A stretch of 63,818 nt of DNA, counting the filler, from Lenisia limosa (Eukaryota; Protista; Breviatea), in assembly GCA_001655205.1 (NCBI GenBank). It is 10 parts of 10 records of this genome, joined end to end, with 100 filler letters (N's around TTAATTAATTAA, not from the genome) between each part and the next. Parts side by side here need not be neighbours in the genome. Positions count along the whole stretch, not along the records: positions 48,110 to 57,299 come from LPNZ01010712.1; 9 more parts are not named here. One strand, 5' to 3'. A program made the position numbers and the translations under genes. Positions 1-63,818 of this stretch are shown piece after piece; position 1 is the first letter of the stretch, and every line of letters starts with the position of its first letter. A model generated the notes under the pieces. It ran no database searches. It was not told the origin of the DNA and saw nothing but the letters and a program-made list of their open reading frames with translations.

Positions 1-90
1 GGTGCTGCAGAAGCGACCGGCCTGGGCTTTGTTTGTGTTGTTGTTAACAACCCACGTGTGTTGTCAGCCAACAGAGTTTATTTTGGGCTT
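1..90 (+). repeat. Intronic repeat family A (representative). Other copies: 711-871(+, 4x tandem of 5' half), 1701-1719(+), 3474-3502(+), 5033-5115(-), 5419-5480(-), 12255-12378(-), 14305-14330(-), 15675-15853(-), 16626-16685(-), 42008-42041(+), 42582-42617(+), 58500-58535(-), 63784-63818(+)
   Basis: Shared consensus GGGTGATGGGATGCGGTGCTGCAGAAGCGACTGGCCTGGGCTTTGTTT..TTGTCAGCCAACAGAGTTGATTTTGGGCTTTTTTGTTTCATAAATTTTC; no terminal inverted repeats seen. Confidence 0.85.
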
Positions 91-130
91 AATGTTAATA
101 TATTTCCTTGGTTTACCCCCTCCCCGCCAG

Positions 131-2836
131 TCCTGCGGCAGTCCCAGTCCTTCATAGGAGGAGTGCTGAGCACCTTGGCTGAAACGACACGGGTACAAAT
201 CTCAGTTGGTGTAACTGACAACCTCCGTGACGTGGCTAATGTGGGGAAGGGGGTAATATCCTGAAGTTTGCGTCAGTATTTGAAGGGGGTAATATCCTGA
301 AGTTTGCGTCAGTATTTGAAGGGGGTAATGCGTATATTTTAATACCGTTGTTCATACTTCAATATATTTCAATATACTATTTCGTATATATTTCTTCAGA
401 CTTCCAGCAATTTCTGATTAACCATATAGACACTTTTCCGCCTGGGGTGCCAAGATATACACGCCGACCCAAATACCACTNNNNNNNNNNNNNNNNNNNN
501 NNNNNNNNNNNNNNNNNNNNNNNNNNNNNNNNNNNNNNNNNNNNNNNNNNNNNNNNNNNNNNNNNNNNNNNNNNNNNNNNNNNNNNNNNNNNNNNNNNNN
601 NNNNNNNNNNNTCTTTTTTCAGAAATATGGATAAAATGGTTTGACCTTCCCTCCCCTCCCCGTTCCTTATTTACTACACTCCTATTTCTTTTTAACACAC
701 CCTCCCCCTTGGGTGATGGGATGTGCTGCAGAAGCGACTGGTCTGGTCTTTGTTTGGGATGTGGTGGCAGAAGCGACTGGCCTGGTCTTTGTTTGGGATG
801 TGGTGCTGCAGAAGCGACTGGCCTGGTCTTTGTTTGGGATGTGGTGCTGCAGACTGGTCTGGGCTTTGTTTCTTTCTTTTTTTAACCCTTACCCTTGTTT
901 GTGTTTCCCAAATACTGTTCCATCAGTTGTTTCAAAATAATTCCAATTTTACACCTCTATTTTCCCCNNNNNNNNNNNNNNNNNNNNNNNNNNNNNNNNN
1001 NNNNNNNNNNNNNNNNNNNNNNNNNNNNNNNNNNNNNNNNNNNNNNNNNNNNNNNNNNNNNNNNNNNNNNNNNNNNNNNNNNNNNNNNNNNNNNNNNNNN
1101 NNNNNNNNNNNNNNNNNNNNNNNNNNNNNNNNNNTAGTTCCAATGATAGGAATTTGGGGGACAATTCGACCGAGACGTCGCACCAAGATTCTCATTACCA
1201 TCATTGAGGCTCTCAACCTGGTACGATTTTTGGGAGCAAATATCTACTTTAATCCAAACACGGTATACCCCCCCATGTATATGATGACACAGTTTTACAC
1301 ATATCGATATAACAATGGTTGTGGTACTTCAGTTTTTTTTATTTTTTTTTTATTGTGAACTACCTAACCCTGACACGATTTTTGTTTTTTTTTTGGCTAA
1401 AGATAAAGNNNNNNNNNNNNNNNNNNNNNNNNNNNNNNNNNNNNNNNNNNNNNNNNNNNNNNNNNNNNNNNNNNNNNNNNNNNNNNNNNNNNNNNNNNNN
1501 NNNNNGTATTAAGAGTAGATCAATTGGGATGCATTTCAATCCAAATCTTCTTTTCAGCATCGAAGAGATAAATCCCCTTTTACCAGCTACTAATTGGCCT
1601 TTTGTGTTGAATATCGTGCTAGTCGAATTATGTCTTCTTTTTTTGTCATACTCCGCCACATATTCACCCCGTTTCCTATCATGGAGTTGCCCCCCCCCCC
1701 GAGTGATGGGATGCGGTGCNNNNNNNNNNNNNNNNNNNNNNNNNNNNNNNNNNNNNNNNNNNNNNNNNNNNNNNNNNNNNNNNNNNNNNNNNNNNNNNNN
1801 NNNNNNNNNNNNNNNNNNNNNNNNNNNNNNNNNNNNNNNNNNNNNNNNNNNNNNNNNNNNNNNNNNNNNNNNNNNNNNNNNNNNNNNNNNNNNNNNNNNN
1901 NNNNNNNNNNNNNNNNNNNNNNNNNNNNNNNNNNNNNNNNNNNNNNNNNNNNNNNNNNNNNNNNNNNGCCTCGGTCAGAAATAACTCTATTAATATTTTT
2001 ATTTCTCATTGCTATCTAAGAGTAGTGTATCATTATTTGATTTAATAATACGTAAAACAACATTCACTTGAAACCCAAAAATTGTCTCTAGTGTTCATCT
2101 TTGTCACATTTTAGCTTCTTCGCTGCGCAATTCTCCAGATCAGGNNNNNNNNNNNNNNNNNNNNNNNNNNNNNNNNNNNNNNNNNNNNNNNNNNNNNNNN
2201 NNNNNNNNNNNNNNNNNNNNNNNNNNNNNNNNACAAAACTGAATGCAGGCAATAGGATGATTTCTCACGGACACTATGAATACCATATCATATTTATATT
2301 ACCATATCTAGCATATCATCTCTCTTCGATATATCATATGGTATAATATATTTTTTAGAATCATGATGATTTGTTTGGACTGAAAGCAATATGAATATGA
2401 TTAATTTACATATTACGTCAATCTCTACTGGAACGCTTATGATGACCTCCATCACTCACTACCCAGGCAAATGATTTCGTTACTGCTGTAAACGTCTTCA
2501 TGAAAACCGTAGAAAAAACCAAACTAATTATTCTGCCGCAAAATCCAACTGATGAAGATGTGGGAGGGCTTGTTGGAGTGACCAAACCCTATCAAATAAG
2601 TCATGTTGATCATTGATCAGATTATCGATAATATTGAGTGGGTGCACGGACACCAGAAATTATACTCTGATATCAAGGTCTTAATCAGGAGTGAAGCGAG
2701 TGTTTTACCCTTTATTTTTGGCCTATAATTTTTGGCGTCTGATTGCCCACTCTATTATTTTTAACCATTAATTCTGCAGGTTGACACGGAATGGCATGGT
2801 TTCATTGGGCAAATGAAGGCTTTGGACATCCCGTAG
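131..2836 (+). CDS. Multi-exon hypothetical protein, 3' part (5' end outside the window)
   Basis: AG/GT-bounded open segments: 131-~252 (LRQSQSFIGGVLSTLAETTRVQISVGVTDNLRD..), ~1138-1220 (PMIGIWGTIRPRRRTKILITIIEALNL), ~2467-2559 (ANDFVTAVNVFMKTVEKTKLIILPQNPTDED), ~2631-2687 (IIDNIEWVHGHQKLYSDIK), 2780-2836 (VDTEWHGFIGQMKALDIP*). The last three join in phase 0. No family recognised. Confidence 0.55.
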
Positions 2837-3521
2837 GCGTGGTCACCCAATGTTAAGTGACCGGGATAAGTCTTGACCGATTTACTTTGTGATTTTCCAA
2901 GGAAAATAGGTTGAGACTTATCCCGGTCAGTGCATATGGATTATAGAATTACTATATATTGGCATCCGGATGTATTATATATATATATAATATGCATATG
3001 TATATTTACAATATGATAAGCTGAGGAGGCACGCAGAAAGCTGTGTGCACAGAGTTGTAAGGCAAATTGGATGAATTTATATTATAGTATAGTATTCCTA
3101 TATATCATATGCATATGTATGATATACCAATATAAAGATATACTATATGATATACACATTGGTATCACGATGCCTTATAATGCTTCCAAGGTNNNNNNNN
3201 NNNNNNNNNNNNNNNNNNNNNNNNNNNNNNNNNNNNTTAATTAATTAANNNNNNNNNNNNNNNNNNNNNNNNNNNNNNNNNNNNNNNNNNNNGAGTGGGT
3301 ACGGATAAACCCTGTTATTTTCTCAGATTACAAGATACTAACAGTCAATTACCCCCCCTCCCTCCCAGTCCTTAGTGTGAGGGGAAAGCGATATTTATGG
3401 TGATTTGTGTTTGGTATCCCTATGTATTCTTATGTTTCCCTCGATTTATTTAATAAATTTTCTTGTCACCCATTTGGGCTTTTGTGTTTCATAAATTTTC
3501 ATATTTTCTTGTCACCCATAC

Positions 3522-6500
3522 CTGGAGGAAGAGACCCATGCCCTGAGTGAAGGCACCTTCGCACTGGCCAATGTCGACGGCGGGGTTAAGGGATGTGCCG
3601 AGATCCTGGGAGTGAGTACAATGCTGAAAAAGCCGCCGAAAATCAGAGTCGATTATAATAGATTATGCTATCTCTTCTTCTCTTGCACCCCCCCCCCCCC
3701 AAAAAAAAAANNNNNNNNNNNNNNNNNNNNNNNNNNNNNNNNNNNNNNNNNNNNNNNNNNNNNNNNNNAATAAAAGCTACCCTCCCTACGGCGCAAAGCT
3801 TGACGGTCTTGACATCAGCACGGCCGGTGAGAACGTCCAGCTCGACCTCGGACAGGGCAGTGAGGTAGGTGAAGTAGTTGAAGACACGGCCTTCCTGGGT
3901 GACCCAATCTAGGGAGTTTGTAAAATGAGGGGAGAGGGGAGTAAATCTCATCTTTTTTGTATTGCTGGATTATATTTCCCTTTTTTGATAAATCAAATAC
4001 ATAGGGATACCATAACAACAAATTCTGATAATTTCGTTCTCAAATTTCTTTTCTTTATCATGACAATCGGCGTTTTGTTCTTGTGGTTCCTGGTTTTGTC
4101 TAATAATACGCTCTGATAATGATAGTTGGTCACCCTCCCACCAAAGCCGAGATCGGGAGTGATCCAGAAGCCGGTGGCAGACAGAGACACACGGTTGAAG
4201 AAGCAGGCGTTGGCAAGCTCCTGGAAAGTGGCCTTCTCAGAGAGACCAGCCTCCTCTGCGGTGTTAGTGGGGATATTTCGATAAAGTATATTGGCGTTGG
4301 GGGAGGGCATCGTGGAATAGATCCTAAGAAGAAGAGGAAGAAGAAAAAAAAAAAAAAAANNNNNNNNNNNNNNNNNNNNNNNNNNNNNNNNNNNNNNNNN
4401 NNNNNNNNNTTGGTGCAGGCGTCCTTAACGGCGAAGCCCATAAGGTCAGTGGTCATGGAGGCGGAAGTGGGGTTAGCGTTGGGAACCTGAAAAATATCAA
4501 AAAATGTAATACAGCATAACTGCTTATAACAATATTGTTTTTCTCACCCCCCCTTCCCCAGTATTATCAATTCTTTTACGTACCATAGCACCCTAGTACC
4601 TTATCGATGTTGGTCTCTTCGCAGTGCACTTCCTCGATGGGAATGTCGAGGGTGTGGGCAGCAATCTGCCAGGGAGTTAGTTGTTGCATTGGCAGTGGTT
4701 TAGAACAGAGTCACCAATGTTGGTTGAGGATTATCGACATTTTCTGCCTTTTGGACTTTTGTGAAGAAACAATGGAAACAACACAATTTCACACAATGAG
4801 TTTTCAATTTGGTATTATTGTTACAATTGATTGAATATGTCGCAATTATTCGACAATTAATACCCACCCACCTGGCACATCAATACCCACCCACCTGGCA
4901 CATTTTGGTGTGGATGCCTTGGCCCATCTCAACACCACCATGGTTGATAAGGACGGATCCGTCAGTGTAGATGTGGACAAGGGCACCACCCTGGCAGAGG
5001 AACTTCTGGGTGAATCTGTGGGGGTAAAATTGGAAAATTTATGAAACAAAAACACCCAAAATCGACTCTGTTGGCTGAAAACAAAGCCAAGGCCAGTCGC
5101 TTCTGCATCCCACCAAATAGAACTTAAGAAAACAACAGTTACAAGACAAAGCACACCAACCCCCCTTACGAGAGGCCGTACATGCAGGGAAGCACACCAA
5201 CCCCCCTTACGAGAGGCCATACATGCAGGGAATGACGGCGATACCACGCTTCTTGTAGCGGGACTCCTTGTTGAAGGCCGCAATCTTCTTCTTGCGCTCC
5301 TCAAGGTCCGCAGTGATCTCGTCCCAAAGAACAGCTAGGGGGGGGGGGGGNNNNNNNNNNNNNNNNNNNNNNNNNNNNNNNNNNNNNNNNNNNNNNNNNN
5401 NNNNNNNNNNNNNNNNNNAAAAAAAGAAGCCCAAAATCAACTCTATGGGCCAAAAACACAAGAGGGTTGAAAGAAACAACAGTGGAGAACGTTATCATAC
5501 AAAAGCTAATTCATTCATAAATAAGGTGATAAAGCCAGACACAAACGGGCTTGTGAACGGATAAGACAAGACCCCCCTTACGGAGTCTGCAAGCAGTGAC
5601 CTCCTGGTTGTAATGGGTGTGGTCGCCCTCCTTGATGAAGTTCAACCGACGCACGTGTTCGGGGTCAAGCTCGGTCTTCTGAGAGACTTGCTCAATGAGA
5701 GACTCGGCAAAGTACATGGCTTGGGGCTGCGCGGTCAAGGAGAAAAAGGGAATGACAGGAGTGATGATTGCAATATAGTATATAGCAATGAGAAATAAAA
5801 AAAATAGGTTGTATCTGACCGAAGCCGTCTACACCATCACGCTTCTAAGAGATATTGGATAATAGAATAATATTAATGTTGCTCGTCCCCTTCGCGCACC
5901 ATGCCGAAGCCTCTGAAGGCCGTGTTGGTACGGAGATGGGTCTTGCACATCAGACCTTCAACACGAACGTTCTCAACACTATGGGAAGTCAGTCGGAAAT
6001 ATGGGGTCATTAATACAGCTGTTAGAACAAGAAAGTCTGATGCTGGGTTAAAGAGGAGCTGGTGGGGGGGGGNNNNNNNNNNNNNNNNNNNNNNNNNNNN
6101 NNNNNNNNNNNNNNNNNNNNNNNNNNNNNNNNNNNNNNNNNNNNNNNNNNNNNNNNNNNNNNNNNNNNNNNNNNNNNNNNNNNNNNNNNNNNNNGACCCA
6201 CAGGTAGGCGTTGACGATGGAGAACAGAGTACGGCTCATGATAGCGGGGGAGAAATCGAAGGAGAAACCGCAGTTAGCATAGGCGACAACATCGACACAA
6301 GTGATGCGGCCAGTCTTGGTGAAACCGAGGCGGTACTTGAAGGTAGTGGGATGACGTCCACCAGTGTTGTGCAGATCGATGTCTCGGGTCAGAACGGTCT
6401 GGATTGGTTAGAGCTGTGACAGCGCCAATGCATGCCTTATTTATGCGCATAAACAGCAACAAACCTTGACGGGACGACGGAGGTAGTGGGCGGCAATGGC

Positions 6501-9500
6501 AGCAGCGCAGGCAACGGGTGTGGCCTTGGACTCCTTGCCTAATATGGTAAGCTGGTCTACAGCTATGCACAATGGTTTGCCAAATATGGCAAGCGCCACG
6601 GATACACACCTCCGAAGCCGGAACCGACACGCTTGGCACGGACAATGACCTTATGGCGGCGGACGCCAAGAGCGCCGGCAACGTAGGACTAGAGCGTGAG
6701 GCAAACGTTGGTTATTTAACGAGAAATTAACTCACGGCAATCAGATATGCTTGATTTTATTCGTCAAGCTCAAGGGTATCAAGGGCTTAACTTCGGTTCA
6801 AAAAAGACTGAATTTCTCGACAAATCCTCGGAAACTATCGATTTTGTACCGGTATTTTTCGAATCGAAGTGAAGCTCTAGGTGTATCCCAATGAAAACTC
6901 CTAATTGCCCATCATACAGATGATGCACCCTTCATACCTGGATCTGGTTCACGACCTGAGTGGAGGAGGTGATCTTGTAGACACCGCCTTCAGCAGGCTC
7001 AACAAGGGTGCTCTGGGGCTCCATGTAGTAGTGCTCTTGGCCGGAGAGAACAACCTCATCTGGAGTGCGTGAGAAATGCGAAAGGCTTTTGCGTTATCTG
7101 TGTTACTGTTGTTGTACACAAGACATCATGTATTCACAAGAAATATACACACCTGATATAATTCAAGTTGCAAATAAGAAGAAGAGTAGACAAGAATTTA
7201 CTTCAGTGATGATATAGAATTGTCGACAAATATTGAGGATCTATTTAGTAGGGCTTCACTTTTGGTTCCAAAAAAGACTGATTCTCGATACCTAGATAAA
7301 TATCGATATTTTGTCTGTCTTTTGGAAGCGAAAGTGAAGCTCTACTATTTAGGCTAGAAATGAAGCCTCAGACCGCCTACCCTCGATCTTAATCTCTGAC
7401 TCTTCAAAGGCCTTGGCAATGTCCTCCTTGGAGCGGCCGAGGCGGAAGGGGTTGGGGTTGGGGTAGGTCTCGGGGGCTCCGAAGGCGGGGAAGGGGAAGA
7501 AGGATTGGGCCTGAGGGGGGTAAGTAAAATGAATTGAAATGACCTTTAAAATATCAAAATATCAAACGTAAATATAAAAAAAAACTTGCATTGCAATATC
7601 TCGACCACAAGCGCGGGTCTGACCTTGATAGCGTCCTCAACAGTCAGAATGGCGGGGAGGTCTTCGTACTCGATCTCAACCAGGTGCGAGGCGTACACCG
7701 CAAGAGTGGGGGTCTCAGCAACAACAACACCCATGGACTGGCCGACATGGCGAACCTAGGGTGTGGGAGTCAAACCCATTGTGTTTACTTCTTTGGGGGG
7801 GAAATTGTCACATTAACACATTATATCTTATCATCAAATGTTAGTAGTATACAAAGGGAGGCCTAGCTTACCACTTCACCGGCGAAGACTTGCTCGTCGG
7901 AGTGAATGGTACCGGAAACGTTCTGTATTGTCAAATATGCCATGGAGGACTATTAAGTCATATAATCTACCATTGCAATGGTCAACAGCCATATTAGGGA
8001 TACGAAGAAGAATCAATAAGAACAACAAAGAGTAATAAATTAGTAGTAATAAACAACCACATTTCCAAATCTAGGCCCACCTTGGCGGGAACATCCTTGG
8101 AGCTGTAGAAGGCAACAACACCTGAAAATGTAACATGGGGGGAGGGGGGAGTAAAGCAATGTGCGTGAAACCAAAGGAGGAAGAGATGGAGCTTTGCGAA
8201 GCTGTCCATGAATGGGTTTGATTCGTACATGCAGTACAATCACCACTGCCTGTGTTACCCCCCCCCCCCTACCGGGGACAGCAAGAGCCTTATCGGCATT
8301 GATGCTGAGGACCTTGGCATGAGCGCGCTCGGAGAGGACAAGTTGGCCATGGACTGCAGAGTGAAATAGGGAGGGGGGTAATGAAGGAAATGTTTCGGGA
8401 AGAATAGATGCGGAATATTAGCGTGAGGAATGTCATGAAAAAGAACAAAAAAAGTGAACTGCGTAGGAAACATTTGATTCTATACCCCTCATACGTCCAT
8501 TGGGAGGCATGGTGACGTCGTTAATGAAGACAGCCTCGCCGGTAACCTGATCGCCGGAGGAGCGGTGCTCAAGAGGCTGAAGGGGTAAGTATGGGCAAGG
8601 CTAAAACTAGCGTTCTGATGGATCCACTCCTACCTTGCCGAGGTCACGATGCTCGGAGTCCTCGAAAGACTGTTCGCCAGCAGAGATAGCGCGAGGGGCA
8701 GGGAGGAGGGACTTCAGACGGGGGGCAATCTCAACTAATCGGTTAGAGCACTCCAATCGGGTCAGCAAATATGTTTGCCTGATTCAAGCACAGAAGTAGA
8801 ACCAAATTGGAATAGAAATGTGTGAGGGTTTGAATATATTACTACTAGGGCTTCCCTACGGTCCCAAAAAAGACTGAATTTCTCGATAAATTGTCGATAT
8901 ATGTATACTATATACTATATCATATATCGATATTTTGACGGTCTTTTTCGAACCGTAGAGAAGTCCTAATTACTACCCCCCCTCACAGCCGGCTTCGTTG
9001 GAGATGATGACGGACATTTTGAGGAAGAGGGACGAGACAAGGGCGCAGCGGAAGCTTTCCTGGCCTCCCACGGTACCGTAGGCAACACCAAAGTCCTNNN
9101 NNNNNNNNNNNNNNNNNNNNNNNNNNNNNNNNNNNNNNNNNNNNNNNNNNNNNNNNNNNNNNNNNNNNNNNNNNNNNNNNNNNNNNNNNNNNNNNNNNNN
9201 NNNNNNNNNNNNNNNNNNNNNNNNNNNNNNNNNNCTATCAACCTGCTTAGCCCACCTTCATGAGAGCGGGGATGACGGACTTGACAAGATCGGTACTCCA
9301 CTCCTGGCCAACCACGGCGGCGGCAACAGACTCGCCAATGTGCACGGTAGGGGCAACTCCTGGGGGAGTAACATGGAAAAATCGAGAGCACAGTGGGGAG
9401 GGGGTCAATGTAAACGATGCATAAAGCGGAATGTCACTTCAAGACACCCCTCGAACCAGCGAAAGCGGCAGTGAAAGCGGTGGCCTTCTTATCGACAATT

Positions 9501-10503
9501 TCAACGCGGAAGGCGGCGGAGACCTAAGACGGATCAGGGGGGGGGGGCAATGCAACACGATCTACAATGGTTTTTATTTCGATAGCATTTCAGTAATAGT
9601 AGAGAGTAATCGCAAAGTCAATGATTATTGTGGATGTTAATCAACTGTTTCATTACATCATGTTCAATAATTAGAGCACCCGACTCGTACACCATCAACA
9701 TCCCGTTTACAGCGGCGTCGTCGTCACCCCATCTGGAAGCAGCCTCAGCGTAGAAGTGGGCGTTGTCGGCCATGCGAGGGACAATGATGGCGGTAATGAG
9801 GCCCCGGGCTCCGAGGGCGGCTGATACAGGCTTGACAGACCCGTCGGCAAACTCGATGGTGGCTCCTGGGCAGTCAGGAGAATGGAAATGTTGGCATTGT
9901 ATGAGAACACTCGAGTCAGGAAAGATTGAACAATAATCAGAGGCAAAAAAAAACAACTATGATTAATTGGCAAGATGGTAAGAGATATAGCGTTCAAGGC
10001 ATATGGGAAATTGTTGGCTTATCCCCACTCATGGAAGAGTCACCCCTCCCCACCAAGAGCAAGGAGCATGGCGTTGAGGGAAGCGGTCTTCTTGTTGGCG
10101 GCCACGGAGCCAGCCAGAGTGGCAACGTTGCGGAGTTGAGGGCCCGCAGTGGCAGACAAGAGGGCCTTCATGGCCTTGATCTCCTGGGGGGTGGGGTCGG
10201 GAGTGAAACGAAGGAAATTTCGATAAATGGTGCAATTTCTGTAATGTTTTAATCGTACTAAGAATAATTACAAGAAAAACAAGATCTGTGTGCCATGTAC
10301 CTTGGGGCAAGAGTCCTCTTCGGCCATATCAAGTAGGTTGGTGAGAGTCACAGCAGCGTTAATACGGGTCTCCTAGGAGATGTAAGCAGAGAATTACGAA
10401 GATGACATGGTATCGAAGGAGGGGATGAAGCATCAACCCCCCCCACCTTCTCTCCAACAACAACAGAGGTAAGCTCGGGTATGCGTGCAAGGGAAATGAC
10501 AGC
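3522..10503 (-). CDS. XDH: Xanthine dehydrogenase/oxidase family molybdo-flavoenzyme; about 20 exons visible; N-terminal 2Fe-2S domains and extreme C-terminus lost in scaffold gaps
   Basis: Spliced exons give the family motifs [14 protein letters not shown] (FAD domain), [129 protein letters not shown] and [20 protein letters not shown]. Residues equivalent to bovine XDH Glu802, Arg880, Phe914 and Phe1009/Thr1010 are present, favouring XDH over aldehyde oxidase. Confidence 0.95.
5783..5878 (-). repeat. Intronic repeat family C (representative). Other copies: 1968-2020(+), 11520-11600(-), 15885-15930(-), 16780-16878(-), 18762-18870(-), 40775-40830(+), 55765-55802(-)
   Basis: Shared core, read in host-gene sense: ..GCGTGATGGTGTGGACGGCTTCGGTCAGATAC..TTTTTATTTCTCATTGCTATA. 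Confidence 0.8.
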
Positions 10504-10720
10504 CTAAAACGTCACAAATATAAATAAGCCCAACGGAAAGCCAATATCCCCCTGTTGAACAAGAACATTTGAGCAGAACAAAAATATGCCCCCNNNNNNN
10601 NNNNNNNNNNNNNNNNNNNNNNNNNNNNNNNNNNNNNTTAATTAATTAANNNNNNNNNNNNNNNNNNNNNNNNNNNNNNNNNNNNNNNNNNNNTGCTGGC
10701 ATCGGCTCCAAAAGCCTTAC

Positions 10721-10798
10721 CGGAGAGGAGGCGGAAGAGGGCTTCAGGGAATTGGCCTCTGGGAGGCGGGATTGCAGCTTGTTGATTGTCCTGATCAT
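10721..10798 (-). CDS. Isolated exon MIRTINKLQSRLPEANSLKPSSASSP; possible first exon of XDH or of a gene hidden in the adjacent gap
   Basis: ATG at 10798, 78 nt open, followed by a strong GTAAGG donor; lies just upstream of the scaffold gap preceding the visible XDH exons. Confidence 0.3.
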
Positions 10799-12186
10799 GG
10801 ATTCGGAAACAGCCCTATATGTATGTAGCAAGACTTATCATAGCTTCTAGAGTTACAGTGGCGTAGACACATATTAGTCTTATATTAGTGCCCTATTTTC
10901 GGGTTCTGACTGACCGTTAATATGGCACTACTTAATATTATCGATAAATGATGTGTCTAAGTATGTATCTACCAAGTTACATTGACCACGTTATTCTTAA
11001 CTTTGATTGTCTGAAAAAATCCTCACACAATATACCTTTCTGTCTTTTCTCACACCTCTGTGTAAACTTTTTTTAAAAGAATAAAAAAGGGGGGGGGGGG
11101 ACTTGTGAGATAAAAATAGAAGCTGATCTGAAGAAATGTTTGGCTCTATCTATTATGTGGAATAATATATCCAAGTTTATGCGTTGTAGTGTTGCTTTTT
11201 GTTTTATGGTTACAGCTGCGGTAAGCGCAAGCTCGGTCCGAAAAAGACTGGTAAAATATCGATCGTTTTCGACGATTTATTATGAAATTTAGTCTTTTTT
11301 TGAACCAAAATGAAGCCCTTGGTACAACTCTTGTTTTTTTTTATAAAGAATGGAGGAGATCTGAGAGGGGAAACAGTGTGTACATTAAATTACGAGAGAA
11401 ACAGAAACAGAAGACAAAATAAGGTTACCATAGTTACATCCCGACGCTCTGCATTCGACCCACACCTCCGATAGGGGGCGGGCTTCTCTACAAAGGGTAA
11501 CGTTTTGATGGCATGTTAATATAGCGATGAAAAATAAAACAAGTTCAACACCATCACGCTTATAAGAGATATTGATTGATAGAAATAATAAATAATTCAA
11601 CCAAGGCTTCGTTCTGACATAAGTGTTTGCCTACATTAGATGATATAAAAAGCTTCAGTTTCGGTACAAAAGACTGAAAAAATATCGATATTTATCGAGG
11701 GTTTATCGAGGATTTATCAGTCGCTTTTGCCACTGAAAGTGAAGCTCACTTATCTTATATATTATCCAGGACCTCAAAAAGCCTACACTGAATGTGTCGG
11801 GAAGGACAGAGGGGCAAGATGAGTGGCGACTGAGCGCATCTCTACTCGTTCTTCGGGAGTTAGTAGGGAAATGGAGGAATAATGCTATTATTTACAGATG
11901 TGGGAAGGAAATAGAGGAGGACATGTGTGGTGGATAAAGAGACAGAGTTCAGTAATACTTCAAAAAGTTTCCCATATTCTCTCTCCCTCCCTCCACTCCT
12001 CCCAACTTTCCAATAAAGCAGATTATTCGTGATTATTAACTTTATGTATATTTTTCATCGAAATTTCCTTCGTTTTATCCCCCCCCCCCCCANNNNNNNN
12101 NNNNNNNNNNNNNNNNNNNNNNNNNNNNNNNNNNNNNNNNNNNNNNNNNNNNNNNNNNNNNNNNNNNNNNNNNNNNNNNNNNNNNN

Positions 12187-15100
12187 NTCGGCCTCTGCGA
12201 TGCCGGACCAAGCATTGTCTGCACCAGCTGAGGGGGGGAGGATAAAATGGGACAATTTATGAATAAAAAAAAAGCCCAAAATTAATTATGTTGGCTGACA
12301 ACATACGAGGCTTAGGAACAACAAAACAAACAAAGCCCAGACCAGTCGCTTTTGTAGCACCGCATCCCATTACCCCAGCGGGTAATGCTTCCTTCCAGTA
12401 CAAAAGCTTCGAATATTCCAATAAATCCTCGATCCAAAGAAGCCCAAGTGATGATACTCATTATATTCAATTATACTATACCCTCATACACTGGCTACTT
12501 CAGGCCATACTGCAATAAAGTCGGCTTCCAGCTTAGCCTCTCTCAGATTATTCCAGATATTGGCACGCTCCATAGCCGTGGTAAAGGGGCGAAACAGCTC
12601 GTAAAGTACAAGACCCTGCATTGTGTTAAACAAGCAAGTTCAGGGATTGATCTTGGAATCATATCAAAAGTAAAAAGTAACTAGCGCAAGCCGTCCGTCC
12701 ACACCTTCATGTGTTACAACAGGTCCGCCCCCAAGCTCACCACCACACCAGCATAAAAATGAATACCCCTCACCATGGAGAAAACATCAGCGGATTCTGA
12801 GTATCTCGTGCGATGCAGTTGTTCTGGCGCTGCGTATGTACTCGTACCAACTCCAGCTGGGACGGTTATTGGTGTTGTGTATGNNNNNNNNNNNNNNNNN
12901 NNNNNNNNNNNNNNNNNNNNNNNNNNNNNNNNNNNNNNNNNNNNNNNNNNNNNNNNNNNNNNNNNNNNNNNNNNNNNNNNNNNNNNNNNNNNNNNNNNNN
13001 NNNNNNNNNNNNNNNNNNGAAGATGATAAGTGTGTTTTCGGCACCAACTTATGTGACAACCCCACACCCCACTTGTGTGAGTGAATCTCGGGACGCTGAT
13101 GAGAGCGCTTTGAGAGGATTCGAAGTTTCGGCTTTGCTGCAGAGTGTCACGATATATAATACATATACATATTGTACTATATATATGTAATGTGTAATGC
13201 ATAACTGACATACACCCCCACACATACATACATATATATATATATGTAAAGTCAAAGCTCCGGACATCATTCAAAATTCCCGGACACATCAAAACTCCCG
13301 GACAGCTTGAGTTTTTCATACAAAATCACCATAAACCACCTAGAAACCCTATTTCCCTTCTGTTTTTGAAAGTAACCTCAATCTTAATCGAAACTCCAAT
13401 TTAACATATTATCGGGTCAACACCAAATTAAGTCCCTAAGCTCTAGAGCTATTTACGGTCCAAAAACGGTCAAAAACAAGCAAAAGCCGTTATAAAAGGC
13501 CACATTCAAGGAATAAATGGCAACTATCCGGGAAAGTTTACCCCTGTAGACAGTGCTATTTTTAGCATTTTTTCCTCAAAATTCACCATTACATAGCCAA
13601 AGCAAATGGGAACCCGGAACCAATTACTCCGAGGGGTACAAATTTTTATTTTTTAACACTAAAAGGGGGTAAGATTCAGAAAAAAAATCCTGTGAAAAGG
13701 CAAAAGGGGGAACCCGGGAGACCAAATTCACGGATTTTTGACATTTGCTCAAAATTGAAAAAAAAAGTTAGGGAACATTAGGAGGTCCATTTCTCTATGT
13801 ATCTGTCGAAGCATTTTTCAAAAAACACTAGCAATGGCCTATACAAGGTGTCAATTTCAAGCTGTCCGGGAGTTTTGATGTGTCCGGGAATGATGTCCAG
13901 AGCTTTGAGGACCCACATATAATTATATATGCATCTGACAGTGTAGCTATATGATATACAATGATTGCTCACCAGGGTATATCTTGCTTGGCCGATTTGC
14001 ATGTGATGTTTTTTTCGAAGAATAGGTCACATATGACATACATATGATACGTATGTTTGGATATGATCTACTATATGATATTCAATATGAAGAGTGAACG
14101 AGAAAAAGAATAGGTCATAATTTCTCGTTCACTCTTCATATTGAATATCATATAGTAGATCATATCCAAACATACGTATCATATGTATGTCATATGATAA
14201 GAGTGCTAACAATATCGATATTAAGTTTCACTGCAGCAAACCGTTTTTGGAGACTCGTCGTAAGAGAAACTGCCAGATATGGAGTAATGCTGGGGGTGAG
14301 TATAGAAAATTTATGAAACAAAAAGGCTTGAAGTTTCCAAAAACAAATGCCTAATTAGGTAGTTCCCAAAACCACCACCAACCTTCGCAAGGCCGAAGTC
14401 GCCAATAAGCACTTTCAAGCCAGGGTTGGCGCTAAACTGTCAGAATGCTTTTTACACCCTTGACAAATCCTTGGTAAAACAATCTCAGTAAATTATGATA
14501 AATACTCGATAAATCCTCGATAAATTCTTGATAAATCCAAAAACAATCCTTGTTATCCTTTTGAAAAGTATGCAACATCAATAAATCAATGATAATCCAT
14601 GATATAATACATGGATAGATTAAATATTATATAATATATAATATATAATACATATATACTATATGCCGACAGATTTTCCTTGGGAAATCATGAGAAAATC
14701 GGTCACTGTCTATCCAACATATCTCCACAAATTCCCCCTTCCTTAAAAGCAACACAGCACCCCCAGCTAACCATTTAGCAAAGACCGGGGGAGTGAGCAG
14801 CGCCGCCCTGGCTGAGGCCTTGCGGAGATCAAGGGAAGTCGAGAGGTGATCGGGGGATGGGGTGGCGTAGTGTGAGGATGCGGGCGACTGGGGTGCTGAG
14901 GATTGGTCCGATCTGCATGGGAATTGAGTGAAAATGGGAAGATACAGGTTTAAAATGTTAATTTGCTAGTTTGCCCAATAATTACGGCTTCAATTCGGTT
15001 CGAAAAAGTCCGGTAAAATATGGATAGTTTTCGGAATTTATCGATAAATTTAGTCTTCTTTCGCCGAAGTGACGCCGTAATTCTAGGGCTTCCCTACGGT

Positions 15101-17170
15101 CCGGAAAAGACCGGTAAAATATCGATATTTATCGAGGATTTATCGAGAAATGCACTTTTTTTGGGACCATATAGGGAAGCCCCCCCTTCCCCCCATACTT
15201 CACAAGAAAGATGTTCTTCGGTTTGAGATCGCGATGGATCACGCTATTGTCATGGATAAACACGACGCCCTCCACAAGCTGCCGAAAAAGCGAAAACGAC
15301 TCACAGCTGTCCACTACAGTTGCCCAGGGGGGGCACCCGGGTACCGTCGGCATGTCTTCGGCTCGGAGTGCTTCGCCGCCTGAACATTGGTGAAATTTAT
15401 CAAGGATTTCTCGAGAATTTGTGTCATAATTAGGTGACTGAATGACTGAATATAGATGAAAAAAAGGAATTTTCAAGAGTGACAATTTTGAATTTATCGA
15501 GAGTTGATTTAGAATTCTTTAAAAAGCCACAATGCACCCCCCCCCCCACCTTTAGAGAGGAAGTAGTCATGCAAGGTGCCTTCTGAGCAAAGCTGCATTT
15601 TGATGTATAACGTGCAGACGGTCACTGGGGGTTCTTCGAAGCTCGCTGTTGCACGCACTGGTGGCAAGTAAATGGAAAGTTATATGAAACAAAAAAAAAA
15701 GCCCAAAATCAACTCTGCTGACACGTGAAAAGGGGAAATTTATGAACCAAAAACAAAACCCCAAATCAACTCTATTGGCTGACAACACACAAAAGTTACG
15801 AGGGTTGAGAACAACAAAACAAACACAGCCTAGGTCTGTTGCTTCTGCAGTACTGGTGGTCAAAAATATTTAGCAACATATAAATATATATAGCAATGAG
15901 AAATAAAAAATTAGGTTGTATCTGGCCGAAGNNNNNNNNNNNNNNNNNNNNNNNNNNNNNNNNNNNNNNNNNNNNNNNNNNNNNNNNNNNNNNTGCCTTA
16001 CAACTTCCTGCGTGCCATACATTCTTTAATAGGAAGTAGGTATACCCTCCCTCCCACGAGGCTGTGGATGTGCATAGGTCTCCAGCGCCGTGGCGTTCAA
16101 AACAGCTTCAGGCTCATCGTTTTGGTCCGACTCGCTTCCGATACTCCCGTCAATGCTGCCATCGGAGAATATCTACAAGGCCGTCAATACTGCTATCTGA
16201 GAATATCTACAAGGTCGCATTGGAGAACCATATGAGGGGTAAAATGGAAGGTTATTCCCAGGGCTTCACTTCAGTCCGAAAAACCCGAAAAAATATCAAT
16301 ACATTTATGTATATCGATAATTGATCGAGAAATTCAGTCTTTTTTCGAACCAAAGTGAAGAAGCCCTGACCACCAAATTATAATTCACAAATTATACATG
16401 GGGCACCACTAACCATGGTTTCGGCAGCTTTGACATAAGGCGGCGGGCTTGATTTATGGGCCATTTTCATGGCGTGACTGCCGAGGGATGACAGGTCAAT
16501 TCCGCTCATATGCGAACCGAGAGTAAGGGATCCGGACTCNNNNNNNNNNNNNNNNNNNNNNNNNNNNNNNNNNNNNNNNNNNNNNNNNNNNNNNNNNNNN
16601 NNNNNNNNNNNNNNNNNNNNNNNNNCAAAATCAACTCTGTTGAGGTAAAACAAATGAAAATGAAACAAAACAAGCCCAAAATCATTATTAATGAAGATAA
16701 TAGTGGGTGTTTGCTTCTTAAAATATAAATATGATTGAGCATTTGAGATTCCAAAATACATATCATGATATATTATATACATAGAGATAAGAAATAAAAC
16801 AAGTTCGTATCTGACCGAAGCCGTCCACACCATCACGCATAAATCAGAGATATTATAAATAATAAAGTATGTTAATTCACCCAATCATTTCCCCCATAAA
16901 ACATCGACATTGTCTCAGAACCCTCAAGACACCCAAATGAATCGCATACCTGCTACTGGATGAACTTTCCGATTCTGACGTTCCCTCGACTTCAGAACAA
17001 TCTTCAATGTCTTCGTGCTCTTCTTCATCATCTTCATCTTCATCATCTTCATCATCTTCATCATCTTCATCATCTTCATCATCTTCATCATCATCATCTT
17101 CTTCATCATCGTTTTCAACATCATTCTCGTCTTCTTCATTATTTTCACCATCTTCATCTTCAGCCTCCAT
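12187..17170 (-). CDS. eIF2-alpha kinase (HRI/PEK-like) catalytic domain with long inserts; subdomains I-IV not found (probably upstream or in a gap; gene may extend to ~19034)
   Basis: Exons encode TLYIKMQLCSEGTL (V), FRQLVEGVVFIHDNSVIHRDLKPKNIFL (VI), KVLIGDFGLAK (VII), HTTGVGTSTYAAPEQL..YSESADVFSMGLVLYELFRPFTTAMERA (VIII-X) and LVQTMLGPASQRP (XI). HT.GVGT.xYA.PEQ and ELF.PF.T.MER are characteristic of eIF2alpha kinases such as HRI. Confidence 0.88.
13247..13919. mobile_element. Family D non-autonomous DNA element (~600-670 bp), intronic in the kinase gene
   Basis: ~55-bp subterminal inverted repeats TCAAAGCTCCGGACATCATTC..GACACATCAAAACTCCCGGACAGCTTG; homologous along its whole length to 28169-28774 in the opposite orientation. 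Confidence 0.85.
14030..14196. repeat. Perfect inverted repeat: 76-bp arms, 15-bp spacer
   Basis: 14030-14105 is the exact reverse complement of 14121-14196; AAGAATAGGTCA occurs both just before the left arm (14018-14029) and in the spacer (14106-14117). Confidence 0.95.
17027..17112 (-). repeat. (GAT/GAA)n coding microsatellite giving a poly-Asp/Glu tract in the kinase insert
   Basis: Plus strand shows tcatct/tcatca repeats; the minus frame reads EEDDDDEDDEDDEDDEDDEDDEDEDDEEE. Confidence 0.8.
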
Positions 17171-17422
17171 TTGCGCCTGGATAATTAATAAGGTTTATTA
17201 TTCAAACAGAATTCTCACTCATGTTGAAAATATGAATAAAGTACGACTTCGTGCAATTAATTTTTTGCAGAAATTAATTGACAAAAGAAATTAAAGTGTC
17301 AGAAATTGAGTTTACATTACAAAATGTCGCACTTCAAATCTTTCAATTATTTTTTCAATGAATTGTACGGAGTCCTAGAATAAAGCAAGGGATCTGGTCG
17401 AAACGAGAGATACATAGGATTA

Positions 17423-17518
17423 GAGCTTCACTTCGGGTCGAAAAAAGACTGAATTTCTCGATAAATCTTCGAAAACTATCGGTATTTTACCGGTCTTTTT
17501 CGAACAGAAGTGAAGCCC
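17423..17518. mobile_element. MITE family B, ~95 bp, Tc1/mariner (Stowaway-like) type (representative). Other copies: 6783-6877, 7251-7342, 8848-8966, 11225-11318, 11650-11747, 14985-15077, 15086-15183, 16261-16366, 18222-18310, 22326-22427, 22795-22922, 42955-43048, 43078-43320, 57889-57981
   Basis: TIRs GGGCTTCACTTCGGTTCGAAAAA..TTTTTCGAACCGAAGTGAAGCCC, core GACTGAATTTCTCGATAAATCCTCGAAAACTATCGATATTTTACCGG; several copies flanked by TA on both sides (7251, 8848, 14985, 17423, 18222). Confidence 0.9.
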
Positions 17519-19134
17519 TACATATGATATTGTTTATTCAATACCCCCCCACCCCCGTTGTTTTGAAAGTCAAAAAAAAATCTCAAATTTCCAAGCTGTA
17601 TTTTAACCCTGTTCTTTCGTTTGTCATCTGAAACAAAGCAACCCTGGCCCCACACCCTCTTATGTTTCTCTTTCATCTACGTCCACATTGTTTTCAAATT
17701 GAGTACCCAGTTACAACATTCCCCTTGAACTGATTGACCCTATTTTAGAATTGTTTACAACACCCAATGATTATTCAGGTCCTACCAATTCAATCAGCAT
17801 CCCCATACCGTCTCATTACTCATCATTTCCCTTGCAACGGGGGAGACAACAGCGTAGTCGAGGGGGTCAATTACCAGAGCCTGCTGCGTGTCTTTCGCAT
17901 CGTCAGCAACTTGATTGTTATTAACGGTGACAATAGTATTATGAGGGCAAATTATGAAGAAAATGGTGTTTTGATAACAATTAGAACGGATGAATAAAAG
18001 ACAACTGGGGAAAAAAGATAACTTAGGGGAAATTGTGGTAGTGTCTTTCCTATCGTCAGCAACTTTATTATTATTAGGGCTCCGTGTAATTAATTAAATA
18101 AATAAGATTGCAAAATTTGAAGTGACAAGTATTGATTCTAGTGGAAGTCATTATTGAAATAGGAGAAAGAAATGATCATCGTACTAAGCAAGTCACGACA
18201 GTTTCTTATGACATATAATTAGGGCTTCACTTCGGTTTGACAAAGACCGGTAAATTATCGATAGTTTTCGAGGATTTTTCGAGAAATTCAGTTGAACCGA
18301 AGTGAAGCCGTACACATAGTACAATTTCTTCACCTCTAATAACAAGTAGGGATCCGTGTAATTAATTTTTTGAAGAAATTAATTGACAAAATTTGCATTA
18401 AGGTGTCTGAAATGGCGTCCCCATGACAAAATGTCTCACCCATTAACCAAGCAAAATTAACACGCATCAAGATTAAACCCAGCAAACATTCCAACGGTTC
18501 TGGATATCCAGGTTTTAAGGTTCCGGGAGTATCCACTTCAGATATGGTGGAGATAACCTGGGAAATGAGAAAGTTGATGAGACCATAAGTACACAGACCA
18601 AGGGATAAGTCCTGATAGTGATATTGAGCTTTATCTTGAGTAAATCGTGTCAGGACATCGTGGTCACTGAAAAGTCCAAGACCTCCTTAAGACAAAATTT
18701 ATATCATTCAAACCCCTCACATTTATAATACACTCTATCCTTCGACTGTCCTTATTATATATATAGCAATGAAAAATACAAAACAGGTTTATCTAGCCAA
18801 AGCCGTCCACACCATCACGCTGAAAAGATATATTGGATTATTGTATAATAATATTAATTCACCCAATCACTTGTCTTACAACTCTGTGCACAAAGCTTTC
18901 TGCGTGCCTCCCCAGCATCCTTATTTTTCTTATTGTGATCAATTCATAGAGTATCACTAGTGTTCAAAAACACACACACCCCTCCCACCACCCTTCCCGA
19001 GGACAGAGACGCGTCCGACTCCTCGTCCGTCATTNNNNNNNNNNNNNNNNNNNNNNNNNNNNNNNNNNNNNNNNNNNNTTAATTAATTAANNNNNNNNNN
19101 NNNNNNNNNNNNNNNNNNNNNNNNNNNNNNNNNN

Positions 19135-22100
19135 AAAAACAGCGTCAGTGATCTTCCTCATGGCCGTATTCAGATCAGGATGTCTCGGGCCTGAATCAGT
19201 GACCGGTATGTTAATGCATTAGTGTGAGAACTTGTATAAGCTTGTGATTTGTCATTCTGAGTTTTGTAGACAATTCGGTTGTTATTTACGCCAAGCCCAC
19301 ATCTCAGCATAAGAAGGTTGGAAGACACGACAACAGCGTCAATGAAGGTCCCGTGGCTTGGTGGCTGATTGCTCTGCGGGGTTAATAATAACGTGGGGTT
19401 ACAACTGTTAAAGACGGAAGTAGCTCCTCTCATGAAGATAAAAAAAATAATGAAGAAGAAAAACTTGACCCCCCCCCCCCTCNNNNNNNNNNNNNNNNNN
19501 NNNNNNNNNNNNNNNNNNNNNNNNNNNNNNNNNNNNNNNNNNNNNNNNNNNNNNNNNNNNNNNNNNNGCATTTTTACAGGCACGATTGGCTGGGGATTTG
19601 GAAGGACGCTGGGTTTTTCTGAAAATCGCGTGAAATAGGTCGAAGAATGAGAAAACAACAACATACTACATATCACTTACTCTGCTGCTGCTGCTGCTGT
19701 TGCTGTGAAATTGCAAAGAGGGTTTTTGAGCTGTCTTGCTTTGTATGTGTCTCAGCAGACTAATGGGGTAAGAGCGAAGGTGACAAAACTTATTTCAATA
19801 CTACTATACTTGTCAGAGTTACTTCGATCAAACACAAAATGAAGAGAATCACCCACATTAGCATTGGGATTCTGCTTGGCATTTGGGATAGTTGCAGGGG
19901 CTGTGTTCGCCCCAGGATAAGAATGCAGCGCAACGTTAGAGCGAAAAGATGGGCTATCAGACGGGGAAGGAAAACTGTTCTTGCATAACGCCCATTTGTT
20001 CTGGGGAGGGACAACAGGAAAACTAGTGTTGCCCGCTTGGTTGTGCTGAGTTGGAAGGTTTTGCGGAGGCCCCCCCAGCGGTGTGACTGGAGGGGCTCTT
20101 GCTAAAGGGTCCTGCTGCGGGTGGCTGGGGTACTGGGAGTGAGGGGAAGGGACGATCGGAAGGTTTTGCCCCTGATTGACAGGGCCTCTGAACATTTTTC
20201 CGGTGTTGGGATTTCGAACGGCGTGATTCGGAGGGACAATGGAAGTCCGCGAGGGGTACAAAAGCGGGCTTTGGGCTGTGAGTGAGCGGGGGTGTGGGGT
20301 GTGGTTTTGAGAGGGAGAGGGTGCAAATCGGCCGGCATTAGCCTGGGGTTGCCAATTCGGATTACCCCCTGTTTGTCCCGATGAATTATGTCCCCCGCTG
20401 ATTTGCTTCCCTGTGGAGTTGGAGGGGGTGGAAAAATGTTCATTCTGCGGGTGGGTATTAACAGCAACTGCGTCGGTTACGGGGCTTTCGGGGGGTTTTG
20501 CTTGGAAAAAGGCATTGGTGAATGTTTGCGAAACAGGAGGGACTGTTGACAGGCTTGAGACTGTTTTCGGTGCGGGCAGTCTGGCTGGGACTTTTGGGGG
20601 AACAGAAGAGGTGGTTTGGTAACTGTCAAAATCATTCTGGCTTGAGGATTCGAGAAATTCGAAAATCGTCTGTGACGGTTGTTGCGAGTTTACCGGGGTT
20701 CCAGTGGTATCCGGGGCTATGAAGCCTCCAGAGGGCACGTTTGAAATCGGACCAGGCTGTTGCTGAGTGCTGGTGAGGTTGAAGTGGGGATTGGCTTTGA
20801 CCAGAACGGAGCTTTGTGGGACCTTTGAGTTTCCAAAGAGACCTGATGGTGGTGAATGTAATAATGGTGTACAATTCACGATGAATAATCTAATCCCAAA
20901 CAAAGCAAAAAACAAACAAAAAAAGCAATAACAAGATGAAATACGTAAATAGAAAAAAACAAAATAGCCTACATACCGGCTTTATTGACGAGGGTTTGGT
21001 TGGGGAAAGGTTGTCGTAATTGTTCCCTGGGAGTTTAGTGAGAAGTAATGCCAGATACAAACAGTATATCATATTTCATATATGATCGTAAATATTGCAT
21101 ATTTTTCTCAATGAATAAAAGCCCCTCCCTTCATGATTATATTAACAAAGAATACTGTAAAGATGGTTGTGCATGTATTATGCTCAAGCACCCCCCCCCC
21201 CCCNNNNNNNNNNNNNNNNNNNNNNNNNNNNNNNNNNNNNNNNNNNNNNNNNNNNNNNNNNNNNNNNNNNNNNNNNNNNNNNNNNNNNNNNNNNNNNNNN
21301 NNNNNNNNNNNNNNNNNNNNNNNNNNNNNNNNNNNNNNNNNNNNNNTGCTGCGGTGAGGGCTGCGTGCTGGAGTGTCTTGAGCCTGGGGAGGGGGTAAAT
21401 AGGGAAGTAATTATTCCATACTTGAACCGCATAATCTACAAAAACAAATATTGTAAAACACAACTCTATTTTTGTACGTATGGGATTTGTCTTGACACGA
21501 GGATAAAATAATAATAATAATAAACTGTGATGTTAAAAAACTGGGAGAGTTACCGAAAAATGGATAAGAATTATCACTGACCATTTTGTGGTGAATCAGG
21601 TTCGAAAAGCGTTGAATGGTCCTGGTGGAATAAAAACATTGAGAGTAGGAAATATAACACAACAAACAAACCCTATAAACAAAAGGCAACAAGAGGACCC
21701 ACACCCGCCATCCATATACCACGTCCCCTACACGTCATAATATCTCTCCCAACCTGTACACTTGGAGGTGATGGGGTTTCCTGGCTGCTTTCACATGAGA
21801 ATAGTTCCGAAAATGGCTGTGCCTAAATATGTCCATAAAATAAACAAGAGTGTATTTTTTTTAAGGAAAATGTTTGAAAGGGGTGTCAGCGCGAGGTAAG
21901 GATCAAAAAGACAGCTGAATGTTCCTCAACCAATTTAGCAACAGAAGGAAGTAAAACTACATTGTGATAAGAAACCAAGATTTGTATATTTACATTAACA
22001 ATATGTCGGGGATTTTAACTGCAAGAAATATTAATGTTGAAAAGCAATTCACGGGGACATACCTGTTTAGCCTTTGCAGGGCTGGGGGCCTTATGTGCTG

Positions 22101-24715
22101 CACTGGTGGAATAGTTTCCGGGGGTTGAAACTATGGGATTTCTCTAAACGTATTAGTACAAAAAGGGGGTGTATTGCATAAAAAACAGTATCCTGGTTCA
22201 ATATCTTCAATTTGGTCTCGAGCCACTTGTACCCACCTTGTGACTGCCTGTTGAAGTGGATTCATTGGGACCGTAGAGCTGAAGTGTCAAATACTCTTGG
22301 AGAAAGAAGACAGTGTTAACATGTAGGGCTTCCATATGATCCAAAAAGTGGATTTCTCAATAAATCCTCAATAACTATCGATATTTAACCGGGTTTTTTC
22401 GGAACATAGATGTAAATAGGGAAGCCCTCCCCCCCCCNNNNNNNNNNNNNNNNNNNNNNNNNNNNNNNNNNNNNNNNNNNNNNNNNNNNNNNNNNNNNNN
22501 NNNNNNNNNNNNNNNNNNNNNNNNNNNNNNNNNNNNNNNNNNNNNNNNNNNNNNNNNNNNNNNGTTCTCTAATTATTTGTACTCTGAGATTGTCTGATTA
22601 AGCTCGGAAAACACCCACCTGAGGGGCTCGGTTTCGAGGGGCCACGAATTGCTGGGGGTGACCTTGTTGGATGCCTGAGGGATAAATGGGATATATGAGG
22701 GGAGGTGAAAAATGGGAGTTCATGGAGGGGGGTGTATGAATACAAACAAAAATGAACCATCTCATTGACTTTGTAAACCTGGGTGATTGGGTAGGACTAG
22801 CACGGTCCTCAAATACCGAAAAATATCGACATTCAAATCGGTTCGAAAAAAGACTGAATTCTCGATAAATCCTCGAAAACTACCGATATTTTACCAGTCT
22901 TTTTCGAACCGAAGTGAAGCCCTAGTGAGGATACCTTGGACATGGTGGGAGCACTGAGGGGACGGCGTGAATGGTGCGTTTTGCGGGGTTTCAGGGAAAA
23001 CATTGCAGCCTGGAGGGTACTGGGGTGGAGGGGCTCTATCATAAATTAGTATTTAAAGCCAAAGCACAAATGCAGATATGATATCTGGACCCATACTATG
23101 TGAATTAGAAAAGAGGAAGGGTAAGCAACTTATCTGTCTAAATTTATGGACACAGCACTAAAATTAATAGTATGATAATATATTGAAAAAAATATATAGT
23201 ATATATGATATCATATTATATATTATATTTATAGTGCATATCATATACATATAGTAATGTACATATGATGATACACTGTACAGGAATCATCTTCACAACC
23301 GTGTTTGTGTCCATCAGTTGTACAACTGCACCATACACCCAACATTTTACAAGCCCCCTCCCCTTACGCAATATGTGGACTGACAGGAATATTGAATTGT
23401 CCTCTATTATTGTTTTTGTCGTTTTCTTGCCCATGAACCCCTTGAACGAAGTTTGAGGAATTGGGGGTTTGGCCATGAGGGGCGGTATATCTAAGGAAAA
23501 GCATCAATGAATACAAATGCAGTGTCAATTTTAACCAAATATTCCAAAGTATAGTTTTGACAACTAATCTGTACCTAAAAACTTGTGCTGTAATAGGTTA
23601 ATAATGGATTTGGCATGGAATCCCTTTTTACCTTGTTTGATTGGGCGCGATCAGTGCTGAAGACTGCTTTTGTGACCTGAGATGTAAAAGTTATCAGAAG
23701 GACACACGATACACGCGATCCAACATTACACAACCCCCCCCCCCACAAAAGCTGCTGTGCTTGCTGCCTCTGTTTCAATGTAAGTCGAGACTTGCCATAA
23801 AACTGCTGATCTGTGTGCACAAGAGAGTTGTCTGGGAAGGGAGTGAAAAAGTGTCCAATACTGATCGATGATATGATAGTATGAAGCATAATGAAAATTA
23901 ATGATATATTTCTACTATTAATTTTGATATTGGAAAATAAATAATGTAGATTGTTGTGCGTATCACAATTCAAGATGCATCTACATGCAATGTCATAATT
24001 ATGAGCCTTGTCTGAATGTCACGTTTAGAAATGAGAAAAAAGAAAGATATCCTATGGTACCATAACTATAATGTGTACCTCACCTTTGGGAAAGGCCGGG
24101 CCTGACTGGGGGTTTGAACTGGATTGTTGAGGGCGTCCTGAACTGTAAAAATAGTAGACTTAAGGGTTATTATATGGTTATATACTATTAGCAGTAGATT
24201 ATTTGATAATGATAAGTAAAACCAGAAATTGTTTCTTGAAAAGAATATATATACCATATAGCATCTTATCCGCAAAAAAATACCCTGAAAACCTTTCGTT
24301 GGTGAAGACATCTCCTCAAAAGACCGGTTTTTGAACTTTGAGAAGGGGCTAGAGACAGACGTAGTTGGGACCTAAGGCTGTGAGGGGTAATGGGGGGAGA
24401 GTAGTCCACCCCAGCACGTTATATAGTAACTAGCTGAAGCGTTTGGGGGCAAGGAACACAGACGAGAGAACTCGATTCAATTGGAGGGTGGTGATGGTGA
24501 GGTAAGGGGAATTTCAAGTAATATCATACAATGCTTGCTGATGCTAGTAATAGTATACCACGAGTTAAGCACGTGACAACATGTAGATCTTGACAATGAT
24601 TACTCGATAATTGTCGATGTAACAAGCTATAACTCGAAGGATATTCTGAGCATACTGTCTTTGGCCATTGTTTTGACGTTGCCGTGAGAACTGAAAAGTT
24701 ACTATCAACTGAGAA
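19135..24715 (-). CDS. Large multi-exon Pro/Gln/Ser/Asn-rich low-complexity protein, both ends in gaps
   Basis: Long exon ~19752-20840 (QQPSQT..PPQNLPTQHNQAG) plus phase-consistent small exons, e.g. 23370-23490 (IYRPHGQTPNSS..), 22935-23020 (YPPGCNVFPETPQ..), 22615-22675 (GIQQGHPQQFVAPRNRAPQ), 22055-22135 (RNPIVSTPGNYST..). Confidence 0.6.
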
Positions 24716-24947
24716 ATAAATAACTCTTCATAATGTACAAATGCTGCTATTGTAACATAGGGTTCGTCGAGATTCTGTTAAAAAAGGGTACACAATAAAT
24801 CAGGGGAACATTTATAAATATCCAAGAAAAATCACACGGAGCAGACCNNNNNNNNNNNNNNNNNNNNNNNNNNNNNNNNNNNNNNNNNNNNTTAATTAAT
24901 TAANNNNNNNNNNNNNNNNNNNNNNNNNNNNNNNNNNNNNNNNNNNN

Positions 24948-25215
24948 ACCATTTCAACCACCTCCGCAGTTACCGGAGCTCCATCTGTCAATATTTTTTC
25001 TAATATTCTTGAAATCAACACTGGGTGTTGTTCAGGGTCCAGTTTATATTGTGAACTTTGCTTGTTTGGCAAAGCTCCATTATTATACTTTTGAACTGTA
25101 GATAATGAAATGACAATCGATCAAGATACTGACAGACCTGTAGCATTGTTTGAACGTCACGCAAAGTTCATCTCTTTCGCAACAGTAAAGGGGGAATGAA
25201 TCTGTTCATGCTGCT
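24948..25215 (-). pseudogene. Possible decayed Tc1/IS630-like transposase N-terminal (HTH) fragment
   Basis: VAKEMNFA*..TVQKYNNG..HPVLISRILEKI..PVTAEVVEM loosely resembles the Tc1 HTH region; contains an in-frame stop. Weak, by eye. Confidence 0.25.
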
Positions 25216-25242
25216 TAAACAATAAAAATGATAAAAAATTGA

Positions 25243-25306
25243 CCATCTAGGGGTTCGAACCGGGGGGCTCAGAATTCATAACCCGACGCATGACCATTCC
25301 ACCTTC
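25243..25306 (-). other. Degenerate tRNA-like sequence (pseudo-tRNA or SINE head)
   Basis: Minus strand GGTGGAATGGTCATGCGTCGGGTTATGAATTCTGAGCCCCCCGGTTCGAACCCCTAG has an A-box-like TGGAATGG and a B-box GGTTCGAACC; stems are imperfect. Confidence 0.35.
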
Positions 25307-26324
25307 AAGAAAAATACACCCAAATCATATCGACCATCAACCAGTTGTTATTGACGGTATTATAGGCTCTTAAGAGAAGAGCAGTCAACATCCAAGTCAT
25401 GAAATACCAGAAAATACAACACTCAAGCACTATATNNNNNNNNNNCAAGCGATAAGACTGTCACAAAGTTGAAGGAAAAGAGGAAAAATAAATCCAAAAA
25501 GTAATTGTCAATATATTGTGCAAAAGTGAAGTGGTTGAGATTGAAATGGCCAAAGGGATAAAGGCATAACTCTTTTTGGGAGGGAAAACCAAAAAAAAAA
25601 GACACGGTTTCTGCGCAGCAGCATATTATCATGTTAAATGATTCCGATTTTACAGAATGTACATGTATTAAATGTATTGTATGAAAGCATAAAGCATATT
25701 ATATTGTATATCATATTTTATGATATAGTATATAGCTATATCGATATCAAAATATATAATATCATATCATACCTATAATAATTATATCCTTGACGGTATA
25801 GTGACCCCCCATGCCGAATTAGACGAACACGAACAAGGCCGTCTTGCCTGATACCCATGATCAAAGATCGAATCGTTATCTTTGTTCCTACTCAATACGT
25901 GGGGGGGTGTCTTTAGGTTATGAAAAAAAAAAGATAAAGCGCCCTTCATAATCATGTTTTGGGTTATTATATGTTGAAAACCACAAAAAATATANNNNNN
26001 NNNNACGTCTGAAAAGGGTCTTTCAAAAACTGGCGAAAAGGGGAGGAACTGATCTTTAGACTATTTTACGAAATTAGATTTTGAAAAAAAAAGTTAAAGC
26101 GCCCTTCATAATCATGTTTTGGGTTGTTATATGTTGAAAACCACAAAAAATATAACATCTCTGGCGAAAACCCCTGTTTTTCAAAAAGCTTGCGGTTATG
26201 TGAGTGTTCGCGGTTGTGTTAAGTTACCTATATAATTATATATAATATGATTTTTACATTTTTATTTCAAAAAGAACTGGGTGACCTTTCGGGGTAGTTC
26301 AAATCTATTGCGAACTGCACTTGC

Positions 26325-26395
26325 CATTTTGCAGTAATATTCCCTTTTTTTGAGTTGTCCCAGTCTTAACCCAATTGAGCATGCGAAGCAGACTC
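26325..26395 (+). pseudogene. Possible Tc1/mariner/IS630 DDE transposase C-terminal motif remnant
   Basis: SCPSLNPIEH resembles the family motif (Y/Q)SPDLNPIE(H/N); no intact ORF around it. Confidence 0.3.
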
Positions 26396-26787
26396 CAATT
26401 TTTGAAAAAAAAGTGTTAATAATAAAAAATCAACGTTTTTCCGGAGAATGGTTATATTTTGACTTTAAACGAGTGAAACTGCGAAAAGTTTTCAAAATAA
26501 AGCTTTTTGCCCATTGTTATGTCACGCATTGTACAGACACTATGATACATTATGTATATTATGTAGGTAGTGTTTAAAGTCGCGAACATGACTATAACCG
26601 CGAACAAGCCAAAAAAAAAAACCCGATACAAGCGCTTCATCAACACCTTTTGTTTTGGTTGGAATTTTTACAGCTTTATTCACTGACTGTATATTTTTTT
26701 TGTTTCCAAAAACTAACCAATGAAATCAGTTTTGTGGACTTCATTACAATGTTCTCATGTAGTTGTATTTTTCGATGAATATTTCAG

Positions 26788-26995
26788 GTTGGGGGGAGAA
26801 TGGCAGTTGCGACATGGATTCCTTTACAAGTGAATCTCTCATCATTTGATTTGGAGGTTTGGTCAGTGTAAATACGCGTTTTCATTTGGTTTTTATTATT
26901 ATATTTTTTAGGTCTCGGTTCTGTGGGGTAGAATTAAACATCCTAACATTGGAAACGTGCTTGGTGTCTGTTATAGATCGCTACCCGATGTTGGA
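26788..26995 (+). pseudogene. Degenerate TKL-type protein kinase fragment (subdomains II-IV)
   Basis: Two AG/GT-bounded exons join to ..SSFDLEVSVLWGRIKHPNIGNVLGVC, matching F..EV..L..L.HPNIV..LG.C; no catalytic motifs downstream. Confidence 0.4.
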
Positions 26996-28168
26996 AGGAG
27001 AGCATTTTTATTTTTATTTTATAGAATGGCTGGGCCCGAAGAAATAAGAGAAAAAGACGTTCATGGAAAACGGACAAACGCACTCACCCATACACCCCTT
27101 CTATATCCCCAGATTTTGTTGCCTTCTCAAATCGTGATACTGAAACAGGAAGACAGGTAATAATGGATTGTATTCGTTTAGTGTGTTCTATTACTTTGAC
27201 AATAACAGTGATACAACCTTGTTTTTGTTCTCATCTTTATTTACAATATGTTACGATCATTCAATCCGATTCAATCCGATTATGGGTGTTCTTTTTTGTA
27301 ACAGTCGGTCCCCAGGTATTCAAATACAGGTCAAAAATCTTCTTGTTTTTGGTATTTTATGTTTTTTTTTAGATTCTGGATAAGGTGACCTTTGTGACAT
27401 TTTTTATATATATTTTGACCCAAGTTCCAGAAAGCTTAAGATAACATCCGAAACCGAATTCCAGACACACCTAAAAAAAGTCGAAACAGATTTTTAAATA
27501 TCTTTAGTTGGCTCGAGATATAAAGCTCATTCTTGAATTTTCCTATTAGAGCAACCACTAAATACAAGGTGATTTAATACTTGACAATATTTCAGTGTTC
27601 AGATGGCACTTGGAAATTGATCCTAGAAGGTCTTCGAGAATATTTACAAGACGTCAAGTTCGCCATGATCTGCTTCTCCGAGATCCCTTACCACCGCCAT
27701 GATCTGCTTCTCCGAGATTCCTTACCACCGCACCCACAAGAAGAACGGCAAGAGGTTTACTCTTTGTCACCTCAAAGGCTTGTGCTCTCTCCTAGACAAA
27801 GTTCCATAACCACCTTAATATTTGTTGCTACAATAAATCAGAGGCAGGCACTTGGAGTCGGGTAAAGCTGAGAGCTGAAAGACTATCTACCGCTCAATTT
27901 GATCATAATTCTGCAGTACTGATGATTTCAAAAGTGGTCTGTTTTCTTTTATTATGCTGGATGTGGATTTCACAAAATTTCAACCAAACTTCATCATCAG
28001 ACAACAGTGAGCAGGTATACTACTCAGTTGCACAATTACATCATTCCTATTTATTTTATCTTTTGATAATTCATCTTTTCTGACAGTTGTTGAAAAATGA
28101 CCCCAGGAAGGTAGCGCCTTCCTATTTATAAAAACCAGAATGTTGATCGGCCTTATATGATATACATG

Positions 28169-28774
28169 TATGTGGGTCCTCAAAGCTCCGGATAGCATTC
28201 AAAATTCAACAGACACATCAAAACTCCCGGACAGCTTGAAGTTGACTCCTTTTATGGGTCAACGGTAGTGTTTAATACAAAACTGGTTCGACAGGTATAT
28301 AGAGAAAGAAAATGTTACCAATTTTTTTTTTAGTGTCAAAAATCCGTTAGCCCCTTTTGCCTTTTCACGGGATTTTTTTTCAAAATCTATCCCTCTTTTA
28401 GTGTTAAGAAACAAATATTTGTACCTCTCGGAGTAATAATTGGTTATGGATTCCCTTGCTTTGGCTATTTAATAGTGAATTTTGAGAGAAATATGTTCAA
28501 AATAGTGCTTTCCGGATAGTTGCTATTTATTTCTTGAATGTGGCCGATTATGACGGTTTTGGTTGTTTGTGGCAGTTTAAGGGCCGCAAACGGGTAGCCA
28601 AGTGACTTAATTTGGGTTTGAGCCAAGAATATGTAAAAATCGCATTCTCTCCTGTGATGTGACTGAAATTACTTTCGAAAATAACAAGAAAATGAAGTTT
28701 TTATACAAGCTGTCCGGGAGTTTTGATGTGTCAGGAGATTTTGAATGATGTCCGGCCGGAGCTTTGACTTTTTA
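28169..28774. mobile_element. Family D, second copy (inverted relative to 13247-13919)
   Basis: Same inverted repeats; internal segments such as CTCGGAGTAAT and CCGGATAGTTGC..TTGAATGTGGCC are reverse complements of copy 1. Confidence 0.85.
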
Positions 28775-29581
28775 AACAGTTTCTGATATTTTAATGAATG
28801 TGGTCTGTGGCTTAATATTTTCCTGACAGACGGGGTTTCTTTGACGTTCACTTTCAACTTCTCTCTCTTCGACTGACTTTTGGGTTCTAAATCTACAAAG
28901 AAAGCACAATCAAAATAAATGTGGACAACAAAAACAATGATGTTGTGGGCATTTGTCTTAAGATGCATCATAATTGTTTTTGTTTTTTTCGTTTTTGGTT
29001 CACAGGTGAAAGATATGCTGAAAATGAGATTTTATCTCAAAAAAGTAACACATTTTTTTTTGTTTGAAAATTTTTGGTTTTTATAGGGTCTAGCCAGCCT
29101 TGCATATATAAATCATATGTATAATATATATATTCCATGTGAAGGTTTATTTTATTATTGCAATTCACTCTGTAGAATTTGTTTCTTTGTGATTATCACG
29201 GATTGCCAACGTTATATGATGTTGTAAATGGAAGAACAACTCCTGACGGTTTATGCCCCCTGAATGTTTTGCAAATATTGCATGTATAAATTTGTTATAA
29301 CCTGGCTGGTTTTGAGGTGGCATCTGCGATGGCATTTCTTTTAAATTTAGATCCACCCATTTCCCATGGTCATTTAAAAGTTAGTTATATTATTTCTGAA
29401 CTCCCTAGTGTAAAAAGCTGCTTATTGATTTGGAGAGTGCTCAAAGACTCATCGTTATTCCTCTTGACATCATGTTGGTTTTAAGGTATATGTATATACC
29501 TTAACGTAGGCATATGGGGTGGGATGATCAGGTTCAGGGCGAACTTGGAAAGCTTCCAGGGAGAGGCGTTGNNNNNNNNNN

Positions 29582-31445
29582 TAATCTTTGAATATTCCTT
29601 CGATAATTTAAAATTCTTACATAGTTTACTTAATGAAGATGCTAAACATCTATAACTATCTCTGAAATTCAAATTCTGGATGCAATTTTCCTGCATTATG
29701 TGCATAAAGAATAATTTTGTTTTTTCTGTATTAACTCCCTCTCAATTTTAATTAGTTCCTTCATATCTGATACTTCAAATCCGATACTATCCATTTCACT
29801 CTCAATCTTTCTTTCTACAATATCAACATAATATTTTAAAGCTAAATATAACTACTTATGCATTGTATCTATACCATATTTGATTTTTAAGTTTTTCTAC
29901 GTCATCAATATTATAAAATTTGTCAAATGGAAGCATTAGAAGTCCACAATTATAGAGCTGCATATGTTTATTTTCATCTTGATAAGTTACAAAATCATAA
30001 ACACCAACATATGAACAATCTGGATTTGGTTCTTTAACTTTTTGAACTTCATTTAAACATAAATCAGTTTCTGGAAGTTGATAAGCAATTTTGTCTTGGA
30101 TAATAATATCAAAATCAGCCGTTTAAGTAGTTTTCTAATATCTATTACAAGAACATAACTAAAAGTAATTGAATTTCTTTTGAATATTCTTCACCATATA
30201 TAATTCTAGAATTTTGAAAATTATCACCTGAATTATCTACTACTATATTTAACCTCATCTTAATTTCTACTGAATAATAATCTAAAATCCTAAATATTTT
30301 GCTAATCCTGCCCCAATTTCTTCATTTACAACATAAGATCTTATTGTAATTGAATTAATTTTAAACTCACAATAACCAACATCAATTGTTTTTTCTTCAG
30401 CATGTTTTTTATAATTATAAGATAACATTCAGCGACTGCGTTATGAATCCACTTATTCGAATCACGTGTAAATGTTAACCCCTTAATAGCTGTTGATGTA
30501 TAATTAATTTTACTCAATAAAGTATGGTCAAATTTTGAATACATTTTTTTGATCCCATTAAAATTTTGGTGAGATTGAATTAGAGGATGCTCCAGCAATT
30601 GAAGAAAAAAGTAATCTAATATTCGAAAAAGGTGTTGTTACAATTATAAGACAAAAAGTCATAAACACATCGGTAAAGAAGCTACTTATGAAAGAAAACT
30701 TTTACCTAATTATTAAAGAGTTAATTCTTTTGATGCTAAATATTATCCAGATGCAAACACAAATGTGTTTTACAATTTTGAATTTCTCTTGTACTAATAA
30801 TTTTTTCAGTATTTTTAAATTGAGTAAAACTATTTAGTAAATCCTTTTTACTTCTATCACCTAATTTATACTTTTTAAGTAATTCTCAAGTTGAATAACA
30901 CTTATACTACTTATGTTATACTTATCCTTAATTTCTTCTAATGAATAGTTTCTAATATTTACATACAATTGAAAAATTTAAGTTACTCAACAGTAACAGA
31001 AATTGAGGGTTTTGTGTGATGGGGATATGGTTTTCTAAATACCTTTTTTTTGATGTTTTGTAAGTTTGTTGATGAATTCGGTATGTTTTAATTTTAATGT
31101 TGATTCAGACACCTCCAAGTATGTTCTCATATTTGAAAATAGTTTTAAATTCTTTATAATGTTTTTAAATTTTTGAATAACACTATCATCTCAAAACATA
31201 TTGTCGAAAGTGATTTTTGGCTCTTCTCCAATATATCTTTTAACAATTTCCTCTCGATTAAAATTCCTTTCCACATTTTTCTCCGTTAAATTTCTAAGTA
31301 ATTCAGATAAAGATATCTTTGAATATTGACGAGTCAAAGACCGATAAAGTGAAATGTTGAGATCTTCCGTTTTTTTTTTAAGTAAATATGTAAAAAAAGG
31401 TTTCCCAAACAGAACCAACCATGAGGCCGAGAAACCTGGATACAT
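29582..31445 (-). mobile_element. Decayed protein-primed family B DNA polymerase (Polinton/Maverick, virus or linear-plasmid type), N-terminal and exonuclease part
   Basis: Intronless, very AT-rich tract with broken long ORFs. Motifs VGVYDFVTYQDENKHMQLYNCG (~29950-30010, ExoI-like DFET), ILYAHNAGK (29686-29712, ExoII-like) and LNFRDSYRCLASSLSKLCKNF (~29600-29670, F.DS..L..SL.KL.K.F) occur in the expected order, with stops and frameshifts. Confidence 0.7.
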
Positions 31446-31509
31446 TTTGAAAGATCATGAAGAAGAAATCTGAAGATTTTAAACAACGAGATCTGTTTCA
31501 TTCGCCTAC

Positions 31510-33845
31510 TCTCGGAGGCGGATTCCATGCCCTTCAAGAGTTTGTGCTATCATTAGAGCCTTTTTGTCCGCTTCATCTTTAGTTTCCAGGAGTCGACGCG
31601 CAATATCCTGGGAAAACACAAATTTTTTCATCTAAAAGGTGCTATTATATGAAATTTTTTTTATTTGATATACACTACTAGTATACTATAACAAATAACA
31701 TATTATATCAGGGTGTAAATAATATATCATGATACAAACAGCATAAATCAACCAACAAGAATTGAACAGTGATGTTGAATGAGACACATCGCTAACCATC
31801 AGCACCAGAAGCCTCGTTAATGATTGGAAGAAGAGCGTCAACAGACTTGGCCAAGAAGTCAAAACTCCAAACAGTGGGTACGTGGGTCGACGTGCTCCTA
31901 ATAAGAGTTATCATCGCACAATTCCAAAGACGAAGAAACATTAGGGATACCTGTCAAATTAATTCTATAACACACAAGCAAACCTGGAGACCTCATGGAG
32001 GCGTGAGAGTGGAGTGGTCAAGGTGTTCAAAAACGCTTCAATTTGTTATTTTTGGGCCCACATTTCCTTCTTGCCAGCATTTAAAGATGCCTCGACTTTC
32101 GGGAGTTTACATAGCGGAAACAACTTTCTATAACTCGTTGCTATCGTTTGGTATGCTTTTCAAGCGAAATGGTCAAGATAGGCTAAAACCAGGGGGGTGT
32201 TCTAGACAACTCTCTCCGTTGTTTTTCCTGCTTGCTAGAATTTTGCTGATTGCTGAAGTGACGTGTTGGTTTGCCGGAGGCATGTTTTAGTTGTTGACCT
32301 GCTGTAGGCTACGGGGGAGGGGGTACTGGGTTCATGGTGAGATTAAAGGGTGTCACTGTGATACCTTTGAAATGTTGTCCATTTCTGACGCTTCAGACGC
32401 ATTGTGAGAGGAAAGCGGGCGGTTTGGTAGTCATTTGTGCCAGCAAATTTCCAGAAGAACTGACTCGGTGGGTGGGATGGGATATGGGGATTTTGATGAG
32501 GACTATGATGTAGTATCATTTTTGAAAAATATTGGAATATGAGTATTGTGGGGGGGGGGGGNNNNNNNNNNNNNNNNNNNNNNNNNNNNNNNNNNNNNNN
32601 NNNNNNNNNNNNNNNNNNNNNNNNNNNNNNNNNNNNNNNNNNNNNNNNNNNNNNNNGTCCAGCACCCTATCTAACACAACTATATCCTGACTTTGCAGTT
32701 GTGCAGCATACAGCAGTCTGAGAAGGAAAACATCAGCCGTGAAGGCTGCTTTGCTGCTAAGTGCGCGGGGGGGGGGATGAGAATGTGTGGGGTACAGTTG
32801 TAGGTAATGGAGGGTGTGATTTGAATTGTTGGATCTGACAGTTCTGATGGGACGATGTCGACAATACAGTGAGAATCTGAACGAAAGCCAGCTCTCTGCG
32901 TCTGTCCTCCAAGCCTTAATTGCTGATTTTTTGTGTCAACTCATCTCTTTAGATTGATGATATCTTTACTCTGTAGTTTTGTTCAGTTCTAGGTATGTAA
33001 GTTAATTCAATGTATTGTTGTACAGTACAATTTTAATTATTTCTTCTTTGTCTTCTTCGTGTTGCTTTTTTCTTCTTCCTTCTTCCTCCTTCCTTCTCCA
33101 TACTTCCGATTTCTCTAGGTTCATGTTCAGCCTTTTTCTTCTGCACCAATCAATGAACCTTCTCGCTCTTCTTGCAACTTCATCTTGGTTCTTCGCAAAA
33201 ATGAGTATGTCGTCGGCATACTTTAGCGTGATAAATCGCTCGTCTTCATCGGCTTCTTCTTCTCCATCCTTCTTCATCCAGTCTTTTAGGTCATCAGTGT
33301 ATACTGTGAAGAGTAATGGTGACATTACTCCCCCTTGCCTGACTCCTCTTTTCAGCTCCGGTCCAGTCTCTAACTACTCCGTCTTCTCCCATTACTCCTA
33401 TCTTTATTTCTTCCTTTTGGCATGTCATTGCCAGTATGGTATCCCTTCCATGTACGAATTAGAGCGAAAAAGTTGACAGCTTCCAGGGTATAAGGGACTA
33501 ATTATCCGTGAATATACCCGTCGGCGTTCAGGGAAGAGAAAAGGAGAAAATTGGTCTTCGTCACATAATGCTTCCATCAAAATTCTTTAAACAGTACACT
33601 GTATAAAATCCTTCAAAAAGGAAAACGAGAAGGGGCAAACGAGAAGCAAACCTGCATTCCCCAAGATCCTGAAATTCCCCGCAAAAACTTGTGCTGCCGT
33701 CTACGCGTTGCCAGGACTTGGAGCAGCAACACAACAGTAACAATAACAATTTAAACTTTGTTGACTTTGTTGAGAAACAGATGCCATCAATGAAAAAAAA
33801 TTGGGGATCCGGCCTCGAAAGTCGTGCGGAGGGTTTCCTGGGCAT
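31510..33845 (-). CDS. Poorly resolved multi-exon hypothetical gene or pseudogene interrupted by the LINE fragment
   Basis: AG/GT-bounded open segments, e.g. ATG 33845 (MPRKPSARLSRPD..), 32370-32465 (FFWKFAGTNDYQTARF..), 31510-31612 (DIARRLLETKDEADKK..*). Phases could not be fully reconciled. Confidence 0.25.
33040..33400 (-). mobile_element. Non-LTR retrotransposon (LINE) reverse transcriptase fragment
   Basis: GVRQGGVMSPLLFTVYTDDL..ITLKYADDILIFAKN..LNMNLEKSEV shows the RT motifs QG..SP.LF, YADD and L..N..KS; truncated at both ends. Confidence 0.88.
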
Positions 33846-34520
33846 GTAGAATAGTTTTATCTGGGGACCGGCCTGTCAAGTCTTTCTCAGCCTCTCTACT
33901 GCTGCTATTATTTGTTTTTTAAAATACTCTCATTAAATTTTAGCTGAGAGAATTGAGACACTTACAAAGTATGATTTCCCTTAGTTTTTGAATAATTTAT
34001 GAGTATCCAACCCCGTAAGTACATTTATTTAGAGATTTCAAGAACATGAACTTTCGAGAGGTGAGAACCACCATGGCATGACAATGGTGATCTTTTTATT
34101 TTGTGAAACTCTCTGATTTATATCCCAAGCCAATCTAATCGATGGGAGATGCTACCGTCTCTACTGTTTGTCTCCGACCATATATTTATCTTAAAACATA
34201 TTTAGTTTCATAAAATACCAATAAAAGCTACACTGCCAGTCGTATAATTTAGTGAACGATTGGACCTGAAAAGACTGTGCAGGTCACAACGTCAATAATA
34301 TTTCCTTTGACCAGCGCAATAAAGTTTTTTTGTCAATCGAGGAGCGGGAGATTGTGAAAATATACTCAACAGGTCAATATCCCCAGATATATAATATATT
34401 CTACTACCCCATGTTCTGGGGTTTCAAAAAAAATTTGTGAAAATTAGCCAAAGAAGAATAATTTTGAATGTATTTATTTGTTTAGTTTTGTGAGAGCTGC
34501 AAGAAAATTTTATAAATACA

Positions 34521-36061
34521 ATGTCACGTACGTTCACCAAATTAACAGTTTTGTTTCACCAAACAATTTAGGTCCTTTTCAAGCAGATGGAAAGGCTTCA
34601 GAGGTTGATATTTACTTTTACAATGTGACCCTAATTCCTTTTTTTAGGAACGGCTCACAAATGCCGAGATTGCAGCTTTTTATACCCCTGAGAGGATGGT
34701 CGGATCAGGTTGGAGTTATATGGCTTGATTAATGGGTTTCTGATGCGAAAGGGTAATTTTTATTTAGGTTCTTTTGGGGTGGTTTTTCAAGCAAGACACG
34801 TTGAAACTGGAGAGATTGTTGCAATCAAAAAAGTTTTACAAGATAAACGATACAAGGTCCGAAACTGCTTTTTTTTTTAGTGTTTATTTTCAGAATCGAG
34901 AACTGCAAATGATGAGACTTTTTGATCATTGTAATGTTGTTAAACTAAAACATTGCTTCTATTCTAACGGAGACAAGGTGAGACTTTCTTTGAAACAATT
35001 ATTGTTCTTCTCCACTCATCTTTTAGCGCCAGGGTGAGGTCTACTTAAATGTTGTGATGGAATTTGTTCCCGATTCAGTTTTCCGGGTGGTTCGACATTA
35101 CCACAGAAAAAAGCAGGCCATTCCTCTTCTCTTTGTGAAGGTTGAGTAAAAGATTTCTCATTCTGTAGCTCTACTCATATCAAATTTTTCGTGGACTTGC
35201 TTACATCCATTCACTTGGTGTTTGTCACAGAGATGTGAAACCTCAGAATATCATCGTTGACCCAAAGAGTGGCGTTTGTAAACTTTGTGATTTCGGATCG
35301 TATGTTCAATTGGTAGTGATTACTTTTCAGAGCAAAAATTCTTGTCAAAGGGGAACCAAATATTTCATATATTTGCTCTCGCTACTACCGTGCACCAGAA
35401 CTTATTTTTGGAGCAACAGACTATGATACTTCTATAGGTACGGTGACTGCTATTTTTACTTGTAGATGCCTGGTCCGCAGGTTGTGTCGTTGCAGAGTTA
35501 TTACTTGGGCATCCTATATTCCCTGGCGCTACTGGAGTAGACCAGCTTGTTGAAATAATCAAGGTAACATTCACCTATTTTTTCCTAATATTTTTAAGGT
35601 TTTGGGTACCCCAACTCTAGATGAAATGCAACAAATGAATAAGAATTACGAGTTTAAGTTTCCACTTATTAAGCCTCATCCATGGGAGAAGGTTTTCCGA
35701 AAAGGCACCCCAACAGAAGCACTTGGTAAACGTGGAAGCGTTTTTGTTATTTATTTTTTTTACATTTCAGACCTTCTTGCCAAAGTGTTAAGATATACTC
35801 CTCTTGACAGGCTAACTTGCTTGGAGGCGCTTGCGCATCCATTCTTTGATGACCTTAGAATAGCTTCCCTTGTACTCCCTAACAACCTCCCCCCTCCCCC
35901 TCTTTTCAATTTCACCCCTGAAGGTAATTGGGTTTTTACTTCCCTTCACAAATAGGTGGAAAGCCTTGTTGTTATCCTTTTTAGAACTTTCTTCAGCTTC
36001 ACCTGACCTTGTGGATAGGTTGCTTCCACCTCATACACGCTCTGCTTATGATGGTATGTGA
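34521..36061 (+). CDS. GSK3: Glycogen synthase kinase 3 / shaggy-like kinase, complete, 12 exons
   Basis: Spliced protein has [87 protein letters not shown] and HPFFDDLR; all introns are ~35-60 nt GT-AG. Confidence 0.97.
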
Positions 36062-36472
36062 TGGTGCTCTTAAGTTGTCTATTCATGCTTTAGAGTTATG
36101 TCGGAAGCAAAAGCGAACTCAACCCAAACAATCATAGCCTAGTCTCCCTCCACTTTCTTTACCTTTTTCTTATTTAGTTTTTAAGCATTGAATTGTTTTG
36201 GTTTGTGTGTATATTTATTTACTTGGTATTGTTCCAAACAGGTTGATACGGTAGACATTCAACTTGAAAGGAGGGGGGGCATTTCCTTCGTTGCAGATTT
36301 TGACAGCCACTGACGTACAGAACTTATCCTGAGTTGTCATCTTCTGAGTTGCTTTTTTATAACTCTAGTAACAAAGATGGATAGCTGTACCATAAAAATC
36401 AAAATAAGTTCAATAAATGAACATAAAAGCAAAATATATGTATTAGAGTCAATTGACTTGTTGTTGGGACGC

Positions 36473-39400
36473 CTAGTTCTTTTCAGCTTCCATGATGAGT
36501 AGTCGCTGCTACAAATAGTGAAATAAAATATTCCGTGGGACTTACTGTTAGACGAGATATCACTTCTCGTGACTTGTTTTGACTTTCGCGTGAAGATTTC
36601 AACCGACCACTCAACGCTTCCTTTATGGTAAAGTTAACAATAAATCAAACAAACACATTGTATTTTAATTGCTCTCGACATTTTCTTGTTTCTTTCTTCC
36701 TTGACTCTAATCTGAAATAGGTCAATAATCTTACGGTACAAACAAGTTGATGGAGTGGATTACAAAAAGGCAAAAAAATTTCTGAAGATTATATGATACA
36801 ATATATGACATATCATATAGAATACAGAATAATCATAAAGTAACCAGGTGAAAAGTGATAGAGAGTGAGGGAAAGAAAGATTAGGTAATAATATTCCCTT
36901 AACAACTTATTGTATTCTTTTGCGGTTTTAACCATCGCTGATCCTCTTAATACATACAAGGAGTACAAGTGGTTCAGTCGCTGTTTTGTTTTGCAAAATA
37001 ATTTGAAGCCATGTGTGTAGTTTTAAAAAACACCCTTCGGGATTCGTAGGGTGGTAGTTTTTCATATAAAATAGCCTCGGATAGAAATTTTTTAAAATGA
37101 CCATTTTCTCGCGTTGTTCTAATTTTGGACCTTTTTGGCTTCGACATTGTTTTTTATATTTTTTTTTTGGGTTTAACCATGATACTTGAGGAACATTTAC
37201 ATTATTCCGTCAAGTACGCAGATCCAGTACTGCACCATTGTCGTTTTTGTACTATTGGACTCAGTTAGGCACATTCCAGGTTTTTACTCATTTAAAAAAT
37301 TTGCATGTTAGAGCTGTTTCATACGAAAAACTACCCTGCGGAATTATCCCGAAGGGTCATTTTGAAAACTGCACGTACGGTTCCACTTTATTTGCCAAAA
37401 TACAATAGCGACTGAACCACTGGATGAACTCTCTTCCACCCATTCTTATCCCCCTTGCAATAATAACACAACTACGTACTTTTTCCTGTCCCTCTTCAAA
37501 AGATTTTTTTAAAGTTTCAGCGTTTTCTTGAAGTGAGGTAATCATGGCATTCAGTTTCGATACAGTACTATCTTGGTCGCTTAGGCTCTGTTGGAGAACC
37601 TCACATTGGCTCTCAAGAATTGAAATACGTGAATTTGATTCATTAAGCTGGGTGCGCACCAAAACTCTACAGAATAATTCTTTTTATATACAAAACACTC
37701 ACCCTTCTTGGCATTCCGAAGAGAGAGCATCAACCCAGATCCTCAAATTGGATAATGTGTCGTTCAGAGTAGAACACTGTTCAATCAAGGAGTTTGAGCA
37801 AAAATACTGCGAAATACACTTTTTGGGTAAATGCAGCAGCTACATAGCACTTTTAATAAATTGGGAAGTTAATTATAAAATATATGATATGAAGTAAGAC
37901 AATTGAAACGAGAACTCCTTTTCAGACTTTCATTTCAAATTGGGGCAATTTATTCAAAAAAATAAATAACTACAATGTGTTACACTGTATTGGATTATAG
38001 CTTCATTGCTTCATTGCATTATTTATTACTTTTTTTTTTCTAGGATAAGACTGCAACAGGCTCAACATACATTTTTTGTGGTACCTACATTTGACTGGTC
38101 CTCCGAGAACTTAACTAAGGAGTCTATGCTTTCAATATTCTTGAGCCTCTGGCTCTGAAGATGCGATTGAAGGTCACCAATTTGTTGGACTAATGATTGG
38201 TTTATACTGATCAGTTGATCTGATGGGGGGGAAGGAGCAACAATCGGCGAAGTTGACCTGAGATCATCTTCTAGCTTTGTGATGTGTTCTTGTAGTCTCT
38301 GAATTTCTTGATTCTTCAAAGTAAAAACCAAAAAAAAAAAAAGCATTAATAAACGGAAACCAACCAAGAACTGATTTGCCGCGATCAAAGAGGCGGTTTT
38401 ATATTCAGACCGAACAGCAGTGAGTCTTCTACCTCTAAGTATACTATTACAAAATGCAAAATTCTAAAAAGAAATAGTATTATTGTAGTCTCATACTCAG
38501 TTGAAGTAGCTTTACTGCGTTGGCATGCTAATTCATGTTGCATAAATGCAGAGTCATGAATATCATTCTCCATATCAGAAGCACTTCTTCTTGCTCGATG
38601 CCCTTCAAAATAATAAGAAATCAGAGGTCTTACCTTCTAAAATGTCCTCAAAACCAGTACAATCGTTTGAACAGTCATATGCCTTCTGTAAACTAACTCT
38701 TGAAAAGGAGGAAGACAAGCAAGACTTGACGTAGATATCTTCATCGGTACTCAAAGAAATAACAGATTCCGGAAGCAGGGTGAGAAGAGATGTTGGCTGA
38801 GGTGGCTCGTCGCTCAGAATTCGTGGAGAACTCTTACACCGGGAAAGAAGAAATTTAAAAAGGTTGATGGAAAACTACACATAAGATTTTAAATTTCTAA
38901 CCTGATTGGGGAAGAGTTCCTTGATAGTTTTATACAGTAATGTTGGGTAAGCCCAATTCAAAACAGAAAAAAAGGACACCGCTGCTGTTATAACAGGAGG
39001 TGGAAGTTGGCTGAAATTGTTAAAAAAACAACCTACCAACTCAAAAGAAAAGTCTTGTAATTTATCTAAATTGTTAAGATGAGATTTTTTTTTTTTACCA
39101 AGTGAATGGTTCGAATTTGAAAAATCATTACTTTCCTAGAACAATGAGGAACAAAATAAGAACGATATGTGATCTAAATTGAGACCTTTGTAATAGAAAT
39201 AGGAGACATTACTGGTGAATATACACTTGTTGACGCTGATTGCTGAAGTGCATCTTTATCTGAAGTAAGTCAGTAATAAACTGACCACACCTTGCGTGAT
39301 TTCCAGTGAAGGTCGTGAGGCTTTACAGTTTGCTAAAAGGGACAGTCTCGACAGGAATTCTTGTAAATGACCGGGTATCATATTTGGACAAATTGCCGCC

Positions 39401-39900
39401 ATTGATGCAATGATTGTAAAAGCTGAAGCTACGAGGCTATCAACTGCATTTGCTTTCCTGAAGAATCACGTGCAATAGTTTTACCATCTTTCTTTTATAA
39501 ACACGAGCAGGATATCTAAATATTGGGGGGTGAATAGAACATGAGCAATACAGGGCAAAATAAACTCAAAAATTGCACCTTTTTGGAAAGAGCGTCTTGA
39601 ATCAAATGCAAAGCAACATCAGCTTTATGCCAAACAGAAATATAAATCATAACCTCTTTTAGGAATAATGTTGGTGAGTGAAGGCCAAGAGACAAAACGA
39701 GCTTGAGGGTTATCATCTAAAATGCAAACTTCTTTAGCCATTGCGTTATTATTTCCAATGTGTCCTTCAACAAGCTACAAAGGTTAACTCTAACAACTTT
39801 TATAACATTAAAAAGTGTTTCTGCATTTTTGAGTATTTCAAATGTTTGAAAAATCTGAGCCATACTCCTTGGTACCAGCCACCCTGCTTTTGTGGCACCT
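36473..39900 (-). CDS. Multi-exon protein with C-terminal coiled coil and helical N-terminal region; 5' end uncertain
   Basis: Heptad-rich exons VRTQLNESNSRISILESQCEVLQQSL (37490-37662) and NQEIQRLQEHITKLEDDLRS (38090-38315); terminal exon QRLLIMEAEKN* (stop at 36473-36475). Convergent with GSK3. Confidence 0.6.
37013..37376. mobile_element. ~350-bp non-autonomous TIR element (MITE) in an intron
   Basis: Left end GTGTAGTTTTAAAAAACACCCTTCGGGAT..GGTAGTTTTTCATATAAAATAGC is an imperfect reverse complement of right end GCTGTTTCATACGAAAAACTACCC..ATCCCGAAGGGTCATTTTGAAAACTGCAC. Confidence 0.7.
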
Positions 39901-40321
39901 TTTGGAAGATCCAACTTGGATTGACCTCAATAAAAAATCAACAGATGAGCATTTTCAATACTCTTATTAAACTCCCTCACTTCCCCTTCTAATACGTATG
40001 ATATTCTGTAATATGACATAATATTGAAACTTCTACATAACAGATGTAACATATAATATATTATATAAATATATATAGTGTATATATATATATATATATG
40101 ATATATATAGTGTGTGTATATGTACTCGTACATATGCATAATACAGTAAATATATTNNNNNNNNNNNNNNNNNNNNNNNNNNNNNNNNNNNNNNNNNNNN
40201 TTAATTAATTAANNNNNNNNNNNNNNNNNNNNNNNNNNNNNNNNNNNNNNNNNNNNCCCCCCCCCCCACATCAATATACCTTGAGTAAAAGCAATAGGCA
40301 GTCAAAGCCGGCCTTTTACAG

Positions 40322-40562
40322 TTTAGTGGCTCCATTGTCGACACTCGTGACGACCACGACCGAACTCCGCTGATCATCGCATCAGCCAAGAGCCTCAGAG
40401 ACATGGTTCGAATGCTGCTAGAAGCTGTGAGGGGGGGGGGGACTTGGTTTTTCTCTCGATACACATATATTCTTCTTGAGAATTCCATCGTCTTTATAAT
40501 CCTTAGGGAGCCAACACAGCTTTGGTGAATGACAGGGGCTACAACGCTGCTCATCTCACTGC
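40322..40562 (+). CDS. Ankyrin-repeat protein fragment (upstream part in gap)
   Basis: Two exons splice to FSGSIVDTRDDHDRTPLIIASAKSLRDMVRMLLEAGANTALVNDRGYNAAHLTA, a canonical ankyrin pattern (D..RTPL..A...V..LL..GA). Confidence 0.75.
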
Positions 40563-41678
40563 GTATTTTGGGTTTTTTTTTTATGTATTTGAGAGGAAGT
40601 TTTCATACTAGGATCGTTAGAGATGTGGCGTTTCAGAATAAAAGCGAATATGCAATTTGCTACAGTTTTGTATTTTTTTTATTTGAAAATAGATCAGTTG
40701 CACCAGTAATATCAAACCAAAGGAAGCTGTTTTACGTTTCTCAAAACTCAGATACCAGGATGGTTTTCATACATTGTGGACGGCTTCGGCCGGCCAGATA
40801 CTACCTTATTTTGTATTTCTCATTGCTTTATATAACTTCTCATTTCTACATTTTGTCAATTTTCTTGCTCTAACCAGCGCAGCGATCCCATAAACTGAAT
40901 GATATTGACAAAATGTAGAAATGAGAAATAAAACAATAACGTTCCTTTTCTGACCAACACAGAGATCCCACCATCCGAATGATGATCCAAAGTGCGTCCG
41001 CTCCTGCACAGCCCCTTCAAGAGTATTAGAGTCCAAGGGAGCCACATTGGTTTTCTTTAGTTTCCGGTATTGTTCTATTTCTAGAGTCTATTGATTTCTT
41101 GGATTCTATTCACATGACCCAATTGCTTCATTAGAACGAAGGCTTACATTACTGCATACAGACACGTCACCACCATCAGAAATAAAAAAAGGGCCATACT
41201 ATCTCTATTGTCTGTTTAAAATTGCAGTAATCAGTGCGGACTGTGCAAGAGTTAAATGGGGAAAAAAAAAGAAAAAAAAAGGTCTCATTCATCCATCACA
41301 ATTTTTGCCCTCCAGGTTTCAGACTTGTTCGAAAGTTTGAAAGAAAGATAATGACCGATGATATACAACTGTCAAACAACTGCAGCAAATCATTAGTAAA
41401 CATCATATTTTTGATGGGCACAGTTTCCGTTGTTGCATTGTTTGCCAAAAGCGAAAATCGGCGAAAATCGAAATCAAGCATTTCCTAGTTGCAAGCAAAA
41501 ACTCAAAATAAAACTCATCGTTGTGTCATTGTCTGTCAATTGCATTGTAAACGTGGATATAATAGCCAGTCTTTGTGTAATTCATTTTTCTGGAGTGATC
41601 CTTCAACCCAAAACAATTGCTCCGGTTGTAGGCGCTCTTCTTCCTCTGCCGTTCGATTGAGAGGTAGTTGACGTCAAA

Positions 41679-42572
41679 ATGTCGATTGTGGAGACACAGA
41701 AGACCACACTGTCGCCTTTGCTCGATGCTTGCGATTCGTATGAGGGCTCGGCCAAATTAGGCAGTCGGTTGATTAGCTAAAATGAGGGTGGGGAGACTTG
41801 CATATCGTCATTGTGATTGTTTTCGATTGATTGGTTGGCTCAGTTGAGGTTTTGGCTTTTCCATTTTTGGATTTCTGTCAGTTCTCATTCTTGTGTTGAA
41901 ATGGGTGCTGATATCTTCGATTTCTTTTTTTTATTATCATAACTTCAAACGATAAGGTATTGATGGTTGCTTTGGGTTTCGATTTGTAAACTCCACCCCC
42001 ACCATAAAATGCGGTGCTGCAGAACTGGCCTGGGCTTTGTTNNNNNNNNNNNNNNNNNNNNNNNNNNNNNNNNNNNNNNNNNNNNNNNNNNNNNNNNNNN
42101 NNNNNTCCACATTGCCTCGTCTTTAACCCCAGGCAGGCTTCGAGACATCTTAGGCTCCAATGCCACCAATATCACACTCCCTTCCCTCGTGGTTGTTGGT
42201 GATCAGGTATGGTAGGGATTAAGGCTCCACAAGATGGAATCATTGATGAAACTCATGATCACGTATAATGACAAATCAAGCGCAATGTGACATTTGTTAT
42301 ACCACTTTTGTTTTTTACAAGAGTTGATATGTTACGCTTTTCTACTCGTTTGAAGACTATTCATGATACTTGTATTAATCTTGCGTTACTCAGTTATCAC
42401 TTCGACTCCTCTTCCAGTATCATTATCAGTGAAAATGAAGATATTAGATATAATTTCAACATTTTTTGTTTTTAATAATTCGGATTCCTCCATATTTTTA
42501 ATAGTGTAATCCTATTTAGTCTTCTGGGAAGTCGTCAGTTTTGGAGGGCATTGCTGGTGTTGACCTCCCCAG
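41679..42572 (+). CDS. Mx/dynamin-like GTPase, 5' part only (rest in scaffold gap)
   Basis: Three exons give [61 protein letters not shown], containing the dynamin G1 motif LP.(L/I)[14 protein letters not shown] and an Mx-like LPR. Confidence 0.85.
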
Positions 42573-42717
42573 GTATGCTGGAGTGATGGGATGTGGTGCT
42601 GCAGAAGCGACTGGCCTNNNNNNNNNNNNNNNNNNNNNNNNNNNNNNNNNNNNNNNNNNNNTTAATTAATTAANNNNNNNNNNNNNNNNNNNNNNNNNNN
42701 NNNNNNNNNNNNNNNNN

Positions 42718-45411
42718 GACAAAAGCTACTTGCCAGCAAGGGAACTAAGCCGAAGCCTGAGCGCTCCCCTGAGCCATTCACATCAACTCGTCAAGCTCTT
42801 AATCTGCCAACTGGGCATTTCACAACCCCGCGGAAGACCCTCCATACGCACCCTGACAAGGGTAAGGCAGCCCTGAAAATCCCTGTTCGTCAGTCGCCAC
42901 CAGATGGAACGAAAACCCGCATCATTAAGAAGGTGGGGGGATGGATGGGAAGTAGAGTTTCACTTCGGTTCCTTAAGACTTGAAAAAATATCGATATTCT
43001 TCGAGGATTTATCGAGAGTTCAGACTTTTTTGGAACCGAAATTGATTGAAGATTGAAATATGGTTAAGTTACAGGTAGAGCTTCACTTCGGCCTCAAAAA
43101 GACCGATACTATGGCGAATTGACTTGGGATTCTTGTGAATAAGTTGGAATTCCCATTATTTACATGGGATTCCCATGTCATTTTATGGAAATCTGAAGAA
43201 ATTTATGGGATTCCCAAATAATACAAGGGAATCCCAAGTCGATGCGCCGTAGTGTAAATTATCGGTAGTTTTCGAGGGTTTATCGAGGATTCTTTCTTTT
43301 TTTGGACCGAAGTGAAGCCCTTTTGACAGCTGTTGCGTTAATTTGATGCTGTAACAGTAGTTACAATCCAGGCACGACTCATTAGACTCCAACGAATGAT
43401 TACCGAGAAGGAGGCCGAACTTAACAAGTTGAAGGTAATAATTCGACACATCCATGTTTTTTTTTAATATTAACCCAATTTTTCTCCCCTCACCCCCCAG
43501 GCCGAATTTGCCGAACTAGAGCCGGAAGTCATGGGAACCGAGCCGGAGTCCCCATGCTCCATCCCGCCGCCGCCGTCGCCTCCTTCAGAAGTTCTCACAC
43601 CGGGCGCCAAGTTCCTCAAACATCTGAGATCAAAGATCGCAAAATCGGCTGATTCGCCACAAAGCTTCTCAAAACAGCAATCTCTCCTATCACCTTCTGG
43701 TCAACAAGAGAACCAAGAGGAAGAACGCCTCACAGAAAACCTACTAAGCCCTGTTGTCACCTCCGCTTCGGGAATGCCTGGGGCGATCGGCTTTAAAAAG
43801 TCAACTCAAAGCGCTTCTTTCATTGCCGATTCTGAGAATGAAAACGTTCCAACCACTATTCCCAATGGCGCACCCCTCGAAGCTCCTTCCCCCCCTTCTG
43901 TTTCCCCCACCCCAGCCTCATTATATTCAACTCCTTATCCTTTTGATGGGAGTATTATTCGTGATGAAATGAACATGGAGAAAGAATCACCTTCCTCTCC
44001 TCCCCCCATATCCCTTTCGTCTGAGTCAAAGCCTCTTCAACTCCTACCAATAAGTGTCTCTTCAACTCAAAATCTTCCTCTTCCTTCTACTAAAAATCTT
44101 CCTACTTCCACTCCCTCTGACAAAGACGACATTTTATCACAAGGACTGTTACCTCGGAAATTCGATGACGCTCACACTTCCTTAATTGGTCCTCGATCAC
44201 CTAATGACACCAAGCCCGTCAAGCTTGAAACCGATAAACCCCACGCATTTGCTCCATCCCCTCCCCCAGAAAAAAGTTGCCAACAAGTCGAAAAGATCCC
44301 CTTTTCTCCTATCAACACTCTTCAACCCTCGCCAACATCCGCACCTGGATTTTCTTTTGAGAAATCAGAAAAGGGCACGTCTATTCCAGAGCCTCCTTTC
44401 AGTACATCACATCAGCCCCTTCCTTCATCCTCATCCGCACACTTATCCCAACCGTCCTTCACAGAGAAACTGCTTCCTCCTAAAGTCCAACAAATCGCGT
44501 GTGAAGATAAACAGCATTCAACACGGGTGAGCGACAGCCCTCTTCTCAATGAACCATTAACTCAAAACGTTAGTGGAGATGTGGATATGTCTTGTTCCGA
44601 TACCGAGTCAGAAAACTCCACAAATGATTCTCCACAACCATCTTTGGCTACACAGTCACCCCTATCCGATGCAGCTCCATTCCTTGGGTCTGCTCCACAT
44701 GCTGACCAAGTCACTGCACCAGCTTTCTTTGCTCCACAACTGAAGGACGCTGCATTTCCTCTCGAGAAGCATTCTCAACCGCCTTCGCTCACCCCTGGTA
44801 TTTCTGCACCATCAATGTCACCAGTACCCATAGAGCCAACCATTCCAACCACGCTCAAACGTCCCCCTGAAATTCTCAATAATTTTCCCCCCTCCTCCCC
44901 TCCTTCCTCCAGGGCAACAACCAAGCCACCAGTGCTCTTCCCTCCAGGCTTACCTCTACCCCCAAGCTACATTCTACAGAGCCCCCCTAAGATACAGCAA
45001 ATTGCACCAGCCATAAAGTCCCCCGAGGTATTAAGTAGAAAATCGGAGATTCCATCTTTTTCCAAAGACAAACCATCACTCAAGGAAATACAGCAAATTG
45101 TGCCACCCTTCCCAGCGTCTTCTCAGATTCCCTCTTCTTCAAAAGACAAACCATCGCTCAAAGAAAAGCTCTCGAAACTCAAAGTCGCCGCAAAGAACCC
45201 CTTGCCTCCTCCTCCGCTCCCTTCTCATCCATCTACCTCCGTCCTTCCCTCCATGCCGAAAAAACAGAAAAAGCCGAAGCCTCCAGCCGCACCAGCTGAG
45301 CCTCCGTCCTTAGACGTAGCGCCTCTTCTACGGTTCCGAGCGTGTAGGGTCAAAGCTGACTTTCGCAGACGATACAATTGCGACAGGTCGTCGCCAACGT
45401 TCTCCCATAAG
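42718..45411 (+). CDS. Large Pro/Ser-rich low-complexity protein with a short coiled coil; ends unresolved
   Basis: Open exon 42718-42932, coil exon ARLIRLQRMITEKEAELNKLK (~43373-43435), then a 1.9-kb exon 43501-45411 bounded by cag| and |gtgagg. Confidence 0.7.
43107..43254. mobile_element. ~148-bp TIR element nested inside a family B MITE
   Basis: Left TACTATGGCGAATTGACTTGGGATTC versus right GAATCCCAAGTCGATGCGCCGTAGTG (inverted, ~25 bp); removing it restores the B core GACCG.TAAATTATCGGTAGTTTTCGAGG. Confidence 0.8.
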
Positions 45412-46125
45412 GTGAGGGGTAATTTTTGAGGTTTGCTTTGTATATGGGGGGATCTCCTATCAAGTTGGTGGGTAGTATAAATGGGTGGAAGGGGAGTAGC
45501 TTTGTTGGGAGTGGTTTAAAGCAGGTTAAAGTTCCAAAAACCTGGCTCGCTCGAAGGACAAAAAGCGTAAACGAGCGTAAGTTGCGTGATTTAGATTTAG
45601 TAAGTGATTATTATTGACCAAAGAGAACAAAAATTATTAAAAATCGTTGTTAACTAGTAAAAAGTAATAAAAAGATGACGGCACCGTAAGTTTATTTTTG
45701 GATATCCGTGACAATTTTCTCGAACAAGAACCTGCTTTAAATGGGGGGGCTTGGCAAATAACTTTTAGGGGGTGAGGGGAGGTGGGGTTTGAAAGTAGTT
45801 TTAACATTATTAGGGTAGATTAATAGCAGGGTGCCAACCCAGAAACTGGCTTGGATCAATAATAAATAGAGCCGAAATCGAGCTTAACATCCATGATTCA
45901 TAGTGGAATAAGAGTAATTAGAACAAATATTGTGATTCTGATAATGACCAAAATTAACGTTAATGTTGAGTAACAGGATGACGTCACCGTAAGTTTATGT
46001 TCGGATATCCGTGACAATTTTCTGTNNNNNNNNNNNNNNNNNNNNNNNNNNNNNNNNNNNNNNNNNNNNTTAATTAATTAANNNNNNNNNNNNNNNNNNN
46101 NNNNNNNNNNNNNNNNNNNNNNNNN

Positions 46126-47173
46126 CCTTGCCCTTTATTCGGTCCCCCAACGACCCTTGATCTTTGTCTGAAGACAACGACCTTCTAGAGTCCTAACACA
46201 CCTTAGACCCCAAACACATCGTATCTCCGTAACAAAAATACTATAGCGTCCAATAAACATGGGATGTTTAAGTAGGGAACAGACCAAATTAAATGNNNNN
46301 NNNNNAATAACAAAAACAGCAATTCTTTTAAGAATTGCTGTTCTGTTATCAAAGTATCTTTATATAACCGGCCGGTTACCGGTCGCTATCGGTCGTTACT
46401 TTGAAATTCTATAATCACCAGGTTACTTAACTCGAAAATACGCTAACGTTCAGTTCTTTAGGCTGCCCTGCATTGCCAACACCTTGCCCTTGATTCGTCC
46501 CCCAACGTCCACTTGATCTTTGTCTGAAGACAACGACCTTCTAGAGTCCTAACACACCTTAGACCCCAACCACATCGTATCTCCGTAACATAAATACTAT
46601 AGCGTCCAATAAACATGGGATGTTTAAGTAGGGAACAGACCAAATTAAATGTAATCATTTTGGGGTCGACGAGAACCAATCCACGACCATATCGGTCGTT
46701 ACTTTAAGATTGCACCACTTCCAGGTTCCTTGACTCAAAACTAAACATAACGTTCATTCCCTTAAACTATTGCCAACCGCTTGCCTTGATTTNNNNNNNN
46801 NNACTATCACACCTTAGATCCCAACCACATCGTATCTCCATAACACGGCAGCGATAGTGCCCAATAACAATGGGATGTTTAAGTTGGGAACAGACCAAAT
46901 TAAATGNNNNNNNNNNAAAACCCCCAACGTTCCTTGATCTTGGTCTTTGGACAACGACCTTCCAGAGTCCTATCACACCTTAGATCCCAACCACATCCTC
47001 CATAACATGGCAGCGATAGTGCCCAATAACAATGGGATGTTTAAGTTGGGAACAGACCAAATTAAATGTAACCAATTTTTGGGTCGTCGAGAGCCAACCT
47101 ACGACCCTTTCGTTCGTTACGTCACCGGTCGTTACCGGTCGTTACTTTCAGATTGCACCACTTCCAGGTTACT
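46126..47173. repeat. Tandem repeat, ~300-360-bp unit, at least 4 copies in two subtypes
   Basis: Block ..GACAACGACCTT..GAGTCCTA.CACACCTTAGA.CCCAA.CACATC..GGGATGTTTAAGT.GGGAACAGACCAAATTAAATG recurs at ~46126, 46483, 46803 and 46917; the first two units are 357 bp apart. Confidence 0.85.
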
Positions 47174-48110
47174 NNNNNNNNNNNNNNNNNNNNNNNNNNN
47201 NNNNNNNNNNNNNNNNNNNNNNNNNNNNNNNNNNNNNNNNNNNNNNNNNNNNNNNNNNNNNNNNNNNNNNNNNNNNNNNNNNNNNNNNNNNNNNNNNNNN
47301 NNNCAATTTCTCCCCCGACCCTCAGCTCTTAGTTTAAATTTATTTTGGTCCAAGGCCCGGGTACCGGGGAACCACATGTCCAAAGTGAGTAACAATGGGT
47401 AGACAATACCATTTTCACTATTTTCCCGCAGGTGTACCCTCAAGGTTTAATTTTCAGAAAAAAACTAACGGCTAAAATGAACTCAGACAACCTGAAACCC
47501 CCCCCCGGTAAATCATCCCGGGGGTAGCACAGCGGCAGTCCCAAAATTTGGACTTAATACGTTTATATAACCACTGTAGAACCCAAATAGTATGAACCAT
47601 GAACCTAAGATTCTCATATTACTTTCCANNNNNNNNNNNNNNNNNNNNNNNNNNNNNNNNNNNNNNGAAAGTCGACTTTTAGGCCTGGAACCCCAGGTAA
47701 ATATTATTACCACCCCCTCCTAGAAGTTGTTTTCTCCTCCGCGCTATTTTTTTGGAACTCTGGTTAGTCCTGATAGGTTTGTTATATTTATTACTTGTGA
47801 GAAGTTAGACAGCGTTAGATTGCGGATTCGCGTCATTTTTCATTTTTAGTCTTTCTTGAAATTTCAAAAGTAAGCTTGTTTCCTTATTAATTTCAGCATA
47901 TTGAGGTAAAAAAATTGTTGTTACAACCCAATTTGAACCAAGTTATGTTAAGTTTAATTATTTTAGCCTTTGTTCACATTGTTTAATCAGCAATTGTCTT
48001 CAAAAGGCTNNNNNNNNNNNNNNNNNNNNNNNNNNNNNNNNNNNNNNNNNNNNTTAATTAATTAANNNNNNNNNNNNNNNNNNNNNNNNNNNNNNNNNNN
48101 NNNNNNNNNC

Positions 48111-51100
48111 CTGCATACCGCTGGAATGGCATCAGCAATAGCCTTGAAACGGGCAAACTCTTCAGCATGGTTACATTTCGACACCGGGAATGCGTTCTAA
48201 AACATAAAATTGGAAAAAGGAACTTATGACAAGAGGGACTGGGGAGGGAGGCGTTCCATCCAAACCTTTCCTCTCTTGATGAGCTTCTGGTACACAAAGT
48301 TCCTTCTGCCGTTGGGATACATGAGAGAGGGGTTGACAAAGATGTCAGAGGTGCTGTCGGNNNNNNNNNNNNNNNNNNNNNNNNNNNNNNNNNNNNNNNN
48401 NNNNNNNNNNNNNNNNNNNNNNNNNNNNNNNNNNNNNNNNNNNNNNNNNNNNNNNNNNNNNNTGGTTGAATCTGGTAAAGGAAAGGACCAAATAGTATTT
48501 GAACCAAACCGACTTTGGAAGAGGCAAAGAGGGCGGTTGGAGATAGTAGTGGGAATTCTGTAGTACGGATAGGCAATACTGCATAAGTTGCGGAACTCTG
48601 AGACGAGGAAGCCCTGAAAAGTAATTGGAATGAGGGGTGTACTATCATAGAATGTCCCATGTTGAAGGCCAACGTTGGGAAGCGCCTGGAAAAGGCCCAA
48701 AAGACTTCGGACAATGTCATCATGAAGTCGTACTCTGCGTACTCTCTACATGGTCAAAATAGTAGGCTTTTCAAACCTCTGGAATTGCCATAACTGGCCA
48801 GTCATGTCCATTCTTCTGGGCCCTCATGTCAACCTAATAAGCTAAGATGGGAAATAGGAATTGCGCATGTGGTTAACAAAAGATGCAGTTTTCCCTGTGA
48901 TCTACATGTAAATATTATATTTTTGTAGTGCGATACGTTTTTGGAGAATATAATGATATAATATTATAATAGTATATCAAATATGGTAAATTATATGATA
49001 TAATATAAAAATGCTTATTTCTCTTAACAATAACCAAGAGTCTTCCCTTGAATGCATTTGAACTGTATGTCCATTCATCCAGTTGGCCTCCCACTTGGCT
49101 GAGCAAATAGGCGTTCTTGCGTGCATGCAGCTCGGGAATCTGATTAGCGGCAGGTAGGCGAGGACGGGGCAACTAAGACTTCATATACGTATACAGATAG
49201 CAGCATGCATGAGTGATTCCTTTGGAAGTGTATCCAAAAACCAGGTACCTTCAGGGGGTTGTCGAGATACTTTTTGTTCTTCTTCTTGCCGATGTTGTAC
49301 TCCTCAGATGAGAGGGGCTTGTAAGGTAGATCCTCCATTTTCTACGTGGGTAATACCAGCCACCCAATATCTTCGAGAAATCTCATCATTTATATGTGTC
49401 GGACCACTTGCAGTAAAAAAACACGTCCTGAATGGAGAGCTAAATTCAAGGCAGTCTACTTAGTATATATTTGGTGACGCAACTTGATCACGAAGACACC
49501 CCCCCCCCCCNNNNNNNNNNNNNNNNNNNNNNNNNNNNNNNNNNNNNNNNNNNNNNNNNNNNNNNNNNNNNNNNNNNNNNNNNNNNNNNNNNNNNNNNNN
49601 NNNNNNNCGGATTTCTTGGTCGAAGAATTTCGAGACTTGTTCGTAGATCTACGATCGTCAAAACGCAGCCCATGTAAAGCCTCCATCAACCCCCCAACGT
49701 CATTGAAGTTATTGAAGCCATAGTTTTCAGGGCGGCCATGGCGGTAAGTGAAGGACTCCCTCAGAAGACTGAAGTCCACTGACCCTCCGTTTTGCGGCAC
49801 CAAGGGAACAATCATTCTTGCAAGGGCTTCAGGTCTTGGCCTCTGTAGTGTTAGGTTCAAAGTTGAAGGTGGCAAAATGAGATGCTATTCCTGTAAATAC
49901 ACACAAGCATCTGTTTAATTTGATTAATATAAGCTCAAGTAGAAAGACGACAAAAGGCCCAAGTCTAGCGACATATCATCCCATACGTCAAGAAGAATAG
50001 TTTTTAACTTGACATATTTATACTCATCTCAACACCGCCAAAGCCAACCACTCTAGTGCTTGTGGCGTAATTGATCACCTTGTCCTCCTCATCACTATCC
50101 TCCTTCTCCTCAATATTCTCCGGGCCGGACCAGCCGACACTCAGCGTGCCGGATTGGGCAATGAAGCTCTGGGCCTGGCCCTTCTCTGTCGTCGGGTCCG
50201 ACTGTGACCACCCTGAAGGGTCAACCAAGCCTTCTCCTTCATGTCTCGATGACACTTCAGCAAAAAACTATTGATCATCACTCTAGCCGCACCTACCGGT
50301 GGAGACGGATTTGTTGGCGTGTTGAGATATAACAAAGTCCTTTGCAGCCATCGCGGCGGTCATTTTATCCACACCCTTTGGGGCAGCTGTGCCCCACGCC
50401 TGCGTGTTAGAGCGAAATATGAAAGTGAACATCAGGAGAATGTCCTTTGCTTTTCATGATGCGATTATTGAGAAAATCAAAGCAAGGCGCAATAGGCATA
50501 GGCATACCTTATTACGACCATCTGGTGTCCATACATCTCCAGCTGAATAGGTTACTTTCAAATGCAAACCAGCGTTATTAAAAACCAAATGATATGCTTT
50601 GCAGTCCATTGTGAATGAGAACGTACAACTTAGAAGAATACCAGCAGCTGTTATTAAAATTTTATAATGTGAGAAAAGAAGAGAATATACCANNNNNNNN
50701 NNNNNNNNNNNNNNNNNNNNNNNNNNNNNNNNNNNNNNNNNNNNNNNNNNNNNNNNNNNNNNNNNNNNNNNNNNNNNNNNNNNNNNNNNNNNNNNNNNNN
50801 NNNNNNNNNNNNNNNNNNNNNNNTGGGCCCCGGCCTTTGGTGCGCCCCATCCTGAGTAGAAATGAGATGCTGTACACGTGGTACCTCCGTCAAAACCATC
50901 ATACCATTACAGTTTCAAAAGCGACTGCCGATGATAGCATACCATCTGGTCCTGAGACGGACTGGGGTGCGGGAGAAGGGCTCGGCTTCGTCCATGGATT
51001 CTGAGGCTGAAAAGTCAGACTGTGTATTAACTACTGGGAATACACATGTAGCATCAAAGCAATTGAACATTGCTACCTTAGGGGAGGCAGTTTTAGCAGG

Positions 51101-52107
51101 AGCACTCCATTCCTGGGTAGCTGTGGGTGCTGGTGTTCCCCATCCTCCTTGCTATGCTTGGTGAGAGCCGCGGAGTGTGTGGTGAATAGAGTTGCCATAA
51201 ATGTTACAAATATTAGAACAATGCAAACACTAACTTGCTGGGGTTTCTGCTGGGTAGTCGGTGCAGGGGTACCCCACCCGCCTGTCTAGACAGGCGGTAT
51301 GTTAGAAGAAAGGAAGTTAATAGCAACATGTAGATAGTACGTGAAAATCACACAATTTACATCCACATGGTAATAGACATGTTACCTGAGGCTGTTTGGG
51401 TTGCTGGGGTTGGACAGTTGGAGCCGCACCCCATCCGGCAGCCTTGTGGTGAGAAATAATCTGGCCAATGGGGGAAGTAGAGCTTTGCAATAGGAAGACA
51501 ATGCAAGTGTCGGGTCTTGCTTACCTGTGCCTGAGGTTGCACCAGTTTCTGTGTCGTTGGTGCAGGATTGCCCCATCCCTTGATTGTAAGAAGAACCTAT
51601 CACATCGTGATGTCAGTAATTGCAACAAGGCAAGTCGATGGGATCTGGTATTAAAACAAAGTTAGTCAAACAACATGAAGGAAAGAAGCACGCGCAGTAA
51701 CCTGAGAGGTCTGTGTTTGTTCTGGTGCAGGGCCAGTCCGTGGTGGCACCTGCTGCGTAAATACCACACTCTGAAATCCAAATGTAAACTCCTCTTTTGT
51801 TAAGATTTCAGAAATTTCCATAAAAACACAGAGAACAATTCATAGAAGAGTGTGTTACACGCCACTAACCTGTTGGGGAGGGGCAGAGGGAGACTGCTCA
51901 GAAGGACCTTAATGGTTGTGAGACAGACAACACGTATCCCAACACCCACTTTTGGAATAGTCAAATCCAAGGTCAACCTAAATGCATTATTAAATGTAAT
52001 ATCAAGAGATGGAGCTTATAAGACAAACAAAAAATATCACATAGAACACAGCGTACAACTTGCTTTTCCGAAGACTTCGACTTCTTTCTTCTTCTTCCTC
52101 CTCCCAT
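48111..52107 (-). CDS. GW/WG-repeat protein with LOTUS/OST-HTH-like domains (3' end in gap)
   Basis: ATG at 52107 (MGGGRRRKKSKSSEKQ). Phase-0 mini-exons 51525-51578 (GWGNPAP..), 51386-51442 (AAGWGAAP..), 51235-51285 (TGGWGTPAP..) and 51077-51150 (QGGWG[T]PAP.. with a 1-nt deficit); then GWGAPK, AWGTAAP, SGWSQ, VGWSG; then MIVPLVPQNGGSVDFSLLRESFTYRHGRPENYGFNNFNDVGGLMEAL, YLLSQVGGQLDEWTYSSNAFKGRLL and DIVRSLLGLFQALPNGFLVSEFRNLCSIAYP. Confidence 0.7.
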
Positions 52108-52366
52108 TGTTAAAAAGATCAAGAAAAGGCGAGGAAAGGAAGTTTTTAACAAAGTTTCACTCAAATCTTGGCGCTTGGTGATTATACGCTCTTCCCCCCC
52201 CCCCTCCTGCTCTCCATCTTCCCATCTGTAGTATACATAAAAATAACAGCAATAACACAAAATATAAACTGAATAACCTTGTGGCTGCAAAACGTGATTG
52301 CAAGGTTCGAACGTCTTGACCTTCTCTCGTACTGGATTGTGGATTTTTTCATGCCTGTTTTGAAGA

Positions 52367-55110
52367 ATGTCCTCTTCTGACATAATTGAACCTGCAAACG
52401 GATCTTCTAGCCCACAGAGCAATTCAACTGATGAAGCAATCGCACCCCAGCCACTTTTTTCATGTCCTCTGTGCCAACAGGTAAGATCATACTTTACCGA
52501 CTCATTTAAACGAGCAAACATATATAATTTCATTGTTGAAAACACTGTCCAATGGTCACTCTCAAGCGCTCGGATGAGGTGATAGAAACGTTTCTGGTCC
52601 GGGACATTGTCAAGGCGCTGGAACCCCTCGAAGGCGTGTCAAATATCTCCACATTATTACAGGTGAGATTGACGAGGGTTCTTGGTAACAATGAGGGAGA
52701 ATAAATATTGTCGTGTTCTTCTTTCGACCTTTTGTCACCCCAAAGTGCCCGGTTTGCTTCGAAGATTATTCTGTCAGCACTATTCCCCAGACTCTTGTGT
52801 GTGGTCACACGTTCTGCAACGGATGTCTCAGCCAGTGGGGGCTGCACTTTTAAGATAATAATGAAATACCTGATTTTTAGATCTATTGCTTAATATATAT
52901 TATCAACCCAGAAATATCATTTTATCATATCATATGTATAATATACTAGTAATACATCTGATATAATATGATATATCCAATGAATGAAGTAGATATGACA
53001 AAATGCTTTTTTATTATAATTTTTTTAAAAGTTATCAACCCTCAGAATTCGTCGAAAATCCCCAGCACCACCATCAGAAGCCAACCCTGATGCAGATGTT
53101 GAAAGTTGGCATGGAATGTATATTTTATTACTCATGGCAGAGGATGATGTTACCATATTTGCAACATTTGACGCTTCAGATATGATCAATGACATGCAAC
53201 AGGCTTCTGTGATGTATAGCGTTGTGTTTAATAGAAACGTAAGCTTAACGATAATGCACAGGCGCTTTACTCTTCAGCGGAAGGTTTTTCTCCCTGCATT
53301 CGCTGCTGGTGTTGTCCAGGCCAGTTTGTTCGTTGCGGCCTTTTCCATTTGCAGACCGTTCCTTCCTCATCTCATCGCACGACTGGTGGGCAGTGAGGAT
53401 GGAATTATGAATCTTGTACTCTATATATGGTATGTATTATATGTATTATATAATTATAGAAACCATAAACCTTTACTGCAATACTATCGTTTTTTTTTAT
53501 TAACTCCCCCCCCCCCCNNNNNNNNNNNNNNNNNNNNNNNNNNNNNNNNNNNNNNNNNNNNNNNNNNNNNNNNNNNNNNNNNNNNNNNNNNNNNNNNNNN
53601 NNNNNNNNNNNNNNNNNNNNNNNNNNNNNNNNNNNNNNNNNNNNNNNNNNNNNNNNNNNNNNNNNNNNNNNNNNNNNNNNNNNNNNNNNNNNNNNNNNNN
53701 NNNNNNNNNNNNNNNNNNNNNNNNNNNNNNNNNNNNNNNNNNNNNNNNNNNNNNNNNNNNNCCTTTCTGCCATTTCGGGAGGATGTGTTGCATTTGGCAT
53801 GGCACATGGTCTCACTGCAGGCAGTATGGATAGTGTATGTGGGCAATATTAGGCACAACCGGGTTCGCCAAGCGATTGGAACTAATGAATCTTTTCCTTT
53901 TTCTTGATACTCTGTACAAATATTCTCCATCGTTATAGAGTCTTATCTCAGATTATGGAAATGGAGATTATACATGAAATACCTATGACTCACGTTCACC
54001 CCATTAGTCTGCCTTGGGGTGGTCGCATCTTATCAACGCTACAACGGGCATTTGGGGCGCCTGGGCCTCTACAGGGTTTGCCACTCTCTTCTTCCAGGTG
54101 GGCTGACAAGGGCGCGGGGTTGTCCATTTATCTGATTTGACTCTTTAGTCCCCTATGTCTATATTGGCATTCATGAAGAATACTGTCAGGAGTTACAAGC
54201 GGGTCAAATGTGTACGTGAATGCATTCATAACCCATGGTAAGAGTTGTGTCAGAAATCTGCATCACCTTTTCGAATCCGAAATGGACTAATTAAACTTCT
54301 ACCAGATCATGATATACATATTCTCATTTGTGAACTGAATTGAATTGCGACGTATTTCCTGGATAACGGTTTAGGTTCTTTTCCGATGTGCATAACACTC
54401 TTTTGTTCGGCGTATTGCCTCTTGAATGTTTGTGGTGCTCTAGAAGAGAAGCTAGATGAATACTGATGATATGTACACTGACCTACCCAGGTACATACAT
54501 TCTTATGGATATTGCTTCTTATGCAGGACTTCGTTACTTCAAGTACAAGAACGAAGAATCCCCTCCCTTCGACTACAAACGTGAGAATTCTCACTGTTAA
54601 TAGCACACATGTTCCTGTTACACACTCTTTGTATTCCTCTCACCACTTCAGCATACCTTGAGATCTTCCTGAATGTAAGCCTTTGGATGCCTATTGTCAT
54701 TCTTTTTTCTTGTATCTTGGCTGACCGTCGCCTCAGAGCTCATACCGACTACTGACCACTTTGTCGGCTGCCGCGGTTGCTGACCTTTTGTTCAAAGCGC
54801 TTCCCGAGGTACTGCTAATAAATCGTATCATTATAATGAGGCGCAGTCGCATAGGCCTTGCACATAACTGTATAGGCCGTGTGCCCTGAAAACCCGATTG
54901 TTTTGACCCTGGCTGTTGCTGGTATTTCTCAAGTTGGGGGGGGGGGGGNNNNNNNNNNNNNNNNNNNNNNNNNNNNNNNNNNNNNNNNNNNNNNNNNNNN
55001 NNNNNNNNGTGTAGGCAGTGACAACGTTTATTCCTCTGGATGCCTCTGGTCTGGGGCAGAGGGTGTCATGGCAGCCCCAAAGCTCTATATTTGTCTAGCT
55101 CCTTTATCTT
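52367..55110 (+). CDS. RING-finger protein with probable transmembrane segments; head-to-head with the GW gene (~260 bp apart)
   Basis: ATG 52367; exon ~52746-52834 encodes CPVCFEDYSVSTIPQTLVCGHTFCNGCL (C3HC4-type ligands 1-6). Later exons are hydrophobic (VFLPAFAAGVVQASLFVAAFSIC; LTTLSAAAVADLLFKALPEAVCPENPIVLTLAVAGISQ). 3' structure uncertain. Confidence 0.6.
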
Positions 55111-55238
55111 CTACTTCCCGCGCGTGGCGGTGCTGCAATGTACTAATAATTACCAAGCTTAACGGAAATATACTCACTTACATAAATATAGTCTTAGAAA
55201 CGAATAATAAGAGGAACATAAATAGCGAAGACACCAAC

Positions 55239-57129
55239 TTAGATATAGTCCGCGGCTGGGAAGAAATACCAGTATTTTGAATGATCCTCCGGAAGGGAGC
55301 CATGCACAATAGCTGGTAGCGCAAACTCAAACTCAACCGAGGCCTTAGTGGTCAGCAAAACGTCCAGCACGTCATAGAACGCCCCAACCCTCCTACAACA
55401 CCAGCGGGAATAGACATATGCGAATGAAGATACCCAGAGGAGCCTTGCGAATATGAGCGGCTTTGGAAAGTCCAAGTGTTGAGAGGCAGAGGATTGGTGA
55501 TGAATGCTGAATGATGAGCAGGCCAAAGGACCTCCAGACGCACCATCATGGTTGACACTTCCGGACAGGAGCCTCATGTACATGCCCATCGTGGTGGGCA
55601 TTCCACGTGTCAGATCCAGCTGCAAACATCAACAGAATTTATCTGAAGGGGTTTTCTGACAATACAAACGGACGTGTCTTTTTTACGGTTACAATATTCG
55701 ACCAAGCTACATATTATATAAGGAAGCAGTACGAACCTTGTGAAGGCTTGAAGTTCTGTATACTATATAGCAATGAGAAATAAAAAATAAAGTTGTATCT
55801 GGTATGTAGTAATAGTATATCATATGATATATATGGTATACAATAACTACATTAAGTGTTCACATAAAACGGCACAATGGAAATGTAAAAAAGGCCAACC
55901 CACTCTTTGATAGGGACCAATAATTGCAGCTTTGGACGGGTCAGGTTTGATACAAACTGATCTCACAATCTGAAAAGGGTGAAAACTGATCATACCATTG
56001 CGTTTCCTGTCATCGCACAATGCTACTAAACCTCATGTCAAACCTCAAAATTCCGGGCAAGATGTAACGAATTGTGTCCCATCAGATTTAGCAGCTCAGT
56101 AACTGGGGAGAACAATGTTAGACATGAAACAAAACTAAAAACTCGATTTGGGTAAACATTTGAGAAATACACGAGAGTTTGAAAAAAAAAAGTACAGGCT
56201 AGTCCATTCTCCAACATCGTATCCCCACTCCGTACCATGTGAAATAAAAACAAATGAAAACAAAACACTAAAACAAAGAAATATAAACAGTCTGATACAC
56301 CAGCATTAGGAAAATTTAAAATTTAGATGGGAGTTGCGAGTTGTGAAAACCCTCCGGATATTTGGTCAATGCAAACCCAATAACCATTAACTGATCTGTT
56401 GCTATCCCCTGTGGCCACATATTCAGCTTGCGTCCACGTGCATGTAACGTCAATGTACTGTTGGAACCATGCCGTTCCGGTGGTGGTTGAGCGCGGTGAG
56501 TACATCGGATTCTTCTCGCGAGTGGGGAATCCGGTTGGACGGGATTCTAATGGAATCAATTTACTCGAAGATGCAAGGACAGGATAAAACGACGATACAT
56601 TCATATAATATATTGCATATGGAACATATTTCTAAAGATTGCAGGATCTGGCAATATGGAACCCTTTTCATCCCTTTTCGCGTACCGAGCTCGGACACCC
56701 TTGCAAGAAGAGCGGTATATTCGGCCATTGTTGGGCCCGCTGACGTCACTAAACTGTAAGCAAGGGGCCACGGCTTCCTCAATTGATAGAATTTTGTAAT
56801 GTTAATCAAATAAAGTATCAAAATAATAAAGTGTGTCACCCACTCACAACTTCATATATAATCACATTGGTGTATTGGGTATTGCAAAAGGTATTTCGAA
56901 GAATCATCCAAGAAAACTTAATTAAATACATATCAAATCAATATATCACGTAAAACTTCCGCATACCATTAGTACCATCATCGAAGTTGATCAAGCCAGT
57001 GTTGACAACTTCTGAAGTCAGGGTGTTGACGTGAACTGCCCTGTTCTTATCCATTACAAATCCTGATACTATCGTCAAAAAAAGGCCACAGAGGGCACAC
57101 ATTGCCAGCAGATCACCACTACGTGCCAT
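55239..57129 (-). CDS. Putative secreted protein, multi-exon, unknown family
   Basis: N-terminal hydrophobic stretch (MARSGDLLAMCALCGLFLTIVSG) and several AG/GT-bounded open segments (56960-57129, 56680-56755, 56400-56460, 55300-55620). Confidence 0.4.
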
Positions 57130-57479
57130 TTTCGTTCTAAGAACCACCGATTGACTTTGGGACTCAGAGAAGAACAGAAGAATACAGAAATATATAAGTA
57201 ACAATAACTCTCACTCACTTATAATTCTATCTACCTACAATCTACCCTACAACAAACGTAGCAAACGTCGAGCGTAGAGGCAGAAAGGGGGGGGGGGGGN
57301 NNNNNNNNNNNNNNNNNNNNNNNNNNNNNNNNNNNNNNNNNNNTTAATTAATTAANNNNNNNNNNNNNNNNNNNNNNNNNNNNNNNNNNNNNNNNNNNNG
57401 GGGTAAGATTGGAGACCCAGGTATTATGATGAGCAAATTATACTTTAGACTTGTGTAAATTGACCCCCCCCCCCCACGT

Positions 57480-60400
57480 GGTGCGCATTGTGGGTGCGGC
57501 TGTGCTACCGGTTTCGGCTCTGGAGAAGTCAGCCATGGTAACATATCATATATCATATGTAGAAGCCCTAAAGATAGAAATGTAGAGGGGCTGTAGGAAG
57601 CTATTGATACAACCATGTCTAGTTTAAATGTGCTGTCTATGCGATCACTTTCGCCAGATATTTCTAATTCATCTCACATTACAGTACTGAAACTTTGAAG
57701 AAGAGTGACCTACAGAGGGGAGCCAGTAGCAGGCGCGGGGGAGGCGGCAGGAGTGTTCTTTGTTGTGGTTTCGATCTGCTGCAGAGATAGGCTGAGACTG
57801 TCGTTCTAAAGGATCAATGAGGTCGTCATTGACACAAGAAGCTTTTGTTAACTTCAAATAGAGTCTTTCACCTTGTTACTTCTATACAAGGCTTCACTTT
57901 CGGTTCCAAAAAAACTGAATGCTCGATGATCCTCGATAAATATCTATATTTACAGGTGTTTTGGAACCGAAAGTGAAGCTCTACTTCTCCAACCCCCAAC
58001 CCCCCAACCTTGACCCTGAGCTTGTCTCTATCGAGCTTGAGAAGCATCTTTTCCTTCATAGCAGCCTCGTACTTAGCCTTGAGCTGGTCCAAGGAGGGTT
58101 GGAAGGCGTCGGCATGCCTCTTTAGCCTCTGGTGGGGGGGGGGGNNNNNNNNNNNNNNNNNNNNNNNNNNNNNNNNNNNNNNNNNNNNNNNNNNNNNNNN
58201 NNNNNNNNNNNNNNNNNNNNNNNNNNNNNNNNNNNNNNNNNNNNNNNNNNNNNNNNNNNNNNNNNNNNNNNNNNNNNNNNNNNNNNNNNNNNNNNNNTGG
58301 CTGACACACATAATATGATGTAGTAAGTATTATATCATTACACCGGACCCCTCTCGCACCTTCAGGTCGGTAACCAGGCGCTGCTTCTCCTGCACCACAC
58401 GTCTGTGATGCATTCGATGGAAGTCCCGCTCCTTACGCAACTTATCCCACGTGCCGCGCGCCTTACTGAGGCCGGGTGAAATAGGAACATTTGGGAAGAA
58501 ATAAAAACATAAAAAATAAACTCTCTTGGCCAAACTTTTGAGACATACAGGAGTGGACAATACCCACATNNNNNNNNNNNNNNNNNNNNNNNNNNNNNNN
58601 NNNNNNNNNNNNNNNNNNNNNNNNNNNNNNNNNNNNNNNNNNNNNNNNNNNNNNNNNNNNNNNNNNNNNNNNNNNNNNNNNNNNNNNNNNNNNNNNNNNN
58701 NNNNNNNNNNNNNNNNNNNNNNNNNNNNNNNNNNNNNNNTCCCCCCCTACTGGGCAATTTCCTTCCACTTCGCATTCTCAGCCTTCATGGATTCGATCTA
58801 GGAGCGTAAATCAAAATAGAAAAGAAAAGAATCTTAGAGGACATTCAAATATAATATAAAAGGAGAAGCCGCGAATTTTCAACTTCCTAACTACTAGGTG
58901 GCCCAATAATGTGTCATAATTCACATCTCTCTGTGCCATTGCTAACACTACTTCCTGTGACACTGAATTAACATTAATGAGCCCCCACTTCTCCTCATAT
59001 CATCTACTAAGTGGCCCAATAATATCTCATAATTCACCCCCCCCCCNNNNNNNNNNNNNNNNNNNNNNNNNNNNNNNNNNNNNNNNNNNNNNNNNNNNNN
59101 NNNNNNNNNNNNNNNNNNNNNNNNNNNNNNNNNNNNNNNNNNNNNNNNNNNNNNNNNNNNNNNNNNNNNNNNNNNNNNNNNNNNNNNNNNNNNNNNNNNN
59201 NNNNNNNNNNNNNNNNNNNNNNNNNNNNNNNNNNNNNNGACAATGTGCAATTAATTGAAAAAATAATTGCAAAATTTGAAGTGTGACACTTTGTTATGTA
59301 ACTTAATTTCAAATTTTGTCAATTAAAGTCTTTAAAAAAATTAATTGGACAGATCCTTAATTATTTCCAGTTATGTGATACATGAGCTTGACTATTGGGG
59401 GTAGGGGGGGCATGGTGTGTACGGAATTGCATAAAAGCCGAAGAGAGTTATTAAGGTACCTGCTCCCTTAGAACGCTTATTGTTGAGAAGACGTCACTAA
59501 TGCTTTCCTTTCTAACTTCCCACAATAATTATTATTTTGCTGCTTGAAAAACAAATGGCATACCTGGAACATCTGAAGGGTTTGGGTCATTTCTGCCCTT
59601 ATCAGCCAATTTCGGAAGAAGTCTTCAACCTAAGAGGTCAGTGGAAAACAACAATTCAGCATGAAAATAATTAAAAACGAAAAACGAAACAAATAAAAGA
59701 CTTAATTGACAGTTAAAGGAGGACGCAAAAAGGAGAGGAAGATTAATCACGAAAAAGATAGGCAATAAAGTTGGTACCAGATAGTTTACGATTTAAGGAA
59801 TTCCAANNNNNNNNNNNNNNNNNNNNNNNNNNNNNNNNNNNNNNNNNNNNNNNNNNNNNNNNNNNNNNNNNNNNNNNNNNNNNNNNNNNNNNNNNNNNNN
59901 NNNNNNNNNNNNNNNNNNNNNTAGCTAGCGACTACACAGTGAAATCATGGATGATTATTTCCCATTTTATTGATCTATTGATCTGATCATTTAGACCCTC
60001 ACCCCCTCATTCTATTTTCCAACGTGTTCTGGTTATCTTTATCCCTACCCACTTATTCTCTCCTGTCTGATCGTTTTGACGGTGTCTTCAAGGGCCTTGA
60101 GAGTGGCATCGTCGGCATCATCTTCTGACGACAAGTCTGCTCCCTCTNNNNNNNNNNNNNNNNNNNNNNNNNNNNNNNNNNNNNNNNNNNNNNNNNNNNN
60201 NNNNNNNNNNNNNNNNNNNNNNNNNNNNNNNNNNNNNNNNNNNNNNNNNNNNNNNNNNNNNNNNNNNNNNNNNNNNNNNNNNNNNNNNNNNNNNNNTAAC
60301 CAAAAGACACGTGGAGGAAAACTGGAAATAGGAAACACAAAAAAAAGTGTATAGTGTACGCGGCAAATATTAGAAATGCAATCCATTTGTAAAGTAGAAT

Positions 60401-60827
60401 GCGAAAAGAATACAGTGAACACTCAAACAAGGATCAGGGCTGTTGAAGAAGTACCGGATATTAACAAAACACAAAAGTAGCACCCAGAAATAAGAAAAAA
60501 AAAAACAAGCCCGCCAGAAACAAACTCAGGAGACACATGCAAAGGAGTATATTGAAAATAGNNNNNNNNNNNNNNNNNNNNNNNNNNNNNNNNNNNNNNN
60601 NNNNNNNNNNNNNNNNNNNNNNNNNNNNNNNNNNNNNNNNNNNNNNNNNNNNNNNNNNNNNNAAAAGACAGTAAAACAGCCAATAAATCATTATAACAAA
60701 AACCCGTGAAGATTATTCATCAAAGGGTTAGAAATTCCCAGTTCCAACCAAGATCAATATCCTCATAGGTAAAGCTGTCATCACTATCGCCGTCTGAAAC
60801 ATCTGCAACTGTGACGTAGGGCAACAT
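57480..60827 (-). CDS. SPAG16: PF20/SPAG16 flagellar central-pair protein, N-terminal coiled-coil half (WD40 part presumably in gap at ~57300-57400); start codon uncertain
   Basis: Exons encode DSDDSFTYEDIDL, VEDFFRNWLIRAEMTQTLQMFQ, KARGTWDKLRKERDFHRMHHRRVVQEKQRLVTDLK and QPSLDQLKAKYEAAMKEKMLLKLDRDKL, matching the diagnostic SPAG16/PF20 segments KERDFHRMHH.R.VQEK and KYEAAMKEKML. Confidence 0.9.
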
Positions 60828-61336
60828 GGATGTTATAAAAGGAAGACATTGGCGGCCCGCAAACTGCCCTGAAGCGCCGCTGAGCTGCTACGGGTTCCAA
60901 TATCCCCCATAATGGGAAAACTTGGACGCCAAGGCGCAAAGAGCGGGGAGGGAAGACCGGAACTTTGAGGGAGACTCTTTACAGAAGGACACTGCCAAGC
61001 AAGATTGGATGTAACTGATTATTTAGGCCTAAAAATTGCGTTTAGCTTCTGGAACTATGAGAACGTGAACGAAGGGCTTGGTCACCAAAATGAAGATACT
61101 ATATAATACGAAACCTGACTTTTTAGAAAGTAATTAGAAGTCTACACTTGTTTTCTTATCTTAGATCGATGAGTCTTTAAATCTCAACAAAAAAAATTGT
61201 GTAGTTAAATACTACGCGACCGGATTTCTATTTATTAAATTTGTTTCTCGAAAAAGGCTAAAAATACTCGTATTACTGCGTATACTAAATGTGTTATTAG
61301 ATATTTTTGAAGAGGATAGGGACTTACATCGATCCG

Positions 61337-63818
61337 ATGAATTTAGTTTTCACTGTTTTCGGGTTGGTGTTGCTATTGTCCGGTTTTGGTAGCAGTATCA
61401 GCTGTAAGTTTGGTAACAAGAAAGCTTTTGTCAACCCAGTCTTTTTTTGCATTACCAATTTATTAAAATAGATGTCGGGCGGTACACCTACACTTCCTCT
61501 CGTGGTGTTGGTTACAAAAATGGCAACTATGTGCCTCAGGTTTGCGGGCAGGCCATGACCATTCAAAAACCATTTGAGCCCACCTATCGGTCCCCATTTG
61601 ACGAACTTTAGCTTGTTCATGAGAGCGGAACAATGAAGCACCACCGCTGCTATCTTCGAGATGACTGGTTCGGCTGTTCCGGGGAGTTGGAGGGGTGGAT
61701 CAATGAAAATCAGAGGCCTTTACGAGAGGGTGTCTCTTCTCTTTCTTTTGTATTAATATTCACTGGCAAAGATGACTGGTTGTTCAACGTTTAAAACTGG
61801 GGTGAATTTAATGTTATTTGTATTGTTCTTCAACACCAAAGGGAAGCCCCCTTTCTCACGCATCTCGCTATTTCAGCCCAATTTTTGTTAAGCTTTTTTA
61901 TAACATTTTTTAAGTGTTTAGTTTTATCACTCATAACAATGTCTTTCTATCTTCATAGAAAATATACTATTGTGTGCGTCTTTTCTCAGCCTGACTTTCA
62001 GTTCCTCTACGGGGGTGTTCAGAATGTACCAAGAGACCGTGGCCAATACCGGTACCGTTTTCGGTAGGTGGTGGTGGTTCATTATGCTCTGCAAATAAGA
62101 CTGGACTCCTTAGCGGAAGCCTCCTGATTCTTTAGTACACCGGGATATGATTCCGGGATATGATTTAGTGTTTAGTACCCCGGGATCCATTGGAGATGAT
62201 GATGATAATGATGATGATGTTGTTATTGTTGTTGTTGTTGTTGATAGTGATAATGATGATGATGGAAGTGAAAGTGATGGTGACGATAATGGTCCCCCCC
62301 CCCCNNNNNNNNNNNNNNNNNNNNNNNNNNNNNNNNNNNNNNNNNNNNNNNNNNNNNNNNNNNNNNNNNNNNNNNNNNNNNNNNNNNNNNNNNNNNNNNN
62401 NNNNNNNNNNNNNNNNNNNNNNNNNNNNNNNNNNNNNNNNNNNNNNNNNNNNACCTGGCTTTTGGTACTTTTACTAAAATAGAGCTGATTTGTGGTTTGT
62501 GGGTTTTCAGATTCTTCACTGGCATTCACCCCTCCCAACAGGAGTTCACCACAAGACAGGGAAGGACTTTTCGTACACCTTTGCAACATCTCCGGTTGAT
62601 GATGTGAGGCTGGTTCTTGGTGTTAACAAACCGGAGCTAAGCGATTCATATGCATTAAGCTATACGCATGAAGAAGCGATATGCATTATACATTAAGTGA
62701 ATGCATAAACGATATGCATAATCGTAGTATACACGTTTCATCGAACTATGGCAGTACATGATCTAGGAATAACCCTCATAGTACATGACGTTTGCATCGG
62801 AATCGTCGTCATGCTACTACTATGTGTTCCCATGGTCGTATTACTACGAGGCTGGCTACGTACAAGTCAAGCCCACTGCAAAGAATAAAGTCGCGGTTTG
62901 CCTGTTGTCACATCATTGCTTGATCCACTGCTTATGATAACATTGTTCCTTTGAATGTCTTATGTAGTATTATATATTATTGAGTATTATTTGTAGTATG
63001 CTCACTTTGTTGAATGAAAGCTTATTTTGATTATGAAGAAGTACCCTTTACCGCACTGGATAAAGATAGCCTGAGCTTCTTCACACCTTTTCTTGACACT
63101 CGATAACATTTTAATTATTTTTACATCGATTCAGCATGAGATACAGTAGATTATTACCTTGTTCCCCTCTTTTACTCCCCCTCTTTAGGGCTATCGGTCC
63201 TTCTACGAATACGAGGGTCGTGCCAACAAGAGAGGAAAGTGCAAGAATTACTACTACTCGTTCTTCAGCAAACCGTACAATTCACTCTGTGGGGATGGTG
63301 AAAAATGCATAGAAATACGGTGTTGTTTCTATTCAGTATAATGACATGGAATGTAAGGAATTCATGGTTTTTAACCATTTTAGCGGGCAAGGAGGTCTGG
63401 AACGGAGGCAATAGCTGGCAGAAAACTGGTGAGAGGGATGGANNNNNNNNNNNNNNNNNNNNNNNNNNNNNNNNNNNNNNNNNNNNNNNNNNNNNNNNNN
63501 NNNNNNNNNNNNNNNNNNNNNNNNNNNNNNNNNNNNNNNNNNNNNNNNNNNNNNNTATTATATGCTGGAATGTAAAACGTTTCAGAACACTTACTCCTAA
63601 CCATATCCCTATCTTGAATAGTCCCATTTACCCAGAGCTTCTTATCAACAAAACAGTTTTCACTCCTCTCCCCCATCAGAAGTAATCGGTCGCTTTGTGA
63701 ATGTCACTCAAACCTGAGTATCATTCATGTACCTGTATATATTACCCTTTGCTCCTATACCCTCCCCAGCCTCATTCTCACCCCTGATGGGATGCGGTGC
63801 TGCAGATGCGACTGGCCC
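61337..63818 (+). CDS. Putative secreted protein, multi-exon, runs off the window
   Basis: MNLVFTVFGLVLLLSGFGSSIS followed by a GTAAGT donor (signal-peptide-like); later open AG/GT exons at ~62002-62050, 62511-62603 and 63383-63428. Family not recognised. Confidence 0.4.

Follow-up and report, generated by a model that had tools for sequence, protein, structure and literature searches.

A putative tryptophan-motif scaffold, possibly an Argonaute hook, joined to folded modules in the breviate Lenisia limosa

Introduction

What would a tract of tryptophan-glycine motifs contact in Lenisia limosa, and what kind of domain is attached to it? GW/WG hooks are a general way in which effector proteins plug onto Argonautes, and the attached domain reveals the role of the small-RNA pathway. 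The gene analysed here lies in LPNZ01010712.1 (assembly GCA_001655205.1), the piece that occupies positions 48,110 to 57,299 of the window, which is the whole 63,818-nt stretch of DNA that was analysed. A sequence-only reading had taken its product for a bridge between an Argonaute or Piwi protein, held by an array of GW/WG hooks, and three LOTUS/OST-HTH-like domains. Our analyses lead to a more restrained reading, which we place somewhat below an even chance: an orphan protein whose W motifs form a multivalent scaffold, probably an Argonaute hook, and whose folded modules may be of the winged-helix type.

Results

Gene model and transcript

The gene model was built on a gap-free copy of the locus (contig L001). 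It comprises 22 exons on the minus strand, which encode 573 residues in a single open frame from the ATG at 52107 (Table 1). All 21 introns are of the GT-AG type, with lengths of 31–261 nt. The three N gaps in the locus are all closed by L001. Together with RNA run X1, this contig gives true gap sizes of 64, 48, and 160 nt, as compared to 102, 97, and 131 N in the window, and the reading frame is unbroken through all three gaps once the real letters are inserted.

Of the model's 21 splice joints, at least 14 are seen in polyA RNA contigs, including those between the GWG mini-exons. Exons 5–6, 6–7, and 7–8 are joined in the RNA exactly at the predicted GT-AG sites, which bears out the earlier proposal that the GW array is transcribed and spliced. 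The gene end had been placed at 48111; in fact, the transcript continues beyond the edge of the piece for 539 nt or more, as seen in a 1322-nt contig of polyA run X2 that reaches 539 nt beyond exon 22. The C-terminus of the protein, up to ~180 residues, is therefore absent from the 573-residue model.

Table 1. Positions of the gene and its exons in the window (model built on L001)
Feature	Positions	Strand	Description
Gene span in piece	48119..52107	-	22 exons, 573 codons, 3′ end missing
Exon 1	52057..52107	-	ATG and basic N-terminus MGGGRRRKKSKSS..., NLS-like; RNA loose end from 51977 to the last 14 nt of the exon
Exon 5	51525..51578	-	54 nt, phase 0-0, GWGNPAP unit; RNA joint 51442/51525
Exon 6	51386..51442	-	57 nt, phase 0-0, GWGAAP unit; RNA joints on either side
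Exon 7	51235..51285	-	51 nt, phase 0-0, GGWGTPAP unit; RNA joints on either side
Exon 8	51077..51151	-	75 nt, phase 0-0, GGWGTPAP unit and EWS; RNA joint 51151/51235
Exon 9	50943..51006	-	NPW motif, P/S-rich; joints absent among the RNA joints listed
Exon 10, start	50824..50851	-	GWGAPK; 87-nt exon reaching 59 nt into N gap 50693–50823; complete exon at L001 7893–7979; its last 25 nt are matched by the loose end of RNA at 50543
Exons 11–13	50034..50542	-	Residues 192–297: VWT, AWG, two GWS, acidic stretch, end of the predicted disordered region; RNA contigs 50056–50213 and 50296–50398, plus loose ends
Exons 14–15	49608..49842	-	Residues 298–370, LOTUS-like segment 1 (candidate); RNA joint 49648/49699; exon 15 extends 34 nt (or 43 nt) into an N gap
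Exons 16–18	48777..49341	-	Residues 371–446, basic proline-rich linker; all joints in RNA
Exons 19–21	48266..48745	-	Residues 447–547, LOTUS-like segment 2 (candidate) and following part; RNA joints; first 36 nt of exon 21 within an N gap, across which RNA reads 33 letters
Exon 22	48119..48196	-	Residues 548–573, start of a possible third segment; RNA joint 48196/48266; followed by a donor site, next exon outside the piece; RNA loose end of at least 255 letters before 48119

Do the two halves of the protein belong to one gene? The exon 13–14 joint, which links them, is one of seven joints of the model that are absent among the RNA joints listed. In addition, the RNA depth is zero in the bin 49856–50049, and the long RNA contig begins inside exon 14. 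These observations would suit two adjacent genes, one encoding a GW protein of ~306 residues that ends at a TAA after exon 13 (~50004), and the other encoding the folded part downstream. However, an intron also predicts zero depth in this bin, and the sequence before exon 14 has a good acceptor and, 12 nt upstream, a CTAAC branch motif, indicating that this is an internal exon. Moreover, the GT donor in exon 13 joins exon 14 in frame, and this is the only in-frame solution. The listing of RNA joints leaves out exactly seven, which equals the number of model joints absent from it. We consider the two-gene arrangement highly improbable. One expressed gene would thus encode a two-part protein, consisting of a W-motif tract and a folded C-terminal part.

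The tryptophan-motif tract

Residues 1–297 are rich in P, Q, G, A, S, and T (65% in total) and contain 11 Trp residues, five of them as GWG. The five GWG motifs previously read from the DNA are all present in the minus-strand sequence and fall on exons of the spliced model, one each in exons 5, 6, 7, 8, and 10. The repeat unit of ~17–25 residues has the form GGWG-T/A-PAP with a Q-rich continuation, and in four of the five cases the unit has an in-phase mini-exon to itself. The other Trp motifs are EWS, NPW, VWT, AWG, and GWS (twice). Five GWG motifs in 297 residues were reached by none of 20,000 composition-matched shuffles, and Gly beside Trp, found for 8 of the 11 Trp residues, by three of 20,000.

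Q and P each account for 12% of the tract, G, A, and S for 9–11% each, and W for 3.7%, while N and D are low. The depleted residues are L, I, and M (1.3% each), Y (0.7%), F (1.7%), and C (0%), and the ILVMFYW content is 16%, as compared to 33% in the C-terminal part. From this composition, the tract is predicted to be intrinsically disordered, with its Trp residues exposed. The Trp residues are spaced 9–34, mostly 11–34, residues apart, and going by the human Ago2–GW182 structures, such a spacing would suffice to reach separate pockets. WG/GW domains that bind Argonaute are enriched in W, G, S, A, N, and D, and contain little L, I, M, Y, C, and F (PMC2910046). The low L, I, M, Y, and C and the G, A, S, and W contents of the tract match this bias, but Q and P dominate it and N and D are low. 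The composition and the Trp spacing fit a domain of the Argonaute-hook type, from which we infer Argonaute binding.

Could these tryptophans serve a different partner? In passages of PMC2965232 and PMC3384334, GW motifs also serve partners other than Argonaute, and the GW/WG repeats of GW182 are effector motifs that contact deadenylase complexes. The tract may likewise bind another Trp-pocket partner, for example CCR4-NOT via CNOT9/NOT1 or PAN3, like the silencing domain of GW182, or it may act as a condensate sticker, in both cases with no Argonaute. Its P/Q-rich low-complexity composition is typical of condensate-forming regions, and CCR4-NOT is bound by LOTUS proteins such as MARF1, according to a passage of PMC6168497. 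However, the description of an Argonaute hook is matched at least equally by the regular GWG units, the small flanking residues, and the scarcity of L, I, M, Y, and C, and we judge that a tract devoted to such other contacts is possible but rather unlikely.

A single NPW (residues 144–146) recalls the endocytic or trafficking adaptor-ear ligands of the DPW/NPW/WxxF type, which would make the protein a membrane-traffic accessory factor. This context is found for one of the 11 Trp residues, as compared to the dominant G-W-G, and the DPF, NPF, WxxF, and clathrin-box motifs are all absent. Furthermore, the basic N-terminus looks nuclear and suggests nuclear import. We give the adaptor-ligand role hardly any credence.

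Two other functions considered for this region were rejected: myristoylation of the MGGG start, as residue 6 is Arg, and an AIM/LIR role of the W motifs, as L, I, and V are all missing at position +3.

Did the array grow by exon duplication, as the sequence-only reading supposed? The in-phase layout with one unit per exon fits this idea, but the copies are old, because the GWG exons are 63–77% identical over 30 nt and their introns are not alignable. The layout would clearly illustrate how a disordered binding array could be enlarged by exon duplication.

The C-terminal half

The C-terminal part, of at least 276 residues, has an ordinary globular composition. Three LOTUS-like segments had been proposed here. 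The pattern is indeed visible by eye in residues 298–370 and 447–520, and segments 1 and 2 can be matched to the hydrophobic pattern of LOTUS (helix 1, strand 1, helix 2, and a Gly-aromatic motif ahead of helix 3). The third segment is cut off, however, and the assignment did not gain significant statistical support. In addition, segment 1 had been read from unspliced letters. The 50-nt intron 49649–49698 inside it is spliced out in the RNA, and any helix read from those letters is therefore not in the protein.

In Pfam searches with E-values up to 10, neither OST-HTH nor MARF1_LOTUS matched the spliced residues 298–372 or 447–525, and nine unspliced ORF pieces gave no match. No Pfam family was found in the linker of exons 16–18, or anywhere in the 573 residues. 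As a control, the LOTUS domain of TDRD7 matched OST-HTH (PF12872) with 56 bits (E = 3e-15). A TDRD7-only HMM gave −5 bits in hmmsearch with all filters off, and exon 14 matched no PDB sequence in phmmer at E-values up to 10.

For the profile-profile comparison, the LOTUS bait was human TDRD7 residues 1–74, which are 100% identical to PDB 3rco_A, and the hhalign profile contained 89 TDRD7-type and three PDB LOTUS sequences. Segment 2 scored 17.9 (P 0.005, probability 7%), which was reached by none of 150 shuffles, and its alignment keeps the register of helix 1, strand 1, and helix 2 of the LOTUS fold. Segment 1 scored 12.6, a value that 15 of 150 shuffles attained; segment 3, cut off at the piece edge, was at the noise level. 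The controls from three other subfamilies (Oskar, TDRD5, and Tejas) scored 60–64 with 97% probability, in contrast to 12–18 and 1–7% for the candidate segments.

Among the language-model (atlas) neighbours of exon 14, OST-HTH was the best named family, and all other named sets were winged-helix. Exon 20 alone, and exons 19–20 with their in-frame intron (a poor query), were unrecognised by the atlas features. Smith-Waterman comparisons among the three segments and the linker found no similarity above that of shuffles, and the segments are thus not callable as repeats of one domain by sequence. AlphaFold2 models of contiguous pieces had pLDDT values of 59 (exon 14) and 50 (exon 19 + intron + exon 20). 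Both models contain two helices, at a confidence too low for a fold search.

Does the C-terminal half contain any LOTUS domain? It has about an even chance of being an orphan folded region, in which L..G.v.LS...GF matches a loose helix-strand-helix template by chance. The blank Pfam results for all spliced segments and the negative hmmsearch score agree with this, as do the shuffles that reach segment 1, the noise in segment 3, the fourfold higher scores of the controls, the dissimilarity among the segments, and the unrecognised exon 20. The atlas neighbours of exon 14, however, are dominated by OST-HTH and other winged-helix families, and the in-register alignment of segment 2 beat 150 of 150 shuffles. 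Divergent LOTUS domains, such as those of nematodes, are moreover known to escape HMM searches. We weakly infer that the C-terminal region contains two or three small helical modules, perhaps winged-helix or LOTUS-like.

Homologue searches

Three exons, read through in frame, were searched with HMMER against 1.84 billion representatives, and the only matches were the genome's own ORF fragment and two low-complexity chance matches. A word-index search with this fragment matched itself only, and the JGI metagenome contigs gave no match in either an exact 38-nt exon search or a protein-pattern search. The orthologue search suggested by the sequence-only reading thus found no homologue in these searches. 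On the 16.5-kb contig, the neighbouring ORFs had no usable Pfam match, and Rfam gave no match.

Discussion

How might this protein work? In the proposed mechanism, the tract would be a multivalent W-motif platform, and each Trp, with the small residues beside it, would insert into the tryptophan-binding pocket of a partner. The likeliest partner would be an Argonaute, contacted at its PIWI domain in the manner of GW182/TNRC6, NRPE1, SPT5L, Tas3, and Wag1, and a single molecule could hold one or several loaded Argonautes. The C-terminal modules would supply the second contact of the scaffold, with either RNA or a helicase. A candidate hook that is an orphan and carries a new folded domain as its partner, in a lineage for which public protein sets gave no relatives, would offer a ready entry point into the silencing machinery of this organism.

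A single scaffold that combines a multivalent Argonaute hook with two or three highly divergent LOTUS modules is improbable on the present sequence evidence. If such a hook-LOTUS fusion were true, then it would connect the effector complexes of small RNAs with either a DEAD-box helicase or structured RNA, its architecture would be new among characterised proteins, in a eukaryote outside the animals, and the connection of LOTUS to small RNA would have arisen independently of the animal germline piRNA pathway. With LOTUS as the partner modules, the protein would link two scaffold principles that so far are together only as separate animal germ-granule proteins. Among the 15 papers that a full-text search on LOTUS proteins listed, none contains the term “GW repeat”.

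Comparison with known systems

The LOTUS proteins compared were Oskar, TDRD5/7, Tejas/Tapas, MARF1, and C. elegans MIP-1/EGGD-1 and LOTR-1. Those of the MIP-1 type combine LOTUS modules with long disordered regions and are small-RNA granule scaffolds, as described in passages of PMC8331183 and PMC8616582. The Lenisia segments differ from real members of the family in the Pfam and profile-profile results given above.

GW182/TNRC6/Gawky shares with the Lenisia protein an N-terminal region rich in GW and Q, predicted to be disordered in the Lenisia protein, in which Trp residues are spaced about 10–30 residues apart. In contrast, the 573 residues available here contain no UBA, PAM2, RRM, or silencing-domain signature in Pfam. 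Membership in this family was rejected, as there is neither sequence similarity nor any of the family domains in the 573 residues.

The WG/GW platforms (the NRPE1 C-terminal domain, SPT5L/KTF1, and SPT6L of plants, Tas3 of fission yeast, and Wag1/CnjB of Tetrahymena) differ from the Lenisia tract in several respects. Pro and Gln are far more abundant in the Lenisia tract than in plant hook domains, and its Trp residues number 11, as compared to 18–45 in the plant examples. Its repeat unit is one per mini-exon, and its interaction with Argonaute is a prediction from sequence. Nevertheless, these platforms likewise consist of a repetitive tract with multiple Trp-Gly copies, which is disordered in them and predicted to be so in the Lenisia protein. 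In both, little is conserved except the Trp-Gly pairs, the Trp residues are flanked by small residues, and L, I, M, Y, and C are scarce. Finally, these platforms are joined to functional domains unrelated to them, as the tract would be in the Lenisia protein.

Gene structure and expression

In three-frame translation of window positions 48110-52400, the GWG peptides and later ORF pieces appear on the minus strand, with nothing comparable on the plus strand. The minus-strand gene (hereafter called the GW gene) was read from a gap-free 16.5-kb contig of an ENA assembly (copies L001 and L002), reached via P0001, a bacterial-style ORF call from the same genome that a HMMER search with three GW-gene exons had retrieved. 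L001 agrees with the window on either flank of all three assembly gaps (see table), and the frame is unbroken through them once the real letters are filled in. The assembly breaks at these gaps because each is located at a homopolymer run (G or C, 12-13 bases); the end of L001 itself falls just past a C13 run. On L001, the GW gene model starts with the ATG (window 52107), stops at a donor site (48119) and comprises 22 exons, with 21 GT-AG introns of 31-261 nt and a single open frame of 573 codons.

Features of the GW gene, by window, contig or protein coordinates
Feature	Position	Counterpart	Detail
Gap 1	window 48361-48462	L001 10262-10325	102 N vs 64 real letters (-38 nt)
Gap 2	window 49511-49607	L001 9166-9213	97 N vs 48 real letters (-49 nt)
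Gap 3	window 50693-50823	L001 7921-8080	131 N vs 160 real letters (+29 nt)
Exons 5, 6, 7, 8			54, 57, 51, 75 nt; all phase 0 both sides
Segment 1	aa 298-370	exons 14-15	
Intron within segment 1	window 49649-49698		50 nt
Segment 2	aa 447-520	exons 19-21	
Segment 3	aa 555 onward, cut off	exon 22	
Palindromic stretch, intron 17-18	window ~48940-48980	L002 15613-15642	AT-rich; intron 261 nt
Intron 18-19	window 48746-48776	L001 9948-9978	31 nt, GT-AG
Intron 19-20	window 48614-48673		60 nt

Contigs of two public runs from one study, X1 (even, DNA-like depth over the locus) and X2 (a polyA RNA library), were aligned to window 48110-53900; this alignment gave the real sizes of the three gaps. At least 14 of the 21 splice joints are seen in the X2 contigs, either directly or through loose ends: exons 1-2, 5-6, 6-7, 7-8, 10-11 and 12-13 in the 5′ half, and the complete series between exons 14 and 22. 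The three joints among exons 5-8 establish in RNA the mini-exon splicing that the sequence-only reading had proposed. Past exon 22, the RNA contig extends a further 539 nt (next ten residues, NGIGLAQVSD) on sequence outside both the window piece and L001, and the C-terminus is therefore missing from the model.

The joint between exons 13 and 14, which connects the two halves of the protein, is predicted from the sequence alone. It is supported on three grounds: a CTAAC branch motif precedes the exon 14 acceptor by 12 nt, in-frame joining is possible from a single GT of exon 13, and RNA depth is zero between the two exons. That the halves instead belong to two separate genes is very improbable.

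At window 50632, inside intron 10-11, the window differs from the X1/L001 copy by one A/T substitution. Intron 18-19, confirmed by an RNA joint, is unusually short, the other introns being 42-261 nt. Intron 19-20 is in frame and contains no stop codon; its retention would add 20 residues to segment 2 and keep the frame. The palindrome of intron 17-18 has no Rfam match, and no MITE-type terminal inverted repeats lie within 600 nt of it.

RNA contigs on the plus strand at window 52247-53385 and from 53762 onward, with an RNA joint with a GT start from 53385 to 53762 across a further N gap, indicate a neighbour gene transcribed divergently from the GW gene. The first neighbour ORF begins near 52367, and as ~260 bp separate it from the GW-gene ATG, the two genes may share a bidirectional promoter. 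The neighbour ORF pieces have no Pfam match.

The GWG array

Residues 1-297 consist to 65% of P, Q, T, S, G or A, with 16% hydrophobic residues, and contain 11 Trp spaced 9-34 residues apart. Five of these lie in GWG (reached by 0 of 20000 composition-matched shuffles) and eight have a Gly neighbour (reached by 3 of 20000). Each of exons 5-8 encodes one GGWG-(T/A)-PAP-...-Q-rich unit and the fifth GWG is located on exon 10, in agreement with the proposed array of mostly one motif per mini-exon. The further proposal that the array grew by duplication of in-phase exons is reasonable from these sequences, but the duplication would be old, because the units share 63-77% DNA identity over ~30 nt around GGATGGGG and the introns between them have no alignable similarity.

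Search for LOTUS domains and relatives

Does the folded part contain the three LOTUS/OST-HTH-like segments that had been claimed? Pfam gave no match at E up to 10, OST-HTH included, in the unspliced pieces or in the spliced segments, the linker between segments 1 and 2, and the tail; the positive control, the TDRD7 LOTUS domain (PDB 3rco), scored 56 bits in the same search. With all HMMER filters off, a TDRD7-type LOTUS HMM gave the protein -5 bits. Exon 14 has no phmmer match among PDB sequences, and the segments are mutually no more similar than shuffles.

Using hhalign, we compared the segments with a LOTUS profile of 89 TDRD7-type sequences, retrieved with the TDRD7 control, to which those of Tejas, TDRD5 and Oskar were added. 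For segment 2, the in-register alignment covers helix 1, strand 1 and helix 2 (score 17.9, P 0.005, probability 7%; 0 of 150 shuffles reach the score); for segment 1, it spans 47 columns, including the Gly-Phe before helix 3 (score 12.6, which 15 of 150 shuffles attain). Neither segment 3 nor the linker rises above noise, whereas the controls Oskar, TDRD5 and Tejas score 60-64 (probability 97%) against a TDRD7-only profile. These comparisons do not confirm the three claimed LOTUS segments.

A helix 3 mimic (..GGLMEALHGL..) was rejected as read-through of the 50-nt intron within segment 1, which is removed in RNA, with a shift of frame.

Among protein-language-model features, the best named family for exon 14 is OST-HTH/LOTUS (score 0.84, 36 of 100 matches), and all other named sets are winged-helix domains; by the calibration of the method, this neighbourhood is a lead only. 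Structure models of contiguous exon pieces reach pLDDT 50-60. One segment or more may still be a LOTUS-type winged helix, although this is somewhat doubtful.

HMMER with exons 19-21 against 1.84 billion representative proteins, a word-index protein search and a search of JGI metagenome contigs all failed to find a relative; as far as these searches reach, the GW gene is thus an orphan. Neither the neighbouring ORFs of the 16.5-kb contig nor an Rfam scan of it yielded a match informative of lineage.

A candidate tryptophan hook

The GW gene is real and expressed, and encodes a multivalent, probably disordered tract of GWG and other W motifs, most probably in one polypeptide with folded modules of no recognised family. 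Its most likely role would be to hook a partner with a tryptophan pocket, for which Argonaute is the leading candidate. Deadenylase complexes are a further class of partner for GW motifs (PMC2965232, PMC3384334).

The searches do not place the protein among LOTUS members, and the claimed combination of Argonaute hook and LOTUS modules is unlikely; were a structure model to bear it out, this architecture would merit real interest. The term "GW repeat" was absent among the matches listed in full-text literature on LOTUS, GW-repeat and Argonaute.

How does the tract compare with known hooks? Judged from the 573 residues available, the protein is not a GW182 family member. Argonaute-binding WG/GW domains are poor in L, I, M, Y and C and rich in G, A, S and W (PMC2910046). 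The tract as a candidate Argonaute hook, suggested by the sequence-only reading, is a well-founded hypothesis: like those domains, it is low in the former residues and high in the latter, but unlike them, it is very high in P and Q.
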